Shown here: one piece after another, positions 1-45,726 of the stretch
How the letters are laid out: each line of letters starts with the position of its first letter
How positions within the stretch are numbered: the stretch's first letter is position 1
Assembly (NCBI GenBank): GCA_046351555.1
Contig: JAXLYI010000029.1
Span: 1 to 45,726, forward strand
DNA length: 45,726 bases
Source of the DNA: Polyangiales bacterium
GTDB lineage: Bacteria; Myxococcota_A; Polyangia; Polyangiales; Ga0077539
Direction: 5' to 3'
Notes under the pieces: model-generated
What the model was told of the DNA's origin: nothing
What the model saw: the letters and a program-made list of their open reading frames with translations, nothing else
Databases searched by the model: none
Position numbers and translations under genes: made by a program

Positions 1-811
1 CGAAGCTGTGGCGGAGCGTGTGGCAGCTCGCGCGCTTCGCGATGCGGGCGGCCTTCACCGCGTCGCAGACGGCCTTCTGCATCGCGCTCTCGTGCAGGTG
101 GTGGAGCGCGAGGCGATCGGTCGCCGGGTCGACGCACGGGCGCGACGCGGGGAAGACGTACTGCCACGCGAGGCTGGTGGCGGCGCCGGGCATCTTCGCG
201 CGCAGGGCGTAGGGCAGGTCGACCTCGCCGCGTCCGGCGGCGAGCTCGGCTTCGTGACGTCGGGCGACGACGTCGAGCTGGGCGCGGAGGGCTTCGCTGG
301 CGCGGTTCGGCAGGAGCGCGGGGCGGTCGCGCTCGCCCTTCGCCCGGCGAACGGTGATCTGGCGGCGGTCGAAATCGACGTCCTTCACGCGCAGGGAGAC
401 GGCTTCGAGGAGGCGCAGGCCCGCGCCGTAGAGCAGCTCGCCGAGGAGGCGGAAGGGCGGGTCGAGGTGATCGAGCAGGGCCGTCACCTCCTGGCGCGAG
501 AGCACCGCGGGGAGGTGCGCGGGGCGGCGGGCGCGTTCGAGGCCGTCGAGCGCCGGCACGTCGAGTTCGAGCACCCTGCGGTAGAGGAACACCAGCGCGC
601 AGAGCGCCTGGTTCTGCGTCGAGGCCGAGGTGCGGCGGCGGACGGCGAGGTCGTTGAGGAACGCGGTGATCTCGGGGGCGCCGAGGTCGCGCGGGTGACG
701 GCGGCCGTGGAAGGCGATGAAGGCGCGGGTCCACTGGACGTACGCCTCCTCCGTGCGCGCGGCGTAGTGCAGGCGGCGGAGGGTGGTGCGGAGGGCTTCG
801 ATCAGCGTCAT
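1..811 (-). CDS. intI: Integron integrase IntI, 5' portion. The start codon is the complement of 809-811; the C-terminus lies beyond the window start.
   Basis: The reverse-strand translation reads MTLIEALRTTLRRLHYAARTEEAYVQWTRAFIAFHGRRHPRDLGAPEITAFLNDLAVRRRTSASTQNQALCALVFLYRRVLELDVP...LLYGAGLRLLEAVSLRVKDVDFDRRQITVRRAKGERDRPALLPNR...GEVDLPYALRAKMPGAATSLAWQYVFPASRPCVDPATDRLALHHLHESAMQ...CHTLRHSF. It is collinear with IntI1, including the integron-specific extra domain (ALPxAL...WxWxxVFP) that Xer recombinases lack, and box II HxxR is present. The six-frame track only shows the antisense shadow ORF 8..1066(+). Confidence 0.93.
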   Translation of the reverse strand, partial: MTLIEALRTTLRRLHYAARTEEAYVQWTRAFIAFHGRRHPRDLGAPEITAFLNDLAVRRRTSASTQNQALCALVFLYRRVLELDVPALDGLERARRPAHLPAVLSRQEVTALLDHLDPPFRLLGELLYGAGLRLLEAVSLRVKDVDFDRRQITVRRAKGERDRPALLPNRASEALRAQLDVVARRHEAELAAGRGEVDLPYALRAKMPGAATSLAWQYVFPASRPCVDPATDRLALHHLHESAMQKAVCDAVKAARIAKRASCHTLRHSF

Positions 812-953
812 GAGGGGGCTCCAGGCGCCGCCGGGTGCGAGACGGCGCGCGGGGTTATCGACGCCGCGCAGGAAATGGTGCGTCGGGGGAGCCTCGGTAC
901 TGGACGGATGGCGAGGGGCGCAGGCGGGCGTAGGGAGATCAGGGCGGGGGCGG

Positions 954-1040
954 CCGGCGGCCTAACACGCGGGTTACCGGGTTATCGCGCCGGAGCCGGC
1001 GGCCTAACAGGCGTGTTACGGGAATACCGACGGGTTAGGC
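954..1040 (+). other. attI recombination site with two IntI-binding direct repeats and the R core GTTAGGC
   Basis: The direct repeats are CCGGCGGCCTAACAcGCGgGTTACcGGG (about 954-982) and CCGGCGGCCTAACAgGCGtGTTACgGG (about 996-1023). Each contains the inverted core GCCTAAC (960-966 and 1002-1008). The core GTTAGGC lies at 1034-1040, with a second GTTRRRY (GTTAGAC) at 1054-1060. The site sits between divergent intI and the cassette genes, as in class 1 to 3 integrons. Confidence 0.75.
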
Positions 1041-1120
1041 AGTCGAAGATGATGTTAGACAGGTGAACTAGATGACAAACTTGCGAGGCGTCGCGGACGT
1101 CGGAAGGGTGTCGACTCGGA

Positions 1121-2038
1121 ATGACTACAATCGCACAGCAATTCCGGAACTTTAAACAACGTCTCGGCAATGTGAACGCCCACATCTGCATGGTGGATGC
1201 TGTTGTCGCGAATGCCCTCGAAAGTGCACAAGATACGGATACTCCAGAACGGTATCTGGAAGAACTAGCAAAGAAGCAGCAGCACTATCTTGGCTTCAAA
1301 CAAATCCCAGAGTTGCGCAAGCCGCTGGGTTCTTTCGGCATTGTGTTCCAACATCAGGTGCTCGAAGGCTTTTTGCAGGACCTCGAAGAGTATCTACGGG
1401 GGAAACCTTCGTACAATGCTATGGATCCCAATGGCACTGATCCTCGCCCGAAGGGGGAGGACATGCTGCGGCGCTTGGTCCGAAAGCTAGTTCTCCTGGC
1501 CAACAAGCAAGAGCTACCATTAAGTTACAAAGACGAGAACGAGCGAGATGCAGCGCTGCGCGAGGAGATCTTTTGTAGTACCGTCGGCAACGTCGAGACT
1601 CACCTGATGGAATACTATCGATTGGTTCGGAATGCCGCGGTGCATGCTGATATCGATCGAATCGCCGAGAATTATTACAAAGCCCACTTTGCGAGTATGC
1701 AGTCAACGCGCAATCAAACCGAATCGACACTTGAGCAAGGAGAGCCTCAGCGATTCACGCCGGAGAAGTTGACTCGTCTCTACAAGGCTAAGCCTTCAAG
1801 TGTCAATGCCATTTCAATTGAAGATATGATCCTGTATTCGCGGGTCATGCAGAAAGTCACACGGGCACTTCTGGTGATGGCACGTCCCGACATCGAGACC
1901 GAGATACTTCCCGTTCTGAGGAAATCGTTTTCCCGCTTTGAGAGTGAAGAACGTCGCAGGAAGGCTATCGTTGGAGCGTTGTGCACAGACTATCTGCTTG
2001 ACGCAAATGTGGCAAAGGAATATGCTTCTCGTGGCTGA
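1121..2038 (+). CDS. Cassette-encoded hypothetical protein with a HEPN-like Rx4H motif; putative RNase or abortive-infection-type effector
   Basis: This is a 305-aa ORF with an ATG start and low GC. The motif ...ETHLMEYYRLVRNAAVHADIDR... carries R-N-x3-H, which is the canonical HEPN Rx4-6H active-site signature with a polar residue after R. I recognise no other family. Confidence 0.6.
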   Translation: MTTIAQQFRNFKQRLGNVNAHICMVDAVVANALESAQDTDTPERYLEELAKKQQHYLGFKQIPELRKPLGSFGIVFQHQVLEGFLQDLEEYLRGKPSYNAMDPNGTDPRPKGEDMLRRLVRKLVLLANKQELPLSYKDENERDAALREEIFCSTVGNVETHLMEYYRLVRNAAVHADIDRIAENYYKAHFASMQSTRNQTESTLEQGEPQRFTPEKLTRLYKAKPSSVNAISIEDMILYSRVMQKVTRALLVMARPDIETEILPVLRKSFSRFESEERRRKAIVGALCTDYLLDANVAKEYASRG

Positions 2039-2133
2039 CTAGCTTAGCGGTAGAGCGCTTTCGTCTCAAGCCCATCTCCATCGGCGGTGGGTTTGAGAGG
2101 AAAGAGGCAGTGGTTCGACTCCTCTGTCAGCCG
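2033..2133 (+). ncRNA. tRNA-like element: class-I tRNA scaffold with anticodon loop GUCUCA (CUC, Glu-type), discriminator G and a 30-nt insertion between positions 37 and 38
   Basis: The acceptor stem is a perfect 7 bp, GGCUGAC (2033-2039) with GUCAGCC (2126-2132). U8 and A9 are present. The D-arm is GCUU/AGCGGUA/GAGC with A14 and GG. The anticodon stem is CUUUC (2058-2062) with GAAAG (2100-2104), and the loop begins G-U33-C-U-C-A37. Positions 2069-2098 are then inserted and pair back onto the anticodon (UCUCAAGCCC with GGGUUUGAGA). The variable loop is AGGC. The T-arm is AGUGG/UUCGACU/CCUCU with G53-C61 and T54-psi-C-R-A58. No CCA is encoded. The element overlaps the ORF1 stop codon (TGA 2036-2038). 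Confidence 0.5.
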
Positions 2134-2172
2134 ATCATCTGTGAATTGCGTTTTGCAACACCGTTTGGGTAC

Positions 2173-2263
2173 GTCTAACAAGCCGATGGTGCCGACCGCC
2201 CCCTCCTCACTCACCCGCTACCCACCTGCCCCGCTGCGGCGGCACATCGGCAGGCCGTTGGGC
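2173..2263 (+). repeat. attC site of cassette 1 (91 bp; R'' GTCTAAC ... R' GTTGGGC)
   Basis: The site is GTCTAAC-aagccgatgGtgccgACcgcc-[32-nt variable centre]-gctgcggcggcacatcggcaggcc-GTTGGGC. The flanking arms are imperfect inverted repeats with unpaired G and AC, the extrahelical bases typical of attC. R'' fits RYYYAAC and R' fits GTTRRRY. The conserved arms reappear at 4933-5023. Confidence 0.72.
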
Positions 2264-2323
2264 AGCTTCGGAGTACGACGCTGCGAATGAGCAGCAGAAC
2301 CTTACAGAAAAGGCTAGGCCCAC

Positions 2324-3721
2324 GTGAAGACTGACGTAAGCAGCCAACTTGTCGTAAACATAGATCGCAAACGGTACACCGCACTTTCAGGTCTGTGGAA
2401 GAGCCCATATGCCTCTGTTATGTCAGAGGAAATAGATTGGTATTCGAATACTGACGAGTCGATCTTAGCCGTTGTGCTGCACGACTATACAGATAACGAT
2501 TACGCGGCTGTTGTGTCGATGCGCGATCTGAGCGGACGATTCAGGGCCGTTGATGTACAAGTTTCCTTCGTTACGGTTGCCGCCGCTGTCGAGTGGCTTA
2601 CAAGTACGATTTGCTCACGGTCGGAGTCCGGCGAAAAACACCATCGACAGGGGGACGAGGTGCCGTCGCTCAATCTTTTCGATCCAGTAGTCCCGCAAGA
2701 GCGACTGCATCCAGGTTTCGTGCACCTCGCCAACGACCTCGCATTTTTGCCGGGGCGATCAATCATTCGAGAATTGATGCCTCATTATCATGACATCGAC
2801 GGGAACTTTGTCAGTCAGTTCCAATCAAGCGGGTTTGACGCGAGAACATGGGAACTGTATCTGTTCACCTACTTCAAAGAGGAGGAGTTATTCCTCGATC
2901 GAACTCATCGCTCCCCGGACTTTATTGTCAGCAAGTTTGATCGCAGCGTTGCCGTTGAGGCCGTTATTGTAGGCCGCCAGCTTGACAACCCACCGAAACG
3001 AGGAATTGTTAAGGCTCCCAAGTCTGCAACTGAAATTCAAGAACTGCAAAAAGATCTCATGCCAATCCGATTTGGCAGTCCACTGAACTCGAAGCTTCGA
3101 AAGAAATATTGGAGATCTCCGCATGTTCGTGGTTTGCCGCTCATCTTTGCGATAGCTGACTTCCATGATGATCAGTCTATGCTGTGGTCGTCGACAGCGC
3201 TGGGTAATTACCTTTATGGTTACCGTCATGAGCATTATTATGACGAATCTGGAACACTTGTCGTCAAACCAATCAAAATCAATTCGCACAAATTCGGCGA
3301 CAAAAAGATTCCCTCTGGTTTTTTCTTCTTGCCTGGTGCGGAGAACGTCAGCGCGGTGCTTTTCTCTGCTTCCGGGACGATTTCAAAGTTTAATCGGCTC
3401 GGACGCCAAGCGGGTTTTGCTCACCCTGGAGTGAGAATGTTTCGCAGAGGAACTCTGCACGATCACGACCCGAACGCTTCAGTGCCGCACATCTTCAGTT
3501 ACGAAGTGGATGAAACGAGTGAGGAAACGTGGGGTGAGGGGCTTTCGATGTTTCATAACCCGAAAGCTAAGTTTCCAGTCCCGCGGGAGCTTTTTCCGAG
3601 CATCGCCCATCACTATTTCGAAGATGGCCACATCAGAAGTGTTCTGCCGGAGATCTTTGTATATTCGTCGACCACGATTCACATGATTGCTCGCGACGAC
3701 GGAGGGGAGGAAAATGCATAG
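2324..3721 (+). CDS. Cassette-encoded hypothetical protein (465 aa) with a possible PD-x(n)-E nuclease-like patch
   Basis: The ORF starts at a GTG and has low GC with no good RBS. The segment ...WELYLFTYFKEEELFLDRTHRSPDFIVSKFDRSVAVEAVIVG... resembles the E ... PD ... (D/E)x(K) core of restriction-endonuclease-fold enzymes, but the K is not evident. I recognise no other family. Confidence 0.55.
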   Translation: MKTDVSSQLVVNIDRKRYTALSGLWKSPYASVMSEEIDWYSNTDESILAVVLHDYTDNDYAAVVSMRDLSGRFRAVDVQVSFVTVAAAVEWLTSTICSRSESGEKHHRQGDEVPSLNLFDPVVPQERLHPGFVHLANDLAFLPGRSIIRELMPHYHDIDGNFVSQFQSSGFDARTWELYLFTYFKEEELFLDRTHRSPDFIVSKFDRSVAVEAVIVGRQLDNPPKRGIVKAPKSATEIQELQKDLMPIRFGSPLNSKLRKKYWRSPHVRGLPLIFAIADFHDDQSMLWSSTALGNYLYGYRHEHYYDESGTLVVKPIKINSHKFGDKKIPSGFFFLPGAENVSAVLFSASGTISKFNRLGRQAGFAHPGVRMFRRGTLHDHDPNASVPHIFSYEVDETSEETWGEGLSMFHNPKAKFPVPRELFPSIAHHYFEDGHIRSVLPEIFVYSSTTIHMIARDDGGEENA

Positions 3722-3783
3722 ACAGAGCGCTGCCGTCGGCGAAATTGATTTTCTTGATTCGCTGTTTGTGCTAGCTTTGCTGC

Positions 3784-3876
3784 GTGACCTAGCTGAATGT
3801 GCCTAACTCAGTTCAGCTTGGCGCCGCAGCAATGTGTGATGCGTTAGATCTGATCCGCACATGAATGCTAGGTCAC
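3784..3876. repeat. 93-bp imperfect palindrome in the ORF2-ORF3 intergenic region with embedded integron core-like motifs
   Basis: GTGACCTAGC (3784-3793) is the exact reverse complement of GCTAGGTCAC (3867-3876). The inner arms share ATGTGC/GCACAT. The centre is GGCGCC. GCCTAAC lies at 3801-3807 and GTTAGAT at 3843-3849. Confidence 0.5.
3801..3849 (+). repeat. Possible short or degenerate attC-like site (R'' GCCTAAC ... R' GTTAGAT)
   Basis: GCCTAAC fits RYYYAAC and GTTAGAT fits GTTRRRY. GCCTAAC also pairs almost perfectly with G+TTGGGC, which is the R' this cassette would carry when circular. However, the site is only 49 bp, its internal L arms are not complementary, and it is unlike the uniform 91-bp attC family. 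Confidence 0.3.
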
Positions 3877-3944
3877 ACTACCCCCTTCTTACATCACCGC
3901 CCCAACCGCCGCTCTCTAGCCGCGAAGCTTGAGTCAGGAGCACT

Positions 3945-4904
3945 GTGACTACCAAGCGACAAGAGGCTGTCGGTCTCAACCACGTTTCGCGTATTGTTCA
4001 AGTTTCGTGGTCAAGCGGATGGCAGGGAATTGACCCGCAGAACGATGACGCAGTTGATGGGGTCGTGTTCTTTCGTCAGCGAGATCGCGACACCGGGCAA
4101 ATTGCGTTTGTGCAGGTGAAGTCAGGACCGAGTTACTATCGCGAATGGAAGACGTCGCCTGATGTAGTTGGTGTGCAACTGGGCGAAGACTATATCAACA
4201 AACATCGTCCCCGCTGGAACTCACTGCCAGGGCCTGTTGTTTTGGTCTATGTTCTCGAGAGAGAAAAGAAGAAACCACTGTCATGGTGGGCGGATCTTCG
4301 ATGCGAGGAGTCGTACTCGCTCACGAACAAGCAGGTTGTCTTGCTTCAGAGGCACAACACGTTTGGTCCTCACTCGAAGGGGCATATCCGGCGACTAGCT
4401 AAAGCCGTTACGCTAGATTTGCCGACTATTGTCGCGCGGCGTCGAGATATCAACCTGAGTCCCCTTGGACACCAGTTCAAGTCCGCAATTCGGCAGGCTT
4501 ATGTTGATTGGGGGCATGCTGTAAATGCGGAGCGCGCTCACCCTACACTCGGAGTTGTGGAGGTATCGCGTGTTGGATGGCGCCACATAACTCGGCTTGG
4601 CCGCCGTCCAGAGCGTATTATTCATAGCTTGCATCTGCTTGGAATAGCTCGCCAGATGATCGTCCACGGGGGAAGCGTCAGTCCCATCGGACGAGCAAAG
4701 AGCCAGACGAGAGCGAACGGAGCACACGAGGTGCTGGACTACCTCGCACTTCGAGCCAATGTCGTATTTCCTCATCGAGGTCCGGCAATTGTGCAGGTCG
4801 TATTGCGCCGCAAGCGGATGATAGGCAAAAACGGAACGACGTCGCAACGATTGTGGTTTTACTCTGTGTACGAGTTGGGCCGTTCAACGCATAGATCGGC
4901 CTAA
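3945..4904 (+). CDS. Cassette-encoded protein with an N-terminal Mrr/Cap4-like PD-(D/E)xK nuclease domain (DUF4365/DUF4297-like) and an unknown C-terminal half
   Basis: The ORF starts at GTG 3945, preceded by AGGAG (3936-3940) at 4-nt spacing. The N-terminus ...GWQGIDPQNDDAVDGVVFFRQRDRDTGQIAFVQVKSG... has the D-x(n)-(Q/E)xK arrangement of the Mrr/Cap4 restriction-endonuclease fold. The protein is 319 aa and GC is about 52%. Confidence 0.6.
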   Translation: MTTKRQEAVGLNHVSRIVQVSWSSGWQGIDPQNDDAVDGVVFFRQRDRDTGQIAFVQVKSGPSYYREWKTSPDVVGVQLGEDYINKHRPRWNSLPGPVVLVYVLEREKKKPLSWWADLRCEESYSLTNKQVVLLQRHNTFGPHSKGHIRRLAKAVTLDLPTIVARRRDINLSPLGHQFKSAIRQAYVDWGHAVNAERAHPTLGVVEVSRVGWRHITRLGRRPERIIHSLHLLGIARQMIVHGGSVSPIGRAKSQTRANGAHEVLDYLALRANVVFPHRGPAIVQVVLRRKRMIGKNGTTSQRLWFYSVYELGRSTHRSA

Positions 4905-4932
4905 GGAAGGCTCAGGGTATCTTGACGCAACT

Positions 4933-5023
4933 GCCCAACAAGCCGATGGTGGCGACCGCCCCCACTGCTGCCGTCGAACAAGCACCTGGCCTACTGCGGC
5001 GCCACATCGGCCAGCCGTTCGAC
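4933..5023 (+). repeat. attC site (91 bp; R'' GCCCAAC ... GTTCGAC) closing the low-GC cassette block
   Basis: The site is GCCCAAC-aagccgatggtgGcgaccgcc-[variable centre]-tgcggcgCcacatcggcCagcc-GTTCGAC. Its arms are nearly identical to attC1 (2173-2263) and it has the same 91-bp length. The centre is variable, as in attC families of chromosomal integrons. Confidence 0.7.
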
Positions 5024-5037
5024 GAAGACATGACCCG

Positions 5038-5565
5038 ATGATCGACTCGCAGCAGGTCGCCCTCGAGGCGGCAACGCCGCGCGATGCCGCGCTGCTCTCG
5101 AACCTCCTGGAGCTGTACGCCTACGACCTCAGCGAGACCTTCGCGTTGGAGCTGGGGGCCGACGGGCGCTTCGGCTACGACAAGCTGCCGCTCTACTGGT
5201 CGGAGCCCGAGCGGCGGTTCCCCTTCCTCATTCGCTGGGGCGCTCGGGTCGTCGGCTTCGCCCTGGTCACGCGCGGCTCGCCGGCGTCGGACGATCCCGA
5301 CGACTTCGATGTCGCCGAGTTCTTCGTCGTTCGTCGGCACCGCCGCTCCGGTGTGGGCCGACGGGCGGCCTTCCTGCTCTGGGATCGCTTTGGCGTGCGT
5401 TGGGTCGTCCGCGTCTCCGAAGGGAACCGCGGCGGCCGCGCCTTCTGGGCGAGCGCCACCTCCGAGTACGCGGGCGGCGCGGTGGTCGAGACCACGCGTC
5501 CCGGCGGCCTGCACGCATGGCGCGTGTTCTCGTTCGACAGTCGCACTCGGAAGGTGGCCGTCTGA
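5038..5565 (+). CDS. GNAT-family N-acetyltransferase
   Basis: The 175-aa protein reads MIDSQQVALEAATPRDAALLSNLLELYAYDLSE...FPFLIRWGARVVGFALV...VAEFFVVRRHRRSGVGRRAAFLLWDRFGV, which carries the acetyl-CoA binding R/Q-x-x-G-x-G/A pattern. GC is high and host-like. It starts 15 bp after the last attC. Confidence 0.75.
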   Translation: MIDSQQVALEAATPRDAALLSNLLELYAYDLSETFALELGADGRFGYDKLPLYWSEPERRFPFLIRWGARVVGFALVTRGSPASDDPDDFDVAEFFVVRRHRRSGVGRRAAFLLWDRFGVRWVVRVSEGNRGGRAFWASATSEYAGGAVVETTRPGGLHAWRVFSFDSRTRKVAV

Positions 5566-5629
5566 CCGACCGGTGCCCACGCAGCCGCGCCGTGCGGCGC
5601 CTCGGGCGACCGTCGGCAGGTCGAAGCGC

Positions 5630-6067
5630 GTGACCCCTTCTCTTTCGGATCTGCTGACGCTGCCGACGCCCGACGGCTGGCGCCGGATCCCGGTTCCGTC
5701 GGGGTGGGGATTCGCGCCGACGGTCGACGTTGCCGCGTACGGCGAACACCACGAGGACCTCCCCCTCACCGTCCTCGTTGCGAGGCTCTCGACGGACCCG
5801 ACGGGTTCGCCCGCGCGCACCCTCTCGGACTTGATGGACCGTCGCGTTCGCCGCGGTGAACCCGCCTGGCGCTCGGACCACATCGCGGGCGTCCCCGTTG
5901 TCGCGTGCGCCTGGGCCGAGGACGGCGTGGAGCGCTTCACCTGGTTCGTGCCGTTCTCGTCTGGTGTGATCGTGGAGTTTCAAGCGGTTCGTTTGCGTTC
6001 ATCGACGTGCGGCTCGCCGTTGCAAGAGGCGGCTCGTCCGATCTTGGACGCGGTCGTCTGGAGGTAG
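5630..6067 (+). CDS. Hypothetical protein (about 145 aa)
   Basis: A GTG-initiated frame with a consistent GC3 bias (...DGWRRIPVPSGWGFAPTVDVAAYGEHHEDLPLTVLVARL...). The overlapping longer ORFs (5084..6067+, 5267..5983-) look like shadows. The start is uncertain. Confidence 0.4.
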   Translation: MTPSLSDLLTLPTPDGWRRIPVPSGWGFAPTVDVAAYGEHHEDLPLTVLVARLSTDPTGSPARTLSDLMDRRVRRGEPAWRSDHIAGVPVVACAWAEDGVERFTWFVPFSSGVIVEFQAVRLRSSTCGSPLQEAARPILDAVVWR

Positions 6068-6177
6068 CACCCGACGACTCACCGCCCGCCCCGACAGCCG
6101 CCGTCGTTCGCCTCATTCTGCTCGCCGCGTGTAGCTGCCACCCTCCCCCGCGAAGCCGCGTATCCTCCCGCCCCTCC

Positions 6178-6807
6178 ATGCACGACGACGCCCTGCGGCC
6201 CGTACTCTTCCTTCTCGCGCTCAGCGCCATCGCGTTCGGCATGCGGCGCGCGACCGGCCGCCTCGCGCCGCGCGTCGCCCTCCTGCCGATCCTCTTCCTG
6301 CTCACGCGCTGGCCGGTGATCGCCGCCTGGATCGTGGGCGCCGCGGGCATGTTCGCGCTGCTGGTCCACAGCATCCAGGCCAACGGGCACGACCCCTCCG
6401 CGCAGTGGCCGCTGATCGTCGGCCTGAGCGTCTTCTGCGGGCTGGGCGCGGGGGTCCCGCTGGTGGGCGTCCCCTTCTTCGTGATGCGGCTCTTCGCCGC
6501 CGTGCCCGAGCTCCCGCTCGAGCGCGGTGAGGCCGTCGCGCGCGAGTGGCCCGGCAACCACTTCCTCGACGGCGAGGGGCGCGGCGGCAAGATGCTCCTG
6601 ACCACCGAGCGCCTCGGCTTCTGCCCCCACCGCTTCAACGTGCAGCTCGCGACCTGGAGCGTGCGCCGCGCCGACATCACCGCCCTGAGCGTCGAGGGCG
6701 AGCGGCTCCTGCTCGTCACGCACGCGGGCGCGGCCGAGCCGGCGTGGTTCGCGGTGCCCGACCCGCGGCAGGTGGCGCGCGAGATCGACCCGACGCTCGC
6801 CGGGTGA
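6178..6807 (+). CDS. Membrane protein with a C-terminal bacterial PH-like (bPH/GRAM-like) domain
   Basis: An ATG lies at residue 92 of ORF 5905..6807. There are three or four hydrophobic helices (LFLLALSAIAFG, LLPILFLLTRWPVIAAWIVGAAGMFALLV, LIVGLSVFCGLGAG), followed by ...GEGRGGKMLLTTERLGFCPHRFNVQLATWSVRRADITALSVEG... Confidence 0.6.
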   Translation: MHDDALRPVLFLLALSAIAFGMRRATGRLAPRVALLPILFLLTRWPVIAAWIVGAAGMFALLVHSIQANGHDPSAQWPLIVGLSVFCGLGAGVPLVGVPFFVMRLFAAVPELPLERGEAVAREWPGNHFLDGEGRGGKMLLTTERLGFCPHRFNVQLATWSVRRADITALSVEGERLLLVTHAGAAEPAWFAVPDPRQVAREIDPTLAG

Positions 6808-6820
6808 CCCGCGCCGTCCG

Positions 6821-9445
6821 TCAGTGGAGCGCGGGCGGCGCGGCGCTGTCGCGCGGCGGGAGCGAGTGGCGCGCCGGCGGGTGCTCGCGCACGTAGCGAG
6901 TGGCCTTCTCCACGTCGAGCGGCGGCGCGATGGCGTAGCCCTGCGCCACGTCGCACCCGAGCGCGCGGAGCGTCATGAGCTGCGCGTCGTCCTCGACCCC
7001 CTCGGCCACCACGGTGAGCCGCAGCGCGCGGGCGAGCTCGATGATCGAGCGGACGAGCGCCGCGGCGGAGCGGTCGCCGGTGCGGAGGCCGTCGGTGAGC
7101 CCGCGGTCGATCTTCACCTCCTCGGCGGGGAACTGCCGGAGGTACGCGATGGAGGCGTTGCCCGCGCCGTAGTCGTCGATGGAGACGTGGACGCCGAGGG
7201 CGCGGATGCGCGCGAGGAGGCGGGCGCCGCGGTCGGGGTCGGTCATCACGGCCGTCTCGGTGAGCTCGACGACGAGGCGCGAGGGCGCGATGTTGTGCGC
7301 GCGGAGCATCGCGGCGACGTCGTCGACGAAGCCCGCCTCGTGGAGCTGCCGCGGCGAGACGTTGACCGCCATGCGGAGGCGCGAGGGGCCGTGGAGATCA
7401 TCCCAGCGGGCGAGCTGCGCGAGGGCGTGGTCGAGCACCCAGGCGCCGATGGGGACGATCTGCCCGGTCTCCTCGGCGAGCGGGATGAAGCGGCCGGGGG
7501 GGATGGCGCGGCCGTCGGGGCGGTTCCACCGGGCGAGGGCCTCGACGCCGACGAGGGCGCCGTCGGCGACGCGCACCTTGGGCTGGTACGCCAGCGAGAA
7601 CTCCCCGCGCGCGATCGCCTCGTCGATCTCCGCGCGGAGCTCGACCTTCCCGCGGATCGCGTCGCCCATCGCGCTCTCGAAGCGCACCGCGCGGCCGCGG
7701 CCCTGGCGCTTGGCCTCGTAGAGCGCGATGTCCGCGTCGCGCAGCGCGTCGTCGGCCGCGTCGCCCGGCAGCGCCCGCCGCACCCCGACGCTCGCCCCGA
7801 GCGTGAACGACATCGCGTGGACCGCCACCGGCTCGCGCAGCGCCTCCACCACCGCCTCGGCCACGCGCTCGCCCTCGCCCTCGCCGCGCGCCTCCACCAC
7901 CGCGACGAACTCGTCGCCCCCGAGGCGGCCGATCCAGCGGTCGTCGCGCTCGCCGAGGACGGCCTCCATGCGCCGGGCGACGGTGGCGAGCACCGCGTCG
8001 CCCGCGGCGTGGCCGAAGGAGTCGTTGACCTCCTTGAAGCCGTCGAGGTCGATGAGGAGCACCGCGAGGGCTCTCCCCTCGGCGAGCCACGCCGCGAGCC
8101 GCGCGCGGAGCGTGGCGCGGTTGGGCAGGCCCGTGAGCGGGTCGACCGTGGCGAGGCGGTGGAGGGCGTCGACGTCGTGCGCGTTGAGCACCAGGCCCGC
8201 GACGTCGGGGTCGTCGCAGAGGTCGGTGACGCGGAGGTGGAAGTGCCGCAGCGCGCCGTCGACGCGGAGGCGGAGGTCGACCTCGGCGCGGTGGTCGGCG
8301 GACGACTGGGCGGCGGCGAAGGCGCGGCGGAGCTCGGCGAGGTCCGCAGGGTGGCAGGCCCGTTCGAAGCCGTCGGCGCTGACGGCGAGGCCGAGGCGCG
8401 AGGCGGTGGCGGGGGCCATTTCGACGACGGTTCCTTCGGGGAGGACGATGGCGACGACGTCGAGGGCGCCGGCGGACATCGTGCCGAGCGTGCGGGCGTG
8501 GGAGAGGGCGGCGTCGCGGACGAGCGACACGCAGCGGGCGCCGAAGAGCAGGGTGAGGGCCGCGCTCGACGCCATGCTCACGTGCGGGTCGAGGGCGCCG
8601 AGGAAGCCCGCCACGCCGGGCGCCGCGGTGGCGAGGGCGAGCAGGGCGACGCGGGCCCCGTTGCTCCGCCGGGGCATGAGGTTGAGCCGGACGAGGTCGC
8701 CCATCGACGGGTGCCACACCGACACGGCCACCGAGGCGCACGCGACGATGAGCGTCGCGGCGGTGAGCGCGTCGGGCCCGCGCTGCGCGAGGCGCCCGGA
8801 GAGCGTCCCGAGGTCGGAGACGAAGGAGAAGGTGGCGAACGAGAGGAGCGCGTAGAGCGACACGGGGCGCCGGCGCGCCATGGTGACGAGGGAGAGGGTG
8901 ACGGTGAAGGTCACGAGGTCGCCGGTGGGGTACACCAGCAGCGCGAGGCGGACGTCGACGGGGAGGGCGCGCGCCACGCGGTCGAACACGACGGCCCAGA
9001 CGAGCGCGGCCCCCGCGACGCCGACGATGAGCGCGTCGATGAGGACGAAGCGCGCGAAGCGGCGGTTGTTGACGCGCCCGAACGTGAGGATGGAGTCGAC
9101 CGCCATCACGTAGGCGAGCGCGAAGGCGACGTCACCGAGGCCGACGTCGCGCCCGCCGATGGTGTTGCCGCTCTGGCGGAAGAAGCACGCGAGCCCCGCG
9201 ACGCTGAGCCCGAGCGCGACGAGGTAGCGCGAGAGGGCCGGGCGGAGCGGCGGGGCGCGGCGCCAGGCGACCGCCACGGCCACGGCGCTCCCCACGAAGC
9301 ACGCGGTGATGAGCGGGTCGCGGGCCGACTCGGCGAAGTACGCCGTGAGGGACATCGCGCCGGCCGCCCACGCGAACACGCGCCACGCTCGCGCACGCGG
9401 CGCGGCGCCCGCCTCCGGGGGCGCGTCGGGCGGTCGGCTCGGCAC
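6821..9445 (-). CDS. Membrane-anchored GGDEF-EAL protein (diguanylate cyclase/phosphodiesterase)
   Basis: The 874-aa protein has an N-terminal multi-TM region and a GGDEF domain (RLGGDEFVAV). Its EAL domain shows ELTE, DDYGAG and EGVED motifs. Confidence 0.9.
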   Translation of the reverse strand: MPSRPPDAPPEAGAAPRARAWRVFAWAAGAMSLTAYFAESARDPLITACFVGSAVAVAVAWRRAPPLRPALSRYLVALGLSVAGLACFFRQSGNTIGGRDVGLGDVAFALAYVMAVDSILTFGRVNNRRFARFVLIDALIVGVAGAALVWAVVFDRVARALPVDVRLALLVYPTGDLVTFTVTLSLVTMARRRPVSLYALLSFATFSFVSDLGTLSGRLAQRGPDALTAATLIVACASVAVSVWHPSMGDLVRLNLMPRRSNGARVALLALATAAPGVAGFLGALDPHVSMASSAALTLLFGARCVSLVRDAALSHARTLGTMSAGALDVVAIVLPEGTVVEMAPATASRLGLAVSADGFERACHPADLAELRRAFAAAQSSADHRAEVDLRLRVDGALRHFHLRVTDLCDDPDVAGLVLNAHDVDALHRLATVDPLTGLPNRATLRARLAAWLAEGRALAVLLIDLDGFKEVNDSFGHAAGDAVLATVARRMEAVLGERDDRWIGRLGGDEFVAVVEARGEGEGERVAEAVVEALREPVAVHAMSFTLGASVGVRRALPGDAADDALRDADIALYEAKRQGRGRAVRFESAMGDAIRGKVELRAEIDEAIARGEFSLAYQPKVRVADGALVGVEALARWNRPDGRAIPPGRFIPLAEETGQIVPIGAWVLDHALAQLARWDDLHGPSRLRMAVNVSPRQLHEAGFVDDVAAMLRAHNIAPSRLVVELTETAVMTDPDRGARLLARIRALGVHVSIDDYGAGNASIAYLRQFPAEEVKIDRGLTDGLRTGDRSAAALVRSIIELARALRLTVVAEGVEDDAQLMTLRALGCDVAQGYAIAPPLDVEKATRYVREHPPARHSLPPRDSAAPPALH

Positions 9446-9494
9446 ACCTTTGTAAACGGGCGGACGCGGCCCGAACGTGAGGGGACGCTGTTCG

Positions 9495-10412
9495 TTACCT
9501 GCGCAGGTCGAGGTCGCCCGCGGCGAGGAGCGCGGCCTCGCGGAGCACCCACCAGGTGGCGCGGCGGCGGTCGGTCCAGGCCGGAGACACCGCGGCGACC
9601 GTCACCGGGTCGAGGCCCGCGGCCCGCGCGAGGCGACGCGATCGCGCGAGGTGGAAGGTGTCGCTCACGATCGCCACGGGGCCGAGCGGGAGCCCGCGCG
9701 CGCGGAGCACCCGGGCGGCCTCGGTCATGTTCTCGCGGGTGGTGTGCGAGCGCTCTTCGCGGAGGGAGACGTCGTCGGGCAGGCCCATCGCGCGCGCCAC
9801 GGACGCCGCCGCGACGCTCTCCGCGGGCCCGTGCGTCCCGACGCCGCCCGTGAAGAGCACGCGCTCCGCGAGGCCGTCGCGGTAGAGCCGCACGCCGCGC
9901 TCGATGCGCGCGACGAACACCGGCGAGGGGGTCCCGTCGTCGCGCAGGCCGAACCCGAGAACCACCGCCGTCCCGACGCGCCGCGGGGGGTCGCCGCCCG
10001 CCTCCGCCACGCAGCGCACCACCTCGCCGACGAAGAGCGCGCCGACCAACGCCACGGACGTTGCGACCGCCCACGCGACGCGCCCACCCCGCGCAGGCCA
10101 GCGCGTCGCGCACCACGCGCCGAGGGCCACGGAGAGCGCGCGGGCGGCGAGCCAGGCGGGGCGCGTCCAGGGGACACCGAAGGGGATCCACGCGCCGAGC
10201 GACGCGTCGAGCGCGACGGCCGCGAGCGCGGAGAGCGCCACGACGCGACGAGATGCTTGGGTGAGCCGGACGAGCGACCACGCCGACAGCGCGCCGAGGA
10301 GGAAGAGCGAGGCGCGCGCGGCGGGCGGGAGCGCGACGGCCGCGAGCACGGCGCCGAAGGTCTGCGCGGCGGCGGCGCCGAGGAGCATTGCGGCGAGCGC
10401 GGGGCGCTTCAC
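9495..10412 (-). CDS. YdcF/ElyC (DUF218) family protein
   Basis: The C-terminal 305 aa of ORF 9495..11216 read ...LFTGGVGTHGPAESVAAASVARAMGLPDDVSLREERSHTTRENMTEAARVLRARGL...VSDTFHLARS, which are DUF218 signatures. A GTG start at 10412 is used; an ATG at 10388 is the alternative. There is an N-terminal TM segment. Confidence 0.75.
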   Translation of the reverse strand: MKRPALAAMLLGAAAAQTFGAVLAAVALPPAARASLFLLGALSAWSLVRLTQASRRVVALSALAAVALDASLGAWIPFGVPWTRPAWLAARALSVALGAWCATRWPARGGRVAWAVATSVALVGALFVGEVVRCVAEAGGDPPRRVGTAVVLGFGLRDDGTPSPVFVARIERGVRLYRDGLAERVLFTGGVGTHGPAESVAAASVARAMGLPDDVSLREERSHTTRENMTEAARVLRARGLPLGPVAIVSDTFHLARSRRLARAAGLDPVTVAAVSPAWTDRRRATWWVLREAALLAAGDLDLRR

Positions 10413-11656
10413 GCGAGGCGCGCGATGCGGGCGACGAGGGCGGCGCCGTCGCGCGGGCGGAGGCTCGGGTCGCGGGCGAGGCAGTCGTCGACGAGGGACG
10501 CGAGCGCCCCGGTGGGCCCCGGGCAGAGCTCGCGCGCGAGGGCGCCGAAGGCGAACACGTCGGCGACGGGGTCGGCGGGCGCGCCGTCGGCGGCCTCGGG
10601 GGGCACGTAGCCGGGCGTCCCTTCGAACGCGCTCGCGGCCACGCCGGCGCGGCGCGCGAGGCCGTAGTCGGTGAGCACCGCCCGCCCGTCGGCGCGCAGG
10701 AGCACGTTGCCGGGCTTGAGGTCGCGGTGGACCCAGCGGCGCGCGTGGGTGGCGGCGAGGGCCCGCGCGACGTCGTCGAGCCACCCGATCGCCTCCGCGG
10801 GCGCGGGCTTCGCACGGGCGACGCGGGCGCGGAGCGAGCCGCCGCCGGCGTGCTCCATCGCGATGGCGCCGGCCTCTTCGAAGAGGTCGTGCACCCGGAC
10901 GACGCAGGGCGAGGCGACCGCGGCGGCGACCTGGGCCTCGCCGCGGAGGCGCGCGTTGCGGTCGGCGCGGGCCTGCGGGTGGTAGATCTTGAGCGCCACC
11001 TCGCGGCCGACGCGCTTGTCGCGCGCGAGGTAGACGGCGCCGGCGCCGCCGCGGCCGAGCTCGCGGAGGAGTTCGAAGCGCCCGACGGCGACGGACGACT
11101 CCGGGGCGAGCAGCGTCGCGCCGGCCTCGCCGGCCTTGGCGGGTCGCTTGAGGCGCGCGTGGCGCTCGCGCGCGCCGGGGTACTGGAGGTCGATCGCGAG
11201 CGCGGCCTCGTACCACCCGAGGGCGCCGGCGACGTCGCCCGACTCCGCGGCGAGGTCGCCGAGGCGGGTCATCGCGGCGGGCGCGTCGGCGAGGGGCCCC
11301 GCGGCGAGGGCGCGGAGCACGCGGTCAGTGGCCTCGCGGTCACCGCGCGAGAGGAAGAAATCCGCGAGCTCGAGGCGCGCCTCGGCGGTGAGGTCGGGGT
11401 GCTCGGCGTGGTCGCGCAGCCACCGCATGAGCGAGATGGAGGCCATGCGCGAGAGCTGCGCGCCGTCGAGGGCCTTGCGGACGCGGCGCACGCCCTCGGG
11501 CACGGGGAGCCCGGCGAGCTCGTCGAGCGGGTCGGCCTCGGGCCTCACGCGGGCGGGCTCCTTCTCGCTTTCATCGCTGTTCCCCACCTCGCCCTCCTCG
11601 GGGAAGGGGACGGGGTCGGGGCCGAAGATCCTTCGGAAGAAATCGCGGATTCCCAT
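10409..11656 (-). CDS. Ser/Thr protein kinase with an N-terminal TPR-like region
   Basis: The protein starts MGIRDFFRRIFGPDP... and carries the kinase motifs GRGGAGAVYLARD, VALK, HRDLKPGNVLL, DYGLAR and TPGYVPPE. The start was derived by counting back from the ORF end, and the gene is 415 aa. Confidence 0.85.
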   Translation of the reverse strand: MGIRDFFRRIFGPDPVPFPEEGEVGNSDESEKEPARVRPEADPLDELAGLPVPEGVRRVRKALDGAQLSRMASISLMRWLRDHAEHPDLTAEARLELADFFLSRGDREATDRVLRALAAGPLADAPAAMTRLGDLAAESGDVAGALGWYEAALAIDLQYPGARERHARLKRPAKAGEAGATLLAPESSVAVGRFELLRELGRGGAGAVYLARDKRVGREVALKIYHPQARADRNARLRGEAQVAAAVASPCVVRVHDLFEEAGAIAMEHAGGGSLRARVARAKPAPAEAIGWLDDVARALAATHARRWVHRDLKPGNVLLRADGRAVLTDYGLARRAGVAASAFEGTPGYVPPEAADGAPADPVADVFAFGALARELCPGPTGALASLVDDCLARDPSLRPRDGAALVARIARLA

Positions 11657-11749
11657 CGCGGGCGCCGCACTCTGCAACGGCGCGGCGGGGACTTCAATGG
11701 GGCGCGTTGGCAATGCACGCGCCGGCGCCGGTCGCGATATCGTGGGGCC

Positions 11750-13753
11750 ATGAAGCACCTCATGCGCTGGACGGCGGCCGCGGCGCTGGCGGGCTGCGCG
11801 GCCGAGGACCCGCCGACCGTCGACCCCGGCTGCGACGACCTCGGCGTCTGCGGCGACGGCGGTGACGCTGCGACGGCGCCCGACGACGCGTCGAAGGTCC
11901 CGGCGTTCGACGTCGCGCGCGACGACCGGAGCGCGCTGGTCTCGATCGCGCTCGACCCGGCCAACCCGTCGCTCGTCGCGCGCCCCGGGACGCCGCCGTC
12001 GGTGGCCTTCCGCGTCGTGGGCCGGCAGCGCGACGGCGCCACGCGCGAGGTGACCCGCTACCTCCGCTTCACGCTCGACAACGGCGCCCTCGGCGCGCTC
12101 GACCCCGACACCGGGGCGTTCACCGGGACGGGCGTGGCGGGCGTCGGGCGCGTGCGCGTGGCCCTCGTCGACGGCAGCGCGCTCACCGCGGAGACCACGC
12201 TCACCGTCAACGTGCGGAGCACCACGCTCGTCGGTGTCACCGAGGCCGACCAGATGACGCTCGACCGCACGCCCGCCACCGGCGCCGCGGCGGAGGTTCC
12301 TGCCATCGACTACCCGCTGGCGCGCGCCGTCTTCCCGCAGAACGCCTTCCCCCCGCTCGTCCAATGGACGCCGCGGCACCGCGCGCAGGCGACGGACGTC
12401 TACCGCGTGCGGCTCCAGCGCCCGCACGCGGTGGTCGACGCGTACATCCGGGCCAACACCCCGATGTTCAACCACTCGTGGCGGCCGCCGGCGGAGGCCT
12501 GGGCGGCGCTCGCGCGCGGGGACTTCGCCTCGCCCATCACGGTGTCGGTGACGGTGCTCTCCGCCGGCACGACGCGCGAGAGCGAGGCGCGCGTCTTCCG
12601 CACGGTGGACGCCGTCATCGCGGGGAGCGTGTACTACTGGTCGCCGCCGGCCTCGCGCCTGCGCCGCATCGACGTCGAGAGCGCGCGGCGCGTCGACTTC
12701 CTGCCCAACCCGGGCGACACCTGCATCGGGTGCCACTCGGTGTCGCGCGACGGGCGGCAGCTCGCGGGCTTCCTCGAAGGGTCCGGCGAGAACCTTGCGC
12801 TCTACGACCTCACGCGCGACCTCACCGGCCGCCCCGCCGCCGTCAACGCGCGCGTCCCCTACTCAGTGCGGCGGTGCACGTCCTTCAGCCCCGACGGGTC
12901 GCGGCTCGTCTCGGGCGACTGCGGGGCCAACCCGTCGTCGATGCCCTTCACCCTCATCAACGGTCGCGACGGCCGCCCCGTCACGCCGATGGGGAGCCCC
13001 GGCAACGGCTTCGACCCCGAGTGGTCGCCCGACGGCCAGCTCATCGCCTACACCAACCGGACGGACGCGCTCGCCGTTACGCCCGTCACCGCGGCCGACA
13101 CGTTCGGCGCCGCGCGCGTGCTCCACACCCCCGTGTCGTCTGAGGCGTCGATGCGCATGGACTGGCACCCGACGTGGTCGCCCGACTCGCGCTGGATCGC
13201 CTTCCAGCGCGGGGTTTCGCGCCGCACTGCGATGGGCGACGGCTCGCTCTGGCTCCTCGCCCGCGGCGGCGGCGCGCCCGTCCGCCTGGACAACGCCAAC
13301 GGCGGCGCGGGCACGCAGACCACGTACCGGCCGCAGTTCTCGCCCTTCAACTCGGGCGGGTACTTCTGGCTGCTGTTCACCACGCAGCGGCCCTACGGCA
13401 ACATGGGCGCGGGCACGCGCAACCTGAAGCAGATCTGGGTGACGGCGATCCGCAACGCGCCCGACGGGCGGGCGGACCCCTCGGAGGTTCCGTACTACCT
13501 CGACGGGCAGGAGACGGCGACGGCGCTGTCGCCCTACTGGGCCCCGGCGCCCTGCCGCCCCAACGGCAACGCCTGCTCGTCGGGTGCCGACTGCTGCAGC
13601 GGGGCGTGCGAGCCCGACAGCATGGGCCGCAACGCTTGCGCGCGCCCGCGTTCGATGTGCATCGCGCGGGGCGGCCGGTGCGGCGCCGACGGCGACTGCT
13701 GCGCGGGCCTCGCCTGCACCAACAACCTCTGCGACCTGCCGCCGCCGATGTGA
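11750..13753 (+). CDS. Lipoprotein with a TolB-like beta-propeller and a C-terminal Cys-rich knot domain
   Basis: An ATG lies at residue 455 of ORF 10388..13753. The signal and lipobox read MKHLMRWTAAAALAGC. Repeated FSPDGS/WSPDGQ/WSPDSR propeller blades follow. The C-terminus is CRPNGNACSSGADCCSGACEP...CGADGDCCAGLACTNNLCD. Confidence 0.8.
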   Translation: MKHLMRWTAAAALAGCAAEDPPTVDPGCDDLGVCGDGGDAATAPDDASKVPAFDVARDDRSALVSIALDPANPSLVARPGTPPSVAFRVVGRQRDGATREVTRYLRFTLDNGALGALDPDTGAFTGTGVAGVGRVRVALVDGSALTAETTLTVNVRSTTLVGVTEADQMTLDRTPATGAAAEVPAIDYPLARAVFPQNAFPPLVQWTPRHRAQATDVYRVRLQRPHAVVDAYIRANTPMFNHSWRPPAEAWAALARGDFASPITVSVTVLSAGTTRESEARVFRTVDAVIAGSVYYWSPPASRLRRIDVESARRVDFLPNPGDTCIGCHSVSRDGRQLAGFLEGSGENLALYDLTRDLTGRPAAVNARVPYSVRRCTSFSPDGSRLVSGDCGANPSSMPFTLINGRDGRPVTPMGSPGNGFDPEWSPDGQLIAYTNRTDALAVTPVTAADTFGAARVLHTPVSSEASMRMDWHPTWSPDSRWIAFQRGVSRRTAMGDGSLWLLARGGGAPVRLDNANGGAGTQTTYRPQFSPFNSGGYFWLLFTTQRPYGNMGAGTRNLKQIWVTAIRNAPDGRADPSEVPYYLDGQETATALSPYWAPAPCRPNGNACSSGADCCSGACEPDSMGRNACARPRSMCIARGGRCGADGDCCAGLACTNNLCDLPPPM

Positions 13754-13760
13754 GCGGGCG

Positions 13761-15392
13761 CTACCGGATCGAGCGGGTGTCGACCGCGAGATAGCGGAGC
13801 GTGGTGCCGGACGTCGACGGCTCCCACACGACGAGGTGGAGCGCGTCGCCGCGGGCCGCGAGCGCGACCTCGGGCACGATGCCCGCCGCGTTGACGCGGA
13901 AGCGCGCGGTGGTGGCGATGGTGGCGTCGCCGACGCGGGCGAGCGTGACGGTGGCGCCGCCGCGCCGCGCGGTCTCGTTGCGCGTGCACGTGCACCGCGG
14001 CGGGACGATGCCGCCCCCGCCCATGCAGCCCACGCCCCCGCTGGAGAGCGCGTAGTCGACCTCGTAGTCGTGCGTGGCCCACGCCGCCCAGAGCGTCCCG
14101 TCGCCGGTGCGCGCGAGGGCGACCGCGCGGGAGAGGCCGCGCGTCTGCTCGGTGCAGCGCGTGAGCCCGCCGCACGCGTCGGCGCCCGTCGGGCCGCCCA
14201 TCGCGGGGGGGCAGTTGCTCGCCCCGTCCATCAGCGTCGCGGCGAGGAGGCGGTCGCGCCACGCGGTGTCGGCGACGCCGCGGGTGTACACGTGAAGGCC
14301 GTCGGGGCGGTAGTCCGCGAGGGCGGGCCACGTGGTGCGGCCGTTGGCGCCGTCGGCGGTCATCGCGGGCATCGCGTTGCCGACGACGCCGCCGGTCTCG
14401 GTGGCGCGGAGGTCGTAGGTGCGCCCGTCGGGGTCGAGCAGGCGGAGCACGGTGCGCGCGCTCTCGTAGAGCCACCACGCGGCCCAGGGCCGGGCGTTGA
14501 GGTCGATCGCGACGTTGGGGAACGCCTGCGTCATGCCCGGCAGCGGCCGCGACGACCAGCACCCCGCGCGCAGCGTCGCGAGCGAGGAAGCGCCGCTCAC
14601 GTTGTAGACGGCGAGGTAGCCGTTGTTCTCGTCGACGAAGGCGCCGGAGGAGGCGATGAGCAGGTCGGCGCCGGACGAGGCGGCCTGGCCACGGCGCCAT
14701 ACGCCGTCGCGCTCGTGGACGGTGGCGACGCCGGGGTTCTCGTTCTCGATGAGGACGGGGCGGCCGGAGGTGTCGACCGCGAGGCGACCGACGGCGTTGG
14801 AAGGGCCCACCCGCGGGGCCTCGGGCGCGCCCGTTTCGGGGATGGTGAAGAGCGTGTTGCGGAAGCCGCCCTGGTTGGTCGCGTAGAGCACCGTCACGCC
14901 CGTCCGCGTCGCCACCACCCAGGGGCCGTAGCCGCCGGTCATCGCGCAGCGGAGCGCGACGTTCGCCGTCACCGGGCACACGGCGGCGTCCACGCAGAGC
15001 GTGGCGGCGTTGATCGCCTGCGCGGTGGCGGTGCAGTCGGCCGCGGGCGCGAAGGGCGCGGCGTCGGCGCGCGGGCCGCAGAGGGTGGCGTCGACGGGGA
15101 CGTCCTGCCCGATCGGGACGTCGGCAGGCGGGACGTCGGCGGGCGGGACATCGACGGAGGGCACGTCGACGGAAGGAACGTCGGAAGAAGGCGCGTCCGT
15201 CGAAGGCGCGTCGGCGGAAGGAACGTCGGAGGCGGTGTCGACAGCGCCGTCCGCCGGCGCCTGGTTGGTGGTCGACGAGCACGCCGCCGCGAGGAGCGCG
15301 TGCGCGAGCAGGGCAGCACGCCAGGGCGACGCGGCGACGGGAGGCACAGCGTGGCACGAAGACGTAACGGGCACGGGCTTGCGGAAGGGCAT
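13761..15392 (-). CDS. Secreted repeat-containing lipoprotein
   Basis: The 543-aa protein has the signal and lipobox ...ALLAHALLAAACSS. It carries DVPSVDVPSVDVPPADVPPADVP tandem repeats, encoded by a 15-nt period repeat at about 15110-15240, followed by a large beta-rich domain. Confidence 0.7.
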   Translation of the reverse strand: MPFRKPVPVTSSCHAVPPVAASPWRAALLAHALLAAACSSTTNQAPADGAVDTASDVPSADAPSTDAPSSDVPSVDVPSVDVPPADVPPADVPIGQDVPVDATLCGPRADAAPFAPAADCTATAQAINAATLCVDAAVCPVTANVALRCAMTGGYGPWVVATRTGVTVLYATNQGGFRNTLFTIPETGAPEAPRVGPSNAVGRLAVDTSGRPVLIENENPGVATVHERDGVWRRGQAASSGADLLIASSGAFVDENNGYLAVYNVSGASSLATLRAGCWSSRPLPGMTQAFPNVAIDLNARPWAAWWLYESARTVLRLLDPDGRTYDLRATETGGVVGNAMPAMTADGANGRTTWPALADYRPDGLHVYTRGVADTAWRDRLLAATLMDGASNCPPAMGGPTGADACGGLTRCTEQTRGLSRAVALARTGDGTLWAAWATHDYEVDYALSSGGVGCMGGGGIVPPRCTCTRNETARRGGATVTLARVGDATIATTARFRVNAAGIVPEVALAARGDALHLVVWEPSTSGTTLRYLAVDTRSIR

Positions 15393-15426
15393 GGCGCGGT
15401 GGTCAGCAGGACGCGTGCCGCGGGCG

Positions 15427-15876
15427 CTACGTCCGCGCGGTGGGGGTGCCGGCGCCCCCGGCGAGCGCGCGCTCGATGGCGTCGAAGGCGTCGCCGTTGA
15501 GCGAGAAGGTCGAGCCGCCCTCGACGATCATCGAGCCGGCCGAGAGGACGCCGCCGCGCGTGAGGGAGATCGCGCGCCACGGCACCAGCAGCGCCGGGTG
15601 GAAGGGGAAGAGGCGCGACACGCGGACGACGAGGCCCTCGGGCGCCGCTTCGAAGCTCATGACCCCGCGGTAGCTCGCGACGCCGACGCGGTTGGCCCAG
15701 CCGCTCGGGAGCCCGGTCCCCTGGAAGCCCGGCGGCGCCCGGTAGCGCGCGGCCATCGCGCCCCAGCCCGCGGTGGCCGCGATGATCGCGCACACGAACG
15801 TCCAGATGCTGATGAAGAGCACCGGGAAGGCGACGAGGATCGCCGGCACGAGGTACCAGGGTGGGGACTCCTGCAT
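15427..15876 (-). CDS. Small membrane protein (149 aa)
   Basis: This is the C-terminal 149 aa of ORF 15427..17034, reading MQESPPWYLVPAILVAFPVLFISIWTFVCAIIAATAGWGAMAA... It has two TM helices and an ATG start. Confidence 0.5.
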   Translation of the reverse strand: MQESPPWYLVPAILVAFPVLFISIWTFVCAIIAATAGWGAMAARYRAPPGFQGTGLPSGWANRVGVASYRGVMSFEAAPEGLVVRVSRLFPFHPALLVPWRAISLTRGGVLSAGSMIVEGGSTFSLNGDAFDAIERALAGGAGTPTART

Positions 15877-15932
15877 GGCGCCGACGATACACCCGCGCGG
15901 TCGTGCGGATGGATCCACCTTTTTGCGGGCTT

Positions 15933-18002
15933 CTATGGCTCCGGGGCGCGCGCGGAGGGCGTCGGCGCGAGGGGCATCGCGCGCTCGTCGGCCCACTCCG
16001 CGTGGAGCGACGACGTGCGGTGCGGCCGCACCGTGACGATGAACTCCCGCGCCCCCGCGTGCTCCGACGACACCACGCGGACGCTGTACACGCCCGGCGA
16101 GAGCGCGACCTCCGCGAGCGGCGTGTGCCCGAGCGAGCGGCTCCCGATGAACACCTCCGCCGGCGCCGTCGCCGTGACGTTGAGGAGGCCGGGCACGCTG
16201 CGGTCGTCGGTCGCGGTGTCGCCAGGGTCTTCGGCGGGCGCGTCTTGATGGTGACGGCGCGTGCGCGCGGGCGCGGCGTCGGGCGTGGCGAGAGTTGCGG
16301 CGTCGGGCGTGGCGAGCGCCGCGGCGTCTGGCGCGGCGGGCGACGACGCTGCGGGCGCGGGCGGTGTGGGCGCCTGCACGGCGGGGGACGGCGGCGCGGG
16401 CGCGGGCGTGAGGGCGCGGTGCGCGGTGGAGACGGGGCGCCGGGGCGTCGGCTTGTCGAACCACGCGATGTGGGCGAAGAGCCCGCCGAGCACCATGAGC
16501 CCGACGAGGTAGAAGGGGACGTCCCAGCGGCTGCGGCGCGGCGGCGCGACGTAGGGGACGCTCGGCCGCTCGACGGGCGCGGGCGTGAGGCCGGGGGGCG
16601 TCTCGCGCGGGATCGCGGGGCGGCGCGGCGGGGGCGGCGTGGCGCCCGAGCGCGCGGCCACGAGGCGTCGCGTGGCGGCGTTGTCGTCGACCGACAGCGG
16701 AGTCGCGGCGCGGCGGACGAGCGCGCGCCCTTCGGGGATCGACGCGCGGCGCGTGAGCGGGATCGCCTCGTCGCGCGGGAGCGTCTGCGGGGCGCGCGCG
16801 GTGGCGTCGGGGTCGTCGAGCAGCGGGATGCGCGGCGGGGGGTCGGGCGGCGTCGGGCGCACGGCCGCGGGCGCGGGCTCGGGTCGCGCGACGGCGCTCG
16901 GGACGGGCAGGCCGAGGTCGAGGCCGGGCACGTCGGGGTCGTCGCCCGACGCGGCGCGAAGCGGCGCCGACTGCCACGCGCTCACCAGGTCGCGGAAGGC
17001 GGGGTCGTGCTGGCGGAGGAAGCGGTCGCGCCACGCGATCTGGTCGGCGAAGAGCGCCTGCATGAACTCACCGACCTCGGTGGCGCCCGCGGGGCGGCCC
17101 GAGGTGAGGAGCCACGCCTCGAGGGCGCGGCAGAGCTCCTGCGCGGTCTGGTAGCGCTTCGTGAGGTCGCGCTCGAGGGAGCGCATCACGATGGCCTCGA
17201 GGTCGCGGGGGTAGTCGGCGACGAGGCGCGACGGCGGGGTGATCGGGTCGCGGGTGATGGCGAAGACGGTGGCGGCGTCGGTCTGGCGGCGGAAGAGACG
17301 TCGCCCGACGGTCACCTCCCAGAGCACCACGCCGAGGGCCCAGACGTCGGTGCGGCGGTCGACGCGGCGCTCGTGGAGCTGCTCGGGGGACATGTACGCC
17401 AGCTTGCCCTTGAGCTCGCCGGTGGTGGTGCGCTCGTGGAGCTGGTCGTCGGAGCGGGCGACGCCGAAGTCGACGACCTTGGCGCTGCCGGAGTAGGTGA
17501 CGAAGACGTTCTCGGGGGAGACGTCGCGGTGGACGACGTGGGCGTTGCCGCCGTCGTCGCCCTTGAGCTCGTGGGCGTAGTGGAGGCCGCGCGCGGCGTC
17601 GGCGACGAGGCGCACGCCGAGCTCGCGCGGGAGGGCACCCTGGGCGCTCCACGCGCGGCGCGCGACGTTGCCGAGCGTCTCGCCGTGCAGGTACTCCATC
17701 GCGAGGTAGTACCGCCCGTCGTCCTCGCCGAAGTCGAACACGGTGCAGAGGTTGGGGTGGTCGAGCCGCGCCGCGATCCGCGCCTCGTCGAGGAACATCT
17801 CCACGAAGCGCGGCTCCGCGGCGATGTTCGGGTGGATGATCTTGAGCGCCACCCACTTGCTGAAGCCCGACGCGGCCTCGAGGCGCGCGAGGTACACCGA
17901 CGCCATGCCGCCCTGCGCGATGCGGTAGCAGACGCGGTAGCGCCCGATCCGCGGGACCTCCGCGTCGGCCCGTGCTCCAGGGCGTTCGGGGTGCGGGTTC
18001 AT
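15933..18002 (-). CDS. Ser/Thr protein kinase with a TM segment, a Pro/Ala-rich linker and a C-terminal PEGA-like domain
   Basis: The 689-aa protein has the kinase motifs GGMASVYLA, VALK, HRDVSPENVFV, DFGVAR and SPEQ. A TM helix reads YLVGLMVLGGLFAHIAW. The linker contains ATPDAA repeats. Confidence 0.9.
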   Translation of the reverse strand: MNPHPERPGARADAEVPRIGRYRVCYRIAQGGMASVYLARLEAASGFSKWVALKIIHPNIAAEPRFVEMFLDEARIAARLDHPNLCTVFDFGEDDGRYYLAMEYLHGETLGNVARRAWSAQGALPRELGVRLVADAARGLHYAHELKGDDGGNAHVVHRDVSPENVFVTYSGSAKVVDFGVARSDDQLHERTTTGELKGKLAYMSPEQLHERRVDRRTDVWALGVVLWEVTVGRRLFRRQTDAATVFAITRDPITPPSRLVADYPRDLEAIVMRSLERDLTKRYQTAQELCRALEAWLLTSGRPAGATEVGEFMQALFADQIAWRDRFLRQHDPAFRDLVSAWQSAPLRAASGDDPDVPGLDLGLPVPSAVARPEPAPAAVRPTPPDPPPRIPLLDDPDATARAPQTLPRDEAIPLTRRASIPEGRALVRRAATPLSVDDNAATRRLVAARSGATPPPPRRPAIPRETPPGLTPAPVERPSVPYVAPPRRSRWDVPFYLVGLMVLGGLFAHIAWFDKPTPRRPVSTAHRALTPAPAPPSPAVQAPTPPAPAASSPAAPDAAALATPDAATLATPDAAPARTRRHHQDAPAEDPGDTATDDRSVPGLLNVTATAPAEVFIGSRSLGHTPLAEVALSPGVYSVRVVSSEHAGAREFIVTVRPHRTSSLHAEWADERAMPLAPTPSARAPEP

Positions 18003-18054
18003 CGGCTCTTCGAACCTCTACCACCTCCGTTGCGCGGCGGGGGAATTTCACGGG

Positions 18055-20271
18055 ATGAATTCCCCGTCGCGGCGCGGCGCCGCGGGGGTCCCGCTTGACC
18101 CGCGGGGGGTGCCGGCGCCACAGTTGCCGCCCCTTTTTTGCGCGGTGTTCCACCGCGCGAGGAGCGACGGCGTGAACCGCACGATCCCGATCAGCGCGCT
18201 GCCCACCGACCTCCGCGACGAGGACGCCGTCGAGGCCGCGTGCGCGCAGGACATCGCCTTCATCGAGGATCGGATCCGCCGGGGCGTGAGCGTCCTGGTC
18301 GACTGCGACAAGGAGCTCTCGCTCTACCTCTACCTCGCGGTGCGGGCGCGCCTGAAGCGCACGCGCGAGGCGCGGCGCCTCGTGGTGGTCGACGGCCGCC
18401 CCGACCCCGAGGGCCCGCCGCGCGGGGTGATGGGCCGGATGCTCGACCAGCTCACCGAGGCCGTGCGCGGCAGCGTCGATGAGGTGGCCGTGGTGCTGAT
18501 GCACCTCGACGTTCTGACCACCACGCACACGGGCCTCACCCTCGAGGCGCGCGAGGCCATCCCGCTGCTCTACGAGAACCCCAAGGCCGTCTTCCTCGGC
18601 TTCCGCGACCCGAGCTTCGAAGTGCCCAAGGTGATCCAAGGGGCCTTCTCCGCGCGCCGGGAGATCACGGGCATCCCCCGCGAGGCGCTGGCGAAGATCA
18701 TCACCCAGCGCGAGGCGCGGGCGATGCACGCGACGGAGTTCGACCCCTTCGGGCTCTACAAGTACCTCTCGGGCGTCAACCCGGTGCGGTGCCGTCGCAT
18801 CCTCGCGGAGCTCTCGGCGCGGCGCGAGGCCACCGCGGGCCGCCCCGCCGCGCAGGAGGTCTACCAGGAGATCCGCCGGCAGACGGTGACCGACGACGTC
18901 GAGCTGCCGAGCGTCGACCTCGACGCCGACATCGGCGGGTACGCCGAGGTGAAGGCCCGCCTGCGCGACGAGCTCATCGACCTCGCGCGCCGCAAGGACT
19001 CCCTCGGCGACGAGCGCGACGTGAGCCAGGTGGAGGCGCTCCTCCCGCGCGGCGTCATCTTCCACGGCCCGCCCGGCACCGGGAAGACGTACTTCGCCAA
19101 GGCCGTCGCCACCGCGATGAACGCCACCGTCATCGTGGTCTCGGGCCCCGAGCTCAAGTCGAAGTGGGTGGGCGAGTCGGAGGAGAACCTCCGGCGCATC
19201 TTCCGCCAGGCGCGGCAGGCGGCGCCCGCGGTGATCGTGTTCGACGAGATCGACGCCTTCGCCCACCAGCGCGGGACGTACATCGGGTCGGGCGTCGAGC
19301 ACTCGATGGTCAACCAGCTCCTCACGGAGATGGACGGCTTCCGGCGCAACGAGATGATCTTCGTCGTCGGCACCACCAACTACCTCGAGTCCCTCGACGG
19401 CGCGCTCATGCGCCCGGGGCGCTTCGAGTTCATGATCGAGATCCCCGCGCCGACCGCCGACGACCGCCGCGAGATCGTGCGCATCTACAACCAGCGCTTC
19501 GGGCTCGGGCTCGACGACGCGCTCGTCGAGCACATGGTCCGCCGCACCGAGGGCCTCGCCGACCGCGAGAAGAACATCCCCTTCGCCGGCGACCACATCC
19601 ACTCGGTGTGCCGCGCGCTCAAGCGTCAATCCCTCCGCACCGGCGCGACCGCGTTCACCCCCGAGGACATCGACCGCGCGCTCCAGCGCAAGACGCGGCG
19701 CGCGGTGGTTCTCTCGGCCGAGGAGGAGCGGGTGATCGCGCTCCACGAGGCGGGCCACGCGCTCGTCGCGATGCTGCTCCCGAAGGCGACGCCGCCCGAG
19801 CGCATCTGCATCACGCAGGACCAGGAGGGCGCGCTCGGCTACGTGCTGCGCGCGGCGCGGGCGCGGCCCTACACGGTGACGGCCGACGAGATGCGCGCCG
19901 ACGTCTGCGTTGCGCTCGGTGGGCAGGCCGCCGAGCGCCTGGTGCTCGGCGAGGTGTCGGTGGGCGCGCGGGCCGACCTCCAGCAGGCCAACGCGGTGGC
20001 GCGCGCGATGGTGGAGCAGTACGGGATGAGCCGCAACCTCGGCGCCCGCGTGGTGCTCGACGACGAGGGAGGGCGCGGCGAGCGCGCGGTGAGCGAGGCG
20101 CGGCAGCTCCGGATGGACGAGGAGATCGACCAGCTCCTGCGCGAGGAGACGCTCCGCTGCGAGCGGCTCCTGCGCGACCACCAGGACCTGCTGACCGCGC
20201 TCCACGCGCTGCTGCTCGAGCGCAAGGTGCTCGACGCGTCGGAGATCAAGGCGTTCGGGAAGAAGGGCTGA
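18055..20271 (+). CDS. Soluble FtsH-like AAA+ ATPase / M41 zinc metalloprotease with an N-terminal domain of unknown function
   Basis: The 738-aa protein has Walker A GPPGTGKT, Walker B VIVFDEID and the M41 HEXXH site as HEAGHALVAM. It lacks the FtsH N-terminal TM helices. An alternative GTG start lies about 117 nt downstream. Confidence 0.85.
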   Translation: MNSPSRRGAAGVPLDPRGVPAPQLPPLFCAVFHRARSDGVNRTIPISALPTDLRDEDAVEAACAQDIAFIEDRIRRGVSVLVDCDKELSLYLYLAVRARLKRTREARRLVVVDGRPDPEGPPRGVMGRMLDQLTEAVRGSVDEVAVVLMHLDVLTTTHTGLTLEAREAIPLLYENPKAVFLGFRDPSFEVPKVIQGAFSARREITGIPREALAKIITQREARAMHATEFDPFGLYKYLSGVNPVRCRRILAELSARREATAGRPAAQEVYQEIRRQTVTDDVELPSVDLDADIGGYAEVKARLRDELIDLARRKDSLGDERDVSQVEALLPRGVIFHGPPGTGKTYFAKAVATAMNATVIVVSGPELKSKWVGESEENLRRIFRQARQAAPAVIVFDEIDAFAHQRGTYIGSGVEHSMVNQLLTEMDGFRRNEMIFVVGTTNYLESLDGALMRPGRFEFMIEIPAPTADDRREIVRIYNQRFGLGLDDALVEHMVRRTEGLADREKNIPFAGDHIHSVCRALKRQSLRTGATAFTPEDIDRALQRKTRRAVVLSAEEERVIALHEAGHALVAMLLPKATPPERICITQDQEGALGYVLRAARARPYTVTADEMRADVCVALGGQAAERLVLGEVSVGARADLQQANAVARAMVEQYGMSRNLGARVVLDDEGGRGERAVSEARQLRMDEEIDQLLREETLRCERLLRDHQDLLTALHALLLERKVLDASEIKAFGKKG

Positions 20272-20279
20272 GAGGGCGT

Positions 20280-20546
20280 ATGGCCGAGGTGACGATCAAG
20301 TTTCGGTACAACCCCGCGACGGGCAAGCGCGAGCTCATCATCGGGTACGAGAGCGACGCCGACGCCCTCCCCCACGAGCACGAGCGCGACCACCGCGCGC
20401 TGGCCGAGAAGCTCCTCGGGCAGAAGCTCGGCGACGATGTTGGTGAGATCAGGGTCGAGCGCGTGCGCAAGGACGGCACGGTGATGGAAGGCGAGGCCGA
20501 GCGGGAGGCCGCGCGGCAGCGCGAGGGGATCAAGCAGGGCGGGTAG
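20280..20546 (+). CDS. Small hypothetical protein (88 aa)
   Basis: This is the last 88 aa of ORF 18789..20546, reading MAEVTIKFRYNPATGKRELIIGYESDADALPHEHERDHRALAEKLLGQKLG... The ATG lies 9 nt after the AAA protease stop, and GAGAGGG sits upstream. Confidence 0.45.
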   Translation: MAEVTIKFRYNPATGKRELIIGYESDADALPHEHERDHRALAEKLLGQKLGDDVGEIRVERVRKDGTVMEGEAEREAARQREGIKQGG

Positions 20547-20611
20547 TCGGGATGGGGCGGAGGGAGCCACGCGCGACGCACCCGCATCGCGCGCGGCGGG
20601 GAGGGATTCGT

Positions 20612-21727
20612 TCAGTGCGGGGCGCCGCCGCCCATGCCCTGCTGCTGCATCTGGCGGCGGATCTGCTCCATGATCTCGGGCGGGAGCTGGCCGCCACCGG
20701 GCGTCGGGATCGCGCCCGGCATGCCCATCGGCGGGGGCGTCGGGGCCGCGGGGGCGCTGGCGTCGCCCGCGTCCGCGCCGCCGTCGCTCGGGAGGGGCGC
20801 CTGGAAGGCCGCGAGCGTGGGCTTGATCGCGTCGGCCTGGGTGCGCGAGATGACGAACACCACGTCGTTGCCCTCGCGCTGCGCGAAGGCCTCCTGGTCG
20901 CCGCTGTTGTTGCCGACGCGGAGGGTGACGCGCGCGGGCGAGCCCTCGACCTCGGTCTCGATGGTGACGCGGGGCGAGTCGGCGCCGACGCCCGTCGCGG
21001 CCCCCGTCGCGGCGAAATCCGAGGCGCGGAGGTTGGTGATGGTGTCGACCAGGGCGTTGACCTTGGCGGTGTCGAGGCGGTCGACGGTGGTGCCCGCGGC
21101 GGCGCTCCAGGTGTCGCCGTTGCGGGTGAAGCGGAAGGTGCCGTTGGCCCCCGCCCACTCCACCGCGCGGATCGAGTCGCGGGTGATCTGGGTGATGTCG
21201 CGGTCGCGCCAGTCGCGGGGCGCGCGGGAGAGCATCGAGCTCACCGAGACGCCGACGCGGTAGACCTCGGTCTTGCCCGGCACGCGGACGGCGGTGCCGG
21301 TGTCGAGCGCCGCGCCGACGAAGACGTCCATCACGGCGGTGGCGCCGGTCTTGAGGGTGACGCGGGTGGCGTGGGCGTCGTCGACTTCGAAGTCGTCGTA
21401 CGAGCTGGAGTTGTGGCCTGCGACGGAGGTGACGTGCATCTCGGCGAAGCGGTCGAGGAGGTCTTCGAGGGCGCGCGACTCGGTGGGCCCCTGGCCCGGG
21501 CGGGTCATGCGCCAGGCGCCGTTGACCTTCTCGAACTCCATGTCCTGCTCGGCGGCGGGCGCCGACGCGCGGTGGAGGGTGACGTGGTCGACGCGGTCCT
21601 TGGCGAGCCGCTGCCACGGGTCGGTGGGCGTGGAGCTGGTCGGCTCGGGCTGGCGGTAGGCGAAGATCGTGGCGATCACGAGGGCCGCGAGGACGGCCAG
21701 CGCGATGCCGATTCCCTTGGAGTTCAT
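20612..21727 (-). CDS. DUF4340 domain protein, an accessory component of the GldG-type ABC system
   Basis: The 371-aa protein has an N-terminal TM (IGIALAVLAALVIATIFAY), then a beta-rich domain and a Pro/Gly/Met-rich tail. Confidence 0.7.
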   Translation of the reverse strand: MNSKGIGIALAVLAALVIATIFAYRQPEPTSSTPTDPWQRLAKDRVDHVTLHRASAPAAEQDMEFEKVNGAWRMTRPGQGPTESRALEDLLDRFAEMHVTSVAGHNSSSYDDFEVDDAHATRVTLKTGATAVMDVFVGAALDTGTAVRVPGKTEVYRVGVSVSSMLSRAPRDWRDRDITQITRDSIRAVEWAGANGTFRFTRNGDTWSAAAGTTVDRLDTAKVNALVDTITNLRASDFAATGAATGVGADSPRVTIETEVEGSPARVTLRVGNNSGDQEAFAQREGNDVVFVISRTQADAIKPTLAAFQAPLPSDGGADAGDASAPAAPTPPPMGMPGAIPTPGGGQLPPEIMEQIRRQMQQQGMGGGAPH

Positions 21728-21764
21728 GGCGGGTTGATCTGGTGCTTGGGGTGGGGGGAGAAGG

Positions 21765-23462
21765 TCAGAGCTTGATCTCGGCCCGGCGGCGCGCGCGCAG
21801 GCCGGTGAGGAACCACCCGAGGATCCCGGCGAGGGCCGGGAGCCCGAGGATGGCGCCCCACTGGAAGACCTTCTTGAAGGTCTCGCTGGTGGCGGTGATG
21901 GCCGGCGGGGCGACGCGCTTGGCGCGCACGGCGAGGAGGTCGGAGTCGGCGCTGATCCAGTCGAACACGCCGAAGAGCACCTTGAGGTTCACCGGGGCGT
22001 CCTCGCGGTTCTCCATCTGGAAGGAGGCGAACTCCTGGAGCTGCTCGCGGACGAAGGGCTTGCCCGACGACACGAGGAGGAGGCGCGCCGGGTGCTCGCG
22101 CGAGGCGTGGTCGGGCACGGGGGTCGCGGTGGTGGCCGCGCCGCCGTCGCCCGCGGGGGCGGCGCCGGTGAAGGCGCTGCGGAGCTCGCCCTCGAGCGCG
22201 GCGGCGACCAGGAAGGGCCCGCGCTGGCCGCGCGAGAAGATCTGGTTGCGGCGTTCGAAGATGGAGATGGGGTTGAGGTCGGCGGTCGCGTCCTGGAGCA
22301 CCGAGAGGTTGCTGGTGCGGCCGATGATGGCGAGGCGCGGGCGGTTGCCGCAGGCGCGGGCGGCGGCCTCGTCGGGGGCCTCGCAGTAGCGCGAGCGGTC
22401 GACGTCCATCGGCGAGGCGTAGGGCGTGACGAAGAGCGGCAGGCGGAAGGTCATCGGGTGGGCCTGGTTGAGCCCGGCCTCGGCCAGCAGCGGGTAGGAG
22501 AACATCCGCGGGATCGGGAGGCCCTCGCCGTTGACCTCGATCATCGCGGGGGTCGCCTGCGCGTCGAGGATGAGCTTGTCGCGCAGGGTGACGCCGTAGC
22601 CCGAGAGCAGCGCGCCGAGGTTGTGCTCGGCGGCCGCGCCGGTGGGCGACGAGGTGGTGCCGGTGACGTTGACGCCGGGGGCGAAGATCGCGACCGAGCC
22701 GCCGCGCATGAGGTAGCCGTTGATGCGGCGGAGCTCGCGCTCCTCGATGCGGCGGGTGGGGTTCATGATGACGAGCCCCTTGATGTCGGCGGGGATGTCG
22801 TCGTCGCCGCCGTGGAGGTCGACGGGGCGCGTGGTGTAGCGGAGCCGCTCACGCTCGAGGTAGCGCGAGAGGAAGGGCATGTCCGTCTCGGGCGAGACCT
22901 CGCCGTGGCCCGTGAGGAAGCCGATCGGGCGCTCCGGGTCGATCATCTTCTTCACGATCGAGGTGACCTGGTACTCCAGGCCCTCGACGTTGATCGGCAC
23001 GAAGTCCATGTGCTCGCTCGAGCGCAGGTAGTTGAAGGACAGGCAGCGGAAGACCCGGACGGCCTGCATCTGCTGGTCCTTCACCACCTGGAGGACGCCC
23101 TCGCGGCAGCTCGCGCCCTCGGCGCGCTCCTTGGTGGCGGCGTCGGTGACGCGCACCCACTCGAGGTCGACCTTGCCGCGCGCGGCGGCGACGTACTCGT
23201 CGAGCTGCTCGCGGAGGAGGCGCGCGTCGTCGCCCGCGGGGGCGGGCTGGTCCGGCGTCCAGTAGACGGTGATCTTGAGGTGGTCCTCGAGGCGGCCGAG
23301 CGTGCGGCGCGTCCCCTGCGAGAGCGAGTAGAGCTCGCGCTTGGTGAGGTCGGCGCGGACGTGGAGCACCTTCGCGGCGAGCGCGTTGAGGGTGACGGCC
23401 ACGGCGAGGACGATGAAGACGAAGGCGCCCGACTCGAGTCGGGCCTGGCTACGGCGTTCCAT
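21765..23462 (-). CDS. GldG-like ABC transporter auxiliary protein
   Basis: The 565-aa protein has N- and C-terminal TM helices flanking a large periplasmic domain (...HLKITVYWTPDQP...RGGSVAIFAPG...). This is typical of the GldG/ABC-type uncharacterised transport system family. Confidence 0.75.
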   Translation of the reverse strand: MERRSQARLESGAFVFIVLAVAVTLNALAAKVLHVRADLTKRELYSLSQGTRRTLGRLEDHLKITVYWTPDQPAPAGDDARLLREQLDEYVAAARGKVDLEWVRVTDAATKERAEGASCREGVLQVVKDQQMQAVRVFRCLSFNYLRSSEHMDFVPINVEGLEYQVTSIVKKMIDPERPIGFLTGHGEVSPETDMPFLSRYLERERLRYTTRPVDLHGGDDDIPADIKGLVIMNPTRRIEERELRRINGYLMRGGSVAIFAPGVNVTGTTSSPTGAAAEHNLGALLSGYGVTLRDKLILDAQATPAMIEVNGEGLPIPRMFSYPLLAEAGLNQAHPMTFRLPLFVTPYASPMDVDRSRYCEAPDEAAARACGNRPRLAIIGRTSNLSVLQDATADLNPISIFERRNQIFSRGQRGPFLVAAALEGELRSAFTGAAPAGDGGAATTATPVPDHASREHPARLLLVSSGKPFVREQLQEFASFQMENREDAPVNLKVLFGVFDWISADSDLLAVRAKRVAPPAITATSETFKKVFQWGAILGLPALAGILGWFLTGLRARRRAEIKL

Positions 23463-23465
23463 GGT

Positions 23466-24251
23466 TCAGCTCCACCTCCGGCTGCCGAGGGAGCGGGCGG
23501 TCGCGAGGAGGCACACGGCGATGACGGACACGAAGTAGAGGAGGTCGCGGAGGTCCACCACCCCGCGCCCGATGCTGTGCATGTGGTAGTCGGGCGAGAA
23601 GTACACGAGGTAGTTCCCGAGGTTGCCGAAGACGATCGGGGCCTTGTCGAGGAGGAAGAAGAGCGCGGCCACGATGAAGGTGACGAAGAAGGCCGTGATC
23701 TGGTCGCGCGTGTGCGACGACACCATCACGCCGAAGGACACGTACGCGGCGCCCGCGAGGAGGATCCCGAGGTAGCCGCCGAAGACGGGGCCCCAGTCGA
23801 GCTCGCCCATCTTCGAGATCACCATCGGGTAGACGAAGGTGAGCACGAGCGCGACGCCGAGGAGGCCCGCGGCGCCGAGGTACTTCCCGAGGATCACCTC
23901 CCAGTCCCGGACGGGCTGGGTGATGAGCATCTCGAGGGTGCCCGTGCGGTTCTCCTCCGCGAAGGTGCGCATCGCGATGGCGGGCGAGATCAGCGGGAGC
24001 AGCCACGAGATCGCGTCGAAGAGCGGCGAGAGGTGCACCCGCCCCTGCTCGATGAACGCGAACGGGAAGAAGAACAGGAAGCCCACCAGCAGGAGGAACA
24101 TCCCGATCACGATGTACCCGAGGGCCGACGAGAAGTACGAGGTGAACTCGCGCTTCGCGATGGTCACGGTGTTGCTGAGCATGCTGCCGACGGAGCCGGC
24201 GGGGATGGCGCCGGCCGCGGCGCTTTGGGCGGTCTCGCTCATCGTCGTCAC
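23466..24251 (-). CDS. ABC-2 type transporter permease (GldF-like)
   Basis: The 261-aa protein has six predicted TM segments. Its stop overlaps the next gene's start (ATGA arrangement). Confidence 0.8.
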   Translation of the reverse strand: MTTMSETAQSAAAGAIPAGSVGSMLSNTVTIAKREFTSYFSSALGYIVIGMFLLLVGFLFFFPFAFIEQGRVHLSPLFDAISWLLPLISPAIAMRTFAEENRTGTLEMLITQPVRDWEVILGKYLGAAGLLGVALVLTFVYPMVISKMGELDWGPVFGGYLGILLAGAAYVSFGVMVSSHTRDQITAFFVTFIVAALFFLLDKAPIVFGNLGNYLVYFSPDYHMHSIGRGVVDLRDLLYFVSVIAVCLLATARSLGSRRWS

Positions 24252-25312
24252 TCCTTGTCCGCGCTCTTGTCGAGCTTCACGGGCTTCTCCGCGGGCTTGT
24301 CCGCCGCCTTCGCGCCGCGGCCGCCCTTCGCGTCGCCGTCGGTGGTGAGCTGGCGGAACACCTCCTCGAGCTGGAGCGTCTCGCGCCGCAGCTCGAGCAG
24401 CGCCCAGCCCTTCTGCACGGCCATCTGGAAGAGCTCGCGGCGCGCGTCGCCGCTGCCCTTCACCGTCGCCTCCACCGTGATCGACTTCCCGTCGCCCGGC
24501 AGGTCCTTCACGGCGGCGGACGGGAGCACCTTCTTGATCGCCTCGGCGACCTCGTCGTGGCCCTTCGGCGCCTTGTCGTCGGACCCGAGGCCCTGCTTGT
24601 CGTCGAAGGCGAGGCGGTAGCGCACGCTCCCCGAGCCCGCGCGGAGGTCGTCCGGCGCGCCGTCGGCGACGATCTTCCCGCGGCTCACGATCAGCACGCG
24701 CGCGCAGGCCGCCTCGACCTCGGCGAGGTCGTGGGTCGACAGCATGACCGTGCGCGTCTTGCCGATCTCCTTGATGTACTTGATGACCTCGGCGCTCTCG
24801 TTGGGGTCGAGGTCGGCCGTCGGCTCGTCGAGGATCAGGATCGGCGGGTCGTGGATCAGCGCCTGCGCGAGGCCCACGCGCTGCCGGTAGCCGAAGGAGA
24901 GCTGGCCGATCTCCTTGCGCAACGCGTCCTCCAGGCCGCAGATGCCGACGACCTTCTTGATGCGGTCGCGCTGCTCGGACTTCGGGATCGCGCGCAGGTC
25001 GGCGGCGAACTCGAGGTACTCGACCACGCCCATCTCGGGGTAGAGCGCCGCGCGCTGCGGCAGGTACCCGAGGACGGAGCGGACCTCCAGCGGGCTGTTG
25101 AAGACGTCGAACCCGCCCACCGTCGCCGTCCCCGAGGTCGGCGAGATGAAGCAGGTGAGGATCTTCATCGTGGTGGACTTGCCCGCCCCGTTGGGACCGA
25201 GGAAGCCCACGACCTCGCCCCGCTTGATCTCGAAGTTCAGGTTGTCGACGGCGCGCTGCGTCCCATAGACCTTCGTCAGGTCGCGCGCCTCGATCATCAC
25301 ATCGGTGGCCAT
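24248..25312 (-). CDS. ABC transporter ATP-binding protein (GldA-like)
   Basis: The protein has Walker A GPNGAGKST, the signature LSFGYRQRV and Walker B ILILDEPT. It is 354 aa with a C-terminal extension. Confidence 0.9.
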   Translation of the reverse strand: MATDVMIEARDLTKVYGTQRAVDNLNFEIKRGEVVGFLGPNGAGKSTTMKILTCFISPTSGTATVGGFDVFNSPLEVRSVLGYLPQRAALYPEMGVVEYLEFAADLRAIPKSEQRDRIKKVVGICGLEDALRKEIGQLSFGYRQRVGLAQALIHDPPILILDEPTADLDPNESAEVIKYIKEIGKTRTVMLSTHDLAEVEAACARVLIVSRGKIVADGAPDDLRAGSGSVRYRLAFDDKQGLGSDDKAPKGHDEVAEAIKKVLPSAAVKDLPGDGKSITVEATVKGSGDARRELFQMAVQKGWALLELRRETLQLEEVFRQLTTDGDAKGGRGAKAADKPAEKPVKLDKSADKE

Positions 25313-25535
25313 CGCCTCGCCATTTCGTTTGCTAGAAGGTGTTTTCTGTCACTGCGCCCGCACGGGGCGCCCCGCGGCGGCGCGCATCCTATTCAGCGTC
25401 GCCCGCAAGTCAACGTTGTCGGCCGGCCGCCGCGAGGAGCGCCTCCGCGCGCGTGAACCGGGCGGCGCCTCCGCGCTATTCCGTGGCGGAGAACATTTCT
25501 TTCGCGTACGCCCGCCGCGCCCCTCGACGCATCCA

Positions 25536-25943
25536 ATGCCCTTCCGCCACGAACGCCCGGTCCGCTTCGCCGACGTCGACGCCGCCCGCATCGTCTACTT
25601 CGCGCGCTACCTCGACTACTGCCACGACGCGATCGAGGCCCTCTTCGGCGGGCTGCCGGGCGGCTACGCGCACCTCACGATGGTGCGCGACGTCGGCGTC
25701 CCCTCGGTGCGGGTGGAGGTCGACTACAAGGCGCCCCTCCGGTACGGCGACGTGGCGCTCATCGACGTGACGGTCGAGCGCGTCGGCGCGAAGAGCGTGA
25801 CGCTCCGCCACGAGCTCACCCGCAAGGCCGACGGGGTCGCGGTGGCGACGGTGCGCCAGGTGGTGGTGACCGCGCGCATCTCCGCGCTCGGGTCGGTGCC
25901 GGTGCCCGACGACGTGCGGGCCCTGCTGGCGCGGTACGCGTGA
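25536..25943 (+). CDS. Acyl-CoA thioesterase (4HBT/YbgC-like hotdog fold)
   Basis: An ATG lies at residue 78 of ORF 25305..25943. The protein reads MPFRHERPVRFADVDAARIVYFARYLDYCHDAIEALF, with the typical D-x-x-x-H/V-F-x-x-Y hotdog N-terminus. Confidence 0.75.
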   Translation: MPFRHERPVRFADVDAARIVYFARYLDYCHDAIEALFGGLPGGYAHLTMVRDVGVPSVRVEVDYKAPLRYGDVALIDVTVERVGAKSVTLRHELTRKADGVAVATVRQVVVTARISALGSVPVPDDVRALLARYA

Positions 25944-25968
25944 CAGGGAGCGGGCGCGTGCTGTACGA

Positions 25969-26994
25969 ATGTTCAGCCGCGCGATGCGCCCCACCGACAA
26001 CCCGCCCAACCGCTGGCACGCGACGCACGTCGAGTGGGACGAGGGCGAGGCCCCGCCCGCGGCGCTCGAGGTCTTCGAAGAGCGCGCGAAGAGCATCCTC
26101 AACGAGGTGACGAGCCCCGACATCCCCGCGCGCTGGGGGCTCAACCCGTACCGGGGGTGCAGCCATGCGTGCGCGTACTGCTTTGCCCGGCCGACGCACC
26201 AGTACCTCGGCTTCGGCGCGGGCACCGACTTCGACCGCAAGATCGTCGTGAAGGTGAACGCCGCGGCCCTCCTCCGCGAAACCTTCGAACGCCCCTCCTG
26301 GCGCGGCGAGGAGGTGATGATGTCGGGCAACACCGACTGCTACCAGGCGCTCGAAGGCCGCTACAAAATCACCCGCGCGTGTTTGGAGGTGTTCGCCGCG
26401 TACCGCAACCCGGTGGGCATCATCACCAAGGGGAGCCTCGTCCGCCGCGACGTCGACCTGCTCGCCGAGCTCGCCCGCCACGGCGCCGTCTCCGTGTACG
26501 TCAGCGTCCCCTTCGCCGACGACGCCATGCGCCGCAAGGTGGAGCCCCTCGCGAGCCCGATCCCGCAGCGCTTCGAAACGCTGCGGGTGCTCTCGGACGC
26601 GGGGGTGCCCACGGGCGTGTCGGTGTCGCCGATCATCCCGGGGCTCAACGACGGCGACGTCGCGAAGGTGCTCGAGGCCGCCCACGCCGCGGGCGCGCGC
26701 CGCGCCTTCATGACGCCGCTCCGACTGCCGGGCGAGACCGCGGCGGTGTACGACGCGCGCATGGCGGAGGCGTTTCCCGACCGCGTGAAACGCATGGACA
26801 GCGCGCTCCTCCAGGTGCGCCGCGGCAAGCGCAACGAGGCGGCGTTCGGCGCGCGGATGACGGGCGACGGCCCGCGCTGGGAGATCGTGCGCCAGCTCTT
26901 CCACGCGACCTGCAAGCGCCTCGGGATGAACGAGCCCGAGGACGAACGTCCGACGCCCTTCCGGCGCCCGTGGACGCAGGGAACGCTGTTCTGA
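25969..26994 (+). CDS. Radical SAM protein (SplB/DNA-repair-photolyase-like family)
   Basis: PYRGCSHACAYCFA carries the CxxxCxxC 4Fe-4S motif. The protein is 341 aa. Confidence 0.8.
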   Translation: MFSRAMRPTDNPPNRWHATHVEWDEGEAPPAALEVFEERAKSILNEVTSPDIPARWGLNPYRGCSHACAYCFARPTHQYLGFGAGTDFDRKIVVKVNAAALLRETFERPSWRGEEVMMSGNTDCYQALEGRYKITRACLEVFAAYRNPVGIITKGSLVRRDVDLLAELARHGAVSVYVSVPFADDAMRRKVEPLASPIPQRFETLRVLSDAGVPTGVSVSPIIPGLNDGDVAKVLEAAHAAGARRAFMTPLRLPGETAAVYDARMAEAFPDRVKRMDSALLQVRRGKRNEAAFGARMTGDGPRWEIVRQLFHATCKRLGMNEPEDERPTPFRRPWTQGTLF

Positions 26995-27018
26995 GAGCGC
27001 GCGCAGCGTTGCGCCGCC

Positions 27019-27477
27019 TCAGAGGTCGCCGGGGCTCAGGGCGGCGCGCCCGCCGCGAGTCCACGCCGCGAGGGTCTCCGCGAGCCGGTCCGCCCCGACC
27101 ACGCAGGCCGCCATGTGCGCCCGCCCGGCGGGGGACGTCGGCCGCCCCGCGCCGTACGCGTCGCTCGCGGTGCCGTAGGCGACGACCTCGCGGGAGGAGC
27201 TGTCGCGCCAGGATGCCGTGAGGACGGCCGTCGAGACGACTCGCGAGCCGGTGTCCATCATTGGCTCGTCCATGAACGTCACCTCCACCTCGACGTCCGG
27301 ACCGACCCCGGCGCGCCGCAGCGCACGCGTGACCGCCTCCTCGCACCCCTCGGGCACGGACAGCTCGGGGTCGAGCACGACGACCGCGGGGCGGCGACCG
27401 TGCGCGGGCCACGTGGTGGCGCAGGCGACGACCTGCAGGGCGAGCAGGGCGAGCAGGGCGAGCGTTGTGGGTGCCAT
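27019..27477 (-). CDS. Small lipoprotein (152 aa)
   Basis: The signal and lipobox read MAPTTLALLALLALQVVAC. The ATG start was placed by counting back from the ORF end. Confidence 0.5.
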   Translation of the reverse strand: MAPTTLALLALLALQVVACATTWPAHGRRPAVVVLDPELSVPEGCEEAVTRALRRAGVGPDVEVEVTFMDEPMMDTGSRVVSTAVLTASWRDSSSREVVAYGTASDAYGAGRPTSPAGRAHMAACVVGADRLAETLAAWTRGGRAALSPGDL

Positions 27478-27652
27478 GGCGTGCTCCTTGGGCGAAGGCG
27501 TCGCCCGCGCGGCGAGGCAGCAGCGCTCGTGCCACGGCGAGCCGTCGGCGCAACGCAACGCGGGCGTCCCGGCGTTCGTCGCACGAATCGGACGCCGTGT
27601 CGCGCGGGCCTGACAGTTTGCGGCGAGGGTTCGGTCGCCGGCGCGCGGCGCG

Positions 27653-28750
27653 CTACGGTGCGTCCGCCGGGAGCCGCGCGGCGTACGCGGTGGGGTGGCC
27701 CTGCTGCGTCCACCAGGTGATCCCCTCGTCGAGCACGGCCGTGCGGGGGAAGCCGCGCTGCCGCAGGAGGTCGACGACGTGGCCCGACGCGGCGTGCGGG
27801 CAGGCGCAGTAGGCGACGATCCAGGTGCCGTCGCGCGGGAGGTGCCGCGCCATGTCCTCGATGTCGTAGAAGGGGAAGGGGAGCGCCCCGGCGACGTGGC
27901 CGCGCGACCAGTCGGAGGTCGCGCGCGTGTCGAGGATCACCATGCGCCGCCCCTCGGCCATCGCGCGGACGACCTGCGCGCCGGGCACGTAGCGCCCCTC
28001 GCGGAGCGTGAATTCCGGCGGGCGGCCCGTGGGGTTCATGATGAGGCGGTCGAGGCCCGGCGGGGGTTCGAAGCGCTCGGGGGGCGGCGGCGGCGGTACA
28101 CCGAGCGTGCGGAGGAGGCGGACGAGCGAGTCGACGGTGGCGGGCGGCAGCGTGCGGAAGCTCGGCATCGCGGTGCCCGGGCGCCCCTCGAGGATGGTCG
28201 TGCGGAGGAAGCCGTCGCTCACCGTGTTGAGGAAGTTGGGGTGCGCGACGCTGGTGGCGATGGTGCTCCCCTGGCCGCGGTCGCCGTGGCACCGCTGGCA
28301 GTGCTGCGCCCACGCCGCGCGGCCCGCCGTGATGTCGCCCGGGGGCACGAACTCCGCGGCCGCCCGCAGCGGACGGCGCGCGCGGCTGCGGAGGAAGGCG
28401 ACGAGGTCGTCGACCTGCGCGTCGGTGAGCGGCCCGCCCGCGGCGCGCCCCCACGCGGACATCGGCGTGCCCGGCCTCCCCTCGCGGATGGCCGCGCGGA
28501 GGAAGCCCGGCGTCGCGAGCGAGAGGAAGTGCTGGTTGCCGAGCGCGTTGGCGTGGTCGGCAGCGTAGCCCTGGAGGCGCCGGCCGTGGCAGAGCGCGCA
28601 GTAGCGGGCGTAGAGGGCGCGGCCGTGGCGCACGGAGGCGTTTTCGACGCGCCCGCCGCGCGCGCGGAGGCGGCGGCACCCGGCGGACGGCAGGACGAAG
28701 AGCGCGACGAGGGCGCAGAGCGCGAGGCGGAGGGCCGTGGGCTGGGGCAT
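27653..28750 (-). CDS. Di-haem cytochrome c fused to a C-terminal rhodanese domain
   Basis: The 365-aa protein has the signal MPQPTALRLALCALVALFVLPSAGC and two CxxCH motifs (CALCHG, CQRCHG). Its C-terminus ...VILDTRATSDWSRGHVAGALPFPF...AYCACPHAASGHV fits a rhodanese fold with an active-site Cys. Confidence 0.8.
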   Translation of the reverse strand: MPQPTALRLALCALVALFVLPSAGCRRLRARGGRVENASVRHGRALYARYCALCHGRRLQGYAADHANALGNQHFLSLATPGFLRAAIREGRPGTPMSAWGRAAGGPLTDAQVDDLVAFLRSRARRPLRAAAEFVPPGDITAGRAAWAQHCQRCHGDRGQGSTIATSVAHPNFLNTVSDGFLRTTILEGRPGTAMPSFRTLPPATVDSLVRLLRTLGVPPPPPPERFEPPPGLDRLIMNPTGRPPEFTLREGRYVPGAQVVRAMAEGRRMVILDTRATSDWSRGHVAGALPFPFYDIEDMARHLPRDGTWIVAYCACPHAASGHVVDLLRQRGFPRTAVLDEGITWWTQQGHPTAYAARLPADAP

Positions 28751-28761
28751 CGGCGGGGCGC

Positions 28762-29841
28762 TCACATCCCCATGCACGCGGCGGTGCCCGCGCCGAAGGC
28801 CCAGTTGGTGCCGCCGCAGCCCGAGGCCGAGAACGACCCGCTCGCGTCGCCCGGCTCGCACCGGCTGCCGAAGAAGCACCAGCCGCAGCCGGTGATGCGC
28901 GCGCAGGCGCCGCAGGTGGCGCCGTTGCACGCCGCGGGGTTGGTCATGCACCGGCCCGCGCCGCACACCTGCGTGCCCGAGCACGCGCGGCCGCAGGCGC
29001 CGCAGTTGGACGCGCTCGTCTGCAGGTTGACGCACACGCCGCTGCAGCGCGTGAGGCCCGTGGTGCAGGCCGCGACGCACGTTCCCCCCGAGCACGCCTG
29101 CCCGGTGGGGCACTGGTTGCCGCACGCGCCGCAGTGGGCGTTGGACGTCATCGTGTCGACGCAGGCCGTCCCGCAGGCCGTCATGCCCCCGGCGCACATG
29201 CACACGCCCGCGGCGCAGGACGTCCCCGACGGGCAGGCGCGGCCGCAGGCGCCGCAGTGGGCGGCGTTGGTCTGGGTGTCGACGCAGGCCGTCCCGCAGA
29301 GGGTGCCGGTGGCGCAGCGGCACGAGCCCGTGGCGCACGACGACCCCGACGGGCAGGGGTTGTTGCAGCGCCCGCAGTGCCCGGGGCTGGTCAGCGTGTC
29401 GACGCAGGCGCCGCCGCAGGAGGTGAGCCCCGCGGGGCAGGCGCAGGTGCCGCCGACGCACGACAGCGCGTCCATGCAGGGGTTGTTGCAGCGCCCGCAG
29501 TGCTGCGCGTCGGAGGTGAGCGACACGCAACGCCCGGCGCACATCGCCAGGCCCCCGGAGCACGTCACGGGCATCTCGGAGACGGCGGCCTCGTCGGCGG
29601 GGACGTCCGCGGGGGCGTCGGGGGGTGGGGCGACGTCGGCGTCCATCGCGGGCGGCGCGTCGGGGTCGGCGTCGGCGCCCGCGTCGTCGGGCGCGTCGGC
29701 GACGTCGTCGACGTCGGTCGGCTCCCCGTCCGCGGAGACTTCGGCCTGCTCCGCGGCGGGGCGCGCGTCGTTCGGGTCTTCCTGCGCGGTCGCGCAGGCC
29801 GCGGCGGCGGCACCCAGGGCGAGGAGGCAAGCGAAGCGCAT
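28762..29841 (-). CDS. Secreted Myxococcales-type Cys-rich repeat protein
   Basis: The signal reads MMRFACLLALGAAAAAC. An acidic linker is followed by at least eight tandem C-x-x-G-x-C-x(4-6)-T/D-x(2-4)-HCGxCG-x-x-C repeats. The first codon is a GTG at 29844, and the ATG lies at 29841. Confidence 0.8.
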   Translation of the reverse strand: MRFACLLALGAAAAACATAQEDPNDARPAAEQAEVSADGEPTDVDDVADAPDDAGADADPDAPPAMDADVAPPPDAPADVPADEAAVSEMPVTCSGGLAMCAGRCVSLTSDAQHCGRCNNPCMDALSCVGGTCACPAGLTSCGGACVDTLTSPGHCGRCNNPCPSGSSCATGSCRCATGTLCGTACVDTQTNAAHCGACGRACPSGTSCAAGVCMCAGGMTACGTACVDTMTSNAHCGACGNQCPTGQACSGGTCVAACTTGLTRCSGVCVNLQTSASNCGACGRACSGTQVCGAGRCMTNPAACNGATCGACARITGCGWCFFGSRCEPGDASGSFSASGCGGTNWAFGAGTAACMGM

Positions 29842-29880
29842 CACGTGCCCGGGAGTGTGAACGCCCTCACCGGGGCACCG

Positions 29881-30552
29881 TCAAGATCCTCCCGCACCCG
29901 GCGTGATCATCCCGGCGTCGAGGAACGAAAAGCTGCCCTCCCGGCCGACGATCACGTGGTCGAGGAGCTCCACCTCCAGGAGGCCCCCGGCGTGGGCGAC
30001 GCGCCGCGTGAAGGCGATGTCCTCGGGCGAGGGCGCCGGGTCGCCGGAGGGGTGGTTGTGCACCAGGACGATCGCCGAGGCCCCCTCGCGGACGGCCAGG
30101 GCGAACACCTGCCGGGGCGCGAGCGGCGCCGACCCGACGCTCCCCCAGGCGAGGAGGCGCTCGGCGACGGGGCGGCGCTTCGCGTCGAGGAGCACCGCGA
30201 GGACGCGCTCGTCGGCGGCGTCGACGAGGCGCGGGCCCCAGGCGCGCACCACGTCGCGGCTCGAGCGGAAGGGAATGGCGCGCGCGAGGGGGCGGGCGGC
30301 GGCGCGGCGGGCCAGCTCCATCGCGGCGACGAGGCGGGCAGCGCGCCGGTCGCCGACGTCGCGGGCCAGCTCGCCGCGGCCCAGGCGCGCGACGCCGCGG
30401 ACGCCGTCGTGCGCGGAGAGAAGCGAGCGCGCCAGCGAGGCGTCGTCGCCGAGGAGGAGGGCCAGCACCTCGGTGTCGCTCATCAAATCGACGGCGACGG
30501 TGCGGAGGCGGGCGGAGGGGAGCTCGGGGTCGATCGGGATGTCGGTGCTCAT
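29881..30552 (-). CDS. radC: RadC-like JAB/MPN domain protein
   Basis: The 223-aa protein has the JAMM motif ...AIVLVHNHPSGDPAPSPEDIAFT... and an HhH-like N-terminus. Confidence 0.85.
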   Translation of the reverse strand: MSTDIPIDPELPSARLRTVAVDLMSDTEVLALLLGDDASLARSLLSAHDGVRGVARLGRGELARDVGDRRAARLVAAMELARRAAARPLARAIPFRSSRDVVRAWGPRLVDAADERVLAVLLDAKRRPVAERLLAWGSVGSAPLAPRQVFALAVREGASAIVLVHNHPSGDPAPSPEDIAFTRRVAHAGGLLEVELLDHVIVGREGSFSFLDAGMITPGAGGS

Positions 30553-30621
30553 GCCCGACGGCGTCGTCCACGGCGCGTGCCGTGTCGCAGAAGCACTTGT
30601 TTTCAAGCGCCGCGCGCGGCC

Positions 30622-30688
30622 GGGGGTGGCGGCGGCGGGGTGGCGGCGGGGTGGCGAGGGGGTGGCGGGGGGTGGCGGCGGTGGCGGC
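30622..30688. repeat. G-rich degenerate tandem repeat (GGTGGCGGC(G)n, about 6 copies)
   Basis: The sequence is gggggtggcggcggcggggtggcggcggggtggcgagggggtggcggggggtggcggcggtggcggc. It lies between the vWA gene stop and the radC start. Runs of three or more G are compatible with a G-quadruplex on the plus strand. Confidence 0.6.
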
Positions 30689-31892
30689 TCAGCCGGGCGT
30701 CGCGGTGGGGCAGCCGAAGACGATGCGGACACGCGACTGCGAGTCGGTGCGAACACGGTCGCAGGCGGCGCCGTAGAGCACGATCGAGCGCATGCCGGCG
30801 CTGTAGTCCCAGCCGTCACGGTGGTCGACGTCGCGGAGGATGAGCCGGGGCGTGGTGTCGCCCGTGCCCTGGTAGTTGACGTTGACGCGGGTGGGGTCGA
30901 CGCGCGACGGGTCGGCGTTGACCTCGAACTCGCAGGAGATGGCGCGCCCGCGGATCTCGTCGAGGGCGCGGGCGAGGTCGGCTTCGAAGCTCGCGGTGCC
31001 GAGGGAGTAGTGGCACGACATCGTGTTGCGGCAGTCGGCGCTGCGCGCTCTGGCCGATGACGGCGAGGTCGGAGAGGAAGGTGTTGGACGCCTCGGGGGT
31101 GCCGGCGACGAAGAAGCGGACGGGCGGCGTCTCGCGCTGCGCGAGGCCCACGGCGACGCGGACGGCGTTGGAGCCGACGCGGTCGCGGCACATCTCCCAC
31201 TGGAGCACGGCGTTGATGTCGAAGAGGTTGGGGAGCGCGCCGCACTGGGCGACGGTGTCGGTGCACTCCTCGGTGGGCAGGCCGTCGGTGATGAGGATGA
31301 CGTTGCGCGAGCCGTCCATGGTGAAGCCGCGGTAGTACGCGGTGGTCCCCTGGATGGCGCAGGTCATCGGGGTGTTGCCGTTGGGCGAGGTGCCCGCGAG
31401 GCGCGAGAGGATGGTCGCCCGCGTGGTCGCGAGGGGCCCGACGGGCACGGCGGGGGTGGTGTACCCGTTGGCCATGTCGGGCTGCGAGAGCGAGGGGAAG
31501 AAGGTGAGCCCGACGCGGGTCTGGTCGTCGAGGCGCATCACCAGGGCGCGGAGCGCGCTCACCGCGGAGGCCCACTTGGTGGGGTTGGCGGGGGTGTTGT
31601 TCATCGAGCCCGAGCGGTCGAGCACGAAGAGGAGGTTCATCGGGCGCTGCATCGCGTCGGCGGTGGCCGTGGCGCACGCGGCGTCCTCGGGGATGAGGAT
31701 CGAGGTCTCGCGCGCGGGGATGGCGTCGCGGCCCACGTCGAGGTTGGGGAAGAGGACGTCGTCGGGCGTGGCGGGCCCGTCGACGCCGGCGTCGCCGTTG
31801 CCCATGGGGCCGAAGGTCACCCGGTCGCCCGAGGCGTTGCAGCCGAGCGCCAGGGCGGCGGCCGCGAGGAGGGAGTTCCGCTGCGAGGTCAT
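30689..31892 (-). CDS. vWA-domain lipoprotein (TadG-like) interrupted by an apparent +1 frameshift near 31040-31060
   Basis: ORF 30816..31940 reads MTSQRNSLLAAAALALGC...LLFVLDRSGSMNN...ILITDG...FLSDLAVIGQSAQ and then becomes nonsense. The protein continues in another frame as ORF 30689..31021 (...ADCRNTMSCHYSLGTASFEADLARALDEIRG...). The two fragments join across a GC-rich run. This is either a real pseudogene or a sequencing indel. Confidence 0.6.
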
Positions 31893-31905
31893 GCGCACGG
31901 CGGGA

Positions 31906-32337
31906 TCATCCGCTTTTCTGCTCGCCGCCTCCAGAGCCACCGCCGCCCTTGTTGTTGCGCCGCGACACCACCATCGCGATCAGCAGCAACAACGCGCCGC
32001 CGAGCAGGGAGAACGGGAGCACGAGCTCGTCCTTCGGGTCGGGCGGCGGCGTGGCGTCGGCCGTGGCGTCCTCCAGCCGCGACCTCGGCGCGCCCGCGCC
32101 CTGCGCCCCGCCCCCGCCCGCGCTGCCCCCGCCGCCGGAGCCGCCGCGGCCCGCGGGCCCGTCGATCGACGAGCCGAGCGAGCCCATGTCGCCCGAGGCC
32201 GAGGTGGCCCGCGAGTAGGCGCTGGTGCCGAGGAGCCGCCAGCCCGCGATGCTGACGCAGGCGATCACCACCAGGAGGATCACGTACTCCGTGGTGGAGA
32301 GCCCTTCGCGGTCGTGCCTGAGCGAGCGGCGCTTCAT
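31906..32337 (-). CDS. Flp/TadE-family pilin-like protein
   Basis: The 143-aa protein starts MKRRSLRHDREGLSTTEYVILLVVIACVSIAGW, which is the G-x4-EY prepilin motif followed by a hydrophobic helix. There is a Gly-rich middle region and a C-terminal TM. An ATG lies at residue 21 of ORF 31906..32397. Confidence 0.55.
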   Translation of the reverse strand: MKRRSLRHDREGLSTTEYVILLVVIACVSIAGWRLLGTSAYSRATSASGDMGSLGSSIDGPAGRGGSGGGGSAGGGGAQGAGAPRSRLEDATADATPPPDPKDELVLPFSLLGGALLLLIAMVVSRRNNKGGGGSGGGEQKSG

Positions 32338-32444
32338 CCGAGGCCCCGACGGTACACCAACGGGCGCCGCGGGATGCAAGGCCGTGCGAGGGGTCACAGA
32401 ACGCGTGACGCGCCGCGCCGGGGTGCCCCATCATCGCCGCGCCC

Positions 32445-34379
32445 GTGGATCCGCCGCCGTCCGCGCCGTCCGCCCCCTCCGCCCCCTCGCCCCCGCTCGT
32501 GGCGGGCTTCACGGCCGGCGTCGCCCTCGCGCTCGGCGCGGCCCCCACCGTCACCGACCGCGACGCCGGCGAGCTCGCCACGGCGGCCTTCCGCCTCGAC
32601 GTCGCGCACCCGACGGGCTTCCCCTTCGACCTCGCGCTCCTCCGCCTCGCCGCGCTCGCCCCCGTGGGCGACGTCGCGCTGCGGATGAACCTCTGCGTCG
32701 CCGCGCTGGGCGCGCTCTCCTGCGCGCTCGCCGCCTCCCTCGGCGCGCGGCTCGCGAATGGTGCTTCGGCCGCGACGCGTTGGGGGTGCGCGCTCCTGCC
32801 CGCGGCGGTGCTACTCGCGTCGGCCTCGGTGGTGCGCGTGTGGACGGCGGTGGAGGTGTACGCCGGGGCGCTCCTCCTCTCGCTCGGCGCGCTCTGGGCG
32901 CTCGACCACGGCGCGCCCCTCGCGACGCGGCGCCGCGCGGTGGCGGCGCTGGCGGGCGTGGCGCTCTTCTCGCTCCACACGTCGGCGCGGCCCGCGGTGG
33001 CGCTCGCCCTCGCGGCGCTCACGCTCCAGGGCTGCGGCTCGTGGCGCGCGCTCTGGCGGCGCACGGTACCCGTGCTCACGCTCGCGGCGGCCACCGTGGG
33101 CATGGTGCTCTGGCTCCCCGTCGCCTCCCGCCGCGACGGCCCCGTCGACTGGAACGACCCGGAGACCCCCCTCGCCCTCGCGCGCCACCTCACGGCCGCG
33201 TCCATTCGCGCGTCGTACGCCCACCGCATGCTCGCCGCGTGGCGCGTGCCCGAAGACCTCGCCGCGGCCGGCGGGATCGTCTGGGAGGACCTCGGCCCCG
33301 CCGCCCTCTGCCTCGCCGCGCTGGGCCTCGCGCTCTGCGTCCGCGAGCGCCGCGCGCGCCTCCTCGCGCTCGTCGGCGCGATCGACCTCGCCTACGCCGT
33401 CCTCGTCAACCCCATGGGGATGAAGGACCGCCAGACCTTCTTCCACTTCGAAGCCTCCCTCGCGGTGCTCACCGTACTCCCGCTCGCGGCCCTCGACCGC
33501 CGGCTCGCCGCGACGCGTGGACGTCTCCTCCCGGTGGTGCTCGGCGCGCTGGTGATGCTCGCGACCGCCGCGTGGCGCGACCCGACGTGGCCCGCGGTCG
33601 CCGACGGGTGGACGGCCGATGAGGTGCTCGCGGGCGCGGTGAGCGAAGTCCCGCCGCGCGCGCTGGTGCTGTGCGCGTCGGACGACCTCTGCGGCGTGTC
33701 GGCCTACGCGCAGTGGGTGGCGGGCGAGCGGCCCGACGTCACCGTGCTCCCGCGGCAGCACCTCGCCTTCCCGTGGACGTGGCGGCGCTTGCGTGCGGCG
33801 CGCTTCGGCGAGCGCGTCGACCCGGTGGGCCGCGACGGCGACCCGGCCGCCGCCCTCGCGCGCATCCACATGCTGCTGAGCCGCTTCGGCGACCGTGTTC
33901 GCTGGGAGGGGGGCGGGGAGGGCGAGGCGCCGAGCGTTCGTGCGCGCTGGCGCTTCGGCAGCGGCGAGACGCCCGTGCTCGCGCGCGTCGAAGCCACCGT
34001 CACGGACGTCGACCGCACCGCGGCCCGCTGGGTCACCGAACGCCTCGCCCCCTCGCGCGGCGCGGGCGCGCGCTACGTGGGCGCCACGGTGCTCTTCGCC
34101 GCCGGCACCCGCGTGGCCCGCGACGACCTCGCCGCCGCAGAACCCCTCTGGCGCGCGGCGCTCGCGGTGAACCCCGCCCACGCCTCGTCGTACACCAACC
34201 TCGGCGTCGCCGCCGCGCGACGCGGCGACCTCGCGGGCGCCGTCGCCCTCACGCGCGCCGCGCTCGCGATCGACCCCGAGCGCCCGGGCGCGTGGCGCAA
34301 CCTCCGCGACTACCTCCGCGCGACAGGCGACGAGGCCGGCGCGCGCGAGGCCGACCGCGAGGCGGGCCGGCGGCGGTGA
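32445..34379 (+). CDS. DUF2723 (GT39/PMT-like) membrane protein with C-terminal TPR repeats
   Basis: The motif DAGELATAAFRLDVAHPTGFPFDLAL is the DUF2723 signature. Multiple TM helices follow. The C-terminus ...AEPLWRAALAVNPAHASSYTNLGVAAARRGDLAGAVALTRAALAIDPERPGAWRNL is TPR-like. The start codon is uncertain. Confidence 0.7.
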   Translation: MDPPPSAPSAPSAPSPPLVAGFTAGVALALGAAPTVTDRDAGELATAAFRLDVAHPTGFPFDLALLRLAALAPVGDVALRMNLCVAALGALSCALAASLGARLANGASAATRWGCALLPAAVLLASASVVRVWTAVEVYAGALLLSLGALWALDHGAPLATRRRAVAALAGVALFSLHTSARPAVALALAALTLQGCGSWRALWRRTVPVLTLAAATVGMVLWLPVASRRDGPVDWNDPETPLALARHLTAASIRASYAHRMLAAWRVPEDLAAAGGIVWEDLGPAALCLAALGLALCVRERRARLLALVGAIDLAYAVLVNPMGMKDRQTFFHFEASLAVLTVLPLAALDRRLAATRGRLLPVVLGALVMLATAAWRDPTWPAVADGWTADEVLAGAVSEVPPRALVLCASDDLCGVSAYAQWVAGERPDVTVLPRQHLAFPWTWRRLRAARFGERVDPVGRDGDPAAALARIHMLLSRFGDRVRWEGGGEGEAPSVRARWRFGSGETPVLARVEATVTDVDRTAARWVTERLAPSRGAGARYVGATVLFAAGTRVARDDLAAAEPLWRAALAVNPAHASSYTNLGVAAARRGDLAGAVALTRAALAIDPERPGAWRNLRDYLRATGDEAGAREADREAGRRR

Positions 34380-34382
34380 CGC

Positions 34383-35798
34383 TCACCCGCAGCGGCGGGC
34401 GAGCTCGGCGACGGTGCCGACGGCGCGGGCGAGCGCGGGCGACCACGGGAGCCCGCACGACAGCCGCAACGCGTGGGTGAACCTCCCGCGCGCGGAGAAC
34501 ATCGGCCCCGGCGCGAGCGCGACGCCGTGGGCGAGGGCGCGCTCGGCCACCTCCAGCGCGCGGACGTGGGTCGGAAGCTCGACCCACAGCACGAAGCCCC
34601 CGCGGGGGTCGGTGACGCGCGTCCCCTCGGGGAAGGTGGCCGCCACCTCGTCGCGCATGCGGGCCACCTGCGCGGCCACGGCGACGCGCAGCCGCCGCAC
34701 GTGCCGGTCGTACGCGGGCGACGCGAGGAACTCCGCCACCGCGAGCTGCGGCAGCGCCGGGCACCCGAGGGTGAGCGCGTACTGCCGGCGGCGCACCGCG
34801 GCGTCGTAGCGCCCCGGCACCACCCAGCCCACGCGGAGGCCCGGCGCGAGCGTCTTCGAAGCCGAGCCGCAGTAGAGCACGCGGCCGTCGCGGTCGAAGG
34901 ACTTGGCCGGCCGCGGCCGCGTCCCGTCGAACACGAGGTCGCCGTACACGTCGTCTTCGATGAGCGGGACGTCGTGGCGGGCGAGGAGGCGGACGAGGCG
35001 CTCGCGGTCGTCGTCGGACATCACCGCGCCGAGGGGGTTGCTCGCGGTGGTGACCACCACGGCCGCGCGGATGGGCCCGGCGCGGAGCGCGTCGGCGAGG
35101 GCGTCGAGGTCGAGGCCGGTGCGCGGGTGGGCGGGCACCTCCACCGCGCGGAGGCTGAGCTGTTCGAGGATCTGGAGGATGCCGAAGTACGTGGGCGACT
35201 CGACGACGACGGCGTCGCCGGGCTTCGTGACGGCGCCGAGCGCGAGGGAGACGGCCTCGGTGCCGCCGGCGGTGACGGTGAAGTCGTCCTCGCCGAGCGG
35301 GAGCGCCCAGTCGAGGGCCCGCCGCGCGAGCTGACGGCGCAGGGCCCGCGCGCCGGGGGGCACCTCGTAGGTGGCGCCGACGTTCTGCATCTCGCGGGCG
35401 ATGGAGGCGGTGAGGCGGTTGATCGCCTCCATCGGGAGGAGCTCGGGCGCGAGGACGGCCGACCCGAGCGCGACGACGCCCGGGTCGCGCATCGACGCCT
35501 GGAGCGCGGCCACCGCGTCGGACACCGAGCGCACCGGGACGGCCGCGGTGCTCCGGCGCGCGGCGCGGGGCTCGGCCGCGGGGCTCCGGCGGCGGACGAA
35601 GTGCCCCGAGCGCGGGCGCGTCTCGACGAGCCCCTGGCGCTCGAGGTGCTCGTAGGCCGAGAGCACCGTGGCCACGCTCACCCCGCGCTCGACGCTGAGC
35701 GAGCGGACCGAGGGGAGCCGCTCGCCCGCCCGCAGCGCGCCCGCCGCGATCGACGCGCCGATCTCGCCCGCGATCCGCTCGTAGAGGACGCCGTCCAT
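34383..35798 (-). CDS. MocR/GabR-type GntR-family transcriptional regulator with an aminotransferase-like domain
   Basis: The protein starts MDGVLYERIAGEIGASIAAGALRAGERLPSVRSLSVERGVSVATV, a GntR winged HTH. It is followed by an about 400-aa fold-type-I aminotransferase domain (...SASKTLAPGLRVGW...). An ATG lies at residue 23 of ORF 34383..35864. Confidence 0.85.
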   Translation of the reverse strand: MDGVLYERIAGEIGASIAAGALRAGERLPSVRSLSVERGVSVATVLSAYEHLERQGLVETRPRSGHFVRRRSPAAEPRAARRSTAAVPVRSVSDAVAALQASMRDPGVVALGSAVLAPELLPMEAINRLTASIAREMQNVGATYEVPPGARALRRQLARRALDWALPLGEDDFTVTAGGTEAVSLALGAVTKPGDAVVVESPTYFGILQILEQLSLRAVEVPAHPRTGLDLDALADALRAGPIRAAVVVTTASNPLGAVMSDDDRERLVRLLARHDVPLIEDDVYGDLVFDGTRPRPAKSFDRDGRVLYCGSASKTLAPGLRVGWVVPGRYDAAVRRRQYALTLGCPALPQLAVAEFLASPAYDRHVRRLRVAVAAQVARMRDEVAATFPEGTRVTDPRGGFVLWVELPTHVRALEVAERALAHGVALAPGPMFSARGRFTHALRLSCGLPWSPALARAVGTVAELARRCG

Positions 35799-35942
35799 GG
35801 CGCCCGAGTGTACCGGTCCGCCGGGCGCCCGGGCGGTACAGATCGCCCACCGCGCGACCGGCACAGCGGGAATCTGTGCCGGTCGGAAGCCCCGTCGGCT
35901 GCCCCTGTGCTGGTCGCCCCGGGCGGGTCACATTGGCGGTCC

Positions 35943-36836
35943 ATGAACGACCTCGCGCTCCCGCTCTCCCGCGACGGGCTCCGCCCGCGCATCCTCGCCG
36001 CGCTGGTGGTGGTGTACCTGGTGTGGAGCTCGACCTACCTCGCCGTCCGCCACATGGTGGCCGAGCTGCCGCCGCTGCTCGTCGGGGGCTGTCGCTTCAT
36101 CCTGGCGAGCGCGCTCCTCTTCGCGGTGCAGCGGCTCCGCGGGGCGCCGATGCCCGCGCCGGGCTCGTGGCCGCGGGCGGCGGGCGCGGGGGTGCTTCTC
36201 TTCACGCTGGGCAACGGGCTGGTTTGCCTGGCCGAGACCCGCACGAGCTCGAGCGTCGCGGCGGTGGCGTGTGCGTCGACGCCGCTGTTCGTGGCGCTGT
36301 TCGGCGCGCTGCGGGGCGAGCGGCCGAGCCGGCGGGAGGCGCTGGCCATCGCGGCGGGCCTCGCGGGGGTGGCGGTTCTCTTCGCGGGGCGCGACCTGCG
36401 GGTGGCGGGCGCGCGCGGGGCGCCGCTCTTCCTGGCGCCGGTGGCGTGGGCGGGGGGCACGGTGCTGGCGCGCGGGGCTCGGGTGGCGTCGCCGACGACC
36501 TTCGCGGCGCAGCAGATGCTCTGCGGCGGCGCGGTGATGGCCGCGTCAGGCTGGCTGCTCGGCGAGCGCCTCCCCGCGCACGTGTCGAACGAGGCGCTCG
36601 GCGCGGTGGGCTGGCTCGTGGTGATGGGCTCGGTGGTCGCCTTCCCCGCGTACGCCTTCCTCGTACAGAACGCGCGGCCCGCGGTGGCGACGAGCTACGC
36701 GTACGTCAACCCCGCCCTCGCGGTGCTGCTCGGCGCGGCGCTGGGCGGCGAGTCGCTCGGCGCGTCGACGCTCGGCTCGCTGGCGCTGGTGGTGGCCGCG
36801 GTCGCCCTCGCCACGACGGGCGGCGCGCGGCGGTAG
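35943..36836 (+). CDS. EamA/DMT-family transporter
   Basis: The 297-aa protein has 10 predicted TM helices. It is transcribed divergently from the MocR regulator, a common pairing. Confidence 0.8.
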   Translation: MNDLALPLSRDGLRPRILAALVVVYLVWSSTYLAVRHMVAELPPLLVGGCRFILASALLFAVQRLRGAPMPAPGSWPRAAGAGVLLFTLGNGLVCLAETRTSSSVAAVACASTPLFVALFGALRGERPSRREALAIAAGLAGVAVLFAGRDLRVAGARGAPLFLAPVAWAGGTVLARGARVASPTTFAAQQMLCGGAVMAASGWLLGERLPAHVSNEALGAVGWLVVMGSVVAFPAYAFLVQNARPAVATSYAYVNPALAVLLGAALGGESLGASTLGSLALVVAAVALATTGGARR

Positions 36837-36874
36837 GGGCGGACCTCGCGCCCCGTTGCGGGCGCCGCAGGGCG

Positions 36875-37174
36875 ATGGCTATCATGATGGCCATGAAGCG
36901 ATCACAGCGGTACTCCGTCGCCGACGCGCGCAACCAGCTCGCCTCCCTCGTCCACGACGTGGAGGCGGGCTCCCCGGTCGAGATCACCCGGCGCGGCGAG
37001 CCCGTCGCGGTGCTCGTCTCCCTCGCGGAGTACCGGCGGCTCACCGCGTCGCGCCCCAAACTGGGCGACGCGCTCGCGGCCTTCCGCGCCTCCGTCGACG
37101 TGGAGTCGCTCCTCGGCGCGACGGCGTTCGACGGCACGCGCGACCGCGGCCCGGGCCGGAGTTCTCCCTGGTGA
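36875..37174 (+). CDS. Phd/YefM-family antitoxin
   Basis: The protein reads MAIMMAMKRSQRYSVADARNQLASLVHDVEAGSPVEITRRGEPVAVLVSLAEYRRL (an alternative ATG lies 18 nt downstream). Its stop overlaps the next gene's GTG (GTGA). Confidence 0.75.
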   Translation: MAIMMAMKRSQRYSVADARNQLASLVHDVEAGSPVEITRRGEPVAVLVSLAEYRRLTASRPKLGDALAAFRASVDVESLLGATAFDGTRDRGPGRSSPW

Positions 37175-37590
37175 GCGCGCGGTACCTGCTGGACACCGAC
37201 GCGCTGTCCGAGCCCATCCGCCCCCGCCCCGAGCGCCGCTTCATGATGAAGATGGAGCGCCACGCCGCCTCTCTGGCCATCTCCTCGGTGACGTGGCACG
37301 AAGCCAACTTCGGGGTGCAGCGCCTCCCCGCTGGCCGACGGCGGCAGGAGTTGGAGCGTTACCTCCGCGACGTGATCGAGGCGTGCATCCCGGTGCTCCC
37401 CTACGACCGCGCCGCCGCGGCCTGGCACGCCGCGGAGCGGGCCCGGCTGGAGGGCGCGGGCCACGCCCCCCCATTCGCGGACGGGCAGAACGCCGCCGTC
37501 GCCGCCACGCGCGGCCTGATCCTGGTCACGCGCAACGTGGCCGACTATGCCCCCTTCGAGGGGGTCACCGTGGAAGACTGGTGCCGTTGA
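37171..37590 (+). CDS. vapC: PIN-domain toxin (VapC-like)
   Basis: The protein reads VSARYLLDTDALSEPIRPRPERRFMMKM...ISSVTWHEANFG...LILVTRNVADYAPF, with the conserved PIN acidic residues. The GTG start overlaps the antitoxin stop. Confidence 0.75.
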   Translation: MSARYLLDTDALSEPIRPRPERRFMMKMERHAASLAISSVTWHEANFGVQRLPAGRRRQELERYLRDVIEACIPVLPYDRAAAAWHAAERARLEGAGHAPPFADGQNAAVAATRGLILVTRNVADYAPFEGVTVEDWCR

Positions 37591-37731
37591 GCACGCACGC
37601 GCGGTCGGCTCCGGCGCCCACCGCCCCCTCCCCCCGGACGTACCCTGTCCCCCCACCCCCTCCCCTCTCGTCACGAACTGGCGCGCCCCGCGCGGCCCGC
37701 TGCTAGACTCCGGGCGCATCTAACCCCCGCG

Positions 37732-40032
37732 ATGTCGGAAATCACCCGAGACAGCCTGCTCGCGGAGCACCTCGACTGGATCCTCGAGACGACCTTCCTC
37801 GCCCGGCTCACGCTGGAGGAGCAGGCGTCGGTGCTCGGGGCGATGTCCTGGCGGCGCTACGGGCCGGGCGAGGTGTTCGTCCGCGCGGGCTCACCCCCAC
37901 CCGGGGTCGACCTGATCATCGAGGGGCAGGTGCTGGTCGAGCGCAACGGGCCCGCGGCCATGTCGCGCGTGCTTGGGCCCGGCCACCTCATCGGCGAGCG
38001 CTCGCTCCTGCGCGCGTCGCCCACCGTGGCCGACGTGAAGGCCCTCTCGCCGGTGCGCGCGCTGCACCTCACGCCCGACGCCTTCCGCGCGCTGCTCGTG
38101 CGGGCGCCGCACCTGCGCGCCGACTTCGACGCGCTCGTCGAGCTCCGCGAGCGCCTCCCCGTGCTCCTCGAGCTCTTCCTCCAGAACAGCACCCTCCGGC
38201 TCATCGGCCGCGACGGGCTCGAGCAGCTCCTCGACGTCGCCACCTTCGAACAGCTCCCCGCCGGGCGCCACATCCTCCAGGCCGGCGACCGCAGCCGCGA
38301 CGTCTACCTCCTCGTGCGGGGCCGCGTGGTGGTCTACGCCCCGCCCACGCCCGACCGCCCGCGCGAGGTGCTCGCGATCGAGGGCCCCGGCGCGCTCCTC
38401 GGCCACGCCGCCGCGCTGCTGGAGCTCCCGCGCACCGCCGACGTGGAGACGGTCGAGCCGACGGAGATCCTCACCGTCCCGGCGCGCGCCTTCATGGACG
38501 TGGTGTCGCAGAACCCCTCGCTCCAGCGGCGCCTCTTCCAACAGCTCGCCACGATGGACCTCCGCGCCCACGACGCGCGGCGCGCGGGCGGCGCGGGCAT
38601 CCTGGTGTCGGTGTACGGCACGCGCGACCGGGTCGGCGCCACCACCCTCGCCTACGGCCTCGCGAGCGAACTCTCCCAGGCGGCGCCGACGGTGCTCGTC
38701 GACCTCGCGGGCGCGCAGAGCGCGCGGCGCCTCGGGATGAAGACCGTCGACTCGGCCGTCGAGGGCGTCGACGTGACGCGCCTGGAGGCGCCCGCGGCGT
38801 GGCCCTTCCAGGTGCTCTGGCCGCGCGACCCGGACCGCGCGCTCGCGCTCGTCCAGCGGCTGCGCGAGCGCGACGGGCGCAACTCGCACGTCGTGGTGGC
38901 GGCCTCGTCGCAGGGGGCGGCCGACCTCGGGGTGATGGGCGCCTGCGAGGCCCTCGTGCTCGTCCGCCACGCCGACGAGGTGACGCACACCGAGTCCGCG
39001 CGGCACGGGCAGTTTCGCGTCGAGGCGCTGCGGCTGCGGCCGGGCCTGGCGGTGCTCCCCCACACCGGGCCCCACGCGGTGCGCGTGCCCGAAGACGCGC
39101 CGGCCGCGTCGGCCTTCTGGCGCACGGGCGACCCGAAGGTTCTCCGCGACGAGGCGAGCGGGCTCGGGCGCGCGTCGCGCCGTCTGGCCCGCGTGCTCCA
39201 GGGGCGCTCGGTGGGGCTCGCGCTCGGCGGCGGCGGCGCGCTCGGCTTCGCGCACATCGGACTCATCCGCGTGATGCGCGCGGCGGGCGTCCCCATCGAC
39301 TACGTCGCGGGGTCGTCGTTCGGCTCGCTGGTGGCGGGCATCTACGCGGCCGGCGGGCTCGACGCGCTCGACGCGCTCATCCGCGAGCGCGTGAGGCTCC
39401 AGGCGCACGTGTGGGGCGCGATGCTCTGGTCGAAGCTCGTCGCGCGCTTCGTCGACGACCTCGTCGGCGCGCGGCAGATGGCCGAGACGGAGATCGCCTT
39501 CCTCCCCGTCTCGATGGACCTCCTCACCGGCCGTCAGGTGGTGCTCTCGCACGGCACCATCGGCGAGGGGGTTCGCTCGTCGTCGTGCCTGCCGGGGCCC
39601 TTCGCCGCGTACCGCACGGGCTCGTGGCGCCTCGCCGACGGCGGGATCATCAACAACGTCCCGGCCTCGGTGACGTGGGAGGCGGGCGCGCATTTCATCG
39701 TCGCGTCGAACATCATCCCGCGGAGCACGTCGTCCTCGTCGCAGCTCCCCGAGGCGCTCTCCGACCTCGAGGCGCAGGTGCACCGCTTCGACGACATGCT
39801 GCGCTCGATGTACCTGCTGATGTCGCAGGCGGGCCGCGACCGGGCCACGCTCGCGGACTACGTCTTCGACCTCGACCTGCCCGGCTACTCCATCCAGGAG
39901 GTGCTGCGGGGCGACGTGATCGCCGCGGCGGGGCAGCGGCAGGCCGAGCGGCAGATCGGCGACATCCTCGAGGCGTACCGCACCGACATCGCGGCGCGGA
40001 GCCCCGCCGACGGCCCGCGCCGGGCGCGCTAG
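37732..40032 (+). CDS. Two cNMP-binding domains fused to a patatin-like phospholipase
   Basis: The N-terminal cNMP-binding folds read ...GEVFVRAGSPP...LIGERSLL... and ...DVYLLVRGRVVV... The patatin domain has the oxyanion hole GGGALGFAHIGLI, the nucleophile GSSFG and the catalytic D in ADGGIINNVP. The protein is 766 aa. Confidence 0.85.
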   Translation: MSEITRDSLLAEHLDWILETTFLARLTLEEQASVLGAMSWRRYGPGEVFVRAGSPPPGVDLIIEGQVLVERNGPAAMSRVLGPGHLIGERSLLRASPTVADVKALSPVRALHLTPDAFRALLVRAPHLRADFDALVELRERLPVLLELFLQNSTLRLIGRDGLEQLLDVATFEQLPAGRHILQAGDRSRDVYLLVRGRVVVYAPPTPDRPREVLAIEGPGALLGHAAALLELPRTADVETVEPTEILTVPARAFMDVVSQNPSLQRRLFQQLATMDLRAHDARRAGGAGILVSVYGTRDRVGATTLAYGLASELSQAAPTVLVDLAGAQSARRLGMKTVDSAVEGVDVTRLEAPAAWPFQVLWPRDPDRALALVQRLRERDGRNSHVVVAASSQGAADLGVMGACEALVLVRHADEVTHTESARHGQFRVEALRLRPGLAVLPHTGPHAVRVPEDAPAASAFWRTGDPKVLRDEASGLGRASRRLARVLQGRSVGLALGGGGALGFAHIGLIRVMRAAGVPIDYVAGSSFGSLVAGIYAAGGLDALDALIRERVRLQAHVWGAMLWSKLVARFVDDLVGARQMAETEIAFLPVSMDLLTGRQVVLSHGTIGEGVRSSSCLPGPFAAYRTGSWRLADGGIINNVPASVTWEAGAHFIVASNIIPRSTSSSSQLPEALSDLEAQVHRFDDMLRSMYLLMSQAGRDRATLADYVFDLDLPGYSIQEVLRGDVIAAAGQRQAERQIGDILEAYRTDIAARSPADGPRRAR

Positions 40033-40095
40033 AAAACGGGGCGATAGGCGTCGCGCGGGGGCCCCGGGTCGGTGTATATCGCCCGCGACACCCCG

Positions 40096-41085
40096 ATGTC
40101 GCGCCAGCTCTTCGAGTACCACCCCGTTGTCGGGTACCGCTTCGTGCCGAACCTCAAGGCGCGCGTGCCCCACGAGAGCGGCGGGTACCTCGTCCAGGCC
40201 AACGAGCAGGGCTTCCGGTCGAACCGTCCCTTCCCGGTCGGGCGTACCGCGGGCGCGCGGCGGGCGCTGGTGTTCGGCGACTCGTTCACCGCGGGCGACG
40301 GGGTTTCGAACGGCAAGCGGTACACCGAGCGGCTGGAGGAGAAGCTCCCCGGGGTGGAGGTGTACAACTACGGCCTCTCGGGGACGGGCACCGACCAGCA
40401 GTACCTCGTGTGGCGGGAGTTCGCGCAGGGCGTCGAGCACGACGCGGTGGTGATCGCCGTGCTGGTGGAGAACGTCCGCCGCGTCACCTCGCGCTACCGC
40501 CGCTACGCCGACCTCACGGGCCGCGAGCTGGTGTACGGCAAGCCCTACTACACCCTCGACGCGGGCGAGCTCACGCTCCACCACATGCCCCCGCCGCGCG
40601 AGCCCATCCGCGAGGAAGACCTGCCCCCCGAGGAGCGCGAGGCGGTCGACCGCGGCGGGCGCTTCCACCTCTTGCGCCAGGTGGTGAGCGCGGTCGGCGC
40701 GAAGGACGTCGTGCAGCGGATCACGCGCTACAACCCCGTGCCCGAATACGACGCGGCCACCGCGCCGGCGTGGCTCCTGATGCGGGCGATCCTGACGCGC
40801 TGGGTGCGCTCGCTCGCGAAGCCCGCCGTGCTGATGCCCCTGCCGCTCTACCAGCACGTCGAGGAGACGAGCGACGCGTCGGGCTACCAGGCGCGCTTCC
40901 GCGAGCTGGCCGACGAGCTCGGCTGCGCCCTCCACGACCCGCTCCCCGACCTCCTGCGGTACCCGGCCGAGCAGCGCCGGCGCTTCCGCTTCGAAAAAGA
41001 CGTACACCCCACCCCCGAGGGGCACGAGGCCCTGGCGGCCTCGCTCGCCCCCGCCCTCGCGCGCGTCCTGCCGCCCCCGGGCTGA
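40096..41085 (+). CDS. SGNH/GDSL-family hydrolase
   Basis: The GDSL block reads LVFGDSFTAGDG, and the catalytic DxxH is present in KDVHPTPEGH. An ATG lies at residue 9 of ORF 40072..41085. Confidence 0.75.
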   Translation: MSRQLFEYHPVVGYRFVPNLKARVPHESGGYLVQANEQGFRSNRPFPVGRTAGARRALVFGDSFTAGDGVSNGKRYTERLEEKLPGVEVYNYGLSGTGTDQQYLVWREFAQGVEHDAVVIAVLVENVRRVTSRYRRYADLTGRELVYGKPYYTLDAGELTLHHMPPPREPIREEDLPPEEREAVDRGGRFHLLRQVVSAVGAKDVVQRITRYNPVPEYDAATAPAWLLMRAILTRWVRSLAKPAVLMPLPLYQHVEETSDASGYQARFRELADELGCALHDPLPDLLRYPAEQRRRFRFEKDVHPTPEGHEALAASLAPALARVLPPPG

Positions 41086-41127
41086 ACCCCGCGGCCCCCT
41101 CGCGCATCTGCCGACACACCCGAAGCC

Positions 41128-42975
41128 ATGGCGAAGACGATCCTCGGCCTCTCAGCCTTCTACCACGACTCCGCGGCGGCCCTCACGCGCGACGGCGAGG
41201 TGGTCGCCGCCGCCCAGGAGGAGCGCTTCTCGCGCAAGAAGCACGACCCGCGCTTCCCCCGCCACGCGGTCAACTACTGCCTCGAGGAGGCCTTCGTCGA
41301 GGCCGACGACCTCGACGCGGTGGTCTTCTACGACAACCCCCTCGCCACCTTCGACCGCGTGGTGGAGAACACCCTCGCCGCGGGCCCCGCGGGGCGCGGG
41401 CAGTTCCTCAAGGCGGCCGACGCGATCCTCGGCAACAAGCTCTGGGTCGACGCCCACGTGCGCCGCGCGCTCGGCGGCGTCGGCAAGGCCGGCAAGGTGC
41501 TCTTCGCCGAGCACCACATGGCCCACGCGGCCAGCGCCTTCTACCCTTCGCCCTTCGAGCGCGCCGCGGTGCTCACGCTCGACGGCGTCGGGGAGTGGGC
41601 CACCACCAGCCTCGGCGTCGGCCGCGGCGCCTCGCTCGAGCTCTTCGCGGAGATCGACTACCCCCACTCGCTCGGGCTGCTCTACAGCGCGGTCACGTCG
41701 TTCTGCGGGTTCAAGGTCAACTCCGGCGAGTACAAGCTGATGGGCCTCGCGCCCTACGGGGAGCCGCGCTTCTACGAGCTCCTGCGCGACAAGCTCATCG
41801 ACGTGCGCGACGACGGCTCGTACCGCCTCGACACGTCGTACTTCGGCTACCTCGACGGGATGACGATGACCAACGAGCGCTTCGCCGCGCTCTTCGGCGG
41901 CCCCGCGCGCGAGGCCGAGTCGCGCATCACCCGCCGCGAGATGGACCTCGCCGCCAGCGTCCAGAAGGTGACCGAGGAGGTGGTGCTCAAGACCGCCCGG
42001 CACCTCCGCAAGGAGACCGGCGAGCGCGACCTGGTGATGGCGGGCGGCGTCGCCCTCAACTGCGTCGCGAACGGCAAGCTCGTGGTCGAGGGGATCTTCG
42101 ACAACGTGTGGATCCAGCCGGCCGCGGGCGACGCGGGCGGCGCGCTCGGGGCCGCGCTCCTCGCGCACCACGTGTACTTCAACGAGCCTCGCAAGGCGCC
42201 GTCGGGCGGGCGCGACGCGCAGAAGGGGAGCTACCTCGGCCCGCGCTACTCGAGCGAGGAGGTGCAGGCCTTCCTCGAGCGCAAGGGCTACCCCCACCGG
42301 CGCATCGAAGACCGGGCCGAGCGCTCGGCCTTCGTCGCGAAGGCCATCGCGGAGGGGAAGATCGTCGGCTGGCTGTCGGGGCGGATGGAGTTCGGCCCGC
42401 GCGCGCTCGGGGCGCGGAGCATCCTGGGCGACCCGCGCAACAAGGACACCCAGTCGGTGATGAACTTGAAGATCAAGTTCCGCGAGAGCTTCCGGCCCTT
42501 CGCGCCGAGCGTGCTGCGCGAGCGCTGCGCCGACTACTTCGAGCTCGCGTGCGAGAGCCCGTACATGCTGCTCATCGCGCCGGTGCGCGAGGAGCGGCGT
42601 ATCCCGATGGACACCGCGCGCTTCCGCGGCGGCGACGACGACATGATCGCGGTGCTCCACCAGGCGCGGAGCGACGTCCCCGCCGTCACCCACGTCGACT
42701 ACTCGGCGCGCATCCAGACGGTCGACCGCGAGACGCACCCCGACTACCGCGCGCTCATCGAGGCGTTCGAGTCCGTCACCGGGTGCGGGATGCTGGTGAA
42801 CACGTCGTTCAACGTGCGCGGCGAGCCGATCGTGTGCACCCCGCAGGACGCCTACCGCTGCTTCATGCGCACGGAGATGGACCTGCTGGTGCTGGAGGAC
42901 TTCGTGCTCTGGCGCCGTGAGCAGCCCGCCTTCGAAGACCAGGAGAACTGGAAGGAGACCTATGAGCTCGACTAG
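41128..42975 (+). CDS. Carbamoyltransferase (NodU/CmcH family)
   Basis: The 615-aa protein starts MAKTILGLSAFYHDSAAAL, the YrdC/Kae1-like N-terminus. It also has ...HHMAHAASAF... and the C-terminal carbamoyltransferase domain ...VNTSFNVRGEPIVCTPQDAY... Confidence 0.88.
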   Translation: MAKTILGLSAFYHDSAAALTRDGEVVAAAQEERFSRKKHDPRFPRHAVNYCLEEAFVEADDLDAVVFYDNPLATFDRVVENTLAAGPAGRGQFLKAADAILGNKLWVDAHVRRALGGVGKAGKVLFAEHHMAHAASAFYPSPFERAAVLTLDGVGEWATTSLGVGRGASLELFAEIDYPHSLGLLYSAVTSFCGFKVNSGEYKLMGLAPYGEPRFYELLRDKLIDVRDDGSYRLDTSYFGYLDGMTMTNERFAALFGGPAREAESRITRREMDLAASVQKVTEEVVLKTARHLRKETGERDLVMAGGVALNCVANGKLVVEGIFDNVWIQPAAGDAGGALGAALLAHHVYFNEPRKAPSGGRDAQKGSYLGPRYSSEEVQAFLERKGYPHRRIEDRAERSAFVAKAIAEGKIVGWLSGRMEFGPRALGARSILGDPRNKDTQSVMNLKIKFRESFRPFAPSVLRERCADYFELACESPYMLLIAPVREERRIPMDTARFRGGDDDMIAVLHQARSDVPAVTHVDYSARIQTVDRETHPDYRALIEAFESVTGCGMLVNTSFNVRGEPIVCTPQDAYRCFMRTEMDLLVLEDFVLWRREQPAFEDQENWKETYELD

Positions 42976-43321
42976 CCCCCGCGGCGAGGCCGCGGCCGCG
43001 GCCCTCTACGACGAGGCGCTCGCCCCCCTCTCCGCGCGGATGCGCGCCGAGGGCAGGAGCGCCTTCCCGGTTGGCCCCGACGCCGCCGCGCCGAGCTACT
43101 ACGTCCGCCGCCCGCGCGCCGCGATGCGCCCCGAGGACTTCGAAGCGCCCGCCTGCCGCACGCCCGAGGACTTCGAGCGCGCCCTCGCCGCCCACTGGCG
43201 CGCGCTCGGGCGCGAAGAGCTCGCCGCGCTCGCCCACCGCTTCGCCGCGGCCGCGCGCGACGCCTGCGCCGTCGGCGAGGGCGACGCGGAGGTGTCCCCG
43301 TTCGTGTACGTGATGTTCTGA
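42962..43321 (+). CDS. Hypothetical protein (119 aa)
   Basis: The protein reads MSSTSPRGEAAAAALYDEALAPLSARMRAEGRSAFPVG... It overlaps the carbamoyltransferase stop and is followed by a TGATG overlap with the deacetylase start, which implies translational coupling within the cluster. Confidence 0.45.
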   Translation: MSSTSPRGEAAAAALYDEALAPLSARMRAEGRSAFPVGPDAAAPSYYVRRPRAAMRPEDFEAPACRTPEDFERALAAHWRALGREELAALAHRFAAAARDACAVGEGDAEVSPFVYVMF

Positions 43322-44193
43322 TGGACGAAGGCGTCCGCTGGGAGAAGCGACTGCTGGCGCGGGCCCTCGCCGCCACGGGGACGTCGCGCGCGCTGCTCGC
43401 CGCGCAGTCGCTGCTGCGCCGCGGCGAGTACATCCGCGTCGTCAACTACCACGGCACGCCCCCCGCCGACGCCGCCTCCTTCGAACGCCAGGTCGCCTTC
43501 CTCGCCGAGCACTTCGCGCCCGTCAGCGCCGCCGACCTCGCGCGCTTCTTCGAGGAGGGCGTGTGGCGCGCGGCCAAGCCGGGGCTCATCGTGTCCTTCG
43601 ACGACGGGCTCCGCTCCAACGCGGAGGTCGCCGCGCCCGTGCTCGAGCGCTACGGGCTGGTGGGGTGGTTCTTCGTCCCGGTGGGCTTCGTCGACGCGCC
43701 CGCCGACCGGCAGCTCGCCTTCGCCGAGGAGCACCAGATCCGCGTCGACCACGCCTACCCCGACGGCCGCATCGCGATGTCGCGCGACGACCTGCGCGCC
43801 CTCGCCGCGCGCCACGTCGTCGGGTGCCACACGCGCTCGCACCTGCGCCTCGCCCCCGAGGTGCCGCCCGCCGTGCTCGAGGACGAGATCATCACCGCCC
43901 GCTCCGACCTCGCCGCCGCCGTCGGGCGCCCGGTCGAGTCGTTCTGCTGGGTGGGCGGCGAGGAGGCGTCGTATTCGGCCGAGGCCGCGCGTGTCGTCCG
44001 CCGGGCGGGCTACCGCTTCGGCTTCATGACCAACAACGCCCCGCTGCGCCCCGGCGACGACCCCCTCCACATCCAGCGGACCAACGTCGAGTCGTCGTGG
44101 TCGCTCGACGTGCTCCGCTTCCAGCTCTCCGGCGTGATGGACCTCGCCTACCTCGCGAAGCGCCGCCGCGTGGACCGCCTCACCCGCCGGTAG
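43321..44193 (+). CDS. Polysaccharide deacetylase (NodB homology, CE4)
   Basis: The protein has the CE4 motifs LIVSFDDGLRSN and ...HTRSHLRL... It is 290 aa. Confidence 0.8.
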   Translation: MDEGVRWEKRLLARALAATGTSRALLAAQSLLRRGEYIRVVNYHGTPPADAASFERQVAFLAEHFAPVSAADLARFFEEGVWRAAKPGLIVSFDDGLRSNAEVAAPVLERYGLVGWFFVPVGFVDAPADRQLAFAEEHQIRVDHAYPDGRIAMSRDDLRALAARHVVGCHTRSHLRLAPEVPPAVLEDEIITARSDLAAAVGRPVESFCWVGGEEASYSAEAARVVRRAGYRFGFMTNNAPLRPGDDPLHIQRTNVESSWSLDVLRFQLSGVMDLAYLAKRRRVDRLTRR

Positions 44194-44416
44194 CGCTTCG
44201 AATCCGCGCGAGCACCGCGCGCGCCGTCGACGACAGCCCCGCGGGGTCGAGCGCGGCCTCCATCGCCCGGCTCTCGGCGGCCGCGGCCCACGCCGCCTCG
44301 CGCCCCGCCGCGTCGAGGTCGTGCCACGCCGGGTGCGAAAGAACCTCACCGCGCACGCCCCGCTCGCGGTGGGCGCCGGCCACGGCCTCGACGAGCGCCT
44401 CCTCCTCGGGGGTCAT
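44180..44416 (-). CDS. Small protein downstream of the ECF sigma factor; possible anti-sigma or partner
   Basis: This is the last 78 aa of ORF 44180..45706, reading MTPEEEALVEAVAGAHRERGVRGEVLSHPAWHDLD... Its ATG overlaps the sigma-factor stop (ATGA). No zinc-finger anti-sigma motif is seen. Confidence 0.4.
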   Translation of the reverse strand: MTPEEEALVEAVAGAHRERGVRGEVLSHPAWHDLDAAGREAAWAAAAESRAMEAALDPAGLSSTARAVLARIRSATGG

Positions 44417-44988
44417 CGCCACTCCGCCGCGAGCGCCACGCCGCGCCCCTCGAGGCACGCCGCGAGGAGCTTGCGGGCGCGCGTGAAGTTCTGGAGGAAG
44501 GTGTTGAGCTTCATGTGGAGGCGCTCGGCGAGCACCTCGTCGGGCTCGGCGCCGCCCGCGCCCATTCGCTGCGCGAGCGTCGCCGCGGGCTTCTCCGGGA
44601 GCTCGTCGCGGCAGGCCTCGATCGCCTTGCGCAGCAGGGGGTCGGGCCCCTCGGGCGCGTCGGCCCCGGCCGCGTCGTCGAAGACCCGCGCGAGCCCTTC
44701 TTCGTCGAGCGCCGCCGTGCGGAAGCGCCTCGCCTCGCTGAGCGCGAGGTTGCGCGCCACCCGCACCGCGAAGCGCAGGAGCGCGTTGGGGCGCCCGTCG
44801 GGGACGACCCGCGGCGCCGTCTGCCACACGCGCAGGAGCGCCTCCTGGAGCACCGCCTCGCAGTCCGCCACCGCCGCGAAGGCCCGAAGCGAGAGCCGCA
44901 GTTCGGGCTCCGCCCCGGCGAGCCAGCGCCCGAAGGCGTCGGCGTCTCCGGCGGCGATCGCGGGGTGGTGGACGTCGAGGTCGGCCAT
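44413..44988 (-). CDS. ECF (sigma-70 family) RNA polymerase sigma factor
   Basis: Region 2 reads ...CEAVLQEALLRVWQ. Region 4 reads ...LPEKPAATLAQRMGAGGAEPDEVLAERLHMKLNTFLQNFTRARKLLAACL. The protein is 191 aa. Confidence 0.85.
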   Translation of the reverse strand: MADLDVHHPAIAAGDADAFGRWLAGAEPELRLSLRAFAAVADCEAVLQEALLRVWQTAPRVVPDGRPNALLRFAVRVARNLALSEARRFRTAALDEEGLARVFDDAAGADAPEGPDPLLRKAIEACRDELPEKPAATLAQRMGAGGAEPDEVLAERLHMKLNTFLQNFTRARKLLAACLEGRGVALAAEWR

Positions 44989-44991
44989 CGT

Positions 44992-45702
44992 TCAGCGCTG
45001 CGGGGCGGCGGGGGCAGGAGCGGGGCGGGTGACGGCGCCGCGGGGCGTGGGCGACGGCGCGGGGCTCACGAACGCACGGTACACGAGCACCGCCAGCGCC
45101 GCGAGCACGACGAGCGCGAGCAGCAGCGTCCAGGGCGAGGTGGCCCGGCGGCGCGGGGCCGGCGCCGACGGCAGCGACGCGCGGGCGTCCATCGGCGCGG
45201 GGAGCTGCGCGGGCGAAGCGTCGTCCTCGCGCGAGGACGGCGGCGCATAGCTCGCGGAGGGCGCCACCTCCTTCGCCATCTCGCGGCGCTTTGCCGGCGC
45301 GGGGGCCTCGGACTTCGACGCGACGGGCTTCGGCTCGGCGAGCGGCGCGCGCTGCGGGGCCGGCGCGGGCTTCGCGGCGGGGGGCGGCGCACCGCCGGGG
45401 CCCATCGACACCGCGCGCCCGCCGGAGCGCGTCTCCATGCGGAACTCCTCCTTCTCCATGGGCTCGGGCGCAGCGGCGAAGGCGCCCGTGGTCGCGGCCC
45501 CACCGAGCGGCAGGTCGTCGAAGGACAGCGCCTCCTCGTCGGCGATGCTGTCGACGAACGCCGCGCCGTGGACGGGCTGCGCCCCGCTCGCCGCGCGCAG
45601 GCCCATCCCCTCGGCCGACACGCCGTACGGAACCTCCTGCGGCTGCGCCTCGCTGCGACGCTTCGCCTCCGGGTCGACCGTGCGCTCGCGGCTCACGGCC
45701 AC
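44992..45702 (-). CDS. Pro/Ala-rich protein with a C-terminal TM helix; may extend beyond the ORF start
   Basis: ...PWTLLLALVVLAALAVLVYRAF... follows a long low-complexity P/A-rich region. The gene sits upstream of the ECF sigma gene on the same strand. Confidence 0.35.
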   Translation of the reverse strand: MAVSRERTVDPEAKRRSEAQPQEVPYGVSAEGMGLRAASGAQPVHGAAFVDSIADEEALSFDDLPLGGAATTGAFAAAPEPMEKEEFRMETRSGGRAVSMGPGGAPPPAAKPAPAPQRAPLAEPKPVASKSEAPAPAKRREMAKEVAPSASYAPPSSREDDASPAQLPAPMDARASLPSAPAPRRRATSPWTLLLALVVLAALAVLVYRAFVSPAPSPTPRGAVTRPAPAPAAPQR

Positions 45703-45726
45703 CCACGAGGTGAGGCGAGTGGCGAT

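What the first reader, a model, noticed from the sequence alone, without database searches (positions are those of the whole stretch)
1..5023. Integron platform (intI, attI and a cassette array) in a roughly 70% GC Myxococcota-like chromosome
The minus-strand translation of 1-811 is unmistakably IntI. It is collinear with IntI1 from the N-terminus (RRLHYAARTEEAYVQWTRAFIAFHG) through the integron-specific insertion (VDLPYALRAKMPGAATSLAWQYVFPASRP) to box II (HTLRHSF). Directly upstream of the gene start, and divergent from it, lie two 27-bp direct repeats carrying the inverted core GCCTAAC. The core GTTAGGC follows at 1034-1040. Downstream, co-oriented low-GC genes are separated by sites of the form RYYYAAC...GTTRRRY with imperfect inverted arms. 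This is the full architecture of a functional integron. Integrons are poorly documented in this lineage, and the six-frame track hides the integrase behind an antisense shadow ORF.
Basis: partly seen in the sequence, partly recalled or inferred. Interest (0 to 1): 0.8.

Follow-up and report, generated by a model that had tools for sequence, protein, structure and literature searches.

The report
Polyangiales integron carrying defence cassettes
This is a real but ordinary chromosomal integron from a Polyangiales (myxobacterial) genome, already partly annotated in GenBank; the unexpected part is its first cassette, which pairs a predicted HEPN ribonuclease with a conserved tRNA-shaped RNA that I found described nowhere.

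Summary
Window 1-811(-) encodes the first 270 residues of an integron integrase, cut by the contig end. GenBank already names this protein 'integron integrase, partial [Polyangiales bacterium]'. An attC covariance model built only from 22 attC sites of unrelated integrons puts 2173-2263 (32.3 bits, E 2e-6) and 4933-5023 (26.6 bits, E 5e-5) first in the whole 45.7-kb window, both on the + strand. Each cassette begins with the exact complement of its own attC inverse core.

Three corrections follow:
- The attI crossover is most likely G1054|TT, not 1034-1040.
- There are two cassettes, not three. The ORF2/ORF3 junction is not an attC.
- The lineage is not poorly documented. More than 100 relatives at 67-96% identity exist, including annotated Sorangium integron integrases.

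Both cassettes look like anti-phage cargo. Cassette 2 carries PD-T7-1 plus a DUF4365 protein.

Cassette 1 is the real interest. It holds an uncharacterised HEPN-like protein with an invariant RNxxxH motif. A 101-nt tRNA-like RNA sits at or just past the stop codon; its anticodon loop is replaced by a long helix. The pair is conserved in all nine loci examined, with strong covariation, in integron cassettes or beside defence genes. A toxin/RNA-antitoxin-like defence module is my inference, not a shown function.

The parts
1..811 (-). intI: integron integrase, N-terminal 270 of about 316 residues, cut by the contig end at window position 1
   Evidence: TIGR02249 at 310.5 bits against a cutoff of 265. 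VchIntIA 2a3v at E 2.6e-55, including the IntI-specific extra domain. Identical to NCBI MFO0608303.1 'integron integrase, partial'. dN/dS about 0.29-0.38 against L002 and L003.
812..1054 (+). intI-attI intergenic region and attI. It has 35-nt direct repeats at 953-987 and 995-1029, each with GCCTAAC followed by GTTAYC/GTTACG-type motifs; GTTAGGC at 1034-1040; and the inferred crossover at G1054|T1055.
   Evidence: Repeats. In an alignment with the attI regions of L002 and L003, their GATG|TTGGGC junctions fall on GATG|TTAGAC at 1051-1060. Function as IntI binding sites is inferred.
1055..2257 (+). Cassette 1 (1203 nt): ORF1, tRNA-like RNA and attC1. Its first bases, TTAGAC, together with the preceding G are the exact complement of its attC R'' GTCTAAC.
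   Evidence: Sequence; attC model.
1121..2038 (+). ORF1, 305 aa: an uncharacterised, all-helical, HEPN-like protein with the R170-N-A-A-V-H175 motif
1998..2026 (+). Sigma-70-like promoter (TTGACG-17-TATGCT) inside the 3' end of ORF1. It ends 6 nt before the 5' end of the tRNA-like RNA.
   Evidence: Consensus scan. TTGNNN-17-TAYNYY can be read at the same position in seven of the eight other loci shown, even where the encoded residues differ. Function is inferred.
2033..2133 (+). tRNA-like RNA, 101 nt: acceptor, D and T arms, with the anticodon loop replaced by a helix of about 13 bp plus a loop. The ORF1 stop codon lies inside its acceptor stem.
   Evidence: Rfam tRNA at 44.9 bits against a gathering score of 29, with a 37-nt insert. 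ARAGORN calls nothing. MFE -54.6 kcal/mol, z -5.9. In nine loci, 15 pairs change on both sides and 93% of cells pair, against 41-51% in slid controls. Own model: 90-111 bits on the + strand, 23-34 bits on the - strand.
2173..2263 (+). attC1, 91 nt: R'' GTCTAAC, 5-nt spacer, L'' GAT[G]GTGCCG[A]CCGC with two extra bases on the 5' arm, variable centre, L', R' GTTGGGC
   Evidence: Independent attC model at 32.3 bits, E 1.7e-6, best hit in the window. Same layout as the 22 training attCs. Bottom-strand fold.
2258..5017 (+). Cassette 2 (2760 nt): ORF2, ORF3 and attC2. It begins TTGGGC, the exact complement of its own attC2 R'' GCCCAAC.
   Evidence: Sequence; attC model.
2324..3721 (+). ORF2, 465 aa: PD-T7-1 family anti-phage defence protein
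   Evidence: PADLOC PDLC04073 PD-T7-1 at E 1.4e-181 over residues 12-455. Homologues on Klebsiella, Sulfitobacter and other plasmids.
3777..3849 (+). Intergenic hairpin (21-nt arms at 3777-3797 and 3812-3832, with GCCTAAC in the loop) followed by GTTAGAT at 3843-3849. Not an attC; possibly a remnant.
   Evidence: Inverted repeat I2. DNA fold z -3.2 for 3770-3885. attC model 11.9 bits, E 0.35.
3945..4904 (+). ORF3, 319 aa: N-terminal DUF4365 domain (nuclease-like according to the PADLOC hit name) plus an unassigned C-terminal half
   Evidence: Pfam PF14280 at E 1.6e-20. Weak PADLOC hit to Aga_REase. Homologues annotated as DUF4365 on plasmids, none shown next to a PD-T7-1 homologue in the listed hits.
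4933..5023 (+). attC2, 91 nt, last site of the array: R'' GCCCAAC, R' GTTCGAC
   Evidence: Independent attC model at 26.6 bits, E 5.2e-5, second-best hit in the window. One compensatory C-G to G-C change relative to attC1.

Best explanation
Window 1-5023 is one end of a chromosomal integron in a Polyangiales bacterium.

Platform and array: a divergently oriented integron integrase gene, truncated only because the contig stops, faces an attI region with repeated IntI-type binding motifs. Two cassettes were inserted there by IntI-mediated attI x attC recombination at G|TT. Each cassette starts with the six bases that complement the inverse core of its own attC. This is what a circular cassette opened at its attC leaves behind. 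The array ends at 5023, where host-like 70% GC sequence (a GNAT gene) resumes.

Cargo: the cargo has a foreign composition and looks like anti-phage defence. Cassette 2 carries a PD-T7-1 gene and a DUF4365 nuclease-like gene. Cassette 1 carries a two-part module, a HEPN-type predicted RNase and a tRNA-shaped RNA without an anticodon loop.

Proposed mechanism for cassette 1 (inference, about 45%): the RNA is made from its own promoter inside the end of the gene. It binds the HEPN protein as a tRNA-like pseudo-substrate and holds it inactive, like a type III antitoxin. Loss of the RNA during infection would free the RNase to cut tRNA or mRNA.

Shown here: integrase identity, attC sites, cassette boundaries, foreign composition, PD-T7-1 membership, the HEPN-like fold and motif, and the RNA structure and its linkage to the gene.
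Inferred: integrase activity, the attI crossover, the promoter, RNase activity, the RNA-protein interaction and any defence phenotype.
For: - IntI; purifying selection.
- attC: a model trained on 22 attCs from unrelated integrons finds exactly 2173-2263 and 4933-5023 as the top two hits, full length, + strand only. The same model finds attCs beside intI in Polyangiales MAG L003 and in Sorangium sp. So ce429.
- The same 91-nt attC family occurs in L003 and at the start of L146.
- Boundary complementarity is 7/7 for both cassettes.
- The attI junction aligns with those of L002 and L003.
- Composition.
- PD-T7-1.
- HEPN.
- tRNA-like RNA: found in 9 of 9 loci examined.
- The module is itself a cassette in L143 and L146. 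Elsewhere it lies beside type I R-M and Bub genes, BREX with GmrSD, or Cas3.
- Integron cassettes are known to encode phage defence (bioRxiv 10.1101/2024.07.02.601719).
Against: - The integrase C-terminus (second His and catalytic Tyr) is not in the sequence, so activity is unknown.
- No + strand sigma-70-like Pc promoter was found between intI and cassette 1. The scan does not cover non-sigma-70 promoters.
- The four attCs of this family give only one compensatory pair, and shuffles do not separate them from chance covariation.
- The 3' spacer of these attCs is 8 nt, against 5-6 nt (once 8) in the training set. The first extra base is G on the top strand, which is the minority state there.
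- Cassette 2 is unusually long and has two genes.
Confidence: 0.9

Rival explanations
1. The element is a decayed or inactive integron remnant. The integrase is non-functional in the real genome and the two cassettes are fixed, so nothing recombines any more.
For: The C-terminus cannot be seen. The array is short. The last R' is the atypical GTTCGAC. Cassette 2 looks like a fusion with a dead internal site at 3801-3849.
Against: The 270 visible codons are intact and 96% identical to a full-length 316-aa relative. dN/dS is 0.29-0.38. Four of the six catalytic positions (R133, K158, H264, R267, by alignment to VchIntIA) are present. Both attCs score well and keep exact R''/R' complementarity.
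Confidence: 0.15
2. It is not an integron but a genomic island or prophage remnant inserted next to an ordinary XerC/D-like or phage tyrosine recombinase. On this view the 'attC' sites are chance palindromes.
For: A low-GC island next to a tyrosine recombinase is also what an integrative element looks like. A tRNA-like sequence lies inside it.
Against: The integron-specific model scores far above XerC/XerD models: 310 bits against 61-94 bits. The IntI extra domain is present. The attC model hits are the two best in 91 kb of searched strand and are homologous to attCs beside another IntI. The tRNA-like element is not an att site, because it travels with ORF1 in nine different contexts.
Confidence: 0.02
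3. Cassette 1 alternative: the tRNA-like structure is a cis-acting 3' element of the ORF1 mRNA, not a trans-acting partner of the protein. It could be an RNase P/RNase Z processing signal or a stabiliser that sets the mRNA 3' end or removes the stop codon. In that case it would control ORF1 expression or insulate it from downstream cassettes.
For: The element abuts or overlaps the stop codon in every locus, and the stop lies inside the acceptor stem in three of nine. It has tRNA acceptor and T-arm features that RNase P recognises (established knowledge of RNase P substrates).
Against: The position of the stop relative to the element varies, from 9 nt upstream to read-through into the loop. A conserved promoter-like site sits just upstream of the element. 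Both strands of the extended helix are conserved in sequence (GUCUCAAGCC / GGUUUGAGAGG), which suggests specific recognition.
Confidence: 0.3
4. Cassette 1 alternative: the element is a decaying or intron-containing genuine tRNA gene that merely hitch-hikes.
For: It scores above the Rfam tRNA gathering score in five loci.
Against: Position 36 of the would-be anticodon loop covaries with position 66 (C-G to A-U in L142), so it is paired. The helix is conserved across loci whose proteins are only 40% identical. ARAGORN calls no tRNA. None of the nine copies encodes a 3' CCA directly after the discriminator base.
Confidence: 0.03

Closest known systems
Sedentary chromosomal integrons (Vibrio cholerae superintegron, VchIntIA/VCR; Xanthomonas integrons)
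   Same: Divergent intI, attI, and attC sites that are homogeneous within the lineage (91 nt, conserved arms, variable centre). Cassettes are AT-richer than the host. The cargo is of toxin-antitoxin or defence type. IntI is collinear with VchIntIA, including the extra domain.
   Different: Only two cassettes are visible. The attC 3' spacer is 3 nt longer than the 5' spacer. The first extra base is G on the top strand. One cassette is 2.76 kb with two genes. The host is a 75% GC Polyangiales bacterium.
Integrons of Sorangium and other Polyangiales (PGAP 'integron integrase' of Sorangium sp. So ce429, So ce542 and S. cellulosum)
   Same: Same IntI clade: 316 aa, 68-74% identity. attCs lie beside intI in So ce429.
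   Different: Different cassettes. The attCs of So ce429 are about 61-65 nt, not 91 nt. I found no dedicated study of this clade in the searchable library.
Phage-defence integron cassettes (bioRxiv 10.1101/2024.07.02.601719, 'Mobile Integrons Encode Phage Defense Systems')
   Same: A compact defence gene packaged as a cassette. PD-T7-1 is a recognised defence family.
   Different: Here the integron is chromosomal and environmental. No phenotype has been tested.
AbiF (Abi_2, HEPN) with the RCd22 RNA antitoxin, and type III toxin-antitoxin systems (PMC12373285)
   Same: A HEPN-type toxin candidate is paired with an adjacent structured non-coding RNA. The proposed neutralisation is by direct RNA-protein binding.
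   Different: No sequence similarity to Abi_2. The RNA lies downstream, is single-copy and is tRNA-shaped, not an abiF motif or a tandem repeat. Nothing has been tested experimentally.
Bacterial Y RNA YrlA and other tRNA mimics (tmRNA tRNA-like domain, viral TLS); comparison from my own knowledge
   Same: RNA with acceptor, T and D features of tRNA but no decoding anticodon loop.
   Different: No match to any Rfam family other than tRNA at E up to 10. There is no Ro60/Rsr or RtcB neighbour. The termini are at the acceptor stem. The partner is a HEPN-like protein.

Membership tests
Integron (IntI + attI + attC cassettes) | Tyrosine recombinase of the IntI subfamily with the IntI-specific additional domain | tested here: met
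   TIGR02249 at 310.5 bits against a cutoff of 265. The insertion LPYALRAKMPGAATSLAWQYVFPA aligns to VchIntIA 199-222.
Integron (IntI + attI + attC cassettes) | Complete catalytic set R-K-H-R-H-Y | tested here: inconclusive
   R133, K158, H264 and R267 are present by alignment to VchIntIA (residue roles from established knowledge). The final His and Tyr lie beyond the contig end. They are present in the 96%-identical P0012.
Integron (IntI + attC cassettes) | attC sites: R''-L''...L'-R' imperfect palindrome with extra bases on the R''/L'' arm, recognised by an attC covariance model | tested here: met
   Home-built model from 22 unrelated attCs: 32.3 and 26.6 bits, E 1.7e-6 and 5.2e-5, top two hits, + strand only. 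Layout is 7+5+3+extra+6+extra, as in the training sites. IntegronFinder's own model was not available.
Integron (IntI + attC cassettes) | The cassette 5' end (TTRRRY) complements the R'' of the same cassette's attC | tested here: met
   Cassette 1: GTTAGAC at 1054-1060 against GTCTAAC at 2173-2179. Cassette 2: GTTGGGC at 2257-2263 against GCCCAAC at 4933-4939. Both are 7/7.
Integron (IntI + attC cassettes) | attI next to intI, with cassettes divergent from intI | tested here: met
   intI is on the - strand and the cassettes on the + strand. The repeats and junction are conserved with L002 and L003. The exact crossover (1054 or 1034) is inferred.
Integron (IntI + attC cassettes) | Pc promoter driving the array | tested here: inconclusive
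   No + strand sigma-70-like site lies between 600 and 1121. Myxobacterial promoters may not fit the scan.
HEPN superfamily RNase (ORF1) | Four-helix HEPN fold with an Rx4-6H motif | tested here: met
tRNA (Rfam RF00005) | Cloverleaf with a 7-nt anticodon loop able to decode | tested here: not met
   Acceptor, D and T arms are present (44.9 bits). The anticodon loop is replaced by a covarying helix. ARAGORN is negative.
Type III toxin-antitoxin system | RNA antitoxin that binds and inhibits its protein toxin, classically as tandem repeats processed by the toxin | not testable with these tools
   There are no tandem repeats here. Only co-occurrence (9 of 9 loci) and a promoter-like site are shown.
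PD-T7-1 defence family (ORF2) | Full-length match to the PADLOC PD-T7-1 profile | tested here: met
   E 1.4e-181, residues 12-455 on profile positions 3-448 of 452.

The most novel reading that the evidence does not exclude
Cassette 1 is an undescribed two-component system, possibly an immune or toxin-antitoxin module. It pairs a new family of HEPN RNases with a dedicated tRNA-shaped RNA whose anticodon loop is sealed into a helix. The RNA would act as a non-cleavable tRNA decoy that keeps the RNase off until infection. The whole protein-plus-RNA unit moves between genomes as an integron cassette. This would make it an integron cassette whose cargo includes a structured non-coding RNA gene. 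A full-text search for 'tRNA-like', 'integron' and 'cassette' together returned no paper.
Probability: 0.4. Interest if true: 0.8.

Novelty: new member of a known kind. Interest (0 to 1): 0.5.

Why it matters
The integron adds little on its own. It is one more chromosomal integron in a clade whose integrases are already annotated, and it fits the current view that integron cassettes store anti-phage genes.

It is useful in two ways. First, it shows a host-type, 70% GC attC attached to genes of clearly foreign composition (GC3 about 0.55 against 0.9). This bears on the open question of where cassettes are made.

Second, it exposes a compact protein-plus-RNA module. A HEPN-like protein and a tRNA mimic are found together in all nine loci where the DNA could be read. 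At least three of those are integron cassettes (the window, L143 and L146), and others lie beside R-M, BREX or Cas genes. If the RNA is a tRNA-like inhibitor or sensor for a HEPN nuclease, that would be a new way of controlling an abortive-infection RNase. It would also show that cassettes can carry functional RNA genes, which cassette surveys based on ORFs would miss.

Tried and rejected
1. A first attC model built from the arms only (26+26 nt, R1) missed both real sites and matched only R-box pairs at 1002-1040 and 3801-3849. This was a method artefact, because long loops were forced through local ends. I replaced it with a model built on full-length attCs (R2).
2. My simple anchored arm-complementarity score ranked the attI repeats as high as attC1, so I abandoned it as a test. 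It served only to harvest training sites, at a threshold where shuffled sequence gave 0 hits.
3. I rejected 3801-3849 as a third attC.
4. I could not recover the integrase C-terminus. The only contig found by exact look-up of ORF1 is a 1176-nt fragment identical to the window. The NCBI variant of ORF1 is not on record, and the source contig ends at intI.
5. A protein-pattern scan of JGI metagenomes for ORF1 relatives found none. A DNA-pattern scan for the RNA's conserved 20-mer gave 55 loci, all chance matches in GC-rich coding sequence. The viral collection gave none.
6. ORF1 has no tblastn match in the plasmid or phage collections. It has no Pfam, NCBIfam, PADLOC or PDB sequence-level match, even for distant relatives.
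7. The afdb50 fold library was unavailable.
8. I rejected a reading as a tRNA with an intron or as a suppressor tRNA, because the 'anticodon' positions covary as a helix.
9. No further attC lies downstream of 5023. The next best hit, 24503-24591, scores 14.9 bits and lacks AAC/GTT.

Full report
**What is there**

The minus strand of window 2-811 translates without a stop into 270 residues. These score 310.5 bits on NCBIfam TIGR02249 'integron integrase', above the 265-bit cutoff even though the protein is truncated. XerC, XerD and XerA models score only 61-94 bits. The sequence aligns collinearly with the crystallised Vibrio cholerae integrase VchIntIA (2a3v, E 2.6e-55), including the IntI-specific insertion (LPYALRAKMPGAATSLAWQYVFPA against LPTALKEKYPNAPYEFRWHYLFPS), and ends at HTLRHSF. 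By that alignment, four of the six catalytic positions are present (R133, K158, H264, R267). The roles of these residues come from established knowledge of VchIntIA.

The protein is exactly NCBI MFO0608303.1, 'MAG: integron integrase, partial [Polyangiales bacterium]', on a 165,768-nt contig. So the truncation is a contig end, not a lesion, and the gene is already annotated. A 96%-identical relative (P0012, 316 aa) continues ...[31 protein letters not shown]... and therefore has the second His and the Tyr. Close relatives in Polyangiales and Myxococcota MAGs do the same. Against two of these relatives dN/dS is 0.29 and 0.38.

**Lineage**

The best genome matches are Polyangiales and Myxococcota MAGs at 73-85% identity. 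The protein database holds more than 100 relatives at 67-96% identity. Nearly all are 316 aa. They include proteins that PGAP names 'integron integrase' in Sorangium sp. So ce429 and So ce542, and a Sorangium cellulosum cluster of 77 sequences. PMC9668308 lists Myxococcota among phyla with integron attCs, and PMC12772301 describes an integron integrase in Myxococcota MAGs. 'Poorly documented' is only true in the sense that I found no dedicated study.

**attC sites**

Sites 2173-2263 and 4933-5023 are both 91 nt. They align without gaps to each other and to two 91-nt sites in the cassette array of MAG L003, whose IntI is 74% identical. The arms are almost invariant and the central ~36 nt are variable. 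The proposed pairing holds in 90% of cells, against 25-51% when the partner is slid. With only four sequences there is a single compensatory change, and shuffles do not distinguish it from chance.

For an independent test I harvested attC sites from the cassette side of integrons in other phyla. These loci were fetched with the IntI query. I used a motif-plus-arm score at a threshold where shuffled sequence gave no hits. I aligned 22 full-length sites, none from the window or from Polyangiales, and built a covariance model with the canonical R''/L''/L'/R' pairing.

With filters off, over both strands of the whole window, the two best hits are 2173-2263 (+) at 32.3 bits (E 1.7e-6) and 4933-5023 (+) at 26.6 bits (E 5.2e-5). 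Neither site appears on the minus strand among hits up to E 10. The same model finds the L003 site and three sites in Sorangium sp. So ce429, two of them on the cassette side of its intI.

The layout matches the training sites: R''(7) + spacer(5) + 3 bp + extra base + 6 bp + extra A. The first extra base is G, as in two Chloroflexota sites. Only the 3' spacer (8 nt) is longer than usual. An earlier arms-only model missed these sites, which was a flaw in that model's design.

**Cassette boundaries and attI**

A cassette opened at G|TT of its attC carries at its 5' end the six bases that pair with its own R''. Cassette 2 starts TTGGGC (2258), and its attC2 R'' is GCCCAAC, a 7/7 complement of GTTGGGC. 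The R'' of attC1 is GTCTAAC, whose exact complement GTTAGAC lies at 1054-1060.

The attI regions of L002 and L003 align so that their GATG|TTGGGC junctions fall on GATG|TTAGAC at 1051-1060. I therefore place the attI crossover at G1054|T1055 and cassette 1 at 1055-2257. Upstream lie the 35-nt direct repeats (953-987 and 995-1029, 83% identity). Each carries GCCTAAC followed by GTTAYC/GTTACG-type motifs. I take them to be accessory IntI binding sites, by analogy with DR1 and DR2 of attI1 (from memory, not tested). No sigma-70-like Pc promoter was detected.

**Two cassettes, not three**

The GCCTAAC...GTTAGAT pair at 3801-3849 scores 11.9 bits (E 0.35) with only the R boxes aligned, and it does not fold. 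Because attC2 matches the start at 2258, ORF2 and ORF3 were last mobilised as one 2760-nt cassette. In the plasmid hits that were listed, homologues of the two genes occur in different records. So this may be a fusion, with the 3777-3832 hairpin as a remnant, but that is unresolved. Nothing attC-like follows 5023. From there GC returns to about 70% and a host-like GNAT gene begins (GC3 0.89).

**Cargo**

ORF2 (2324-3721) is a full-length PD-T7-1 family member (E 1.4e-181). ORF3 (3945-4904) has an N-terminal DUF4365 domain. ORF1 (1121-2038) matches no family in any library.

**The tRNA-like RNA of cassette 1**

Rfam's tRNA model matches 2033-2133 (+) at 44.9 bits (gathering score 29), with 37 nt in place of the 7-nt anticodon loop. 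ARAGORN calls nothing. The match starts inside the last sense codon of ORF1, and the stop codon lies in the acceptor stem.

ORF1 has only 11 close homologues among 5.8 billion proteins. In every homologue locus whose DNA could be fetched (eight distinct loci besides the window), the same element sits at or over the stop codon.

On the nine sequences, the cloverleaf with an extended 'anticodon' helix pairs in 93% of cells, against 41-51% when slid. Fifteen pairs change on both sides, and no shuffle out of 500 reaches the observed covariation. Position 36 of the would-be anticodon covaries with position 66, so it is helical, not a loop. Both strands of the proximal helix are conserved in sequence (GUCUCAAGCC / GGUUUGAGAGG). 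A model of the RNA finds it only next to ORF1 homologues in 1 Mb of fetched loci, at 90-111 bits on the sense strand and 23-34 bits on the antisense strand.

A TTGACG-17-TATGCT site ends 6 nt before the RNA. TTGNNN-17-TAYNYY can be read at the same place in seven of the eight other loci shown, even where the encoded residues differ.

**ORF1 is HEPN-like**

**Context of the module**

It lies directly after a type I R-M operon and next to Bub genes (L085). It lies near BrxL, PglZ and GmrSD (L144), beside Cas3 and GSU0053 (the contig of P0004), and beside a RelA_SpoT-like gene (the contig of P0009).

It is also an integron cassette elsewhere. L143 has a 43.6-bit attC just upstream. L146 opens with the 3' arm of a Polyangiales-type attC and has attC hits after the RNA (16 bits) and after the next gene (30.5 bits). 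L142 has a degenerate attC arm downstream.

**Mechanism**

I commit to the integron reading at 0.9.

For cassette 1 my best guess, at about 0.45, is a type III-like arrangement. The tRNA-shaped RNA would be a non-cleavable pseudo-substrate that holds a HEPN RNase inactive. The precedent is AbiF with its RCd22 RNA (PMC12373285). The main rival, at about 0.3, is a cis-acting RNase P/Z-type 3' processing element. None of this has been tested.

Full-text searches for HEPN or integron together with tRNA-like RNA, or for tRNA mimic and RNA antitoxin terms, found no description of such a system. Those searches cover open-access literature only.

**Verdict**

The finding is real and correctly interpreted, but the integron itself is ordinary and partly annotated already. 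The value lies in the corrected anatomy and in the HEPN plus tRNA-like RNA cassette.

Noticed in passing
window 1121-2133 (+); also L082, L084, L085, L142-L147: A HEPN-like protein gene is followed, at or over its stop codon, by a tRNA-shaped RNA. The RNA has acceptor, D and T arms, but its anticodon loop is replaced by a helix of about 13 bp. The pair is conserved in 9 of 9 loci with strong covariation, and I found no description of it in the searchable literature.
   Followed up: yes
window 1998-2026 (+): A promoter-like TTGACG-17-TATGCT lies inside the last 40 nt of ORF1 and ends 6 nt before the RNA. TTGNNN-17-TAYNYY can be read at the same place in seven of the eight homologous loci shown, even where the codons differ, which suggests dual coding.
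   Followed up: partly
window 2173-2263 and 4933-5023 against 1121-4904: The attC sites are about 70% GC and belong to a Polyangiales-specific 91-nt family (also in L003 and L146). The genes they flank have GC3 0.53-0.56, against 0.89-0.95 for host genes. So host-type recombination sites sit on genes of foreign composition.
   Followed up: partly
window 3777-3849: A 21-nt-arm hairpin has GCCTAAC in its loop, followed by GTTAGAT, between PD-T7-1 and the DUF4365 gene. It fails the attC model. It could be a remnant of a fused cassette boundary, a terminator or a regulator.
   Followed up: partly
L143 37-123; L146 1-30, 1131-1218, 2372-2456; L142 about 1380-1420: The HEPN plus tRNA-like module is flanked by attC sites in other metagenomic contigs, from at least two different attC families. 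So it circulates as an integron cassette. In other loci it sits beside type I R-M with Bub genes, BREX with GmrSD, or Cas3.
   Followed up: partly
L148 (Sorangium sp. So ce429 chromosome CP150342.1) 5694-5755, 8776-8836, 17743-17807: A cultured Sorangium carries a complete intI with attC hits on its cassette side. One further hit lies on the far side of intI, near BrnT/BrnA and a reverse transcriptase gene. The cassette-side genes include an isochorismatase, a GST and a P450.
   Followed up: no
window 8-1066 (+): A 352-aa antisense 'shadow' ORF covers intI and attI.
   Followed up: yes
window 5038-5565 (+) and 6821-9445 (-): Immediately after the array comes a host-composition GNAT acetyltransferase gene. 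The Pfam match is borderline (20.6 bits against a cutoff of 20.7). It is followed by an 874-aa ORF whose translation shows GGDEF- and EAL-type motifs by eye; this was not scanned.
   Followed up: no
window 847-885: The block GGGGTTATCGACGCCGCGCAGGAAATGGTGCGT, just upstream of the intI start, is conserved with L002. It may be the intI promoter or an operator. No LexA-type box was identified.
   Followed up: no

Follow-up and report, generated by a model that had tools for sequence, protein, structure and literature searches.

The closest known analogues of the module described here are AbiF with its RNA and Ro60 with the tRNA-like Y RNAs. AbiF (Abi_2, HEPN-like) is a toxin neutralised by the direct binding of a co-transcribed structured RNA, RCd22 in C. 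difficile (PMC12373285), and RiboL-PSP-HEPN proteins have been described as distantly related to AbiD/F (PMC3710099). In type III systems the antitoxin consists of tandem 34-50-nt repeats that precede the toxin gene, and the toxin processes them (PMC12373285). Among the Y RNAs, tRNA enzymes recognise YrlA, and an RNA of this kind whose acceptor stem has 7 bp is a substrate of RNase P and acquires CCA (PMC4201824).

In a 45,726-nt stretch of a Polyangiales genome (the window), we found a gene for a HEPN-like protein that overlaps a tRNA-shaped RNA at its 3' end. No prior description of a HEPN protein paired with a tRNA-mimic RNA was found in the literature or family libraries searched, in agreement with the initial annotation, which knew of no system with such an arrangement. 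The module may be a toxin/RNA-antidote or anti-phage system of a kind not described so far. Its features and those of the integron around it are listed in Table 1.

Table 1. Positions in the window of the integron features, ORF1 and the tRNA-shaped RNA
Feature	Position	Strand	Basis or details
intI integron integrase, 5' part, continuing past the window start	1..811	-	Pfam Phage_int_SAM_4 (E 1.6e-27) and Phage_integrase (E 1e-16)
attI core site GTTAGGC, left edge of cassette 1	1034..1040	+	GTTRRRY core; GCCTAAC inverted repeats ahead of it at 960 and 1002
ORF1, 305 aa, HEPN-like protein, putative RNase/toxin	1121..2038	+	
Codons of the Rx4H (HEPN-type) motif, R170-N-A-A-V-H175	1628..1645	+	R170, 1628-1630; H175, 1643-1645
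Sigma-70-like promoter in the ORF1 3' end	1998..2026	+	TTGACG, 17-nt spacer, TATGCT; -10 hexamer ends 6 nt before RNA nucleotide 1
tRNA-like RNA, 101 nt	2033..2133	+	Acceptor 2033-2039/2126-2132; D arm 2042-2056; anticodon stem 2058-2062/2100-2104; T arm 2109-2125; discriminator 2133
37-nt insert in place of the 7-nt anticodon loop	2063..2099	+	G.G mismatch (2063/2099), U-A pair, then 12-bp hairpin 2065-2076/2086-2097 with 9-nt loop
attC of cassette 1, right edge	2173..2263	+	R'' GTCTAAC ... R' GTTGGGC; sequence reading and motif positions

The putative HEPN-type protein and its integron setting

ORF1 and the tRNA-like RNA are the first cassette of a small integron. The intI gene has a host-like G+C content (74%), which falls to about 51% at the attI core; a low-G+C block (1000-5000) lies here within a 75% G+C genome. 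As in integron gene cassettes generally, attI and attC core sites beside intI bound the ORF1 and RNA pair, and since the attC lies to the right of both, they are mobilised as a single cassette. The same integron has PD-T7-1 (602 bits) and a cassette with a DUF4365 nuclease as its neighbours; it is known that cassettes of integrons act as a reservoir for defence systems (bioRxiv 10.1101/2024.07.02.601686).

The ORF1 product contains YYRLVRNAAVHAD at residues 165-177, and RNAAVH within it (residues 170-175) conforms to the HEPN motif, Rx4-6H and often R-N/H/D-x3-H. A single Rx4H motif in 305 aa is unremarkable by chance; what makes this one meaningful is that R170 and H175 are the sole invariant columns in an alignment of 89 family sequences with a mean identity of about 21%. 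N171 is kept in at least 90% of the same sequences. The length of ORF1 and its motif are thus as first annotated, although its G+C content is 50.8% rather than the 47% given. The initial annotation could name no family for it, and Pfam, NCBIfam and PADLOC gave no match, including none to a curated HEPN profile. Foldseek against the PDB produced no match, and phmmer and profile searches against PDB sequences returned nothing useful for the family, which comprises about 190 clusters at 50% identity, all annotated as "hypothetical protein". The Pfam matches of the 89 members are all sub-threshold, the commonest being HEPN_RiboL-PSP (four members), HEPN_Swt1 (three) and HepT-like_2 (one). Abi_2 gave no Pfam match in ORF1, nor is it one of the 25 families listed as commonest in the 89 members. 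An hhalign comparison of the family profile with one Bacteroidota RiboL-PSP-HEPN protein aligned 19 residues around the motif with a probability of 0.5%, covering the motif region alone, and we make no claim of homology between the two families beyond it. We take ORF1 to be a putative all-helical protein of about 300 aa from an uncurated branch of the HEPN superfamily. R170 and H175 are its presumed metal-independent RNase active site, and as other HEPN enzymes do, it would probably dimerise to complete this site.

Structure of the tRNA-shaped RNA and its overlap with ORF1

The Rfam tRNA model (RF00005) matches the whole element with 44.9 bits (E = 1.4e-7, gathering score 29), the homologous RNAs score 38-53 bits with the same model, and the element folds at -54.6 kcal/mol (z = -4.8 vs shuffles), all of which bears out the proposal of a tRNA-shaped element overlapping ORF1. 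Where a tRNA has a 7-nt anticodon loop with U33 and a purine at 37, a base-paired insert is found instead. Such inserts, 23-63 nt long, are present in all relatives, and the insert of every homologue folds as a long hairpin. In an alignment of six sequences, 92.9% of the cells are paired and 14 pairs have compensatory changes (1-3 in slid controls), with seven such pairs in the insert hairpin (helix 3); with 17 RNA sequences, compensatory change is seen in 18 of the 25 consensus pairs. The cloverleaf and its extra hairpin are therefore supported by compensatory changes. The near-invariant parts are the D stem (GCUU/RAGC), the elbow nucleotides G18 G19 and the T loop (GGUUCRAnUCC), and the 7-bp acceptor stem is conserved in the family.

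ARAGORN in default mode called no tRNA anywhere in the window, the element included, which indicates that it is tRNA-shaped and not a normal tRNA gene; with introns allowed, it called the elements as tRNAs with a 23-39-nt "intron". Standard tRNA finders miss the tRNA-like RNA. An Rfam search of positions 800-4200 at E values up to 10 found the tRNA match plus two chance microRNA/snoRNA matches, with no abiF motif and no other family. The element is the only match in the window to R1, a covariance model made from 17 RNAs that include the element itself; this model is close to the tRNA model and does not separate family RNAs from real tRNAs, so it is unfit on its own for a census.

The RNA is present in a single copy, downstream of ORF1 and overlapping it. 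The stop codon of ORF1, TGA (2036-2038), had been assigned to the acceptor stem, where it does lie, although at positions 4-6 and not at the first nucleotides. In most loci the stop codon falls between +3 and +50 of the RNA: it is at +3 for the window, L001 and L003, at +50 for L004 and L005, and at +7 or +12 for many of the rest. In L006/L007, L008 and L131 it is 6-12 nt ahead of the RNA. The C terminus ...G(W/P/S)LA, shared by many proteins of the family, is the translated acceptor-plus-D-stem sequence.

The 3' end of ORF1 also includes a promoter whose predicted start is approximately RNA nucleotide 1 and which is conserved across the ORF1 clade at synonymous sites. All seven genes have the same nucleotide at only four of 259 third-codon positions, three of which are in or beside the promoter hexamers; the promoter is thus conserved at the DNA level. 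A promoter score of at least 9 out of 12 was obtained in seven of 18 loci, against a background of 1%. Outside the ORF1 clade, few loci give a strong signal. With an embedded promoter of its own, the RNA of the ORF1 clade can be made in excess of the protein. No terminator-like site was found between ORF1 and the RNA in a terminator scan, and a simple scan 3' of the RNA found no intrinsic terminator.

Distribution of the pair and of similar RNAs beside other proteins

The same RNA was found at the 3' end of the gene in 15 of the 17 loci retrieved with the protein, down to about 20-25% protein identity. Since the pairing recurs in these independently retrieved homologous loci, the juxtaposition is far beyond chance, which supports, at the level of sequence, the early suggestion of a possible RNase effector with an RNA partner. 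All five ORF1-clade homologues with DNA available have the RNA, as do the distant clades P0007, P0010, P0021, P0018, P0016 and P0017 and plasmids of Bernardetia and Acaryochloris; in P0019 only its 5' half is seen, because the contig ends there. Two plasmid-borne relatives, on Rhizobium p_2 and Methylobacterium pMRAD03, have no detectable RNA, so the protein can apparently exist alone. When species-representative genomes were scanned with a pattern of the RNA alone, at least 119 loci were obtained, among them archaeal intron-containing tRNAs and tandem normal tRNAs, which were filtered out, and a family ORF lies directly upstream of the RNA in at least nine genomes (from Myxococcota, Alphaproteobacteria, Acidobacteriota, Planctomycetota, Bacteroidota, Cyanobacteria, a "delta proteobacterium", Gammaproteobacteria and Bacillota). 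The gene and the RNA are kept together in at least eight phyla; the two parts exist, are co-inherited and are under purifying selection.

The module is located in integron cassettes, defence islands and plasmids, some of them conjugative. Neighbours of the homologues include a type I restriction-modification system plus Bub, a type I CRISPR Cas3, and ParE/YoeB in an integron-like array; we found no conserved effector partner adjoining the module in these neighbourhoods. A first exact DNA pattern, derived from the ORF1-clade RNAs, had no match in viral/metagenome contigs, a collection evidently lacking the JGI metagenomes of L006/L007. Searches with tblastn gave no match for ORF1 or P0018 in 50,697 phage genomes and none for ORF1 in plasmids, and P0018 matched four plasmids.

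The pattern written from the HEPN-associated RNAs also retrieved tRNA-like RNAs adjoining Ro60/TROVE genes (L027, L105 and L035), with the same near-invariant D-arm and T-loop sequences. No TROVE/Ro60 Pfam domain was found among the called genes around the ORF1 homologues or in the three cassettes of the window. In a second HEPN family, RiboL-PSP-HEPN, the RNA is on the opposite side of the gene, so the pairing is independent of one regulatory geometry; an example is the Bacteroidota locus L070 of Pedobacter psychroterrae, with the RNA ahead of the gene. The effectors seen with tRNA-shaped RNAs are the ORF1 HEPN family, RiboL-PSP-HEPN, Ro60/TROVE, DUF2828 and a RING-like family. It is conceivable, but in our judgement improbable, that tRNA-shaped RNAs with a hairpin for an anticodon are a general modular "tRNA-decoy" sensor placed on different effectors, in which a phage enzyme that attacks tRNAs hits the decoy and frees the HEPN nuclease. 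The decoy of the HEPN module would then guard the tRNA pool against phage enzymes that cleave, modify, repair or sequester tRNAs, and this would amount to an RNA-based guard/decoy immune logic, so far undescribed in bacteria.

Possible roles of the RNA and comparison with known systems

The reading to which we lean, tentatively, is that the tRNA mimic restrains the nuclease and that the two form a type III-like toxin-antitoxin or abortive-infection system. Its components would be the HEPN-like protein, with R170/H175 as the presumed RNase site, and the RNA of about 100 nt, which appears to retain the acceptor stem, D arm, T arm and elbow contacts of tRNA; with the anticodon triplet replaced by a 10-25-bp hairpin, this RNA has no cleavable or decodable anticodon loop. 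It would bind the HEPN protein as a tRNA-shaped pseudo-substrate and hold it inactive, a type III-like antitoxin by analogy with RCd22 for AbiF. The trigger could be an infection or transcription shut-off that ends the RNA supply, or a tRNA-attacking phage factor that destroys or titrates the RNA, and the freed nuclease would cut cellular RNA, most plausibly tRNA anticodon loops, leading to translation arrest and aborted infection. We infer the RNase activity, the tRNA target, the direct RNA-protein complex, the inhibitory sign and the anti-phage function. The relatives lacking the RNA (Rhizobium p_2 and Methylobacterium pMRAD03), the patchy promoter signal and an architecture unlike characterised type III systems count against an antitoxin, and an activating or tethering role of the RNA fits the comparative data equally well in most respects.

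Such a role, which we consider possible but rather unlikely, would make the RNA a positive cofactor that tethers or targets the HEPN protein to machinery recognising the tRNA shape (ribosome, EF-Tu, RNase P, modification/repair enzymes), or a sensor that switches the nuclease on when a phage factor modifies or cleaves the RNA. The conserved G18 G19, GGUUCRA T loop and 7-bp acceptor exceed what a simple protein-binding hairpin needs, suggesting recognition by host tRNA enzymes, and the RiboL-PSP-HEPN loci, whose RNA flanks the gene at its opposite end, speak against a fixed regulatory geometry. The similar RNAs adjoining Ro60/TROVE genes point the same way, since the Y RNAs there are known tethers and gates (PMC4201824). 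However, the neighbourhoods have no conserved effector partner, the closest documented HEPN-RNA pair (AbiF/RCd22) is inhibitory, and an internal promoter with excess RNA suits an antidote better than a stoichiometric cofactor. It is also doubtful, although compatible with an antitoxin (the two can coexist), that the tRNA-like structure acts as a cis signal at which an RNase P/RNase Z cut sets the mRNA 3' end and removes the stop codon, so that the product of the non-stop mRNA is tagged and degraded and the protein accumulates only when tRNA processing is disturbed. The position of the stop codon inside the RNA in most loci and the C termini encoded by the acceptor-plus-D-stem would fit this, as would the 7-bp acceptor stem, the main RNase P determinant; a Y RNA with such a stem undergoes the cut and CCA addition mentioned above (PMC4201824). 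In L006/L007, L008 and L131, however, the stop codon precedes the RNA, so its removal cannot be the universal purpose; processing by RNase P/RNase Z needs no long co-varying hairpin in the anticodon arm, and a dedicated promoter at RNA nucleotide 1 implies a free-standing RNA.

We strongly disfavour, as very improbable, the reading that a tRNA gene happens to adjoin ORF1, be it an ordinary one, an intron-containing one or the decayed remnant of one used for integration. The score above the Rfam tRNA threshold and the ARAGORN calls with introns allowed would agree with it, and mobile elements often adjoin tRNA genes, as the P4-type integrase beside the L032 element does. But the ARAGORN "anticodons" vary by locus (Leu, Val, Glu, Trp, Arg, His, Phe, Thr), unlike the D arm, which hardly differs between loci, as expected of one RNA family and not of a set of isoacceptors. 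The insert is paired through the anticodon positions and co-varies. The element is located within the cassette, ORF1 on one side of it and attC on the other, and it accompanies the gene in at least eight phyla. To our knowledge, the splicing endonuclease for such tRNA introns is absent from bacteria. An intron-containing tRNA spliced by the HEPN enzyme was rejected in view of the inconsistent putative anticodons and the near-identical D arm across loci.

If the antidote reading is true, the module represents a new architecture of RNA-controlled toxins, with a full tRNA-mimic antidote located downstream, overlapping the HEPN gene and with its promoter in the last codons. Research on HEPN anticodon nucleases, on type III toxin-antitoxin systems and on the tRNA-like Y RNAs of bacteria, so far pursued in isolation from one another, would be joined by it. 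With a total length of about 1.1 kb the module is directly testable, and a tRNA-shaped RNA recognised but not cut by a nuclease could serve as a specific inhibitor or scaffold.

Of the HEPN anticodon nucleases and HEPN toxins, PrrC is restrained by the protein EcoprrI and HepT by AMPylation through its MNT protein, and HepS is triggered by a phage tail-tip protein; no tRNA-shaped RNA partner is known for PrrC, RloC, HepS or HEPN-MNT/HepT. ORF1 has no NTPase or MNT neighbour. Type III systems are frequently anti-phage, via abortive infection, and ToxIN, AbiQ, CptIN and TenpIN resemble the ORF1 module in pairing an endoRNase (putative here) with a cis-encoded RNA. Antidote RNA in excess would be a further shared trait, obtained in type III systems with a terminator that separates the RNA from the toxin gene and in the ORF1 module through the internal promoter. 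Their toxins, however, have a different fold, not HEPN. Tandem RNA repeats upstream of the toxin and a terminator between the two are not found here; the gene order is reversed, and a single-copy RNA downstream of the gene is unlike every characterised type III system. The likeness to AbiF is that of a HEPN-type protein encoded beside a short structured RNA of the same strand. A further link is RiboL-PSP-HEPN, which among Pfam families is the nearest, if weak, relative of the ORF1 family. The RNA of AbiF is a 5' leader with two repeated motifs, whereas that of ORF1 is downstream, overlaps the stop codon, is single-copy and forms a full tRNA cloverleaf. The YrlA-type Y RNAs are similar in size (about 100 nt), in their tRNA-like module with near-invariant D and T arms, which the ORF1-family RNAs also have, and in being encoded beside a protein partner; the YrlA motif GNCGAAN0-1G matches one of 18 RNAs and is absent from the other 17. 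YrlA and Ro60 belong to the rsr-rtcBA RNA-repair operon, whereas the RNAs of the ORF1 family have a HEPN-like partner and reside in defence islands and mobile elements.

A protein family co-inherited with a tRNA-like RNA

ORF1, the HEPN-like protein gene of the first cassette, and the tRNA-like RNA overlapping its stop codon are co-inherited, which is the central result of this analysis, and the pair is under selection. Among loci retrieved through the protein alone, 15 of 17 carry the RNA with the gene. All five ORF1-clade homologues with available DNA have it at or overlapping the 3' end of the gene (Rfam tRNA scores of 38-50 bits), and it is also present in the loci of the family proteins P0007, P0010 (Corallococcus, about 28% identical), P0021, P0018 and P0016, as well as in plasmid copies from Bernardetia and Acaryochloris marina (pREB4). 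The P0019 locus holds only the 5' half, where the contig ends. The P0017 RNA has a divergent D arm and was missed by Rfam; it scored 55.7 bits with a covariance model of family RNAs that is essentially a tRNA model. No tRNA-like RNA was found, with filters off, within 400 nt of two distant plasmid-borne relatives (L136 and L138). These proteins share 24-27% identity with P0018, their C-termini are longer (315-328 aa), and they may have another partner, or none. In the reverse direction, one genome per species was searched with a degenerate pattern of the RNA only. Among the matches listed, a family ORF lay directly 5' of the RNA in at least nine genomes, from Myxococcota, Alphaproteobacteria, Acidobacteriota, Planctomycetota, Bacteroidota, Cyanobacteria, a deltaproteobacterium, Gammaproteobacteria and Bacillota.

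ORF1 has the length and motif peptide described in the initial annotation, with a measured G+C content of 50.8% instead of the 47% quoted there. Its family could not be named then, and we found no match in Pfam, NCBIfam, PADLOC or PDB sequences. The identical protein is on record from a Polyangiales MAG. Otherwise, a word-indexed search of 5.8 billion proteins returned just five clusters, sharing 40-63% identity, and 1.84 billion representatives, searched with a profile, gave 193 family clusters at E-values up to 1e-3, nearly all of 255-305 aa. The ORF1 protein carries a catalytic-type motif, and R170 and H175 are the only invariant columns in an alignment of 89 family sequences (mean identity of about 21%), where G16, Y165, R167, N171, P225, D235 and R278 are at least 90% conserved. 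A match of the family to a curated HEPN profile was sought and not found; the commonest sub-threshold Pfam matches across the family were HEPN_RiboL-PSP (four members), HEPN_Swt1 (three) and HepT-like_2 (one), and a Ribonuc_2-5A (KEN/HEPN) match in P0007 falls over the motif. These proteins probably form a new HEPN family outside the curated ones, the evidence for the fold being suggestive rather than decisive. The NCBI gene call of ORF1 (P0001, 288 aa) starts 17 codons 3' of the ATG at 1121. The homologues can be aligned over residues 1-20, with L15, G16 and N19 invariant there, so the annotated start, which omits window positions 1121-1171, is probably wrong.

Structure and predicted promoter of the RNA

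The tRNA-shaped element noted initially at the end of ORF1 was confirmed by its Rfam score and by its fold energy (-54.6 kcal/mol, z = -4.8). According to the Rfam model, 37 nt occupy the place of the 7-nt anticodon loop. The anticodon helix continues through a G.G mismatch (equivalent to positions 32/38) and a U-A pair into a 12-bp hairpin with a 9-nt loop, and the "anticodon" nucleotides are therefore paired. The RNA retains all the requirements of the tRNA L shape, without an anticodon loop. In six ORF1-clade RNAs, 92.9% of cells are paired, with compensatory changes in 14 pairs versus one to three when the 3' partners were slid, and the covariation score was matched by none of 500 shuffles. 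Compensatory changes affect 18 of the 25 RNAalifold pairs in 17 distant-clade RNAs, whose D stem, G18 G19 and T loop are invariant. The insert of other clades (23-63 nt) is in every case a single long hairpin, typically CCCCC-U(C)-CA... / ...UG-A(A)-GGGGG, with one or two non-canonical positions kept at the equivalents of 32-33 / 37-38. ARAGORN in default mode found no tRNA anywhere in the window; together with the covariation, the intron-allowed ARAGORN calls and the D-arm comparison, this essentially excludes an ordinary, intron-containing or remnant tRNA.

Relative to RNA nucleotide 1, the stop codons of the family range from -12 to +50, with +3, +7 and +12 the usual positions; the TGA of ORF1 occupies acceptor-stem positions 4-6, and not the first nucleotides of the stem as had been proposed. 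Since the stop codon usually falls inside the RNA, the acceptor and D stems (GGNTGGCTAGCTTAG) are translated as ...G(W/P/S)LA at the C-terminus of many family proteins (P0012, P0019, P0021, P0027, P0042 and others), and this C-terminal "conservation" is thus partly imposed by the RNA gene.

The -10 hexamer of a candidate promoter lies 5' of RNA nucleotide 1, with 6 nt between them. The pattern TTGAC(A/G)-17-TA(T/C)G(C/T)T is found in all seven ORF1-clade genes, with a weaker -35 in L006, and 7 of 18 family loci score at least 9/12 at the right distance, compared with 1% of control positions in the same genes. Third-codon positions in the ORF1 clade are saturated: of 259 ungapped columns, the seven genes all agree in just 4. 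Three of these four columns lie in or immediately beside the two hexamers, in the NTT codon (TT of TTGAC), in its 5' neighbor and in the G(C/T)T codon, whose last T closes the -10. This clustering of conserved synonymous sites indicates a DNA element selected in its own right. The predicted internal promoter could make RNA production independent of the ORF1 message and allow it to exceed that message.

Integron and defence setting

The left end of the window is a small integron in a genome of 75% G+C, with a block of about 4 kb and about 50% G+C after attI that contains three cassettes. Taken together, the three cassettes resemble a small bank of defence genes, and a role as reservoirs of compact defence systems is documented for integron cassettes (bioRxiv 10.1101/2024.07.02.601686).

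Coordinates of features in the window and in related loci
Feature	Position	Strand	Details
Tyrosine-recombinase gene	1-811	-	integron-integrase domain pair (domain matches)
attI region	1034		core site GTTAGGC, after integrase gene
Cassette 1 (ORF1 and RNA)	1034 to attC 2173-2263		attC GTCTAAC ... GTTGGGC
ORF1	1121-2038	+	305 aa, peptide YYRLVRNAAVHAD
Candidate promoter	1998-2026		TTGACG, 17-nt spacer, TATGCT (consensus scan)
tRNA-like RNA	2033-2133	+	Rfam tRNA model 44.9 bits (gathering score 29)
Acceptor stem	2033-2039 / 2126-2132		7 bp
D arm			UAGCUUAGCGGUAGAGC, with G18 G19
Anticodon stem	2058-2062 / 2100-2104		5 bp
Variable region			4 nt
T arm			GGUUCGACUCC
3' end of RNA			discriminator base present; CCA not encoded
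Cassette 2	2324-3721	+	full-length PD-T7-1 anti-phage protein, PADLOC 602 bits
Cassette 3	3945-4904	+	DUF4365 restriction-endonuclease-like protein, weak match to PADLOC Aga REase model
RNA-less relative, L136	CDS 3878-4864		Rhizobium leguminosarum p_2
RNA-less relative, L138	CDS 3947-4894		Methylobacterium radiotolerans pMRAD03
Bacteroidota tRNA-like RNA, L070	4006-4103	-	
Orphan tRNA-like RNA, L056	4631-4737	-	Schlesneria
Orphan tRNA-like RNA, L100	7713-7808	+	Acidovorax delafieldii; cut by locus end

Homologues occur in defence islands and on mobile elements. A type I restriction-modification operon and a Bub ubiquitin-like defence operon flank the L006 homologue, another is beside a type I CRISPR-Cas locus, and that of L008 shares an array close to an integrase with a ParE/YoeB toxin. 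Further homologues adjoin recombinases and methyltransferases or are carried by conjugative plasmids. No relatives were found in 50,697 phage genomes.

Related RNAs and possible function

The RNA-only scan also gave bacterial tRNA-like RNAs with an anticodon-arm insert beside other proteins. Those adjoining Ro60/TROVE-vWA genes (L027, L105, L035) are the known YrlA-type tRNA-like Y RNAs (PMC4201824); others adjoin DUF2828/DUF7788 proteins (L029, L055, L108). The D-arm and T-loop sequences of these two groups and of the HEPN-associated RNAs are nearly the same, suggesting shared ancestry or dependence on a common host factor. In Cytophagales / Saprospiraceae, RNAs of 113-125 nt with long inserts (five in a row at L020, 3021-4083, minus strand; one Rfam match each at L080 and L086) precede a protein of 650-770 aa whose sole Pfam signal is a weak Prok-RING_4 match. 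In a Polyangiaceae MAG (L027, 2180-7740), about 30 tRNA genes in two blocks flank the Ro60 gene and several tRNA-like RNAs. "Orphan" RNAs at L056, L100, L025 and L081, scoring 43-58 bits with the essentially tRNA-type covariance model, have no recognizable family ORF or other recurrent neighbor beside them.

At least five Bacteroidota genomes (L019, L023, L070, L074, L127) pair a tRNA-like RNA, its anticodon replaced by a hairpin, with a HEPN_RiboL-PSP protein of about 315 aa (42 bits, Pfam threshold 28.4) that has RNSIGH near its C-terminus. RiboL-PSP-HEPN has been described as a distant relative of AbiD/AbiF (PMC3710099), and AbiF is neutralized by a structured RNA (PMC12373285). Here the RNA is directly 5' of the gene, its 3' end lying no more than about 10 nt from the start of the ORF. 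Two HEPN families with opposite gene orders relative to such an RNA argue for a functional RNA-protein relationship and not a positional accident.

Several HEPN enzymes act on tRNA anticodon loops. By analogy, the ORF1 protein would be an RNase, most plausibly cutting these loops, and the RNA would bind it as an uncleavable tRNA look-alike and keep it silent until infection, when loss, damage or titration of the RNA would free the nuclease. We favor this mechanism tentatively, as a whole that may well be correct. That the RNA is instead a required cofactor, tether or sensor, similar to a Y RNA, is the main rival, and we consider it rather unlikely. A role in cis, with RNase P cutting at the acceptor stem so that the stop codon is lost and toxin synthesis is curbed, appears improbable; it would be compatible with the RNA being either antidote or cofactor, but it is not universal, because the stop codon precedes the RNA in four loci.

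No curated family covers the ORF1-type protein or its RNA, and the plasmid-borne family proteins are "hypothetical" in RefSeq and GenBank. The initial annotation knew of no described system with this arrangement. This agrees with the full-text literature searched, most subscription-journal papers being outside it, where we found no account of a HEPN protein and a tRNA-like RNA as partners. The component ideas are all already known (toxins of the HEPN type, antitoxins made of RNA, and protein-bound tRNA mimics in bacteria), and the module is therefore not categorically new.

Follow-up and report, generated by a model that had tools for sequence, protein, structure and literature searches.

A tRNA-shaped RNA gene linked to a HEPN-like protein gene in a bacterial integron cassette

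AbiF(Cd)/RCd22 (Clostridioides difficile phi027; Rfam abiF motif RF03085) is a type III-like toxin–antitoxin (TA) system in which a 34-kDa HEPN toxin with the motif RNQCAH, AbiF(Cd), is neutralized by RCd22, a structured noncoding RNA of ∼100 nt (PMC12373285). RCd22 is transcribed from its own promoter and binds AbiF(Cd), and mutation of the HEPN arginine and histidine weakens binding (PMC12373285). The locus described here lies in a 45,726-nt stretch of a Polyangiales genome (contig JAXLYI010000029.1; hereafter, the window) and shares with AbiF(Cd)/RCd22 an ∼300-residue HEPN-like protein with an RN...H motif, a structured noncoding RNA of ∼100 nt with its own σ70/SigA-type promoter, carriage on a mobile element, and a proposed role in abortive infection. 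Binding and neutralization are experimental findings for RCd22 (PMC12373285), whereas the pair in the window is known from its sequence. RCd22 lies upstream of abiF, comprises two repeated hairpin motifs and a terminator, and is not tRNA-like. The RNA of the window, by contrast, is a single tRNA-shaped copy that follows its ORF and overlaps the stop codon. The protein, ORF1, also differs from AbiF in matching neither Abi_2 nor any Pfam family.

Other described systems resemble the locus in part. In type III TA systems (ToxIN, AbiQ/antiQ, CptIN, and TenpIN), an endoribonuclease toxin is neutralized by the direct binding of an adjacent cognate RNA, as is proposed here, and these systems, like the present pair, occur on plasmids and in defense contexts. 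Their toxins, however, have the ToxN/AbiQ fold rather than that of HEPN proteins, and their antitoxins are upstream, toxin-processed tandem repeats of 34–50 nt, an arrangement that the window RNA does not show. HepS is a solo HEPN anticodon nuclease acting in defense (PMC13043305); like PrrC and RloC it belongs to a group of HEPN anticodon nucleases kept in check either by a protein (EcoprrI, or the phage tail-tip protein J) or by auto-inhibition, and none of the three has a dedicated tRNA-like partner RNA. In HEPN/MNT type VII TA systems (SO_3166/SO_3165; Aphanizomenon HEPN/MNT), the antitoxin is a nucleotidyltransferase that AMPylates the toxin; no MNT gene was found in the cassette or in homologous loci. 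On the RNA side, the tRNA-like domain of tmRNA and the YrlA Y RNAs (Rsr/Ro) are likewise nondecoding mimics of the tRNA acceptor/T-arm with a dedicated protein partner, but their tRNA-like modules are differently formed, have no normal anticodon arm, and are partnered by SmpB and Ro60 rather than by a HEPN protein. Intron-containing pre-tRNAs of archaea and eukaryotes also carry an insertion after nucleotide 37 that pairs with the anticodon, and the matches listed for the sequence pattern used here included many genuine archaeal cases; the window RNA differs from them in being bacterial, in having no bulge-helix-bulge and no conserved anticodon, and in the structural covariation of its helix. 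In the literature, covered mostly outside subscription journals, no description of a module combining a tRNA-like RNA with a HEPN protein was found.

The cassette and its protein

The features of the locus, by position in the window, are as follows.

1–811, minus strand: intI, integron integrase, truncated by the start of the window, with a typical IntI minus-strand translation (MTLIEALRTTLRRLHYAARTEEAYVQW...HTLRHSF); context outside the module
1035–1041, plus strand: attI crossover core GTTAGGC, read from the sequence; start of cassette 1
1121–2038, plus strand: ORF1, 305 amino acids, HEPN-like, of an unannotated family (putative RNase/toxin), motif R170-N-A-A-V-H175
1998–2026, plus strand: predicted σ70-type promoter within the last codons of ORF1, with -35 TTGACG (1998–2003), a 17-nt spacer, and -10 TATGCT (2021–2026), from a promoter scan
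2033–2133, plus strand: tRNA-shaped noncoding RNA gene, 101 nt, with intact acceptor, D, and T arms and an anticodon arm lengthened to about 20 bp
2065–2099, plus strand: extension hairpin, U33...A, 35 nt, bordered by an invariant G32·G 1×1 mismatch
2174–2263, plus strand: attC of cassette 1, with R'' GTCTAAC (2174–2180) and R' GTTGGGC (2257–2263), read from the sequence; closes the cassette of ORF1 and RNA

An integron setting had been proposed in the original prediction and was borne out: the cassette is bounded by attI and attC, has the RYYYAAC...GTTRRRY signature and the canonical orientation, and adjoins intI. A repeat search located another attC of this type (4932–5023), as well as two direct repeats (953–987 and 995–1029) upstream of the attI core, which are possibly IntI-binding sites. 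Cassette 1 (about 1036–2257) is a self-contained module of two components, ORF1 and the RNA, and illustrates that one integron cassette can hold a protein gene together with an overlapping, separately promoted RNA gene. The neighboring cassette encodes ORF2, a PD-T7-1 protein (PADLOC v2, E = 1e-181).

ORF1 displays the four-helix up-and-down fold of HEPN proteins and the HEPN Rx4–6H motif, the residues R170-N-A-A-V-H175 being invariant in three alignments (A2, A4, and A5) and RNxxxH being present in 149 of 154 relatives. The invariant motif suggests that ORF1 is a metal-independent endoribonuclease. No curated HEPN family of Pfam or NCBIfam was matched, and ORF1 reached no Pfam entry at E ≤ 1; a faint similarity to Ribonuc_2-5A (E 0.08) in P0007 was the sole Pfam trace. 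The PADLOC v2 protein models matched neither ORF1 nor five other family members, and the absence of an Abi_2 domain from ORF1 and of RF03085 from the window sets the locus apart from AbiF/AbiD. Foldseek comparison with the PDB returned nothing significant, and a profile search of PDB sequences returned spurious helical repeats only. Since ORF1 itself gave no tblastn match in plasmids or phages, distant family members were taken as queries in its place. The family comprises at least 193 clusters at 50% identity; its members are found both on environmental integrons and on conjugative plasmids from clinical Enterobacter, Klebsiella, and E. coli. A second word-indexed protein search added a single member (P0019).

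Anatomy and covariation of the RNA

The tRNA model RF00005 aligned end to end (model positions 1–71) with 2033–2133 on the plus strand at 44.9 bits (E = 1.8e-6; gathering score 29), homologs scored 33–53 bits, and all surplus length relative to the model was accounted for by a 37-nt loop between the strands of the anticodon stem. The tRNA-like element of the original prediction is upheld by this score, and each structural detail listed for it was present. Read from the sequence, the RNA has a 7-bp acceptor stem (GGCUGAC/GUCAGCC) with discriminator G, U8, a D-stem (GCUU/GAGC) with A14 and GG followed by G26, an anticodon stem (CUUUC/GAAAG) whose loop opens G32-U33-C-U-C-A37, a 4-nt variable loop (AGGC), and a T-loop UUCGACU with G53–C61 on a T stem containing one U·U mismatch. 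It retains all that is needed for the tRNA L-shape and for tRNA end processing, namely an acceptor/T minihelix, U8, A14, G18G19, G15–C48, and the T-loop. The minimum free energy (MFE) fold, at -54.6 kcal/mol (z = -5.9), was a cloverleaf bearing one long hairpin, and none of 200 shuffled sequences folded equally well. A family covariance model (R1) scored 110.8 bits at 2033–2133, its sole match in the window. Repeat and family-model scans of the window showed the RNA to be single-copy, downstream of the ORF, and without tandem repeats, and no Rfam match to tmRNA, Y RNA, RF03085, or a group I intron was obtained in the window. Sequence and promoter scans found neither a terminator nor an encoded CCA after the window's RNA.

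The original prediction had also noted 30 nt (2069–2098) directly after A37 that pair with the anticodon, and this pairing was found (UCUCAAGCCC with GGGUUUGAGA). They supply one side of a helix that is at least 12 bp long and covaries. In a helix table of seven RNAs, assembled by hand and by covariance-model alignment (MAFFT had misaligned the longer hairpin of L010), 12 contiguous pairs were present, and helix positions 4, 8, 9, 10, and 11 showed compensatory changes. For the RNA structure as a whole, 93.2% of cells were paired, as compared to 71.8% in shuffles (0/500 as high) and 41–52% with slid partners. Double-sided changes occurred in 26 of 35 RNA pairs, and an independent RNAalifold run gave 13 of 35 pairs as compensatory. 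Homologous loci thus show covariation in support of the stems, the lack of which would have refuted the original prediction. The proximal part of the extension hairpin (UCUCAAGCC / GGYUUGAGA) is conserved in sequence, whereas variation is found in the distal part and in the apical loop. Between subfamilies the middle domain of the RNA differs, being one long hairpin in some and two hairpins in others; distant subfamilies have 9–16-nt loops and a second hairpin of 37 nt. A guide role of the crRNA type was rejected, the variable part of the RNA being fully base-paired.

These features bear on whether the element is a tRNA in the decoding sense. A long closed helix, a hairpin of 35–40 nt, takes the place of the 7-nt anticodon loop, so the RNA cannot decode. 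The competing account, put forward in the original prediction as a tRNA-Glu(CUC) with an insertion at the 37/38 intron position, is that of a true decoding tRNA whose 30-nt intron would be removed by an unknown pathway, for example by cleavage of both ends by the HEPN protein and ligation of the 2',3'-cyclic phosphate and 5'-OH by RtcB. The insertion does occupy the canonical 37/38 position, ARAGORN called tRNA-Glu(CUC) once 2069–2098 was deleted, and the end chemistry generated by HEPN RNases is that used in tRNA splicing. With introns allowed, however, ARAGORN read the native sequence as tRNA-Leu(GAG) and put a 30-nt intron at position 32, leaving both the isotype arbitrary and the intron position ambiguous. 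(In default mode it reported no tRNA in the window or any homologous locus, a result of the tool's loop-length limits rather than of absence of the element.) The nominal anticodon is CUC, CUA, or CUU among homologs with nearly identical acceptor stems, the opposite strand compensating: nucleotide 36 is C, A, or U in the seven-RNA table, partnered as C-G, A-U, or U-A inside the helix. The discriminator base is likewise G, A, or U. No bulge-helix-bulge (3-nt bulge, 4-bp helix, 3-nt bulge) appears in the MFE or consensus folds, the helix being interrupted only by the 1×1 G·G mismatch; a "spliced" loop would bear G32 and G38; and the 9–16-nt loops and second 37-nt hairpin of distant subfamilies could not be trimmed to an anticodon loop of 7 nt. 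Nor is the insert a bacterial group I tRNA intron, since these exceed about 200 nt and no group I match was obtained in the window. An intron-containing decoding tRNA is disfavored by the covariation of the helix, the variable nucleotide 36, the missing bulge-helix-bulge, and the arbitrary isotype, and we consider it very improbable. The other option raised in the prediction, a nondecoding tRNA mimic with an extended anticodon arm, is supported by the covariation of the helix, the compensated changes at nucleotide 36, and the missing bulge-helix-bulge.

Promoter and linkage to the protein family

The -10 element of the predicted promoter ends 6 nt before G2033, and in five loci the promoter lies 6–7 nt upstream of G1, which places the predicted transcription start at or near nucleotide 1 of the RNA. 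The element TTGACR-17-TATGCT is retained in all seven core loci with the spacer fixed at 17 nt, hexamer columns being identical in 7/7 at most positions, as compared to 3–4/7 for spacer columns. A dedicated conserved promoter with +1 at nucleotide 1 points to an independent, trans-acting transcript.

A search beside ORF1 homologs, as the original prediction had advised, found a tRNA-like gene at or overlapping the 3' end of the ORF in 15 of the 17 family loci examined. The linkage spans 24–63% protein identity and includes metagenomes, cyanobacterial and Bacteroidota plasmids, and an E. coli plasmid; in the core family (36–100% protein identity) it holds in 7/7 loci. Distant members with the RNA are L015, L013, L012 (partial), L089, L061, L137, L138, and the E. 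coli plasmid copy L136, which PGAP labels "tRNA-OTHER". Two bona fide members, from Methylobacterium (L139) and Rhizobium (L140), have no RNA, so the protein can exist alone or those copies are decaying. The window, L001, and L003 have the stop codon of the ORF in the acceptor stem; in L004 and L005 it falls in the apical loop, and in L012, L013, L015, L136, L137, and L138 in the D-arm. In L006 and L010 it precedes the RNA by 7–10 nt, so the overlap is not obligatory. The overlap is reflected in the proteins, of which 29/154 end in "LA" and 5/154 in "LAQR", these termini being the translated tRNA D-arm (CUAGCU-UAG or CUAGCUCAGAGG-UAG).

The pair travels on integron cassettes, defense islands, and plasmids. 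Genes beside homologs include a type I R-M system, a Bub/ThiF/ubiquitin-like system, Cas3, DUF4062, and, on a plasmid, an AbiJ-like gene. The RNA had been described as unusual cargo for a cassette; unusual it is, but it is not independent cargo, being instead the conserved partner of ORF1, with its own promoter in the ORF1 3' end, and the pair occurs outside integrons too. The anatomy of the RNA, its covariation, the conserved promoter, the strict protein–RNA linkage, and the defense-island, integron, and plasmid context are direct observations.

Possible roles of the pair

By analogy with AbiF/RCd22, the likeliest of the readings considered is a type III-like toxin/RNA-antitoxin module for abortive infection, in which a HEPN RNase is kept inactive by a tRNA-mimic RNA until phage infection; we give this reading an even chance. 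RNase activity, toxicity, RNA–protein binding, and the direction of regulation are here what we infer from the analogous systems. The near-consensus promoter in the end of ORF1 would yield a separate, probably abundant transcript starting at or next to nucleotide 1, and this RNA, a tRNA mimic resistant to cleavage, would bind the HEPN protein as a pseudo-substrate and hold it inactive in the manner of a type III-like antitoxin. Phage infection might then stop host transcription, degrade or displace the RNA, or bring a trigger, freeing the RNase to cleave cellular RNAs, plausibly tRNA anticodon loops, and so abort infection. Several observations speak against an antitoxin: the RNA gene is downstream and single-copy, whereas classical type III antitoxins (ToxI, RCd22) are upstream and repeated; L139 and L140 have no RNA; the middle domain of the RNA changes from one subfamily to another; and in the window neither a terminator nor an encoded CCA follows the RNA.

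The same linkage, promoter, and context evidence would suit an RNA that acts as a sensor or cofactor, serving as a bait or licensing factor whose alteration activates the HEPN protein, be it by phage tRNA-acting enzymes (anticodon nucleases, repair ligases/kinases, or modification enzymes), by phage-induced cleavage, or by CCA loss, or serving as a scaffold required for an active ribonucleoprotein. The intact tRNA core (U8, A14, GG, T-loop, and 7-bp acceptor) exceeds what simple protein binding needs, which suggests recognition by tRNA-handling enzymes, and the proximal helix CGUCUCAAGCC is invariant although base-paired, as expected of a specific recognition or cleavage site. Yet the middle domain, the would-be sensing surface, is wholly different between subfamilies, and a HEPN RNase that no RNA restrains would, in a single-ORF cassette, have to be kept inactive in some other way; we hold a sensor or cofactor role to be unlikely, if worth keeping in view. 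Less probable again is that the RNA acts in cis at the 3' end of the ORF1 mRNA, as a signal for processing or stability at which RNase P or RNase Z would define where the message ends. With the stop codon within the RNA in most loci, such a cut would give a nonstop message and a tmRNA-tagged product, throttling the protein, and read-through transcripts from the ORF promoter must indeed include the RNA. Against this stand the conserved dedicated promoter with +1 at RNA nucleotide 1 and the stops of L006 and L010 before the RNA. A functionless pseudo-tRNA remnant next to ORF1 by chance, such as an integration-site scar, is scarcely credible. Integration often targets tRNA genes, island borders commonly hold tRNA fragments, and one homolog bears the "tRNA-OTHER" label; the element, however, sits within a cassette between ORF and attC rather than at an island border, and the same protein family is linked to it in 15 unrelated genomic contexts, with compensatory changes in every helix, frame overlap, and a conserved promoter. 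Family linkage and covariation effectively refute such a remnant, and an origin as an attC or integration scar was rejected given the position inside the cassette and the linkage to the ORF outside integrons.

If the antitoxin model is true, the few HEPN nucleases under RNA control (AbiF/RCd22 and, at a greater distance, Cas13) would be joined by one whose RNA antitoxin or regulator is of a new kind, a complete tRNA mimic, a family of at least 193 clusters without a Pfam, NCBIfam, or PADLOC model would acquire a function, and a class of RefSeq "tRNA-OTHER" annotations that now resemble annotation noise would be explained. Since E. coli plasmid p1_LBHALD (NZ_CP129241.1) bears a natural copy, the model is directly testable. 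A broader and rather doubtful extension is that such pairs form a class of immune module that is widespread but so far undescribed, each with a HEPN RNase that would be governed by a dedicated tRNA mimic read by the tRNA-processing machinery of the cell and perhaps by phage tRNA-targeting or repair factors. The mimic would then be a decoy reporting the integrity of the tRNA pool or its manipulation by phage, coupling tRNA surveillance to abortive infection, and the dual-coded promoter and overlap would make a compact autoregulatory unit mobile as one cassette.

The core type of RNA is rare, as its pattern gave no matches in viral contigs and only two in species-representative genomes, both by chance (neither matched the tRNA model, and one lay within a nitroreductase-like ORF). 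A looser D-arm/T-loop pattern applied to metagenomes recovered, among the matches listed, mostly archaeal intron-containing tRNAs and tandem tRNAs, L061 and L089 being the only family-linked ones among them. To judge from the metagenome scan, there are probably more "long-arm" tRNA-like genes, paired with other proteins.

Architecture of the tRNA-shaped RNA

The Rfam tRNA model (RF00005), positions 1-71, matched window 2033-2133 (+) at 44.9 bits even with the insertion unmasked, as compared to a gathering score of 29, and the excess length fell entirely within one 37-nt loop separating the anticodon-stem strands. Every scaffold feature named in the original prediction could be read in the sequence:

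Acceptor stem GGCUGAC/GUCAGCC, with discriminator G and U8
D-arm GCUU-AGCGGUA-GAGC, with G26
Anticodon stem CUUUC/GAAAG, then G32-U33-C-U-C-A37
Variable loop AGGC, 4 nt
T-arm with loop UUCGACU

Directly 3' of A37, nucleotides 2069-2098 fold back to base-pair with U33-A37 and further residues, giving a predicted cloverleaf with one long arm (-54.6 kcal/mol; z = -5.9 vs dinucleotide shuffles). In an RNAalifold consensus of six RNAs, the four tRNA helices (acceptor, D, anticodon and T) and the extension helix were all recovered, and 13 of 35 pairs were compensatory. The stems are supported at homologous loci, and covariation was seen in every helix. When the seven RNAs of the core loci (the window and its closest homologues) were tabulated directly, the extension comprised 12 contiguous pairs with double-sided changes at helix positions 4, 8, 9, 10 and 11, position 4 being "anticodon" nucleotide 36 (C-G, A-U or U-A). 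A covariance-model alignment of 11 family-linked RNAs, itself fitted to the model, had 93.2% of its cells paired and double-sided change at 26/35 pairs; shuffles gave 71.8% (observed value reached in 0/500) and slid partners 41-52%. Between the 5-bp anticodon stem and the extension sits an invariant G.G 1x1 mismatch. Variation in the extension lies in its apical loop and distal helix; its proximal sequence (CGUCU-AAGC) is nearly invariant.

Of the two readings originally offered, the non-decoding tRNA mimic with an extended anticodon arm is supported: the insert forms part of a structural helix and is not an intron at position 37/38 of a tRNA-Glu(CUC) in need of processing. ARAGORN did not detect the RNA in default mode, called tRNA-Glu(CUC) once 2069-2098 were removed, and called tRNA-Leu(GAG) with an intron at position 32 when introns were allowed; either hairpin strand serves equally well as "anticodon", which makes the assigned isotype arbitrary. 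A tRNA that would decode after splicing is disfavoured by the absence of a bulge-helix-bulge motif from the RNA, by a nominal anticodon that varies (CUC, CUA or CUU) despite almost identical acceptor stems, by a variable discriminator, and by other subfamilies in which the middle domain forms two hairpins, one a 37-nt variable-arm-like helix, and CCA is encoded.

Linkage to the ORF1 family and a conserved promoter

ORF1 is a HEPN-fold protein with no Pfam match, no PADLOC match and no meaningful NCBIfam match. Close relatives number a handful among 5.8 billion proteins searched, and an exhaustive HMM search placed the wider family at 193 representative clusters, just 5 scoring below 1e-30, with no PADLOC v2 model match for the family. 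The motif YYRxxRNxxxH is near-universal (RNxxxH in 149/154 proteins).

Each close-relative locus carried an RF00005 match with a 35-42-nt loop, starting from 52 nt before to 10 nt after the ORF end.

RF00005 scores (bits) at close-relative loci
L001: 38.5
L003: 49.4
L004: 38.6
L005: 39.4
L006 and L007: 50.5
L010: 39.4

The RNA is also kept in distant members (24-30% identity), including L015 (53.2 bits), L013 (40.9 bits), Acaryochloris pREB4 (46.9 bits), a Bernardetia plasmid (33.2 bits), L089, L061 and L012, where a contig end interrupts the RNA. On E. coli plasmid p1_LBHALD, a 127-nt "tRNA-OTHER" (PGAP) overlaps the family ORF by 15 nt. The RNA was present at 15 loci and absent at two: no tRNA-like gene was found downstream of the family ORF in Methylobacterium pMRAD03 (L139) or a Rhizobium plasmid (L140), which the HMM places as bona fide members (E = 1e-49 and 1e-44), whose C-termini are divergent or extended, and which represent either copies in decay or a subfamily that functions without the RNA. 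The RNA is a conserved partner of ORF1 and the linkage is strict; confidence in both anatomy and linkage is high. Family C-termini ending in "LA" (29/154) or "LAQR" (5/154) correspond to translated D-arm sequence, a footprint of the ORF/RNA overlap in the proteins. At L004 (985-1089) and L005 (1035-1137), the ORF continues across the 5' half of the RNA gene to a UAA stop in the extension-hairpin apical loop, adding ~16 residues (...LDSLAGRALPSQASIL) wholly encoded by RNA-constrained sequence.

A predicted promoter precedes the RNA:

1998-2026: sigma-70-type promoter (TTGACG, 17 nt, TATGCT), ending 6 nt before G2033

In the seven core loci the -35 element reads TTGAC[A/G], except TTGCAC in L006, followed by a spacer of exactly 17 nt (7/7) and TATGCT, TACGCT or TATGTT, with nucleotide 1 lying 6-7 nt downstream in five and 12-15 nt in two. 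Hexamer columns are identical in 7/7 at most positions, as compared to just 3-4/7 for spacer columns, and the conserved L-[LV]-D...Y-A residues are always encoded NTT-GAC...TAT-GCT; the promoter is dual-coded with the ORF1 C-terminus. The subfamily of L013 and the E. coli plasmid carries TTGCAA-17-TAGACT 16 nt upstream. Given this conservation, the RNA is very probably an independent primary transcript, besides its presence on read-through ORF mRNA.

Integron cassette and defence neighbours

ORF1 and the RNA reside in an integron cassette within a horizontally acquired island; window ~1000-5000 is only ~52% GC in a Polyangiales source MAG of ~75%. The cassette location, part of the original prediction, is borne out by intI, the attI core, and attC with its repeat:

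1-811, minus strand: intI
1035-1041: attI core, GTTAGGC
2174 and 2257: attC R'' (GTCTAAC) and R' (GTTGGGC), recurring at 4932-5023
~1036-2257: cassette 1, with ORF1 (1121-2038) and the RNA as sole contents
Between attCs 2174-2263 and 4932-5023: cassette 2, ORFs 2324-3721 and 3945-4904, PD-T7-1 and a DUF4365 protein

PD-T7-1 was matched by PADLOC at E = 1e-181, and the DUF4365 protein weakly matched an Argonaute-associated REase-like model. Because no attC-type repeat was found between its ORFs, cassette 2 may be a two-gene defence cassette. The interval from intI to the attI core contains two 35-nt direct repeats (953-987 and 995-1029; 83% identical and spaced by 42 nt), a placement that fits IntI-binding direct repeats of attI. 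GC returns to ~75% directly past the last attC, where a GNAT-type acetyltransferase ORF (5038-5565; weak Pfam match) and a large GGDEF/EAL-like membrane protein ORF (6821-9445, minus strand) presumably represent host chromosome.

Defence neighbours across loci include PD-T7-1, type I R-M, a Bub/ThiF system, Cas3, DUF4062 and an AbiJ-like gene. The last, an 'abortive infection family protein', lies ~640 nt downstream of the p1_LBHALD family ORF and 'tRNA-OTHER' on the same strand (NZ_CP129241.1, 40472-42869), near a DUF1778/GNAT toxin-antitoxin pair. The 51 records of related plasmids come chiefly from clinical Enterobacter hormaechei. The DUF4062 protein is encoded two genes upstream at the locus of family protein P0007 (L010/L011, 1050-1910), consistent with a defence-island setting; DUF4062 is reportedly, from a 2026 preprint title, the anti-phage family 'Evangelion'.

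Candidate antitoxin role and other long-arm RNAs

ORF1 and its RNA may form a toxin module in which a HEPN protein is under RNA control, the RNA component being categorically unusual. The protein would be a toxic RNase, the RNA, acting as a tRNA mimic that cannot be cleaved, would bind and restrain it, and infection would release the protein by depleting or displacing the RNA; this specific antitoxin mechanism is an evenly balanced proposition. Among experimentally tested systems, AbiF(Cd)/RCd22 is the nearest precedent: its structured RNA of ~100 nt, expressed from a promoter of its own, neutralises a 34-kDa HEPN toxin, and mutating R and H of the HEPN motif reduces binding (PMC12373285). Anticodon nucleases of the HEPN class, e.g., HepS, show that HEPN proteins acting in defence commonly target tRNA (PMC13043305).

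A role for the RNA as sensor or cofactor is unlikely, and one as a cis-acting processing element of the ORF mRNA, with which it can be co-transcribed, is more doubtful still; under that reading, the stop codon lies inside the RNA and RNase P cleavage would leave the message without a stop. A tRNA that decodes after splicing, at odds with the covarying insert, is very improbable, and a non-functional remnant, set beside covarying helices and a conserved promoter, is scarcely credible. The literature covered, mostly outside subscription journals, held no tRNA-like RNA tied to a HEPN protein, antitoxin role, defence island or integron cassette; an earlier description is possible.

Further tRNA-like genes, bacterial in appearance and with the anticodon loop replaced by a long hairpin, occur among the metagenome matches listed (L127, L122, L118/L133, L094, L026, L057/L117, L063/L125, L024 and an identical human-gut group, L025/L046/L074/L079/L095/L112/L116), with no HEPN-family ORF detectable adjoining them in these matches. 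Some are tandem (two in L063, three in L025), and some lie just after other ORFs (in L118 and L133 a 164-aa ORF ends 4 nt upstream of the RNA; in L024 a 270-aa ORF ends 2 nt upstream). These genes suggest that 'long-arm' tRNA-like RNAs make up a broader population that is as yet undescribed.

Follow-up and report, generated by a model that had tools for sequence, protein, structure and literature searches.

Whether two genes caught together in one integron cassette form a single defence system, or are simply stored side by side, is the question raised by a 45,726-nt stretch of DNA from a Polyangiales bacterium (GCA_046351555.1 JAXLYI010000029.1:1-45726; the whole stretch is referred to here as the window). 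Integrons are known to store defence cassettes, an example being the single gene Divona, which encodes a DUF4365 domain (bioRxiv 2024.07.02.601686). An initial reading of the window from its sequence alone (the sequence-only reading) singled out a two-gene segment as a candidate undescribed defence or toxin system. A defence role stands as the best reading of this segment. The “undescribed” part does not, since the first gene is assigned to PD-T7-1, and the segment amounts to a modestly new variation on defence genes that are already known. What is new is the linkage of the PD-T7-1 superfamily with a clade of DUF4365 nucleases that carry a distinctive C-terminal domain (DUF4365-CTD), together with a 95-nt RNA-like element.

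A two-gene cassette in a chromosomal integron

The left end of the window encodes an integron integrase, intI (2..811, minus strand), truncated at its C-terminal end by the window edge. The translated gene matches NCBIfam TIGR02249 (E 1.3e-92; score 310 bits, cutoff 265; profile positions 2-268 of 315), and contains ALRAKMPGAATSLAWQYVFPA at what we take to be the position of the IntI-specific insertion. An attI-like region follows on the plus strand (953..1040), where 35-nt direct repeats (953-987 and 995-1029), which from their position are putative integrase-binding sites, precede a core GTTAGGC (1034-1040). Cassette 1 (1035..2257, plus strand) comprises a 305-aa ORF (1121-2038), for which a family match was sought and none was found, a tRNA-like element (2033-2133) and an attC site (site 1, about 2164-2263; GTCTAAC...GTTGGGC; crossover G2257|T2258). 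Cassette 2 (2258..5017, plus strand) is a single attC-bounded unit with two genes inside, closed by a terminal attC (site 2, 4924..5023, plus strand; R'' GCCCAAC, R' GTTCGAC; crossover G5017|T5018). The two crossover points agree to the nucleotide with the boundaries 2258-5017 of the sequence-only reading, and this segment is the second cassette of a small chromosomal integron in Polyangiales (Myxococcota). As that reading had also proposed, the cassette is low in GC (0.525, compared with 0.747 in the remainder of the window).

Both attC sites have R'' (RYYYAAC) and R' (GTTRRRY) boxes within an imperfect palindrome and a G|TT crossover, the R' box of the terminal site being one position off the consensus. 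Their inner L boxes are complementary with one base unpaired, and folding of the terminal site predicts an imperfect hairpin for the bottom strand. The sites are spaced 2760 nt apart and have conserved ends in common. Their initial description as two near-identical 91-bp attC sites was right about the type of site but not about the identity: only 64/91 bases are alike (70%), with high similarity (84-96%) confined to the R''/L'' and L'/R' ends. attC sites are normally alike at their ends only. The same attC family occurs four times in the integron array of a related locus, L007, where an equivalent of cassette 2 lies between attC sites (5855-8719; 79% identity over the full length) at an array position that differs from that in the window. 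Another locus, L001, has an equivalent two-gene cassette between attC-like sites (about 6690-9240).

The upstream gene and the PD-T7-1 family

The two genes of the cassette are co-directional and encode proteins of 465 aa and 319 aa, as first read. The upstream gene (gene 1; 2324..3721, plus strand) had been thought to encode a protein of no recognisable family. A search with PADLOC, a check that had been suggested at that stage, overturned this view: the protein matches PD-T7-1 (PDLC04073) with an E-value of 1.4e-181 and 602 bits, residues 12-455 aligning with profile positions 3-448 of 452. Judged by this match, the protein is a full-length orthologue of PD-T7-1, a single-gene anti-phage family of PD-(D/E)xK nuclease type. 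It has more than 2,300 homologues, is 55-62% identical to those of Klebsiella, Yersinia, Vreelandella and many other phyla, and is placed in the canonical PD-T7-1 clade. Residues 116-443 also match PD-T7-5 (PADLOC PDLC04110, E 7.8e-48). The patch of PD and E residues that had attracted attention in this protein is genuine, with P198-D199 and E212-A213 showing no variation among 40 homologues, and all 91 invariant columns of the 40-sequence alignment are retained. The protein has a PD-(D/E)xK-type core with conserved acidic residues, within which D157, E177, P198-D199, E212 and K257 form a candidate catalytic set. PD-T7-1 is a validated single-gene anti-phage system (Vassallo 2022, PMC9519451); E. 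coli into which PD-T7-1 alone was cloned was protected from T7 and, more strongly, from T-even phages (PMC9519451). It has also been classed among the PD-(D/E)xK systems (PMC10952713; bioRxiv 2024.10.26.620412).

The downstream gene encodes a DREN nuclease with a rare C-terminal domain

The downstream gene (gene 2; 3945..4904, plus strand) encodes a 319-aa DUF4365 (DREN) nuclease, with the DUF4365 domain at residues 7-152 and a C-terminal domain at about 156-319. The DUF4365-like character of the N-terminus, recognised in the sequence-only reading, is borne out by a match to PF14280 (E 1.6e-20; score 74.1 bits, cutoff 24.3) in which residues 7-152 align with profile positions 1-139 of 139; the same profile is matched by 60/60 members of the gene 2 family. 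The protein carries a D...(Q/E)xK motif (D34, D38, Q57-V-K59) on a restriction-endonuclease fold, and QxK is the catalytic pair of a biochemically tested DUF4365 nuclease (PMC10810196). Foldseek, likewise suggested as a check, gave DREN-APAZ chains of SPARDA as the top seven PDB matches of the 319-aa model (E-values from 5e-9 to 1e-5); Hjc and I-Ssp6803I are also among its top structural neighbours. The best solved sequence for a profile of the gene 2 family is a DREN-APAZ protein (9jsb, E 0.03). The initial statement that neither protein could be assigned to a named system is incorrect for gene 1, PD-T7-1 having been tested experimentally (PMC9519451), but holds for gene 2, which is still uncharacterised as a whole while its nuclease domain is that of SPARDA DREN.

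The C-terminal domain of the 319-aa protein is conserved and about 160 aa long, with no convincing match to a known fold or Pfam family. It is rare: exhaustive phmmer searching found it in 107 clusters among 1.84 billion representatives, compared with the 2 matches returned by a word-indexed search, and a scan of metagenome contigs with the single gene 2 protein found nothing. Eight DUF4365-CTD loci are without any PD-T7-1-like gene. Five of these eight adjoin defence or toxin-antitoxin genes, namely GmrSD/DUF3800, a Zeta toxin with RelA_SpoT, HipA, an MmeI-type restriction-modification gene, and HD-CE/HATPase_c_3. In some variants DUF4365-CTD is fused to CHAT or EAD11, domains that typify biological conflict systems. 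These fusions, and the settings in which the family occurs, identify DUF4365-CTD as a conflict-system module; it is a rare candidate defence effector.

A structured element precedes the nuclease gene

Genes 1 and 2 are separated by a 223-nt spacer, and a weak terminator-like hairpin (3728-3741) lies directly 3' of gene 1. Further into the spacer, on the plus strand, is a structured element of about 95 nt (3784..3880) that is predicted to fold into a nested hairpin with helices P1-P4 (folding z-score −3.2 to −3.5). This element, which probably forms the 5' leader of the transcription unit carrying DUF4365, is also found upstream of that unit in L007, L001 and L003, which together with the window make 4/4 readable loci. 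RNAalifold predicts 26 base pairs, 7 of them with compensatory changes, and 97% of cells are paired; the covariation score was reached by 0/500 shuffles. When a covariance model of the element (R1) was run on 13 loci with a DUF4365 gene, only the four training copies were found. There was no match to Rfam at E-values up to 1, and an exact-pattern scan over metagenome contigs gave 0 matches. The leader is a new candidate cis-regulatory RNA, with covariation support that is real and comes from a small sample.

The 3' arm of the element contains the start of a short upstream ORF of 23 codons (3861..3932, plus strand; MNARSH...), which leaves 12 nt between its end and the GTG at which gene 2 begins. 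Its ATG also opens a short ORF in L007, corresponds to the called start of the PD-T7-1-like ORF in L001, and is absent in L003. The AGGAG ribosome-binding site attributed to gene 2 is present (3936-3940), 4 nt 5' of the GTG at 3945. The associated proposal that gene 2 is expressed independently is not supported; a conserved structured leader and a short ORF lie in front of the gene, and no sigma-70 consensus promoter for gene 2 was matched in the spacer.

Pairing is conserved within a narrow clade

Genes in the close clade of the 319-aa protein adjoin a PD-T7-1-superfamily gene at 5/5 independent loci: the window, L007, L001/L002, L091 and L003, the last of which has 46% identity to the window protein. 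Three gene orders are represented. In the window and L007 a spacer separates the two co-directional genes, whereas those of L001 and L091 overlap by 8-11 nt. At L003, a non-integron locus, the arrangement is convergent and two paralogues are present. The PD-T7-1-superfamily partners are not orthologous, falling on deep, separate branches at 27-40% identity; the window's own PD-T7-1 belongs to the canonical clade. Core residues of the PD-T7-1 fold are retained in every partner, and the shorter partners in L001 and L003 are without the N-terminal 120-aa domain.

Comparison of the window with L007 gives a dS of 0.46 for gene 1 and a saturated value for gene 2, with the break located directly after the leader. 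Because the two halves differ in history, the pairing has been re-formed, or kept, through recombination. Pseudogene decay was considered as the main cause of the lower identity of gene 2 and was rejected, the differences being mostly synonymous (pS 0.73, dN 0.21), a pattern that points to old divergence under purifying selection. Gene 2 of L007 contains two frameshifts, because of which either this copy is dispensable or the MAG contains sequence errors.

The proposal that the pair is one system is supported to the extent that adjacency is conserved within this narrow clade. Beyond the clade, both proteins are found alone. For PD-T7-1, 79/80 genomic loci have no DUF4365 partner inside 6 kb. 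To our knowledge, there is no established mechanism for PD-T7-1. The family is widespread and highly conserved, and a lineage in which PD-T7-1 or its distant paralogues are paired with one DREN-type nuclease offers a handle on a working partner.

Models for the function of the cassette

The preferred explanation, in which we place about even confidence, is that neither protein needs the other in order to act, and that the lineage has brought both together in one cassette, a minimal two-layer defence whose layers possibly act in synergy. Gene 1 would provide a PD-T7-1-type anti-phage protein built on a PD-(D/E)xK core, and gene 2 a DREN nuclease whose rare C-terminal domain would serve as a sensor or regulatory part. 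The DREN domain of SPARDA, once switched on, degrades DNA non-specifically. The leader and the short upstream ORF may limit or time the expression of such a potentially toxic nuclease. In this arrangement the cassette would defend its Polyangiales host, and the two proteins may co-operate in doing so.

A tighter relationship is conceivable, if on balance doubtful: the two proteins and the leader would form one obligate system in the myxobacterial lineage, with one nuclease-fold protein sensing infection or processing nucleic acid, the other acting as effector, and the leader acting as a cis-regulator or RNA cofactor. Pairing at all five close-clade loci, despite three gene orders and non-orthologous partners, suits coupling better than chance co-packaging. 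Also consistent with coupling are the pairing of window and L007 halves that have different histories, the occurrence of the element only alongside the pair, and the retention of the core residues of the PD-T7-1 fold in all partners. However, PD-T7-1 protects E. coli when cloned singly (PMC9519451), the partner is missing at 79 of the 80 PD-T7-1 loci, and the eight more distant DUF4365-CTD loci have no PD-T7-1. Obligatory co-transcription is excluded because the L003 arrangement is convergent, and gene 2 of L007 is frameshifted. The five available loci probably all belong to one phylum, so that shared descent of an island is not fully separable from selection. An unlikely variant is a three-part immune module consisting of the PD-T7-1-type protein, the DREN-CTD nuclease and the 95-nt RNA. 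In SPARDA, activation of DREN is RNA-guided; by analogy, the 95-nt RNA would be more than a simple leader and would serve DREN-CTD as its ligand, guide or switch, and PD-T7-1 would be responsible for sensing or nucleic-acid processing. Such a module, if true, would give PD-T7-1 its first functional partner and would represent Argonaute-independent control of a DREN nuclease.

Two further explanations were considered. The cassette could serve to stabilise the integron array, as a toxin-immunity or addiction module in which one nuclease is toxic and is neutralised by the second gene or by the leader RNA; phage defence would then be absent or secondary. Sedentary integrons hold many toxin-antitoxin cassettes that have promoters of their own (bioRxiv 2024.07.02.601686), relatives of DUF4365-CTD adjoin Zeta and HipA toxin genes, and a structured RNA 5' of a nuclease gene resembles the layout of type III toxin-antitoxin loci. 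This explanation is nonetheless very improbable: the element is present as a single copy without the tandem repeats of type III antitoxin RNAs, both proteins are commonly encoded singly without a small cognate partner, the cassette encodes two large nuclease-fold proteins and no small antitoxin, and E. coli tolerates expression of PD-T7-1 alone (PMC9519451). Least probable of all is that two single-gene cassettes flank a decayed attC, in which case adjacency would be an accident of array order. This idea draws on a long imperfect hairpin in the spacer with GCCTAAC and GTTAGAT motifs, and on the abrupt change in divergence from L007 directly 3' of the hairpin, the place expected for an attC crossover. 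The AAC- and GTT-bearing motifs, however, do not base-pair together in the structure that covariation supports, and neither is conserved: AAC is missing in L007 and GTT in L003, a non-integron locus in which the element is nevertheless present. Moreover, the element in L001 precedes both genes and is 85 nt past a true attC, the genes overlap in L001 and L091, and the hairpin is unlike the attC family of the array itself. A hidden attC between the genes was rejected on the basis of the unpaired, non-conserved motifs and the position of the element in L001 and L003.

Comparison with known defence systems

Gene 1 shares with PD-T7-1 the same end-to-end profile and the PD-(D/E)xK-type core. The setting is different, being a myxobacterial chromosomal integron cassette here and a prophage or defence island in E. 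coli, and the conserved downstream DUF4365 partner and structured spacer found here are missing from those 79/80 other genomic loci. PD-T7-5 is represented by a 346-position profile without the N-terminal 120-aa domain, and in this respect resembles the partners in L001 and L003, whereas in the window protein this domain is complete. The window, L001 and L003 proteins all score far higher for PD-T7-1 than for PD-T7-5.

The N-terminal domain of gene 2 is the DUF4365 (DREN) domain of SPARDA and TmuRE-Ago, with Q57/K59 matching the TmuRE catalytic residues Q62/K64. SPARDA is recognised by fusion of this domain to APAZ and by an adjacent short pAgo gene, and by sequence neither was detected here. 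Past the DREN region, gene 2 has no Pfam or PDB-profile match to APAZ, and structural comparison of its C-terminal domain with part of APAZ gave a TM of about 0.38. No Argonaute Pfam family occurs among the called neighbour genes of any locus, and no adjacent short pAgo gene is present among the window ORFs of 1-9000.

Divona, from the Vibrio cholerae superintegron, likewise combines an N-terminal DUF4365 nuclease with a small C-terminal domain in a chromosomal integron cassette, and its defence activity depends on array position relative to the Pc promoter (bioRxiv 2024.07.02.601686). The C-terminal part of Divona, compared here by description only, is described as crr6-like (PF08847). That family was matched by 0/60 members of the gene 2 family at E-values up to 10, and a more sensitive method may lie behind the match reported for Divona itself. 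The published description of Divona is of a single-gene system and makes no mention of a PD-T7-1 partner (bioRxiv 2024.07.02.601686), in contrast to the two genes of cassette 2. The Polyangiales cassette would extend the storage of defence genes in integrons from Vibrio to Myxococcota, and would do so as a multi-gene defence unit that moves as a single cassette.

Integron context

G+C content is ~75% across the window and ~52% at positions 1000-5020. The left edge of the window truncates an integron integrase gene on the minus strand (TIGR02249, E 1.3e-92, exceeding the curated cutoff). An attI-like site at 953-1040 comprises two 35-nt direct repeats and then a GTTAGGC core, and at two attC-type sites, ~2164-2263 and ~4924-5023, the R''/R' boxes are canonical and the inner boxes complementary. 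Together, the integrase gene, attI-like site and two attC sites indicate that this chromosomal integron has two cassettes, of which 2258-5017 is the second and last. The crossover points, between G2257 and T2258 and between G5017 and T5018, are the exact limits of the attC-bounded unit proposed in the sequence-only reading, an observation that is sound. The attC sites had also been called near-identical over 91 bp; they share just 64 of 91 positions (70%), with the ends alone 84-96% alike. Such overall divergence with similar ends is usual among attC sites.

Closest to the integrase gene and attI, in the first position of the array, is an orphan cassette gene (1121-2038, plus strand). Its 305-aa product has no significant match in Pfam, PADLOC or NCBIfam, the best NCBIfam matches being weak (N-glycosylase/DNA lyase, E 2.9e-4; anti-phage protein Ppl, E 0.08). 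A tRNA-like sequence (2033-2133, plus strand; Rfam tRNA, 44.9 bits, gathering score 29, E 1.4e-8) overlaps its stop codon, immediately before the attC site. The acceptor, D and T arms are intact, and 37 nt replace the 7-nt anticodon loop, lengthening the anticodon stem to a long hairpin. ARAGORN called no tRNA anywhere in the window, and no similar Rfam tRNA match was found at four loci discussed below (L001, L002, L003 and L007).

The two nuclease-family proteins

Gene 1 (2324-3721) encodes a 465-aa protein that its NCBI record assigns to a Polyangiales metagenome-assembled genome (MAG). Its match to the PADLOC PD-T7-1 profile runs end-to-end (E 1.4e-181), and it also matches PD-T7-5, though more weakly. 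The protein had been said to belong to no recognizable family, and the cassette to be an unassignable, undescribed system; because gene 1 is PD-T7-1, the latter claim is half wrong, while the cassette itself was correctly observed. The "PD...VEAV" patch noticed in this protein corresponds to P198-D199 and E212-A213, both invariant. Homologues number more than 2,373. The top 120, drawn from many phyla, show 55-62% full-length identity; source records frequently misname gene 1 homologues "glycosaminoglycan attachment protein". PD-T7-1 came out of a functional selection in E. coli and is regarded as a single-gene system; its protection is stronger against T-even phages than against T7 (PMC9519451). 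A weak terminator-like hairpin (3728-3741, plus strand; 5-bp stem, then a T-rich tail) lies 7 nt past the gene 1 stop codon, upstream of the spacer element.

Gene 2 (3945-4904) encodes a 319-aa protein with DUF4365 at residues 7-152 (E 1.6e-20). D34, D38 and K59 are invariant across 60 full-length homologues (~320-336 aa, 30-67% identity), and Q57 is kept in at least 90%. DUF4365 is a nuclease that cuts DNA non-specifically after short Argonaute target recognition, with Q62/K64 as its catalytic pair (PMC10810196), so the "QVK" motif picked out earlier is well placed. The C-terminal half contains helices (209-241) and four long antiparallel strands (244-310), with G211, H214 and S228 invariant; structure and Pfam searches gave no convincing match for it. 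From 1.84 billion representatives, an exhaustive search with this half alone recovered just 107 clusters, and almost all of them share the DUF4365-CTD architecture. Additional N-terminal domains are present in a few variants: P0188, P0190 and P0203 (525-552 aa) and P0198 (426 aa) carry a CHAT protease or EAD11 adaptor domain, and the DUF4365 region is degenerate in the CHAT-bearing proteins. CHAT and EAD11 domains are hallmarks of conflict systems, and these variants suggest that the DUF4365-CTD module is an effector within larger conflict systems. Weak matches to Pfam LPD3 (PF18798, large polyvalent-protein-associated domain; best E 3e-4) and Mrr_cat occur in 8 and 13, respectively, of the 60 aligned family members.

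A structured element between the genes

Positions 3784-3880 fold as a long nested hairpin (z-score -3.2 to -3.5). The element also lies between the genes at L007, a Polyangiales MAG locus; at the integron locus L001 it lies 85 nt past attC, upstream of both genes, and at L003, in Archangium violaceum, upstream of the DUF4365 gene. At all four loci, then, its position is 5' of the DUF4365-containing transcription unit. RNAalifold on these four sequences gave 26 pairs, of which 7 carry compensatory changes; 97% of cells are paired. In 500 shuffles the covariation score was never reached, and slid registers collapse. With four sequences, this covariation is suggestive of a conserved structure rather than proof. 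Rfam contained no match, and neither an exact-pattern scan of metagenome contigs nor a covariance model over 13 DUF4365 loci found further copies. An ATG in the 3' arm opens a 23-codon ORF ending 12 nt before GTG 3945; this ATG likewise begins a short ORF in L007, serves as the called start codon in L001 and is missing from L003. We infer that the element is a regulatory leader.

Relationship between the two genes

Our preferred reading, held with about even confidence, is that two autonomous defence nucleases are co-packaged. Judged from PD-T7-1 loci, the genes are not a pair: among 80 genomic loci, each taken from a different species, only L007 has a DUF4365-CTD gene within 6 kb. A serious rival, somewhat doubtful in our judgment, is a truly coupled system. 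The pairing is seen from the DUF4365 side, but only within a close clade. The window's attC-bounded cassette recurs in L007 at another array position, with 79% identity throughout. At L001/L002 the pair sits within an attC-bounded cassette of another integron; the DUF4365 protein is 67% identical, and a 385-aa PD-T7-1-like gene overlaps its start by 11 nt. At L091, a further close-clade locus (66%), the overlap, by the C-terminus of a PD-T7-1-like ORF, is 8 nt. At L003 (46%), which is not an integron, two PD-T7-1-like paralogues converge on the DUF4365 gene. These tandem paralogues (7960-10402, minus strand; 353 and 468 aa) are highly diverged, with 22% core identity, and the three-gene islet is flanked by penicillin-binding-protein and arginine decarboxylase genes. 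Partner and spacer element are both absent from eight distant DUF4365-CTD loci (L004-L006, L087-L090 and L092), where the gene is encoded alone. Five of the eight adjoin defence or toxin-antitoxin genes (GmrSD/DUF3800; Zeta toxin with RelA_SpoT; HipA; an MmeI-type restriction-modification gene; HD-CE/HATPase_c_3). The cassette is unlikely to be a toxin-immunity module.

The PD-T7-1-like partners across the paired loci are not orthologues. Those of the window and L007 fall within the canonical clade (core identity 63-65% to proteins from other phyla); those of L001 and L003 form deep separate branches at 27-40% identity, with the N-terminal domain missing from at least the L001 partner and the shorter L003 partner. 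All retain D157, E177, P198-D199, E212-A213, K257 and H267. Between the window and L007, dS is 0.46 in gene 1 and saturated in gene 2, dN/dS is well below 1, and divergence breaks at ~3882; on this comparison, the two cassette halves have different histories. That the unit represents two fused cassettes is unlikely. Gene 2 of L007 (7642-8602) carries two frameshifts (a 1-nt and a 2-nt indel) that split it into three reading frames, and its divergence from the window copy is still strongly of the purifying-selection type; the frameshifts reflect either recent pseudogenization or MAG assembly error.

Reviews place PD-T7-1 and PD-T7-5 among single-gene PD-(D/E)xK nuclease systems (PMC10952713; bioRxiv 2024.10.26.620412). 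The novelty lies in a lineage-specific linkage, resistant to rearrangement, between PD-T7-1-superfamily genes and one family of DREN-CTD (DUF4365-CTD) nucleases, together with the conserved structured element, a putative leader.

Follow-up and report, generated by a model that had tools for sequence, protein, structure and literature searches.

The DNA analysed here, referred to as the window, is a stretch of 45,726 nucleotides from a Polyangiales bacterium (contig JAXLYI010000029.1). Its G+C content is about 75% across the window and about 50-55% in the region from 1000 to 5000, where a two-gene cassette is located. The preliminary description had placed these two genes between two 91-bp attC sites. 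Both sites are genuine, and they are the only two attCs in the window. The left-end open reading frames that we scanned contain no integrase domain, and the ORF at 8-1066, at the left end of the window, has no Pfam match. The island as a whole (1000-5030, 50-55% G+C, two attCs) looks like a CALIN, an attC cluster lacking an integrase, and not a full integron. The cassette contains the following features.

2173..2263, + strand: attC, left boundary of the cassette (R'' GTCTAAC ... R' GTTGGGC; 90.7 bits)
2324..3721, + strand: PD-T7-1 (anti-phage), first of the two cassette genes, 465 aa (PADLOC PD-T7-1, E 1.4e-181)
3728..3759, + strand: short terminator-like hairpin (3728-3741) and T-rich tract, directly after the PD-T7-1 stop codon, from a terminator scan
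3769..3777, + strand: putative extended -10 box TGCTAGCTT, 6 nt upstream of stem P1, with a predicted start at about 3784
3784..3876, + strand: conserved rod-like hairpin element, with the conserved block running to about 3879 (CACACT), defined by folding, homologues and covariation
3877..3944, + strand: pyrimidine-rich linker from the hairpin to the DUF4365 start, 42.7% identical to L010 with a 21-nt indel
3945..4904, + strand: DUF4365 / DREN-like nuclease gene, 319 aa (Pfam PF14280, E 1.6e-20)
4933..5023, + strand: attC, right boundary of the cassette (GCCCAAC ... GTTCGAC; 94.7 bits)

In the AF2 model of the DUF4365 protein (pLDDT 88) a DREN-type nuclease domain occupies the N-terminal part, and the C-terminal half is rich in beta structure. 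In a Foldseek comparison of this model with the PDB the top matches were SPARDA DREN-APAZ chains (E 2e-7 to 1e-5). A sequence profile search of the PDB with the same protein returned nothing, and the link to SPARDA DREN-APAZ is made through the fold search only. DUF4365 nucleases have been reported as the effectors of SPARDA systems (PMC10810196, PMC12205087). No Argonaute gene was found near the DUF4365 gene of the window. The C-terminal sheet of the protein gave weak matches to OB-fold or SSB-like folds (E about 0.01-0.05).

The palindrome and its conserved copies

Between the two genes the preliminary description had noted a palindrome with perfect inverted termini of 10 bp and inner arms that also pair, and this palindrome is real. 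Reading the sequence and scanning it for repeats both showed GTGACCTAGC (3784-3793) and GCTAGGTCAC (3867-3876) to be complementary at 10/10 positions. Further in, TGTGC at 3798-3802 pairs with GCACA at 3857-3861, and TCAG at 3808-3811 with CTGA at 3850-3853. Two heptamers resembling attC cores sit where they had been reported, GCCTAAC at 3801-3807 and GTTAGAT at 3843-3849; the distance of 49 bp given between them is correct if the heptamers themselves are counted, the actual gap being 35 nt. Folded as single-stranded DNA the 93-mer reaches -19.3 kcal/mol (z = -3.2), with 2/200 shuffles folding equally well. The expected number of perfect 10-bp inverted repeats with a spacer of at most 100 nt is 0.012 in the 223-nt intergenic region and 0.44 in the 4-kb low-GC island. 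By itself the palindrome is only moderately unusual, suggestive and not decisive. The element owes its significance to its conservation, with covariation, at three further loci.

We compared the window copy (W) with the related loci L010, L002/L003 and L005/L007. The sample comprises four distinct sequences (W, L010, L002 and Archangium), of which W and L010 are from orthologous cassettes, and the statistics drawn from it are soft. A further locus (L001), a short contig 100% identical to the window, is not an informative copy. L010, from the Polyangiales MAG STL-MYX7, carries the orthologous cassette in the order attC, PD-T7-1, element, frameshifted DUF4365 gene, attC, with the stretch homologous to window 3783-3882 at 3819-3918 on the + strand and the element proper at 3820-3912. 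The frameshift, near codon 115-130, splits the DUF4365 gene (4001-4961), which is probably a pseudogene; the hairpin upstream of it is fully intact. In L002/L003, a 633-kb JGI metagenome contig with a large cassette array, the homologous stretch is found at 4776-4875 (+ strand), with the element at 4777-4869. Here it opens a cassette at its 5' end, 87 nt past a true attC, and next comes a shortened PD-T7-1-like gene (PD-T7-1dN; 40% identity) that overlaps the DUF4365 gene (67% identity).

The most divergent setting is that of Archangium violaceum Cb vi76 (L005/L007). A covariance model trained on the other three sequences detected a divergent copy there (33.3 bits, E 6e-5), at 5829-5926 of L005 on the + strand (5830-5920 for the element), some 80 nt 5' of a DUF4365 gene (46% identity). 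On contig JPMI01000255.1 this copy lies at about 36335-36425, with a predicted transcription start near 36338 (L005 5833). The locus is a low-GC island among housekeeping genes and is not part of an integron; a covariance model of local attCs found no attC in it. A PBP gene lies divergently upstream, and PD-T7-1-like (PD-T7-1dN) and PD-T7-5-like genes lie convergently downstream of DUF4365. All four copies of the element have the sense orientation and precede the DUF4365 transcription unit by 60-90 nt, a placement kept in three gene orders. W and L010 have PD-T7-1, element, DUF4365; L002 has element, PD-T7-1dN, DUF4365; and Archangium has element, DUF4365, with the PD-T7-1dN and PD-T7-5-like genes convergent.

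The element, a DUF4365 gene and a PD-T7-1-like gene are present together at 4/4 element loci, whereas the PD-T7-1-like gene is absent from about 30 other DUF4365 loci. We did not find the element upstream of these ~30 other DUF4365 genes either, which indicates that the DUF4365 family in general does not need it. Searched with the covariance model with filters off, 27 other DUF4365 loci and 2 loci with short PD-T7-1-like genes gave generic weak hairpins only. A search with the PD-T7-1dN gene of L002 returned no relative above 44% identity, and the two contexts that we examined contain neither a DUF4365 gene nor the element. The PD-T7-1-like and DUF4365 neighbours span 2324-4904 in the window, 4854-6963 in L002, 6001-9402 in L005 and 2351-4961 in L010; they may constitute a two-gene defence module and not two independent single-gene systems.

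Searches beyond these loci returned little. The element had no blastn match in plasmid and phage collections. Scanning viral contigs for the pattern GATCTGATCCGCACATG gave one chance match, within a coding region, and scanning metagenome contigs for GCGTTNGATCTGATCCGCACATG gave none; the pattern TCAGTNCAN{16,30}GATGCGNNNNNTCTGNTCCGC had four matches in metagenome contigs, all unrelated and without a covariance model score. No Rfam 15 family matched the element at the gathering threshold. With the limit relaxed to E<=10 the W and Archangium copies were still unmatched, and the L002 stretch gave only a 9-bit rne-II match, upstream of the element. Judged from sequence comparison, the element is a new structured-RNA motif of narrow distribution, represented by four distinct sequences and with a putative function.

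The fold consists of five helices on the + strand, and the outer stem differs between copies.

3784-3793/3867-3876, + strand: outer stem P1
3798-3802/3857-3861, + strand: stem P2
3808-3811/3850-3853 (and 3813-3814/3847-3848), + strand: stem P3
3819-3824/3841-3846, + strand: stem P4
3825-3828/3833-3836, + strand: apical stem P5
Outer stem in W: GTGACCTAGC/GCTAGGTCAC
Outer stem in L010: GTGACCTGGC/GCCAGGTCAC
Outer stem in L002: GTGGTCGGGC/GCCCGATCAC
Outer stem in Archangium: GCCGAGC/GCTCGGC

In a model-fitted alignment of the four sequences 9/31 pairs have changed on both sides, and 95.1% of cells are paired. None of 500 shuffles reached the observed values, and controls in which the pairing partners were slid were 23-48% paired. 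An independent alignment with MAFFT and RNAalifold recovered the same P1-P3 with 8 covarying pairs, and the minimum free energy folds of W and Archangium, each computed from a single sequence, have the same rod shape. Compensatory changes keep the base pairs, as in a structured RNA, in a set of only four sequences. P2, for example, changes from TGTGC/GCACA to GGGGC/GCCCC with pairing kept. Read on the + strand, every copy contains 3-4 G.U pairs; the - strand would have C.A mismatches in their place. The alifold energy is -40.8 kcal/mol for the + strand against -32.9 kcal/mol for the - strand. G.T pairs are tolerated in single-stranded DNA too, and a function of the element as top-strand ssDNA is still conceivable.

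Conservation extends to the unpaired positions. The loop and bulge nucleotides are nearly invariant among W, L010 and L002, and Archangium shares the blocks GCCTAxCTCAGTxCA, GATGCG and TCTGxTCCGC with the other copies. Such loop conservation exceeds what a simple stabilising hairpin needs, which leaves room for a trans-acting or ligand-binding RNA. What these comparisons show directly is that the four copies are homologous, that their pairs covary, that one strand is preferred, and that the placement with respect to DUF4365 stays the same through three gene orders.

We also followed divergence along the cassette. The elements of W and L010 share 91.4% identity, compared with 71% for the 62 nt before it and 43% for the 68 nt after it, and the synonymous sites of the adjacent PD-T7-1 gene give pS 0.34 and dS 0.46. 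The element is more conserved than both its flanks and these synonymous sites, which we count in favour of purifying selection acting on it. In comparison with L002 the element is 86-91% identical and DUF4365 about 67% identical in nucleotides; nothing else aligns. For the DUF4365 genes of W and L010 synonymous sites are saturated (dN 0.24), and the switch from recent divergence on the left to ancient divergence on the right falls at about 3879, the 3' end of the element. The two cassettes (window 2170-5023, L010 2207-5080) are mosaic: identity is 77-91% over attC1, PD-T7-1 and the element, drops to 43-68% in the linker and DUF4365, and is back at 83.5% in attC2. Homologous exchange anchored in the conserved element may explain the switch, since the best-conserved stretch would act as a patch of homology.

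A candidate promoter and leader RNA

We infer a promoter, a transcription start and a regulatory role for the element. The putative -10 box of the window has counterparts in L010 (TGCTAACTT, 3805-3813) and L002 (TGCTACCGT, 4761-4769). These three copies share TGCTAnnnT, and TAnnnT lies 6-7 nt before P1 in 4/4 copies; in Archangium the promoter-like sequence reads TTGATC-17-TACGCT. Apart from the TAnnnT box the upstream sequences of W and L002 cannot be aligned. In a stricter sigma-70 scan all the boxes before P1 fell below threshold; myxobacterial promoters may differ. Further upstream, the three integron copies have a T-rich tract that can be aligned. The stretch 3728-3759 may end the upstream transcription unit, or it may be an A/T-rich upstream part of the promoter.

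The linker between the hairpin and DUF4365 contains a Shine-Dalgarno sequence, AGGAG, at 3936-3940. A short ORF (3861-3932, 23 aa) begins at an ATG within GCACATGA. In W and L010 this ATG opens ORFs of 23 and 32 aa, both stopping just short of the DUF4365 start, and in L002 it is the called gene start. We considered a leader peptide or sequestration of the start codon, and rejected both: the GCACATGA ATG is absent in Archangium, which has GCCCCCGG, and the encoded peptides are unrelated. A riboswitch-like competing hairpin (3777-3797/3812-3832) was rejected as well, its outer part not being kept in L010 or L002. The linker showed no conserved structure that would sequester the Shine-Dalgarno sequence, act as a switch or form an alternative fold, and a regulatory mechanism of the hairpin is thus left without support.

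We propose that the palindrome encodes a conserved structured RNA some 96 nt in length, which would form a long irregular hairpin of five helices with conserved internal loops. Transcription would start at the base of the outer stem P1, directed by the extended -10 box 6-7 nt upstream, and would proceed on the gene-sense strand; the mRNA of the DREN-like DUF4365 nuclease would then begin with the hairpin. In L002 it would lead an operon of the PD-T7-1-like gene and DUF4365. The element would then mark an internal transcription unit within the two-gene cassette and not a site of recombination. Its likely role would be post-transcriptional control of a potentially toxic nuclease, and candidate modes are protection or stabilisation of the mRNA 5' end, processing, binding of a conserved host factor, or ligand binding. 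The reading that, on sequence evidence, we favour on balance and with reserve is a promoter inside the cassette and, behind it, a structured leader RNA at the 5' terminus of the DUF4365 transcript. The suggestion in the preliminary description of an RNA hairpin controlling the downstream gene with its AGGAG and GTG start is the one that fared best, given the sense-strand location, the invariable position upstream of DUF4365, the covarying stems and the promoter-like box.

Alternative readings of the element

It is possible, if rather doubtful, that the element is a separate small non-coding RNA that works as part of the defence module and is more than a leader. Its partner would be the DREN-like nuclease, the PD-T7-1-like protein or both, and it could inhibit them in the manner of an antitoxin or serve as their sensor or cofactor. 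Such a role would fit the joint occurrence of element, DUF4365 and PD-T7-1-like gene at all four loci and at none of the ~30 other DUF4365 loci, the almost invariant loops and bulges of W, L010 and L002, and the fact that the nearest solved folds, the SPARDA DREN-APAZ effectors, act in RNA-guided complexes. The layout also resembles that of type III toxin-antitoxin systems, in which an RNA gene lies ahead of the gene for a toxic effector. The type III antitoxin ToxI and the msr-msd ncRNA of retrons, which has terminal inverted repeats, are parallels: each is a structured ncRNA directly upstream of a toxic effector gene in a defence locus, and terminal inverted repeats are found here too. Unlike these, the element is a single unit with no tandem repeats, no intrinsic terminator follows the hairpin, and there is no reverse transcriptase. 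The RNA is also far more conserved (about 90%) than the proteins (65% and 40% amino acid identity), the opposite of what co-evolving partners would show, and most DUF4365 homologues work without the element, the single-gene Divona cassette among them (10.1101/2024.07.02.601686).

A more elaborate version, which we regard as unlikely, joins the ncRNA, the DREN-like DUF4365 nuclease and the PD-T7-1-like protein in a three-part anti-phage module. As an antitoxin, decoy or sensor the RNA might restrain a collateral nuclease until infection occurs; alternatively, it might be a riboswitch that responds to a ligand and so gates a defence nuclease. The near-invariant loops and the strict co-occurrence with both proteins make such a module compatible with the data.

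Very unlikely, in our judgement, is a signal at the level of double-stranded DNA, such as an operator palindrome bound by a dimeric regulator in the DUF4365 promoter region. The position close to the promoter would suit an operator, and symmetric changes in the two arms would also be expected if both half-sites had to match one protein. The interior of the element, however, is strongly conserved and yet asymmetric. Helices P2 to P5 persist through substitutions that obey pairing rules and pass through G.U pairs, which would be meaningless in duplex DNA. Between the W type and Archangium the arms of the outer stem are wholly different with their pairing preserved, and no regulator gene is linked to the element.

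We consider it highly improbable that the element serves, or once served, for recombination in an integron. It would then be an attC belonging to an unusual family, or the eroded attC of a scar where a PD-T7-1 cassette and a DUF4365 cassette were fused; the preliminary description had offered both an attC of a different family and an eroded attC marking a cassette fusion. It does share with attCs the form of an imperfect palindrome of about 90 nt within a cassette array, folding as a single strand with internal loops that interrupt the stem, and its two heptamers fit RYYYAAC and GTTRRRY. In L002 the element ends right before the first gene of the cassette, and the change between W and L010 from dS 0.46 to saturation exactly at its 3' end resembles a cassette boundary. 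Fused gene cassettes are known to arise through loss of an attC (PMC4670013), and as in those cases there are two genes per attC pair here, with differing histories across the junction.

The comparison of copies speaks against either version. The heptamers are not conserved: they become GCCTAGT in L010 and GCCTAAT/GTTCGAT in L002, and are different again in Archangium. They also lie inside the stem and not at its base, where GTGACCTAGC/GCTAGGTCAC has no AAC/GTT, the AAC...GTT being invariant in 12/12 attCs of W, L010 and L002. We built a covariance model (R3) from these 12 local attCs and ran it with filters off at E<=10; it recovers every one of them and two attCs outside the training set, at 62.3 and 22.5 bits. 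Scored with this local model, the element gave no match on either strand at any of the four loci (W, L010, L002 and L005). Covariation ties the outer 10 bp into one unit, and crossovers at an R' site would have broken this linkage. The attCs of integrons are recombined by IntI via the folded bottom strand, with extrahelical bases, whereas the G.U/G.T pairs of the element, as indirect evidence, favour folding of the top strand. The element is found in mid-cassette, at a cassette 5' end in L002 and not at a 3' end, and, in Archangium, among housekeeping genes outside any integron with no attC nearby. Pairing of the proposed cores as CTAAC/GTTAG was examined and rejected: it is perfect in W, is kept with wobble pairs in L010, has one mismatch in L002 and reaches 3/5 in Archangium, and it is mutually exclusive with the conserved P3 and P4.

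Of the fusion idea, the part that stands is that the sequences left and right of the element have different histories (dS 0.46 against saturation). In contrast to documented fused cassettes (PMC4670013) there is no detectable remnant of an attC, and the gene pair is also found outside integrons. No fusion of two cassettes is therefore needed, and capture of a ready-made module is the more likely origin of the two-gene cassette.

The least probable reading is that the element terminates or insulates the PD-T7-1 gene upstream of it, or is cut by an RNase III-type activity between the genes. It does lie between two co-directional genes in W and L010, and the hairpin is long and stable, with a pyrimidine-rich stretch behind it. 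But no T-run follows it (the tails are ACTACCCCC, ACTCTTCC, ACTTTCTTC and GTTTGATA), the terminator scan skipped it and flagged the small hairpin at 3728-3741, and both genes of L002 lie downstream of it. With a divergent upstream gene in Archangium nothing reads in, so that the hairpin, conserved there without an upstream co-directional gene, cannot be a terminator or an intercistronic scar. Two further identities were discarded. Mimicry of a tRNA, considered for the strings GCCTAGCTCAGT, GTTCGATC and GGGGCCTAGCTCAGT, was dropped as the Rfam tRNA model gives no score and a cloverleaf cannot be drawn. A MITE or other transposon was dropped with one copy in the 45.7-kb window, one per related locus, no flanking direct repeats and none in plasmids or phages.

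Relation to known systems and neighbouring features

The favoured reading, a leader RNA of the DUF4365 unit, has parallels in bacterial 5' leaders. The 5' hairpin of ompA stabilises its mRNA, the leaders of rnc and pnp are cut by RNase III, and an aminoglycoside-sensing leader has been proposed for class 1 integron cassettes but is disputed. As in such leaders the element would be a promoter-proximal, sense-strand hairpin in the 5' UTR, 60-90 nt before the start codon and linked to its gene across contexts. It differs in being much longer, in having loops conserved in sequence, and in having no known effector, ligand or nuclease and no Rfam match.

Cassettes with promoters of their own are known from sedentary chromosomal integrons, for example Sucellos and toxin-antitoxin cassettes, and Divona is a DUF4365 defence cassette carried as integron cargo, with a crr6 C-terminal domain (10.1101/2024.07.02.601686). 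The cassette described here is similar in its apparent own promoter and in carrying a DUF4365 nuclease as integron cargo. In contrast to Sucellos and the toxin-antitoxin cassettes, the putative promoter lies inside a cassette of two genes, ahead of a conserved structured RNA; in contrast to Divona the C-terminal domain is not crr6, Pfam finding only PF14280. The element is not described in the papers on SPARDA, on these defence cassettes or on cassette fusion (PMC10810196, PMC12205087, 10.1101/2024.07.02.601686, PMC4670013).

For annotation, the consequence is a correction: a palindrome in a two-gene cassette that looks like an attC appears to be a gene-linked structured RNA and not a scar of recombination. 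Palindromes in cassette arrays therefore need comparative evidence before they are labelled attC. The results also suggest that a myxobacterial integron carries a defence cassette with its own internal promoter and leader. If so, the DUF4365 nuclease could be expressed without the Pc promoter of the integron and whatever the place of its cassette. The element is a candidate new RNA motif, absent from Rfam and tied to a DREN-type nuclease and PD-T7-1-like proteins, and it can be tested in a cultivable organism, Archangium violaceum Cb vi76.

Several smaller observations concern the arrays themselves. L002 and L003, from two metagenome samples, have the same cassette of element, PD-T7-1dN and DUF4365; their gene calls then differ (6963-11700) and agree again from about 11.7 kb. 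This difference is consistent with gain, loss or shuffling of cassettes in an active array with several attC sequence families.

In the window, a tRNA-like element (2033-2133, + strand) lies directly before the first attC and hence within the preceding cassette. It scores 44.9 bits with the Rfam tRNA model and has canonical acceptor, D and T arms; a 37-nt insert in place of the anticodon loop lengthens that stem, and ARAGORN calls nothing here. Its 5' acceptor strand overlaps the stop codon of the ORF at 1121-2038 (305 aa), which has neither a Pfam nor a PADLOC match. At the border between high and low G+C an 81-nt imperfect palindrome, GCCTAAC...GTTAGGC (960-1040, - strand), fits the R''/R' consensus. 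The local attC model gives only 8.9 bits, on an overlapping + strand stretch (1002-1040), and this palindrome could be a divergent attC or an attI-like site.
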